From NCBI GenBank assembly GCA_016840085.1, contig JAEOTA010000071.1, forward strand, positions 1 through 10,758: 10,758 bases of DNA, in the 5' to 3' direction. Below the pieces are notes generated by a model. That model was given only the letters and a program-made list of their open reading frames with translations. It did no database searches and was not told where the DNA came from. This DNA comes from Promethearchaeota archaeon (GTDB lineage Archaea; Asgardarchaeota; Lokiarchaeia; Sigyniarchaeales; SOKP01). A program made the position numbers and the translations under genes. Below are positions 1 through 10,758 of the stretch, piece by piece; position 1 is the first letter of the stretch; each line of letters opens with the position of its first letter.

Positions 1-28
1 ATAAAAATAAAATTATTATTACTAAATT

Positions 29-475
29 TTATAACTCTAAAACTTGGAGTCTTGAATATCCATCTTTTATGAAATCATAGTCAAGAAGTTCTATTTTCTC
101 AGGTATAATTTTCAATATAAGTTTCCTTCTTCCACGGACAATTTTTTGAGCTTCTTCAAATCCTTCATCTCCTTCCCTTAAAAAGATTAAATTCTCTTTC
201 CCGGAGGCAGTGATTTGTATACCTTGAATTTTCCCTTCTGATAATGGTGTGTAAATACCTATACTAATATTCGGATTTTCCTCCATATTTTTAATCTTTC
301 TTCCAGGAGCAGGACCAATATAAATATTAAAACTATCTTTCTCTGTATAAAAATCCATGGGTGTTGCACGAGGAATATTATTGCTACAAGTACAGAGAAC
401 CAATACTTTCCTTTCATCTAAAAATTTACGAATCTCTCTTTTAAGTTCTTCTTTAGGCATTTCTTGATTATCCAT
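29..475 (-). CDS. Pyridoxamine 5'-phosphate oxidase-like (FMN-binding split barrel) family protein
   Basis: 148 aa ORF. VLVLCTCSNNIPRATPM, GRKIKNMEENPNISIGI and GIQITA match the L-x-T...P-x-x-x-P, K-x-x-N-x-x-x-N-P-x-V and G-x-Q patterns of PNPOx-like proteins. Substrate unknown. Confidence 0.8.
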   Translation of the reverse strand: MDNQEMPKEELKREIRKFLDERKVLVLCTCSNNIPRATPMDFYTEKDSFNIYIGPAPGRKIKNMEENPNISIGIYTPLSEGKIQGIQITASGKENLIFLREGDEGFEEAQKIVRGRRKLILKIIPEKIELLDYDFIKDGYSRLQVLEL

Positions 476-575
476 TTTTAAAATCTCAACTTAATCTAAT
501 TTAGATTAATATTTTGAATGAATAAATGTAGTTAAATTTTTGAGATGTATTCAAATATGACTTAATTTTTTTTAA

Positions 576-725
576 AATCCAACTTTTACCAGAATTACCA
601 GAGAGGAGACAATTGCTCAACGAATAACTAATCTAGTGTTTTGTAAAATACATGATGAAATTAAAAAAAATCCTGAAGAACAGGTTTCTTTTCGTGTTGA
701 GGTAATTGAAAGCAAAAATCCTTGA
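576..725 (+). pseudogene. Possible start-less gene remnant (49 codons)
   Basis: Stop-to-stop open frame NPTFTRITREETIAQRITNLVFCKIHDEIKKNPEEQVSFRVEVIESKNP* with protein-like composition. It follows a T8 tract and a TAA at 573-575 and has no upstream start codon. No family recognised. Confidence 0.25.
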
Positions 726-787
726 AGTTTTCCAATTTCCGAATCTAAGTGATACTTTTTAAAATAAAAACCATTTCTTTTTATTGA

Positions 788-2083
788 ATGAACTTACCCG
801 CAATATTATTGATCTTGGTTTTATTTGCGATTTTGATGGCCTTTTTTTCTCAAGATAAGATCGATTTTTTCCCTATTGCATTACTTATAGGAGCGATCGC
901 AGTAGTTTCAATGCTCACTTTTACTAATGTTAAAGAGGAAGAAATTCTTGGATTTATCGATTTTAGTACTTTAATCTTCATATTTGCAATGCAGATAATC
1001 ATCTATTTTGCAATTCATGACAGTGTTTTAGAATATTCCGCGATCAAATTGATCCATATCACGAAAGGGAATAACCGGTTATTCTTCTATATGATTTGCT
1101 TGTTTACAGGGATTATGGTTGCGTTTATCGAAGATTTAACCCTTGCGTTAATATTAATTCCATTGATCTATAGGACATGCCGAGTTTTAGAGATCCCTGC
1201 TGGTACCTACATGATGGGGGTGACCATTACTATAAACATCGGCGCAATACTCACGCCTATCTCGAGCTTAAAAAATTTGATAATTGGCAAGGAATTTGGG
1301 TGGGGTTTTAGTCAGTATCTTGCCAATATGGGTATTTTATTTTTAATTACGTTAATATCCACCATTTTTTTGATAGATTGGTTCATATTGAAAAAAGAAG
1401 AAAAACCAACTGAGAAAAATAAGCAGATACTATTATCAATGCTCGATCCAGGAATTGTAATCCAGAATAAAAAGTTCTTTATAATGACAATTATCATTAT
1501 CCTAGCCACTTTTGTATTTATGTTCATAGGTTTCGAACCTGCCCTTGTCGCTATCATATCTGCAGCAATTCTTCTTCTTATTCACTCTAAGAATACTAAA
1601 TTCTCGGATCTTAAGAGTGAAATCTCATGGAGAATCATCATTATTTTTGCGATTTTGTTCATCCTTGCGAATTCTTTATCAAGATTTGGCTTTTCAGAAT
1701 TGATCGCGACAGGCCTGATAAGTTTGGTAAATGATAACATTTATCTCGCCGTATTGATAACATTAAGCATCTCTTCTCTCTTGTCCGCATTTCTTGCAGG
1801 TACACCCGTTACCATTATCCTTCTCCCTATTTTTTCGGCAATCATAGGCGAAGGTTTCTTTCCTAACCCGATCATCATTGCTTTCATAGGCGGTGTTAAC
1901 ATGGCAGGTAATTTTTTACCGCAAGGTTCTGCTTGTGATCTTCTCACCTTGTCAATGGCAAAAGAATACAAAGTAGTGAATTTAGATTACAAGCGTTTAC
2001 TGAAAAATGGCGCGCTTTTCGCGGCGCTTCACTTCTTAATTATATTGGGATATACAATGATTTACACTTTAATTTTTAGTTAA
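788..2083 (+). CDS. Ion transporter (IT) superfamily permease, ArsB/NhaD/SLC13/CitMHS-like
   Basis: 431 aa with about 11-13 hydrophobic segments in two repeated halves. Motifs IDFSTLIFIFAMQII, AFIEDLT, NIGAILTPISSLKNLII, ISWRIIIIFAILFIL and NMAGNFLPQGSACDL are divergent versions of the IT-family NxGGxxTPxGxxxN hairpin motif. Confidence 0.85.
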   Translation: MNLPAILLILVLFAILMAFFSQDKIDFFPIALLIGAIAVVSMLTFTNVKEEEILGFIDFSTLIFIFAMQIIIYFAIHDSVLEYSAIKLIHITKGNNRLFFYMICLFTGIMVAFIEDLTLALILIPLIYRTCRVLEIPAGTYMMGVTITINIGAILTPISSLKNLIIGKEFGWGFSQYLANMGILFLITLISTIFLIDWFILKKEEKPTEKNKQILLSMLDPGIVIQNKKFFIMTIIIILATFVFMFIGFEPALVAIISAAILLLIHSKNTKFSDLKSEISWRIIIIFAILFILANSLSRFGFSELIATGLISLVNDNIYLAVLITLSISSLLSAFLAGTPVTIILLPIFSAIIGEGFFPNPIIIAFIGGVNMAGNFLPQGSACDLLTLSMAKEYKVVNLDYKRLLKNGALFAALHFLIILGYTMIYTLIFS

Positions 2084-2215
2084 GAGATTTAAAATTAAAA
2101 TATACTCATTCGTTTTTTATTGAGAATACGATAAAATTCTTTTAATCATGAGAAATAAATACCGAGAAGTGTTTAAAGCTTTGAAATTTAGTAAAAAAGA
2201 TACTAATTTTTCTCT

Positions 2216-3364
2216 TTAAAACCCTACTATATTCGAATGGGAAAAAGTCTTATCTGAATCTACAGCATCTTGTACATAAGGAGAGATAGGTCCATTTGCT
2301 AACACCATAATTTTTATCTTAGATCCCATATCTGGTTTGTTTTGAACTCCAAATTTTAATTGAGCTTCTTCTGGTATTCCATCTGTAATAGTAGAAATAA
2401 TCTTATCTACTTTGGATAAAGGTAAACTATGATCACCGGTAACTGACACAATACATCTCTGAACTTGACTTGTATCTGGTTTTAAAAGTGGATTATTCAA
2501 TGCTAACTTTGATTTTTCTACTAAATCCGAATCATCTCCTATTGATTCTGCAATGCCAACTAGACCTGTCGGATAATTTTCTCGCTTTACAAATATTCTT
2601 TTCACATCAGCAAAATCAATATTAACTAAACCACAATTATTAATTAAATTAACTACTTCTCCAATATTTCTAATTAAAACTTCATCCATTATTTTAAATC
2701 CTGTTATCATTGGAATTTTACCGACAATTTCCAAAAGATTGTCATTAGGAATGGGTATGAGAAAATCAGAATTACTTGCGAGACTTCTAAGACCTTCTTT
2801 TGCTCTTACAGCTCGTTGAGTGCCTTCCGATTTAAAAGGAAGGGAACAAAAAGTAACAACGATAGCATTATTTCTTTTTGCCTCTTCAGCGATAATTGGA
2901 GCTGCTCCAGTCCCAGTACCTCCACCCAAACCACATGTTAAAAAGATTATATCAGCACTTAAAATTTCTGCCAATCTTTTTTTATCTTCTAAAGCAGCTT
3001 CTGCACCTACACTAGGGTCATTTCCTGAGCCTAATCCATTACATCTTTCTTTTCCAATTAAGATTTTATGTTTTGCATTCGAATAGTATAAATCATGGGC
3101 ATCAGTATTTATATTTACAGTTTCAGCATTATTTATACCCATGTCCTCTAATCGTGATATTGTATTATTCCCAGCACCTCCAACTCCAACAACCAATGAT
3201 TTAATTTTTAAAACTTTTAATAAATCTGCTAAATAGCTATCATCATCGCATTTTGGATTTGAATTAGGATTTCGATTAGCATCAGCTATTTCATTGAATC
3301 TTTCCCTCACTGATGATCGATTTTTAGCTAATTTTGCTAAATCAAAAAGTTCATCAACACTCAT
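2216..3364 (-). CDS. ftsZ: Cell division GTPase FtsZ (archaeal FtsZ1-like)
   Basis: Contains VVGVGGAGNNTI, NTD, GLGSGNDP, the tubulin signature GLGGGTGTG, PFKSEG..R, IPND and an intact T7 loop GLVNIDFADV. The N-terminal DDDSYLADLL helix resembles archaeal FtsZ1. Confidence 0.97.
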   Translation of the reverse strand: MSVDELFDLAKLAKNRSSVRERFNEIADANRNPNSNPKCDDDSYLADLLKVLKIKSLVVGVGGAGNNTISRLEDMGINNAETVNINTDAHDLYYSNAKHKILIGKERCNGLGSGNDPSVGAEAALEDKKRLAEILSADIIFLTCGLGGGTGTGAAPIIAEEAKRNNAIVVTFCSLPFKSEGTQRAVRAKEGLRSLASNSDFLIPIPNDNLLEIVGKIPMITGFKIMDEVLIRNIGEVVNLINNCGLVNIDFADVKRIFVKRENYPTGLVGIAESIGDDSDLVEKSKLALNNPLLKPDTSQVQRCIVSVTGDHSLPLSKVDKIISTITDGIPEEAQLKFGVQNKPDMGSKIKIMVLANGPISPYVQDAVDSDKTFSHSNIVGF

Positions 3365-3626
3365 AAGATATTATTAAAAAAATAAGGTTTTTTATAATAC
3401 GAGAACGATATCAGAATAATATATGAAAGTAATATTGGTGTAATATCTTCTCTAATTAAATGAGTGCTTTTTAATAATATAATAAGATATTCTCGAATTA
3501 TTATAGATCTTTGATTAAAATAAAATATCTAATAATTTCTGAATGATGGAATGTGGTAATGTAATTCTTATATGAAATTTAAGTAATATATCAATTTTTT
3601 CGTCTGAAATAAAGGACAAGTCATTG

Positions 3627-3644
3627 GAAAAAAAAGTTTATATA
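3627..3644 (+). promoter_or_regulatory. Putative archaeal BRE + TATA box for the zinc-ribbon gene
   Basis: A purine run (g, poly-A, g) is followed directly by TTTATATA (3637-3644), 39 nt before ATG 3684. The AT-rich background lowers specificity. Confidence 0.5.
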
Positions 3645-3683
3645 CCTAAATTTCCATGATCATCATACTTGGGGTTATATTAT

Positions 3684-3923
3684 ATGGAAATCGATAATAC
3701 TCAAAATAGAAGTAAAAACGCTGTAAGCACGTCGGAAAGTAGCGATTTAATTAAAGTCAGAGCTATCATCAGTTGTCCAAATTGCGGTTACAAGAAAAAA
3801 TTCAGAAATCAATTTCATAGAAAAGATCTGGAATTACTTACGGTTGCTGTAAAAGTGTTTGAGTGGCTCACCTGTAACAAATGTGGTGAACTTTTAAAGT
3901 TAGATTTAGAGTTTAATGTTTAA
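3684..3923 (+). CDS. Small C4 zinc-ribbon protein of unknown function
   Basis: Two CxxCG knuckles (CPNCG and CNKCG). ATG at 3684 is preferred over TTG at 3669 given the TATA position. Confidence 0.75.
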   Translation: MEIDNTQNRSKNAVSTSESSDLIKVRAIISCPNCGYKKKFRNQFHRKDLELLTVAVKVFEWLTCNKCGELLKLDLEFNV

Positions 3924-4003
3924 GAATTATAAAATATAAAAGAGATATTATAAACTTTCTCATTTTTGGTTAAGTCCCTAACGTTTCAATTTATAAGTTC
4001 AAG

Positions 4004-4432
4004 TCAATGTAATTCATATTTATATCTAACTATCCTATTAAATTCTTTAAATCCACATTTTTCATAAACTTGTCTTGCAGGTTTATTGAAATCGTCAGTA
4101 CTAACATATATATGTGAAAAACCTTTGTTATAAGCTACTTTTATAGCGTATTTTGTAAGTAATGTTCCGACTCCTTGATTTTGGAAATTGGGTTTTACAT
4201 GTAGTTCACGAATTTCGGCCCAATTAATGATATCATCATCAAAATATGCAGATTCTTGTCCTTTTATGATTGTGATATATCCAACTATTTCTTTAATCAC
4301 GGCTACATAAATCCAACCAATTTTCTTACACTCTTCTAGAGCAAACTTGAAATCTTCATCAAATTTCTCAATAGGGATAAAATCTTTTTCATGAAACTTT
4401 CTAATCACAGGTTTGAAATTTGGATTATCCAT
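4004..4432 (-). CDS. GNAT family N-acetyltransferase
   Basis: Acetyl-CoA-binding motif A LHVKPNFQNQGVGTLL and C-terminal NKPARQVYEKCGF. Confidence 0.92.
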   Translation of the reverse strand: MDNPNFKPVIRKFHEKDFIPIEKFDEDFKFALEECKKIGWIYVAVIKEIVGYITIIKGQESAYFDDDIINWAEIRELHVKPNFQNQGVGTLLTKYAIKVAYNKGFSHIYVSTDDFNKPARQVYEKCGFKEFNRIVRYKYELH

Positions 4433-4514
4433 ATTAAAATTATTTAAGGTGATTGAAATTTCGATGTATATTTATGTTACTATTAGTTTTTTTAGGGAAA
4501 AAAGTATTGCTTCT

Positions 4515-5825
4515 TTATATATCAAGAATTATTTGACCATATGTACCTCCTCCTCCGGGAGTATACTTGATTTCGTTATTTCTAACTGCTTTTATGATTG
4601 ATGCTATATCTGGATTGAAATCTTGAATTTTATTAATCGGATTATCAAATAATATTTCAAATTCAGTCCCAACTTCTTTAATTATCTTTCCATATTCATT
4701 TAGGACGGATTTACTTGTTTTACTTTTTATTCCTTTCACTGAACGGATTATATCTATTAACGGCACGGCATTTATATAAGGTGGCCTATGATCTGGATGC
4801 TTTGGTTTCTCATGTTGCGAAATTGTTTCAATACGTTCGCTTACTCCTAATTTAATTTTGAAACTTCTATTTTTTTCTTCTTTACAGGCTGGACAATTCA
4901 TCTTATTTTTAGAAACTTGTTCTAAATAGTCCAATCTAGAAGAGTTGGGATCATTCACATAGTATATCACAAAATTATCTGTTATTGTATATTGATTAAA
5001 GATTGCATTTACTTTTTTCTTCGTTTTTCTAAATAATATTCTTCTCCTACATTTATAACAAAACATATTATAGTATTTCCCAAGCTTAGGATGAAGACCT
5101 ACATTTAGTATTATTTTTCTACTCTCTTTTCTTTTTATCGCTAACATAATTTCTTCATAAGATGGATTATCAATATCGAATCTATTAAATTCTCTACCTA
5201 AAGAACGAGGATCTTGTGAATGTGCATCGCTATTACTTAAAAAAGATACATTTTTCAAACATTCCAGTCTATCTGCTAAATTAGTATTAGCAGAAAGCCC
5301 TAATTCAATGAAATTTATCTTATTAACGGCATCAGCATAACATCCTTCAAGTGTTTTGAATTTATTCTGTCTAAATATAGCTTTAAAAGGAGTAAAAGCA
5401 TGAGCAGGTCCAATTAAAGCACCAGCATCTGTAATTATATCAACTAATTCAGGAGGGGATAAATTTACTCTTGGTCGCCCGCCCCATTCATTTAAAATAT
5501 TTTTAGAATAAGGCTCTAATTTTTTTTGGATTTCTCTAACCATTTCAAAATTCTCGAAGAAAACAACTTCATGCACGCTTTCATTATCTTCTATCTCAGT
5601 TTGGAGGATAAAATAAACATCCTTATAAATATAAGATCCATCTTTTGCTTTCTTGAGTTTGTTTTCAAGGTATTTTAGCCAATCTGGTTGTAGAACATCA
5701 CCTGTAGCTAAGATGTTTAATCCTTTTTTCTTACAAGTTTCAATCATCGTATCTAAATTTAATGATTTCGACACTCCAATAGAATGTGGAGAATGAATAT
5801 GTAAATCAGCGTTGAAAACATCCAT
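4515..5825 (-). CDS. Endonuclease Q-like PHP-domain protein (TIGR00375 family)
   Basis: ADLHIHSPHS, TGD, VH, GRP, GPAHAFTP, ELGLSA, SNSDAHS, LGREFN, LGKYY, Zn ligands CYKC/CPAC, GVSERI, HPDHRPPY and C-terminal PGGGGTYG occur in the order known for archaeal EndoQ. Confidence 0.9.
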   Translation of the reverse strand: MDVFNADLHIHSPHSIGVSKSLNLDTMIETCKKKGLNILATGDVLQPDWLKYLENKLKKAKDGSYIYKDVYFILQTEIEDNESVHEVVFFENFEMVREIQKKLEPYSKNILNEWGGRPRVNLSPPELVDIITDAGALIGPAHAFTPFKAIFRQNKFKTLEGCYADAVNKINFIELGLSANTNLADRLECLKNVSFLSNSDAHSQDPRSLGREFNRFDIDNPSYEEIMLAIKRKESRKIILNVGLHPKLGKYYNMFCYKCRRRILFRKTKKKVNAIFNQYTITDNFVIYYVNDPNSSRLDYLEQVSKNKMNCPACKEEKNRSFKIKLGVSERIETISQHEKPKHPDHRPPYINAVPLIDIIRSVKGIKSKTSKSVLNEYGKIIKEVGTEFEILFDNPINKIQDFNPDIASIIKAVRNNEIKYTPGGGGTYGQIILDI

Positions 5826-5884
5826 CAGTTATTAAAAACCTTAATTGAATAAAAAGATTTTAATAATGTGTTAATTATTTTGAA

Positions 5885-6934
5885 TTAATTTACTATTATC
5901 ATTTTATCTTTCGTTTGATCAGTTAATAACACGCGGTAATATTCTAATTCATTTTTGTAATTTACTTTTTCTAATTTTCCTTCAACAAAAACTGTTTCTC
6001 CTTCCTTAGCATGCTCACAAAAACGTGCTCTAAAGGAATTTACTTCCAGAATATCTTTGAAATTAATTTCATTTAAAAGGAAATTTTTTCCTAAGATTTT
6101 TGAAGTATTAATTTTATAAGAACAAGGAGTAAATATAGAATCTTTGGAATCAAGGATTAAAGCTTTGAGTTTAACTCTTCCACAATTTTTAAATTTGTAA
6201 TCATAATATGTTCCTTGCCAGTCATTAGGGCTTTTTATGTATCTTATAAAAAAGTCAATTCCATCAAATTTACCTTGATGTAGCTTCCTTTGTTCACTTC
6301 TAATATAATCATTAAAAGTAATATCTGAGCCTCCAAATCTCCAGTTATAATGAGATTCGTACTCCTTAGAATTATACTTCCTACATTTATTAGATTCTTT
6401 AAAAATTTTGATCAATTTTTTTTGGAATTTTAGACCCCTTTCAGTACCATTTATTATGATATCAATATCTGAATCATCTTTGTCTAAACCTACCATTAAA
6501 GAACCAGAAATACCTATTGAGTTTTCAGGAATATCTCCTTTGCTGATAAATAAATCACATAATCTTTTGGAACAATTCTCTATTTGTGTTAGATTAGCCT
6601 TTTCATTTAGACCGTTGAAGTATTCTCTAGGGGTATAAATTTTTTTAATATCTTCATTTCTAACTGTTTGTAATTCCATATCTAAATCTTTGGAGGAATA
6701 TAAGTATTTAGGAAATTTTTCTCTTAAAATAGAGAATCTCTCACTAAGATCATATACTTTTTTAAAAAATATTCCATCTTTAATTCTATCGCCATCAGGA
6801 TGAGGATAAAATCTTAAAAAGCAGATTTTTCTTTCATTTGGATGGTGTATCCCTTTAACATCAAAAAAGAGGTTATCTTTTTTTGTTTCAATATAATCTC
6901 CTTCTATTCCCTCAGGAATGTTCAAAACGCTCAT
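5885..6934 (-). CDS. Predicted nucleotidyltransferase (Pol beta superfamily, COG1665-like)
   Basis: GISGSLMVGLDKDDSDIDIII carries the hG[GS]x9-13DhD motif. N-terminal FFDVKGIHHP..R...LRFYP and a C-terminal OB-like EGETVFVEGKLEKV segment fit this archaeal family. Confidence 0.8.
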   Translation of the reverse strand: MSVLNIPEGIEGDYIETKKDNLFFDVKGIHHPNERKICFLRFYPHPDGDRIKDGIFFKKVYDLSERFSILREKFPKYLYSSKDLDMELQTVRNEDIKKIYTPREYFNGLNEKANLTQIENCSKRLCDLFISKGDIPENSIGISGSLMVGLDKDDSDIDIIINGTERGLKFQKKLIKIFKESNKCRKYNSKEYESHYNWRFGGSDITFNDYIRSEQRKLHQGKFDGIDFFIRYIKSPNDWQGTYYDYKFKNCGRVKLKALILDSKDSIFTPCSYKINTSKILGKNFLLNEINFKDILEVNSFRARFCEHAKEGETVFVEGKLEKVNYKNELEYYRVLLTDQTKDKMIIVN

Positions 6935-6945
6935 GTTATTGAAAA

Positions 6946-8082
6946 TTAATATTTGGAAGGAGTTTTAGTTTTAATTTGTGAGGGAGCCTTCGTTTTAATC
7001 TTTCTTAGTTCTCTTTCAAATTTTCTTTTTTCATTTAGAAATCTTTGTTTATCCTTTTCTAATTTTTCTCTCTCACGTTTAATAAAGTTTTTTTCTCTTT
7101 CTAAGTTTGTTTTTTCTTTTTCTAACTGTCTATATTCATTATTTAATTTTTTAAATTTTTCCTCTAAATTTGGAATTTTGCGAGTTAAGGAGTTATATTT
7201 ATTTTCGGCAGCAGGGACTTTTCTTTCTATTTCTTTTAATCTTGCTTCTTGTTGTCGTCTTCTTTTTTCCAAATTACTTACGTCGCTTTCTACTTTATCT
7301 TTATACTTTTTTAGATCTGCTTTTTTCTTATCAATTTCGCGAGTTTTTAGATCTAAGTCTTGTTTTTTATAACGTGTTTTTTCTCTTGCTTCTTTTAATT
7401 TTCTCTTTTCATCAGAAATTCGATTTTTTTCATCTGAAATCTCTCTCTTTAGGTTATTTATTTCCCTATTTAAGTTATCCCTTTCTTTAATTAAATCTTT
7501 AATTTCATTTCTTAAATCCATTAATTTATTTTCCAAATCATTAATAGTTCTGTTCAAAGCTTCTTCTCTTCTTTCCATTCCCGGAAATTTTGTTTTAATT
7601 TGCTTGATGCGGTCTTCTGTTATTGTTTTTTCCTTATCGAGTAATTTTTTCTCGTTACCAATATCTTCTCTGAGTTTATCTAATTTCTCTCGAAATCTTT
7701 CTAATTCAGCATTTTTTTGATCTAATTCATCATTTTTTCTTCTGATTTTATCTCTGAATTGTCGTTCTTTAGTAGCAAGTTGATTTTTATGTTGTTCAAT
7801 TTGATTTTTCGCTATTTTTAATTCATCCTGTAAGATATCCCTTTTTTCAAGAAGGTATTTAACTTCAAGTTCTTTTTCTTTTCTTTTTTTTTCAAGGTCT
7901 TCAATGTTGTCTTTATAATCTTGAAGCTGTTTAAGAACTTTTTCCCATTCACTCTTTTCTTTATCTAATTTGATTCTTTCTTTTTTTATTTTTTTTAGTA
8001 ACTTTTTATTAGAAAGTGTTTCAATTTCCTCATCAGGTGTTTTTTCTTGAATTTGATATTTGGGAAGAGGTTCATCATTCAT
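6946..8082 (-). CDS. Long Lys/Glu/Arg-rich coiled-coil protein of unknown function
   Basis: 378 aa, nearly continuous heptad pattern, with no ATPase motif, TM segment or signal peptide. Stops 11 nt before the nucleotidyltransferase start. Confidence 0.8.
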   Translation of the reverse strand: MNDEPLPKYQIQEKTPDEEIETLSNKKLLKKIKKERIKLDKEKSEWEKVLKQLQDYKDNIEDLEKKRKEKELEVKYLLEKRDILQDELKIAKNQIEQHKNQLATKERQFRDKIRRKNDELDQKNAELERFREKLDKLREDIGNEKKLLDKEKTITEDRIKQIKTKFPGMERREEALNRTINDLENKLMDLRNEIKDLIKERDNLNREINNLKREISDEKNRISDEKRKLKEAREKTRYKKQDLDLKTREIDKKKADLKKYKDKVESDVSNLEKRRRQQEARLKEIERKVPAAENKYNSLTRKIPNLEEKFKKLNNEYRQLEKEKTNLEREKNFIKREREKLEKDKQRFLNEKRKFERELRKIKTKAPSQIKTKTPSKY

Positions 8083-8236
8083 GATATTTCTACAATTTAC
8101 TTTATCTTTTAATAAAATTATATAATTATTAGCTCTAAAGTGTTTGCTATCTGAAATTATATTATTTAAATTTTTCTATGTGTTTAATCGATTTATATAT
8201 TAATTATTATTTCTATAATGTTCATAAAGAAAATAT

Positions 8237-8291
8237 AAAAAAACTATATAAATAATCTCTAAAATTATTAATTTTAATAGGAATGTAGGTG
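8237..8291 (+). promoter_or_regulatory. Putative TATA box (TATATAAA 8245-8252) and Shine-Dalgarno-like AGGTG (8287-8291) for the Ubl gene
   Basis: An A-run precedes TATATAAA, and AGGTG lies 8 nt upstream of ATG 8300. Confidence 0.45.
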
Positions 8292-8299
8292 TTGAATAT

Positions 8300-8689
8300 A
8301 TGGGATTTGATGATGAGTTTGATGAGGAATTTGATGAAGAATTAGACGAAGATTTGGATGAGGAATTAGATGAACCTTCTTCAAAGACACCAGAAGAAGT
8401 AGTTGAATCTAAAACTCCAGCCACTAGAATAGTTACTGAGGGGAATAAGATTTCCGTATACTTTATGTCGACTATTGGACCGGGTGAAAAAAAACAAAAA
8501 TTAAATGTAAATACAGGTAATAACGTGGGAGACGTTAAAGAAACGGTAGCAAATTTATTTGGATTAGATCCTGCTGATTTTCATTTATCATCAGGGGGAG
8601 TTACAATGGATGAGAGCTCAGTTTTAAAAGATTATAATATAAGTGATGGTGACGATATTCTTTTAATTCCAGCAAGTACAGCGGGTTAA
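8300..8689 (+). CDS. Ubiquitin-like (beta-grasp) protein with acidic N-terminal extension and C-terminal Ala-Gly (Ubl-A)
   Basis: The last 65 aa align without gaps to ubiquitin 12-76 with 15 identities by manual count (L15,V17,V26,K27,G35,P38,L43,G47,L56,D58,Y59,N60,I61,L69,G76), e.g. LKDYNI vs LSDYNI. About 50 aa of acidic, probably disordered N-tail. Confidence 0.88.
   Translation: MGFDDEFDEEFDEELDEDLDEELDEPSSKTPEEVVESKTPATRIVTEGNKISVYFMSTIGPGEKKQKLNVNTGNNVGDVKETVANLFGLDPADFHLSSGGVTMDESSVLKDYNISDGDDILLIPASTAG
8306..8377 (+). repeat. Six imperfect 12-bp coding tandem repeats
   Basis: tttgatgatgag/tttgatgaggaa/tttgatgaagaa/ttagacgaagat/ttggatgaggaa/ttagatgaacct encode FDDE FDEE FDEE LDED LDEE LDEP. 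Confidence 0.85.
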
Positions 8690-8738
8690 ATTCTTTTTTG
8701 ATTTAAAACAAACTATAATAAAACTACTTTATCTTTTT
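8690..8738. terminator. Probable T-tract termination zone between convergent genes
   Basis: ttctttttt directly follows the Ubl-A stop, and there are short T runs on the opposite strand. Archaeal oligo-T type, no hairpin. Confidence 0.35.
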
Positions 8739-9533
8739 TTAGCTTTTTTCTTTCCTTGAGGGAATTAGAGCAATTTCATCATCATCATCGATATCATAAT
8801 CTTTAATAAGTGAGTTTTCATCTAAAATTATCCCTCCAGAAGAAAGTAGAAAAGTTTTTAGTTCATAATCAAAGAATCTGCTAATCTTCTCTTTGATTAT
8901 ACCTGCTACTTCACTAGTATCAATTATAATTATTTTTGTTTTCTCACCAGGTTCAACGAGTGATCTAATATAAACTCGGATTTGATCTTCAATTTTAGTA
9001 GAGCTCAGAACTGGTGAATAAGTAATTTCTTCATCAGTTTTATCTTTATTTTTCAGCATCTTTTCTATTATTTTATTTCTCTCATTTGGATCAAAGTAAA
9101 GCATTTCCCGGATAAATAAAATCTTGTCCATTTTTGATAAGTCTAGTAAATTTATTTTATTTATTTCGTCTTGACTAAAAACTGAAAAAATATATTTTTC
9201 AATTATAGGTATATCCTTATAAGATTCATCTGATTCAACATAATCTTCAATTAAAGGCATGGCATCAATATAATCTTCAATAATATTAGCTGATTTCATT
9301 TTAATTGATATTGTTTCAGGTAAAATTTTTTTTTTATTTATTTTCTCATCCCAAATACCTTTAGAATGTATAACTGTATATACAGTACTAGTAGAGAGTA
9401 ATGCAACACTACCTATAGTTAGAATGAGAAATATTGAATTATTTTCTATGCGAAATAGGAAAAAAAAGGTATAAATCACGACGCAAAAAGTGTAAAGAGC
9501 AATAAGGCTTAAAATTCTATTTTTTTTCCTCAT
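8739..9533 (-). CDS. Two-TM membrane protein with C-terminal ubiquitin-like domain lacking the terminal Gly (Ubl-M)
   Basis: Basic N-terminus MRKKNR, two hydrophobic segments (about aa 7-27 and 34-55) and a helical middle domain. The last 80 aa (8739-8981) align ungapped to the Ubl-A domain at 32/79 identities (PGEK, LSSGG, DE, KDY, LIP). Ends SRKEKS. Confidence 0.85.
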   Translation of the reverse strand: MRKKNRILSLIALYTFCVVIYTFFFLFRIENNSIFLILTIGSVALLSTSTVYTVIHSKGIWDEKINKKKILPETISIKMKSANIIEDYIDAMPLIEDYVESDESYKDIPIIEKYIFSVFSQDEINKINLLDLSKMDKILFIREMLYFDPNERNKIIEKMLKNKDKTDEEITYSPVLSSTKIEDQIRVYIRSLVEPGEKTKIIIIDTSEVAGIIKEKISRFFDYELKTFLLSSGGIILDENSLIKDYDIDDDDEIALIPSRKEKS

Positions 9534-9618
9534 GATTTTTTAATTAGATCATTTTCTGAATTTAAAATATATAATTTAAAATTTAAATGGGATTGGAATG
9601 AATATGAAGTTTTTATAC

Positions 9619-10290
9619 TCATACACCTTGAATTAATTTTCTAACCTTTGTATATTTCTTTGTGTTAAATATGAATAATTTTCTTTTATTATCTTTTTCA
9701 ATTTTTACTAAATTCAGATCTTTTAAGATATCTAAATATTTTTTAATCGTATTATGATTCTTTTTTAAACCAGCCGCTATTTCTGTAATTTTTAATGCTT
9801 TGTTTTCTTGCTTCATAAAATCAATTATTTTTTGAAGGATTTTTTTCTTTAAATAATAGTATAACTCGTCAAACTTAGGATTTGAATCAAATTTGAAGAA
9901 AATTCTATGATTGTTTATTTGTTTTGATCTAACAAATTGGAATTTTTCTAAACATGATAAATGCCATAAAGCTTGATTACTTCCGATATTTAGAGTATTC
10001 ATTATTTCATTAATATTTGAGGGATTCTTCTTAATGTAATTAAAAATCTCATTTCTTTTTGGATGTTCGATAATATTATTTTTCATTAATCTTGTACCAG
10101 GGATAATAACACGCTGTTTAATTAAATCCTTTAAGATTAACTCTATTCGATTCTCATTTATATTAGGATTGTATCTCACTCTATTATTTATAAATGATAT
10201 AATTTCTCTCAATGAAAAGAAGGTCTTTTTCGTTAAATACTCTTCTACTAATTCAAGAACAACTGATTCTGCATTATCCAGAGAACTCAT
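9619..10290 (-). CDS. Multi-winged-helix transcriptional regulator (ArsR-like repeats, COG3398-like)
   Basis: Two clear wHTH units (HPKRNEIFNYIKKNP..INEIMNTLNI...ALWHLSCLEKFQFV and KIIDFMKQ...ITEIAAGLKKNHNTIKKYLDILKDLNLV) and a probable third N-terminal one (FSLREIISFI...IELILKDLIKQRVI). Confidence 0.85.
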   Translation of the reverse strand: MSSLDNAESVVLELVEEYLTKKTFFSLREIISFINNRVRYNPNINENRIELILKDLIKQRVIIPGTRLMKNNIIEHPKRNEIFNYIKKNPSNINEIMNTLNIGSNQALWHLSCLEKFQFVRSKQINNHRIFFKFDSNPKFDELYYYLKKKILQKIIDFMKQENKALKITEIAAGLKKNHNTIKKYLDILKDLNLVKIEKDNKRKLFIFNTKKYTKVRKLIQGV

Positions 10291-10445
10291 AAGCCTATAC
10301 TTTTATTGCGTTGAAATTTATGGTCTTGTAAATTTGTATTCTCTCTAAAACAACATTTTTTGATTTATATATATTAATAGGCATCCATACAATTTATAAT
10401 ATCATTTCTTTCGCCTCCTACCATATTCTTTTACATTTTAAAAAA

Positions 10446-10473
10446 TGGCTTGAAAAACTTCAAAATCATGCCA
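10446..10473. promoter_or_regulatory. Candidate operator: imperfect inverted repeat tggcttga-N12-tcatgcca
   Basis: 8-bp arms with one mismatch, relatively GC-rich, in the divergent intergenic region between the wHTH gene and Ubl-B, directly before an aagggttttattatat TATA-like element. Confidence 0.3.
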
Positions 10474-10563
10474 AAGGGTTTTATTATATCTTTTTAATGC
10501 GATTTTATTAAGTAAAAAAAAATAGAACAAAATAAAAAATAACAGAAAAAAGAAGTGTTTTGA

Positions 10564-10758
10564 ATGAGTTTTGATGAATTTGATGAGGATTTAGGTGGGG
10601 AGGAACCTTTAAAATCTAAAACTCCCGCTACTAAGACCCCTTCCGCAGGAAAAAAACTTACTTTATATTTCATGTCAACGATTGGTCCTGGTGAAAAAAA
10701 GGAAAAATTAACAGTTAATGACAGCAATCAGGTAAGAGATATTAAACAAACTTTAGGC
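10564..10758 (+). CDS. Second ubiquitin-like protein, paralog of Ubl-A (Ubl-B), truncated by the window end
   Basis: Not in the ORF track. Manual translation: MSFDEFDEDLGGEEPLKSKTPATKTPSAGKKLTLYFMSTIGPGEKKEKLTVNDSNQVRDIKQTLG. 29/48 identical to Ubl-A from SKTPAT on, including an identical YFMSTIGPGEKK. Confidence 0.9.
   Translation, partial: MSFDEFDEDLGGEEPLKSKTPATKTPSAGKKLTLYFMSTIGPGEKKEKLTVNDSNQVRDIKQTLG

Follow-up and report, generated by a model that had tools for sequence, protein, structure and literature searches.

The window, meaning the whole 10,758-nt stretch of DNA analysed here, is a complete contig (C67) of a Lokiarchaeial genome. All four open reading frames of the cluster, Ubl-A, TM-Ubl, wHTH and Ubl-B, were confirmed in place (Table 1). 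Contigs from the public run are identical to most of the window, with zero differences, and showed no continuation past its end. End overlap within the genome recovered no continuation either, the only matches being paralogous copies on contig C18. A single 219-nt metatranscriptome contig spans the Ubl-B start and is too weak to count as expression evidence.

Table 1. Features of the window (positions on the forward strand).
Feature	Position	Strand	Description
Coiled-coil protein	6946..8082	-	Conserved divergent neighbour of the operon Ubl across Lokiarchaeia
Ubl-A	8300..8689	+	129 aa, free ubiquitin-like modifier, ends PASTAG
TM-Ubl	8739..9533	-	264 aa, two TM helices, cytoplasmic helical anchor domain and Ubl
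Ubl domain of TM-Ubl	8757..8987	-	Modifier paralogue, long branch
Middle helical domain of TM-Ubl (res. 84-172)	9018..9284	-	Predicted wHTH-binding anchor
Two TM helices of TM-Ubl (res. 7-25, 33-51)	9381..9515	-	Basic flanks
Candidate operator copy 2, ACTTCA-N3-TCATTCCAA	9593..9610	-	About 70 bp upstream of the TM-Ubl gene
Multi-wHTH regulator	9619..10290	-	223 aa, N-terminal docking domain and two ArsR/SdpR-like HTH domains
Candidate operator copy 1	10457..10474	+	Inside a conserved 44-bp block, 10453-10496
Ubl-B, 5' 65 codons	10564..10758	+	Truncated by the contig end; the operon's first gene in relatives

The first-pass annotation assigned the same Ubl domain to three of the four genes, and this holds: PGEK is common to all three domains, LSSGG, KDY and LIP occur in both complete ones, and a whole-genome phmmer search places the likeness far above chance (E 2e-15 for TM-Ubl, E 2e-10 for the Ubl-B fragment). 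The beta-grasp fold is likewise borne out by modelling, with both Ubl-A (pLDDT 92) and the Ubl domain of TM-Ubl predicted to be of the ubiquitin type. The Ubl-A model superposes on ISG15 with a Z of 14.4 and an rmsd of 1.5 A across 77 residues, the best Foldseek match of the modifier is Caldiarchaeum subterraneum ubiquitin (E 2e-8), and Pfam ubiquitin is matched by all 53 members examined of the Ala-Gly Ubl family.

In Ubl-A, an acidic N-terminal tail of about 47 residues precedes the beta-grasp domain, and the final single Gly aligns with the register of ubiquitin G76. The S[TIV]AG end is kept in 133 of 133 free Ubls, and the C-terminal Gly-Gly of ubiquitin is not found. The description of both soluble Ubls as Gly-ending was thus observed directly for Ubl-A; for Ubl-B, whose end lies beyond the window, it is deduced from an orthologue of 94% identity ending PASTAG. 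Unrelated tails extend beyond the Gly in 36 of the 133 free Ubls, as would be expected of pro-forms matured by a JAMM protease (PMC5654768). Sequence, synteny and fold together establish that Ubl-A and Ubl-B have the ubiquitin fold and an S[TIV]AG end.

In related genomes, Ubl-B is the head of a Ubl-E1-E2-JAMM-membrane RING operon. Conserved synteny with the wHTH and TM genes, proposed as a check at first reading, is also found, the complete nine-gene order being present in 52 of 80 loci chosen by E2 likeness with an E2 alignment as query; the compared genomes are kin, and such locus counts overstate independence. In the E1 of these relatives, the GxGxxG motif, C179/C182/C324/C327 and C196 are all invariant, C196 aligning with the catalytic Cys of UBA3, the closest solved E1. 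The E2 matches UQ_con (E 5e-26) and keeps H82-P83-N84 and C99 invariant across 27 sequences, and E123, H182, H184, S192 and D195 of the JAMM protein are invariant as well. The operon RING is a multi-pass membrane protein of the variant type C4-H-E-C2, in which seven Cys/His residues and a Trp are invariant and the sixth zinc ligand is Glu; because of this substitution its ligase activity is not assured, and RING families are matched only weakly, by 8-11 of 27 members. In the source genome itself, contig C13 starts within the JAMM gene and continues into the RING gene, while the E1 and E2 of this operon were not found in the assembly. Modifiers of the Ala-Gly type, partnered by a membrane RING, occur in 123 of 301 Asgard genomes, and the core operon is present in the cultured Lokiarchaeum ossiferum, in the NEF87_002996 region; this region and the MAG DZ1B.338 each contain the locus in complete form.

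The window genes are accordingly the contig-truncated front half of an Asgard ubiquitin-like tagging operon of known type. The earlier statement that no conjugation enzyme lies in the window is true of the window, yet only because the contig ends at position 10758, and the view that the cluster fits neither known archaeal type was mistaken, since a ubiquitin-type Ubl/E1/E2/JAMM/RING operon has this cluster as its upstream part. A stand-alone module without enzymes was rejected on the same grounds, the missing enzymes being an effect of the contig end and the operon being present in relatives. The suggestion that the soluble Ubls act as modifiers is consistent with these operon partners. Very probably, the single Gly of the Ala-Gly tag would be adenylated by the E1 and handed over to the E2, the tag then being ligated onto substrates, probably at the membrane via the RING protein, with the JAMM protease trimming pro-tails and taking off tags. 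The system would be ubiquitin-like in its working, and the tag itself is not a diglycine ubiquitin.

The E1, JAB and two Ubl genes of the Lokiarchaeum GC14_75 cluster were reportedly listed by Spang et al. in 2015. The operon E2 is almost letter for letter the published segment Lokiarch_29330 (UniProt A0A0F8VF99), listed as an E2 of the same Lokiarchaeum (PMC9192718 supplement), so the locus itself is already on record; the operon E1 could not be matched to accession KKK43157. Nothing was found in the literature searched on tags ending in Ala-Gly, on the membrane RING or on the TM-Ubl/wHTH pair. The core operon is not new, and the regulator pair is the less ordinary part.

TM-Ubl ends in PSRKEKS, and the S[TIV]AG end is missing from all 62 orthologues counted, which sets the membrane copy apart from the soluble ones, as first proposed, and makes it a non-conjugatable, dead-end copy. 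Both termini probably lie inside, judging from the charge of the TM-helix flanks, and the protein has no ectodomain. Its sole Pfam match is ubiquitin; SdpI/DUF1648 membrane domains were not found. In a tree with few columns and unsettled bootstrap, of which only the TM-Ubl and Ubl-B clades were used, the Ubl domain sits on a long stem branch. TM-Ubl originated within one Lokiarchaeial family. Elsewhere its middle domain is found in single-pass surface receptors, as their cytoplasmic tail at the C-terminus, and a like wHTH gene adjoins 33 of 37 informative anchor-domain loci that carry no Ubl. Copy numbers of anchor domain and wHTH co-vary across 34 related genomes (rho 0.92). Fold searches of the anchor domain against the Atlas, the PDB and longer homologues were empty, from which neither novelty nor absence follows, and the result rows for whole TM-Ubl were taken up by its Ubl domain.

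The neighbouring regulator had been called a triple wHTH protein. As that name implies, domains 2 and 3 have matches among HTH families, but domain 1 has no profile likeness to them. The matches are of the ArsR/SmtB/SdpR type, among them a weak one, under the cut-off, to the family model of SdpR (E 7e-9), and ESCRT-II families are absent from the matches listed; domain 3 is strongly basic. The genes for the regulator and the membrane protein are encoded together, and multimer modelling, one of the steps first recommended for this locus, pairs the products: the TM-Ubl x wHTH prediction scores 0.78 and the best of three controls 0.00. Of 80 solved complexes 58 attain the mark applied, as do 2 of the 110 mismatched pairs; these rates are a rough guide here, since the present prediction was run on alignments built in this analysis. 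Contacts agree between runs to at least 95%, partner pLDDT is at least 81, and neither partner has sequence relatives in the PDB. The predicted interface joins the middle domain of TM-Ubl, not its Ubl domain, to wHTH domains 1-2, where it covers the recognition helix of HTH-2 and leaves HTH-3 free. Conservation among wHTH orthologues is higher at the interface (0.88 vs 0.77), and distant paralogues display no such excess (0.55 vs 0.54 for the rest). The modelled complex could mirror learned HTH-helix packing. With the complex model and the genomic linkage as support, TM-Ubl is predicted to hold the neighbouring wHTH regulator at the membrane. It is likely that TM-Ubl serves as a membrane anchor rather than a tag, that contact with the wHTH protein is made by its middle domain over the HTH-2 helix, and that the pair derives from a receptor module.

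An 18-bp element (ACTTCA-N3-TCATTCCAA) lies upstream of Ubl-B in 68 of 68 loci and upstream of the TM-Ubl gene in 52 of 62, and is rare or absent before other genes. It precedes Ubl-A in 1 of 61 loci, with no copy there in the window; one sister genus carries it ahead of TM-Ubl, with none detected ahead of the divergent Ubl. At about 100 bp upstream of Ubl-B, the conserved block around the operator copy merges into a TATA-like box. A related motif is enriched at receptor/wHTH loci lacking a Ubl (15 vs 4.25 expected), and control loci yield 7 vs about 5.6 expected. A factor other than the wHTH protein may read the 18-bp element. Together with the ArsR/SdpR-like HTH domains, this conserved element makes it probable that the wHTH protein controls expression, as first supposed. 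Free wHTH may, with fair likelihood, bind the candidate operator next to the TATA boxes that serve the Ubl-B operon and the TM-Ubl gene, creating a feedback loop with Ubl-A outside it; a repressor of the SdpR kind is slightly favoured over an activator because the candidate site overlaps the BRE position.

The pair is best read as a putative SdpI/SdpR-like system, in which a membrane protein sequesters the regulator of the operon. It would have come from a family-wide module of surface receptor and wHTH protein through loss of the ectodomain and gain of a dead-end Ubl, and this control switch is apparently undescribed. Taken as a whole, the account of these genes as the leading part of a ubiquitin-type tagging locus from Asgard archaea, together with the switch that controls it, is somewhat favoured over its denial. 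More speculatively, and at rather less than even chances, the Ubl domain of TM-Ubl would act as a sensor, engaging Ubl-binding factors such as the E1, the JAMM protein or an AAA+/proteasome component, and retention or release of the regulator would then depend on how heavily the tagging system is loaded. More tentative still is the generalization to an undescribed, kinase-free signalling module of a Lokiarchaeial family, in which the helical cytoplasmic tail of a surface receptor holds its cognate multi-wHTH transcription factor and one copy has been rewired into an internal sensor of Ubl state. With the ectodomain swapped for a dead-end modifier, the state of the Ala-Gly system would feed back on E1/E2/JAMM/RING transcription.

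The strongest rival, though an unlikely one, accepts that TM-Ubl and the wHTH protein bind and makes their complex a constitutively membrane-tethered regulator or the relic of a receptor module, the Ubl domain being a structural or stability tag that senses nothing and the operon being regulated independently of Ubl load. Such a reading accommodates the position of the Ubl domain outside the predicted interface, the shortened Ubl part in the second TM/wHTH copy of one genome (L168), and the modelled freedom of HTH-3, which could bind DNA while tethered. It is at odds with mean conservation, which is higher in the Ubl domain (0.78) than in the anchor domain (0.68) after the long stem branch and points to a selected new role.

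It is improbable that TM-Ubl chiefly serves the modifiers' partners (E1, JAMM, RING or proteasome) at the membrane, as a decoy, receptor or recruiter comparable to HERP/Usa1 and TMUB in ERAD, with the wHTH protein regulating transcription independently. Although TM-Ubl retains the Ubl fold together with some of the patch equivalent to L8/I44/V70, and the operon encodes a multi-pass RING protein, several family-invariant Ubl surface residues are altered in TM-Ubl, and the anchor domain, the wHTH pairing at loci without a Ubl and the predicted complex would be left unexplained. Rather than a partner shared by membrane and soluble copies, as proposed at first reading, the evidence points to the wHTH protein as the partner of TM-Ubl, predicted to be bound through the middle domain. 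Very improbable is an ESCRT-II-like role, in which the wHTH protein is a tandem winged-helix scaffold on TM-Ubl for membrane sorting and not a transcription factor: several Asgard lineages show linkage of ubiquitin genes with ESCRT genes (PMC9192718), and tandem winged helices are predicted to dock onto a membrane protein, but the family matches noted above, the basic domain 3 and a conserved DNA element that tracks the wHTH family argue otherwise.

That the Ala-Gly Ubls are Asgard UFM1 homologues or sulfur carriers is scarcely credible: the single Gly and the IP-x4-G spacing recall UFM1, and Asgard Ufm1 homologues are reported (PMC12962969), but the E1 is UBA3-like (E 2e-53) rather than UBA5-like (E 5e-26) with its Cys at the UBA3 position, a separate UFM1-like Asgard ORF has no profile likeness to these Ubls, and the E2, JAMM and RING genes speak against sulfur transfer. 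Pfam Ufm1 (PF03671) matches none of the 53 members that all match ubiquitin, and has no match in the source genome or genus; this model also misses most Asgard Ufm1-like genes, which leaves identity with the published Asgard set improbable rather than refuted. The best fold matches are of ubiquitin, ISG15, NEDD8 and Hub1 types, with UFM1 outside the best 50, an absence only, and every match in an Atlas feature search for UFM1 identity fell below 0.9.

Asgard ubiquitin systems are central to the origin of eukaryotic ubiquitin signalling. No treatment of the control of their operons was found in the literature, and work so far concerns Gly-Gly tags. The locus adds a second, widespread modifier, of the Ala-Gly type with a membrane RING partner, and offers a concrete candidate regulator, operator and anchor. 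If true, the rewired receptor/wHTH module would constitute a prokaryotic ubiquitin-homeostasis circuit.

Among known systems, the Caldiarchaeum subterraneum operon of Ub, E1, E2, small RING and Rpn11 (PMC5654768, PMC6043591) resembles the present one in its ubiquitin-type fold, UBA3-like E1, UBC E2, JAMM protease, RING protein and pro-tails past the terminal Gly. Here, however, the tag ends in Ala-Gly rather than Gly-Gly, carries an acidic N-tail and has at least two paralogues; the RING is a Glu-substituted, multi-pass membrane protein, and a TM-Ubl/wHTH pair is inserted. The experimentally studied Loki ubiquitin Lokiarch_37670 differs in being a Gly-Gly protein encoded elsewhere (contig C25 of the source genome). 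UFM1 shares the single-Gly end, whereas no family match links the two and the E1/E2 are not UBA5/UFC1-like. HERP/Usa1, TMUB and MUB/UBL3 are likewise membrane proteins with a Ubl that is not conjugated, found close to a membrane RING ligase; as TM-Ubl arose inside one Lokiarchaeial family, any likeness to eukaryotic membrane UBLs is convergent.

For the regulator pair, the closest parallel is SdpI/SdpR of Bacillus subtilis, in which a membrane protein encoded downstream sequesters an ArsR-type wHTH regulator (PMC2910880); the adjacency of membrane protein and wHTH gene is shared, and the likeness would be one of mechanism, not of family membership. Unlike that system, no SdpI homology is seen, binding is predicted to involve a helical domain on the cytoplasmic side, the regulator carries an additional domain for docking, and the anchor has an appended Ubl and no ectodomain. 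Regulator sequestration is also known from the RsgI/SigI anti-sigma receptors and from Mlc/PtsG. Like the receptor family from which TM-Ubl appears to descend, anti-sigma receptors have an ectodomain that varies, a single TM helix and, in the cytoplasm, a conserved domain by which the cognate regulator encoded alongside is held; the comparison with RsgI/SigI is one of arrangement, not sequence, and the partner here is an archaeal multi-wHTH protein rather than a sigma factor.

Ubl-A and Ubl-B, the two free ubiquitin-like proteins (Ubls) of the window, belong to an Ala-Gly family ending in S[TIV]AG, and the contig (C67, which the window spans in full, part of a 4.68-Mb genome with relatives in Lokiarchaeia/Promethearchaeota) ends within Ubl-B. 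In another member of the genus, whose Ubl-B is 94% identical, this gene is followed by those for an E1 (ThiF), an E2 (UQ_con), a JAMM protease, and a membrane protein that carries a RING-like domain at its C-terminus. The synteny of Ubl, wHTH and TM genes raised by the first-pass annotation is conserved, the exact order of coiled-coil protein, Ubl-A, TM-Ubl (a membrane protein carrying a Ubl), wHTH (its neighboring multi-wHTH regulator), Ubl-B, E1, E2, JAMM, and TM-RING recurring in 52 of 80 loci gathered through likeness to the E2, with most of the others cut or slightly rearranged. The Ubl-E1-E2-JAMM-RING core order is kept in distant Asgard families. The earlier view of a cluster that fits no known system is not supported, and the window lacks conjugation enzymes because the contig stops within Ubl-B. 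In the same genome, contig C13 begins within the JAMM gene and continues into the RING gene; the operon's E1 and E2 are missing from the assembly and most likely fall in the gap between the two contigs. At three loci from distant Asgard lineages, the operon carries, after the RING protein, a second multi-pass membrane protein that lacks a RING and is related to the RING protein's TM part.

The four ORFs and shared Ubl motifs initially described are present, and the proposed beta-grasp fold is borne out by modeling for Ubl-A (residues 45–129, pLDDT 92) and for the C-terminal domain of TM-Ubl, which adopts the same fold. The structures closest to the Ubl-A model are of the ISG15, ubiquitin, and NEDD8 types (Z 14.4, rmsd 1.5 Å, 77 residues), and its best Foldseek match is C. 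subterraneum ubiquitin (E 2e-8). In a profile alignment, the last Gly of PASTAG corresponds to ubiquitin G76 and its Ala to G75. S[TIV]AG is kept in all 133 free Ubls counted, 36 of which bear unrelated tails after the Gly, resembling the C. subterraneum pro-ubiquitin that is trimmed by Rpn11 (PMC5654768). Ala-Gly Ubls occur in 123 of 301 genomes of the phylum, including L. ossiferum. Among relatives, the catalytic residues of E1, E2, and JAMM are invariant, while the RING retains seven Cys/His and a Trp, with Glu as the sixth ligand. The closest solved structure to the E1 is UBA3, and in our reading of the alignment an invariant E1 Tyr occupies the UBA3 Arg190 gate position. Very probably, the operon enzymes conjugate Ubl-A/B.

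The long coiled-coil protein, a possible substrate or scaffold, keeps its divergent position across Lokiarchaeia even where TM-Ubl and wHTH are absent, and the three genes preceding it in the table show constant order in the genus members examined. At seven other loci, Ubls of the Ala-Gly type whose STAG end is complete or nearly so form the rear part of fusion proteins. What precedes them is a P-loop ATPase (HerA-like by eye), a CDC48N-like plus vWA region, a Roadblock domain, a longin-like region, or a zinc-ribbon/coiled coil; such fusions could be conjugatable, cargo-carrying tags.

Coordinates of features in the window, other contigs, and comparison loci (L-numbers)
Feature	Location	Strand	Remark
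FtsZ-family GTPase	window 2216-3364	-	
PHP-domain protein	window 4515-5825	-	
Nucleotidyltransferase-like protein	window 5885-6934	-	
Coiled-coil protein, long	window 6946-8082	-	divergent to operon's Ubl
Gly-Gly ubiquitin, Lokiarch_37670 orthologue	C25:6155-5895	-	one-residue pro-tail
UFM1-like Asgard ORF	L162:1390-1701	+	103 aa; weak PF03671 match
Ubl fusion	L065:10072-11814	-	
Ubl fusion	L066:1910-3718	+	
Ubl fusion	L037:9691-11448	-	
Ubl fusion	L043:2213-3964	+	
Ubl fusion	L052:7621-8454	-	
Ubl fusion	L041:7557-8237	+	
Ubl fusion	L070:13770-14660	+	
Second E2 (C78)	L053:6460-7010		Lokiarch_10330 type
Orphan Ubl-B-type copy (C18)	L001:1793-2128		
Orphan Ubl-B-type copy (C18)	L001:16345-16680		
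RING-less membrane protein	L055:3168		
RING-less membrane protein	L057:4921		
RING-less membrane protein	L058:10241		

The operon is of a known kind and at a known locus, since its E2 has been printed as Lokiarch_29330 with Heimdallarchaeial orthologues (PMC9192718 supplement) and Asgard ubiquitin neighborhoods are described in general terms. For the Ala-Gly end, the membrane RING, and the inserted pair of TM-Ubl and wHTH, no account was found among the freely accessible papers searched. The Loki ubiquitin used experimentally, Lokiarch_37670, is a Gly-Gly protein distinct from the Ala-Gly Ubls. This genome encodes its orthologue on contig C25, apart from the operon, which points to two Ubl systems operating side by side in the cell. 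A second E1/E2 pair lies on contig C78. The second E2 contains a ~30-nt insertion carrying an in-frame stop, and the nearby E1 adjoins a transposase-like ORF. Assignment of the Ala-Gly family to UFM1 was not supported, as it has neither a Pfam Ufm1 match nor any likeness to the UFM1-like Asgard ORF, an unrelated protein ending in IVPRDLLG plus a short tail.

TM-Ubl consists of two TM helices, a helical middle (anchor) domain, and a Ubl. It lacks the S[TIV]AG end in 62 of 62 orthologues, forms a long-stemmed clade in the tree of the family's Ubls, and is found in essentially one Lokiarchaeial family. Because the TM-Ubl and wHTH genes always co-occur, the wHTH and the cytoplasmic part of TM-Ubl were chosen for complex prediction, which scored 0.78 versus 0.00 for the best control. 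Of solved complexes, 58 of 80 attain this mark, as do 2 of 110 mismatched pairs; the benchmark applies only roughly, own alignments having been used. Contact agreement between runs was at least 95% and partner pLDDT at least 81; no sequence relatives of either part were found in the PDB. The circuit initially envisaged is partly supported. In the model, the middle domain (residues 85–181), not the Ubl, contacts the wHTH, packing against its domain 1 and the recognition helix of domain 2 (103–118). Interface residues are more conserved in orthologues, but not in distant paralogues. Taken with the gene linkage, this prediction makes it likely that the TM-Ubl anchor binds the regulator.

The middle domain is also found in single-pass proteins, where it forms the cytoplasmic tail at the C-terminus; several of these have beta-helix or beta-propeller ectodomains. 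Of 40 such non-Ubl anchor-domain loci, a wHTH homologue is adjacent in 33 and not adjacent in 4, while 3 loci are cut (L165 scored by eye). Copy numbers of the two co-vary across 34 related genomes, which are kin and not independent (rho 0.92), and a single full-length wHTH of the pair's type and a single anchor domain are encoded in this genome. The most plausible reading of TM-Ubl is thus a receptor whose ectodomain was lost and to which a dead-end Ubl was added. A genome can hold as many as 9 of the anchor-tail surface proteins (L163–L203), whose other ectodomains are of no recognized type; beside them there is often a full wHTH gene together with a shortened one.

A conserved block upstream of Ubl-B extends into a TATA-like box. 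The window contains two copies of the block's core, ACTTCA-N3-TCATTCCAA, a candidate operator, against a mean of 0.09 by chance. The element precedes Ubl-B in 68/68 loci, TM-Ubl in 52/62, and Ubl-A in 1/61; in the loci counted, none lies upstream of wHTH, E1, E2, JAMM, RING, or coiled-coil genes. Receptor/wHTH loci without a Ubl hold more copies of a related motif than expected (15 matches against 4.25, with control loci at background), mostly 16–111 bp upstream of genes, which ties the candidate element to the wHTH family, not to ubiquitin genes as such. Contig C18 of this genome holds two orphan Ubl-B-type copies, one intact and one a pseudogene (stop plus frameshift), each with the 44-bp block upstream; orphan copies of the B type are common across the genus.

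With moderate confidence, the wHTH is proposed to control the Ubl-B operon and its own anchor gene, on which it would act as repressor or activator; the Ubl domain of TM-Ubl might, more speculatively, serve as the sensor. The nearest described mechanism, by likeness and not membership, is SdpI/SdpR, in which a co-encoded ArsR-type autorepressor is sequestered by a membrane protein (PMC2910880).

Follow-up and report, generated by a model that had tools for sequence, protein, structure and literature searches.

Introduction

Two questions about Asgard archaea, by what route their large surface proteins pass on signals and in what manner and when their ubiquitin-like systems come into play, are both touched by a single locus of a Promethearchaeota archaeon in which a membrane protein fused to a ubiquitin-like (Ubl) domain, here TM-Ubl, is encoded beside a triple winged-helix regulator (wHTH) and two free Ubls. 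What would such a fusion do? The original prediction, made from this DNA, offered two roles: an adaptor analogous to the eukaryotic proteins HERP, TMUB1 and UBXD8, or a membrane-bound partner of the co-oriented wHTH. We refer throughout to the window, the whole stretch analyzed, which comprises 10,758 nucleotides of contig JAEOTA010000071.1 (assembly GCA_016840085.1); its features are collected in Table 1.

Table 1. Features of the window (position 1 is its first nucleotide), followed by related modules and proteins listed by locus or protein identifier
Feature	Position	Strand	Remarks
TM-Ubl gene	8739..9533	-	264 aa; TM hairpin, domain X and non-conjugatable Ubl
TM1 / signal anchor, residues 8-27	9453..9512	-	Hydropathy, modelled helix, charge bias
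TM2, residues 34-55	9369..9434	-	Most conserved region of TM-Ubl (87%)
Domain X, residues ~80-165	9039..9296	-	Mobile cytoplasmic helical domain with three-helix core; predicted wHTH binder
Ubiquitin-fold domain, residues 182-259	8757..8990	-	Paralogue of free AG-ending Ubls
Basic tail in place of terminal Ala-Gly	8742..8756	-	R260 and K261 at least 90% conserved
21-bp element before TM-Ubl	9593..9613	-	59 nt before TM-Ubl start, just upstream of TATA-like box
Triple winged-helix regulator (wHTH)	9619..10290	-	223 aa; predicted partner of domain X; candidate binder of 21-bp element
21-bp element, second copy	10454..10474	+	Upstream of TATA-like box of Ubl-B operon
Ubl-B	10564..10758	+	Cut by contig end; first gene of Ubl-E1-E2-JAB-multi-TM RING in relatives
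Ubl-A, free AG-ending Ubl	8300..8689	+	Tail-to-tail with TM-Ubl; upstream region without 21-bp element
Modules with second short wHTH	L106, L108, L121, L122, L123, L125		
AG-ending Ubl fusions and tandems	L072:5621-6454(-), L073:5850-6674(-), L076:7557-8237(+), L082:9691-11448(-), P0141, P0152, P0169		

A conserved membrane protein carries a ubiquitin fold without a conjugatable end

Hydropathy places two hydrophobic segments at residues ~8-27 and 34-55 of TM-Ubl with a loop of 5-6 aa between them, and structure prediction models this hairpin as helices spanning residues 3-26 and 32-56. Across 58 homologues, Lys and Arg together average 3.5 before TM1, 0.5 in the loop and 7.0 after TM2, and these basic-residue counts show a predicted N-in/C-in topology in which both termini are cytoplasmic and the protein continues in the cytoplasm after the hairpin. 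Estimates of dN/dS for the TM region are noisy (0.39-1.2). We rejected the idea that the N-terminus is a cleaved signal peptide: no cleavage motif with small residues was seen by eye after TM1, and the objection is moot because TM2 alone would anchor the protein and leave its C-terminus in the cytoplasm.

The C-terminal domain (residues ~182-259) aligns with Ubl-A at 39% identity over 97 aa (E 3e-20) and matches Pfam PF00240 at 9e-5, below the gathering cut-off; this weak match was the only one in Pfam, and an NCBIfam search of TM-Ubl returned none. Its model (pLDDT 78-92; TM ~0.85 to ubiquitin-fold chains) has the beta-grasp ubiquitin fold of conjugatable (type I) modifiers, whose C-terminal Gly is missing: TM-Ubl ends SRKEKS, the family end is IPSR-K plus a basic tail, and this tail stands where free Ubls have Ala-Gly in all 38 orthologues, so that E1 should be unable to activate the domain. 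The original prediction of an integral membrane protein with two N-terminal TM helices and a cytoplasmic, non-conjugatable Ubl about 40% identical to Ubl-A thus agrees with each of these analyses. Identity to the free Ubls is otherwise only ~33%, and the values for Ubl-A (34%) and Ubl-B (32%) do not discriminate between them as parent; the domain has kept the fold of the free Ubls and several of their surface motifs, with the tail replaced and no KTP motif.

Of 36 other genomes in the genus, 33 contain the whole fusion at 52-92% identity; it is also present in three further genera of the same family and was not found in 26 searched genomes of other families. Its homologues are labelled Promethearchaeota or Lokiarchaeota, and full-length ones come only from Lokiarchaeia-type genomes. 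Among the ways in which it could fail, the original prediction had named absence from related genomes and an assembly chimera. The latter was rejected on this conservation across genomes and genera and on a raw-data contig, possibly from the source sample, that spans the gene with zero mismatches; a single RNA run, uninformative on expression, lacks coverage of it. These genome comparisons confirm TM-Ubl as a real, conserved Lokiarchaeia (Promethearchaeia) protein. As it is confined to part of one family, it is a lineage-specific invention and no direct ancestor of eukaryotic ERAD adaptors.

Could the Ubl be a passenger, a neighbouring Ubl accidentally fused to an anti-regulator made of TM hairpin and domain X and serving only as a stable cap? 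A Ubl-less form (P0149) exists and this Ubl family fuses to many other domains, as such an accident would have it. Set against this, the Ubl part is 83% conserved across the 58 homologues with many invariant residues, its dN/dS of 0.25-0.39 against three orthologues indicates that it is under purifying selection, it has been retained in four genera, and the regulon of the module appears to be the Ubl operon itself (see below). We therefore think a passenger very unlikely.

Domain X is a mobile domain that travels with wHTH genes

The segment between hairpin and Ubl had been described as a helical linker domain. It is helical, as stated, but longer than the stretch then quoted, and it is a recognizable mobile domain, which we call domain X. 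We traced it with residues 1-172 of TM-Ubl alone and with a profile run against 1.8 billion representatives. Domain X forms the C-terminus of many single-pass surface proteins of 400-2000 aa whose unrelated ectodomains are of beta-helix, WD40, FG-GAP, LamG or Ig types; some of them contain two copies of it or a zinc finger ahead of it, and in its minimal, Ubl-less form (P0149) it follows a TM hairpin in a protein encoded downstream of a wHTH. It comprises ~85 aa, with a predicted three-helix core (pLDDT ~90) and a less certain N-terminal half. No Pfam family was common to more than 7 of 80 members, and no solved fold matched. A UBA or CUE identity would imply a Rad23-like shuttle; none appeared among the top structure matches, the best of which (Z 5.7) were generic bundles, and profiles gave it no support. 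Atlas searches also returned no match, which is uninformative.

Two further features of these surface proteins were observed. The TM helix preceding their domain X resembles TM2 of TM-Ubl, and an eight-ligand cytoplasmic zinc finger often precedes domain X (P0165, P0173, P0195, P0217; L102, L104). Considered as possible RING E3s, the zinc fingers beside X show a weak likeness to the operon RING, with an hhalign probability of 85% over 34 columns, and have only weak B-box or ribbon matches in Pfam.

To sample wHTH neighbourhoods independently of X we took the next 40 wHTH paralogue loci by rank, leaving out X-selected loci and orthologue fragments. A co-oriented X gene lies within 800 bp of the wHTH in 32 of the 40, about half of these 32 fall in one partner group of ~440 aa, and five of the eight misses are at contig ends. 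In the source genome the only X gene adjoins the only full-length wHTH of this type; with a single X gene, chance adjacency is negligible. The wHTH and X trees have a deep split and most supported subclades in common, a congruence expected from physical linkage alone. The X partners form nine clusters, which yield a weak mirror correlation (rho 0.24, Mantel p 0.05), and the higher value over all pairs (rho 0.78-0.79) is discounted as relatedness. The wHTH matches HTH and winged-helix families only and no sigma-70 family, and the modules are recurring adjacent, co-oriented pairs with variable sensor domains. Searched alone, then, the supposed linker proves to be joined to many surface proteins and to co-occur with this wHTH family. 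Some modules contain a second, shorter wHTH gene (135-190 aa) between the regulator and the surface protein, abutting the start codon of the latter (Table 1).

Co-folding of the wHTH with domain X gave an ipSAE of 0.79; of three controls, the best reached 0.01. Its contacts agree at least 93% between runs, with a partner pLDDT of at least 84. Of 80 solved pairs, 58 reached the co-fold mark, as did 2 of 110 mismatched ones, figures that are rough with our own alignments. In the model, X residues 115-118, including F116, pack on the strands of the first winged helix, and F140 and M159 of X pack on W109 of the wHTH, within residues 103-117, which by HTH anatomy we take to be the recognition helix of the second winged helix. 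The top contact residues (W109, F140, M159 and F116) are invariant or nearly so in their families, and a search by sequence found no similar complex in the PDB. X is thus predicted to cover the DNA-reading helix of the wHTH, a geometry that supports binding without showing it. Gene pairing, congruent trees and the passing co-fold strongly favour the second of the two roles first proposed, that of a membrane-bound partner of the wHTH, and we consider it highly probable that domain X binds it.

Binding need not be inhibitory. Domain X could instead act as a co-activator or scaffold at the membrane, holding the wHTH and drawing the promoter there while the third winged helix, which the model leaves free of contact with X, binds DNA. 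Archaeal membrane-bound transcription regulators are widespread according to the available text of PMC10269533, and in paralogue L155 the wHTH itself is fused to TM helices, both of which are in keeping with such a scaffold. In the model, however, the second winged helix has its recognition helix buried, invariant W109 included, and the promoter element found before the partner gene (see below) would fit negative feedback better, making a scaffold unlikely. Judging from position, the interaction probably inhibits the wHTH.

The pair adjoins an Asgard conjugation operon

Gene order is nearly fixed in ~40 related loci: RING, JAB, E2, E1 and Ubl-B lie on one strand, wHTH and TM-Ubl diverge from them, and Ubl-A converges on TM-Ubl. 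In this assembly the JAB and RING genes begin another contig (C13), and no E1 or E2 orthologues of the Ubl-B operon were found in it, which is consistent with a gap between the contig end and C13. Catalytic motifs are intact in every copy checked (E1, 32/32; E2, 30/30; JAB, 22/22), and 26 of 27 operon RING proteins match the RING pattern. The RING-like domain has Glu at ligand six and is fused to ~five TM helices; this multi-TM protein (L033:702-1859(-); C13:754-1935 in the source genome) has full-length relatives across the Asgard phylum, drew no Pfam match at full length and is a candidate membrane E3. Since the operon occurs in many Asgard families without the wHTH/TM-Ubl pair, the pair is a later add-on and not core machinery.

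Several observations concern the surroundings of the operon. KTP motifs number 1.6-1.7 per protein in the N-tails of both free Ubls and 2.7 at the ends of a neighbouring coiled-coil protein, against a genome-wide background of 0.16 per 1000 aa; TM-Ubl has none. The coiled-coil gene (6946-8082(-)) also adjoins the Ubl operon in other families. KTP is a candidate acceptor-lysine or phosphorylation motif and the coiled-coil protein a candidate substrate. An FtsZ-family GTPase with an N-terminal extension (2216-3364(-)) is usually syntenic with the locus. Elsewhere the source genome encodes two more Ubl-B paralogues with the promoter element described below (C18:1793-2128 and C18:16345-16673), one broken by a stop and a frameshift, and a separate E1 and E2 pair (C78:52476-56941). 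A simple pattern search of it for canonical GG-ending ubiquitin returned only a SAMP/MoaD-like ORF at C19:88703.

In related loci, AG-ending Ubls follow other domains in fusion proteins (roadblock-like, zinc-ribbon, longin-like, vWA and ATPase, as judged by eye) or form tandem di- and tri-Ubl precursors (Table 1); all keep the Gly, and some of the fusions could be conjugated as whole proteins. In genus g27 (L115, L166, L167, L168) a second Ubl locus beside the wHTH/TM-Ubl pair consists of a Ubl and a soluble RING protein of ~220 aa without TM helices, and the complete operon sits elsewhere, without the 21-bp element. In other genera a protein of ~690 aa with a RING-type motif is encoded near the operon (L158:6769-8817(-), L160, L164, L165).

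A multi-TM RING protein revives the first role proposed, in the form of an ERAD-type adaptor whose Ubl would recruit Cdc48 or PAN to that ligase, with domain X a mere spacer. TM-Ubl appears to be co-regulated with the operon that ends in the RING-like protein, the genome encodes Cdc48- and PAN-like ATPases (by motif), and TM2 is highly conserved, as such an adaptor would predict. It would, however, leave unexplained the association of X with wHTH genes in Ubl-less modules; the RING protein extends across the phylum, whereas TM-Ubl is confined to one part of a single family; and the conserved neighbours of TM-Ubl include no AAA or proteasome gene. The suggested likeness to HERP, TMUB1 and UBXD8 gained no positive support, as neither a UBX domain nor homology beyond the ubiquitin fold was found, and we judge an adaptor of this kind improbable.

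A shared promoter element links TM-Ubl to the operon

A 21-bp element with the consensus AAAACTTCAAAATCATTCCAA is followed after ~5-7 bp by a TATA-like box; it precedes Ubl-B in 36 of 36 loci and TM-Ubl in 28 of 37, in the latter case standing 56-59 nt from the start in all but one locus. With element and TATA-like box directly upstream of its start, TM-Ubl would have its own promoter. With a matrix built from Ubl-B sites only, the regions upstream of TM-Ubl reach 11.0 and shuffles -17.8 +/- 1.0, and the best four matches genome-wide precede TM-Ubl, Ubl-B and the two Ubl paralogues. The element score stays at background (-12.5 to 2.1) for 19 operon promoters without an adjoining wHTH/TM-Ubl pair. 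The six loci outside the genus that have the pair score 14.7-19.7 ahead of the Ubl and 7.1-26.6 ahead of TM-Ubl; the 99th percentile of the null is 8.1. One genus has the element beside the pair at a second Ubl locus, and there both copies are altered together in the last bases. Related elements precede the X genes of seven wHTH-first paralogous modules (5.6-13.0; null 95th percentile 4.5) and, by eye, the Ubl-less TM-hairpin and X gene downstream of a wHTH; most X-first modules have no clear element. In one short-contig genome (G072, 90% complete) the element precedes the operon and no wHTH orthologue was found. These positions make the wHTH the best candidate binder of the element, and we think it quite likely that it acts there. 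Archaeal activators such as TFB-RF1 recruit TFB to weak promoters from a like position (PMC5937170).

Co-induction with the conjugation enzymes through this element would also suit a decoy or brake like eukaryotic MUB, in which the Ubl would bind E1, E2 or JAB and damp conjugation at the membrane, whether or not X holds the factor. The free-Ubl fold and several surface motifs are kept and the tail is replaced by one in which R260 and K261 are conserved, in keeping with a decoy. The distance from the free Ubls and the lack of KTP tell against it, and domain X is left unaccounted for. As the principal function a decoy seems distinctly doubtful; as an extra role it is compatible with TM-Ubl being an anti-regulator.

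Discussion

Our findings suggest, with a probability that we put at roughly 60%, that TM-Ubl is a membrane-tethered anti-regulator of the wHTH that controls the Ubl operon. On its sequence, the TM hairpin anchors the protein and leaves the remainder in the cytoplasm, where domain X is predicted to grip the first winged helix of the wHTH and cover the recognition helix of the second; the bound wHTH would be kept at the membrane and off DNA, a step that is predicted and has comparative support. Free wHTH would bind the element near the TATA-like box and turn on both the Ubl-E1-E2-JAB-TM-RING operon and TM-Ubl, whose induction would close a negative feedback loop.

What would release the captive factor? 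Sibling modules would sense through extracellular domains, and TM-Ubl has no ectodomain and carries a Gly-less cytoplasmic Ubl instead. Because a copy of the regulated operon's own modifier replaces the sibling ectodomain, the simplest input would be the state of the ubiquitin-like system, sensed by way of Ubl turnover or binding. The Ubl could then be a tag within the protein, or a docking site, that lets the conjugation or degradation machinery remove or remodel the inhibitor, so that the wHTH is set free. That the factor is sequestered at the membrane, that it activates the operon and the inhibitor gene once released, and that the Ubl is the input are all inferred; the role of the Ubl as feedback input, whether as degron or as sensor, is a candidate that we rate slightly below an even chance, and the full feedback version of the circuit is more tentative. 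We would advance with similar reserve the hypothesis that Lokiarchaeia possess an undescribed, kinase-free class of transmembrane signalling in which sensor, TM helix and domain X hold a captive wHTH, one member of which has been rewired to the ubiquitin-like system.

The locus names a binding domain, its partner, the interface, a DNA site and a target operon, all of which can be tested with small soluble proteins. If the anti-regulator reading holds, it would define a family of anti-sigma-like modules in archaea and provide a regulatory entry point to an Asgard ubiquitylation operon that includes a membrane RING protein. In the full feedback version, turnover of the inhibitor would depend, via its built-in Ubl, on the state of conjugation or the proteasome, a prokaryotic analogue of Rpn4/Nrf1 feedback and of ubiquitin-dependent release of membrane-held transcription factors.

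Eukaryotic membrane proteins with an integral UBL or UBX domain include HERP/HERPUD1, TMUB1/2, Usa1, Dsc3 and UBXD8. Like these, TM-Ubl is predicted to join a membrane anchor to a cytoplasmic, non-conjugatable ubiquitin fold, and it would be linked functionally to a membrane RING ligase, here via a shared promoter element. It differs in having no homology to them beyond the fold, in having its Ubl at the C-terminus, copied from a local modifier, and in a predicted transcription-factor-binding domain that the HERP group lacks. MUB proteins are single-domain and lipid-anchored through a C-terminal Cys motif. TM-Ubl resembles MUB/UBL3 in presenting a ubiquitin fold without a GG end at the membrane, but it is multi-domain and TM-anchored, with a basic tail that contains no Cys.

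Archaeal Ub-E1-E2-RING-Rpn11 operons are known from Caldiarchaeum (PMC5654768) and Helarchaeia (10.1101/2023.07.25.550441), as is a separate Ub region of Lokiarchaeota (PMC9192718), and the available text of these accounts mentions neither a regulator nor TM-Ubl. The Ubl-B operon has the same gene set with intact catalytic motifs; as apparent differences, its modifier ends in Ala-Gly and has an acidic, KTP-bearing N-tail, and its RING is fused to TM helices with Glu at the sixth ligand. A literature search, with most subscription papers and supplements outside its scope, turned up no paper on the fusion, domain X, the wHTH/TM-Ubl pair or the 21-bp element. In Pyrococcus furiosus, the HTH activator TFB-RF1 (PF1088) binds just upstream of a weak BRE and TATA and switches on the operon in which it is encoded; its companion there, PF1089, is a membrane protein of unknown function with four TM helices and no reported inhibitory role (PMC5937170). 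The wHTH is alike in that its element lies upstream of a TATA-like box and its gene adjoins a membrane-protein gene; the TFB-RF1 site is palindromic and the 21-bp element is not, and the likeness drawn here is one of position.

Bacterial ECF sigma factors and their membrane anti-sigma factors form pairs such as RseA-sigmaE, RsgI-SigI and CarR-CarQ, in which release is signal-dependent and usually proceeds by proteolysis. These pairs (PMC8103513, PMC9732909) are among the closest known systems. As with them, domain X and the wHTH are an adjacent pair with paralogues that bear variable sensor domains and show apparent autoregulation, and a small cytoplasmic domain following the TM helix would, on the prediction, hide the surface with which the partner binds DNA. 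Unlike in those pairs, an archaeal triple winged-helix factor takes the place of the sigma factor, no Pfam family or solved fold corresponds to domain X, and TM-Ubl carries a cytoplasmic Ubl in place of an ectodomain. By this analogy, TM-Ubl would work like a bacterial anti-sigma factor without being one.
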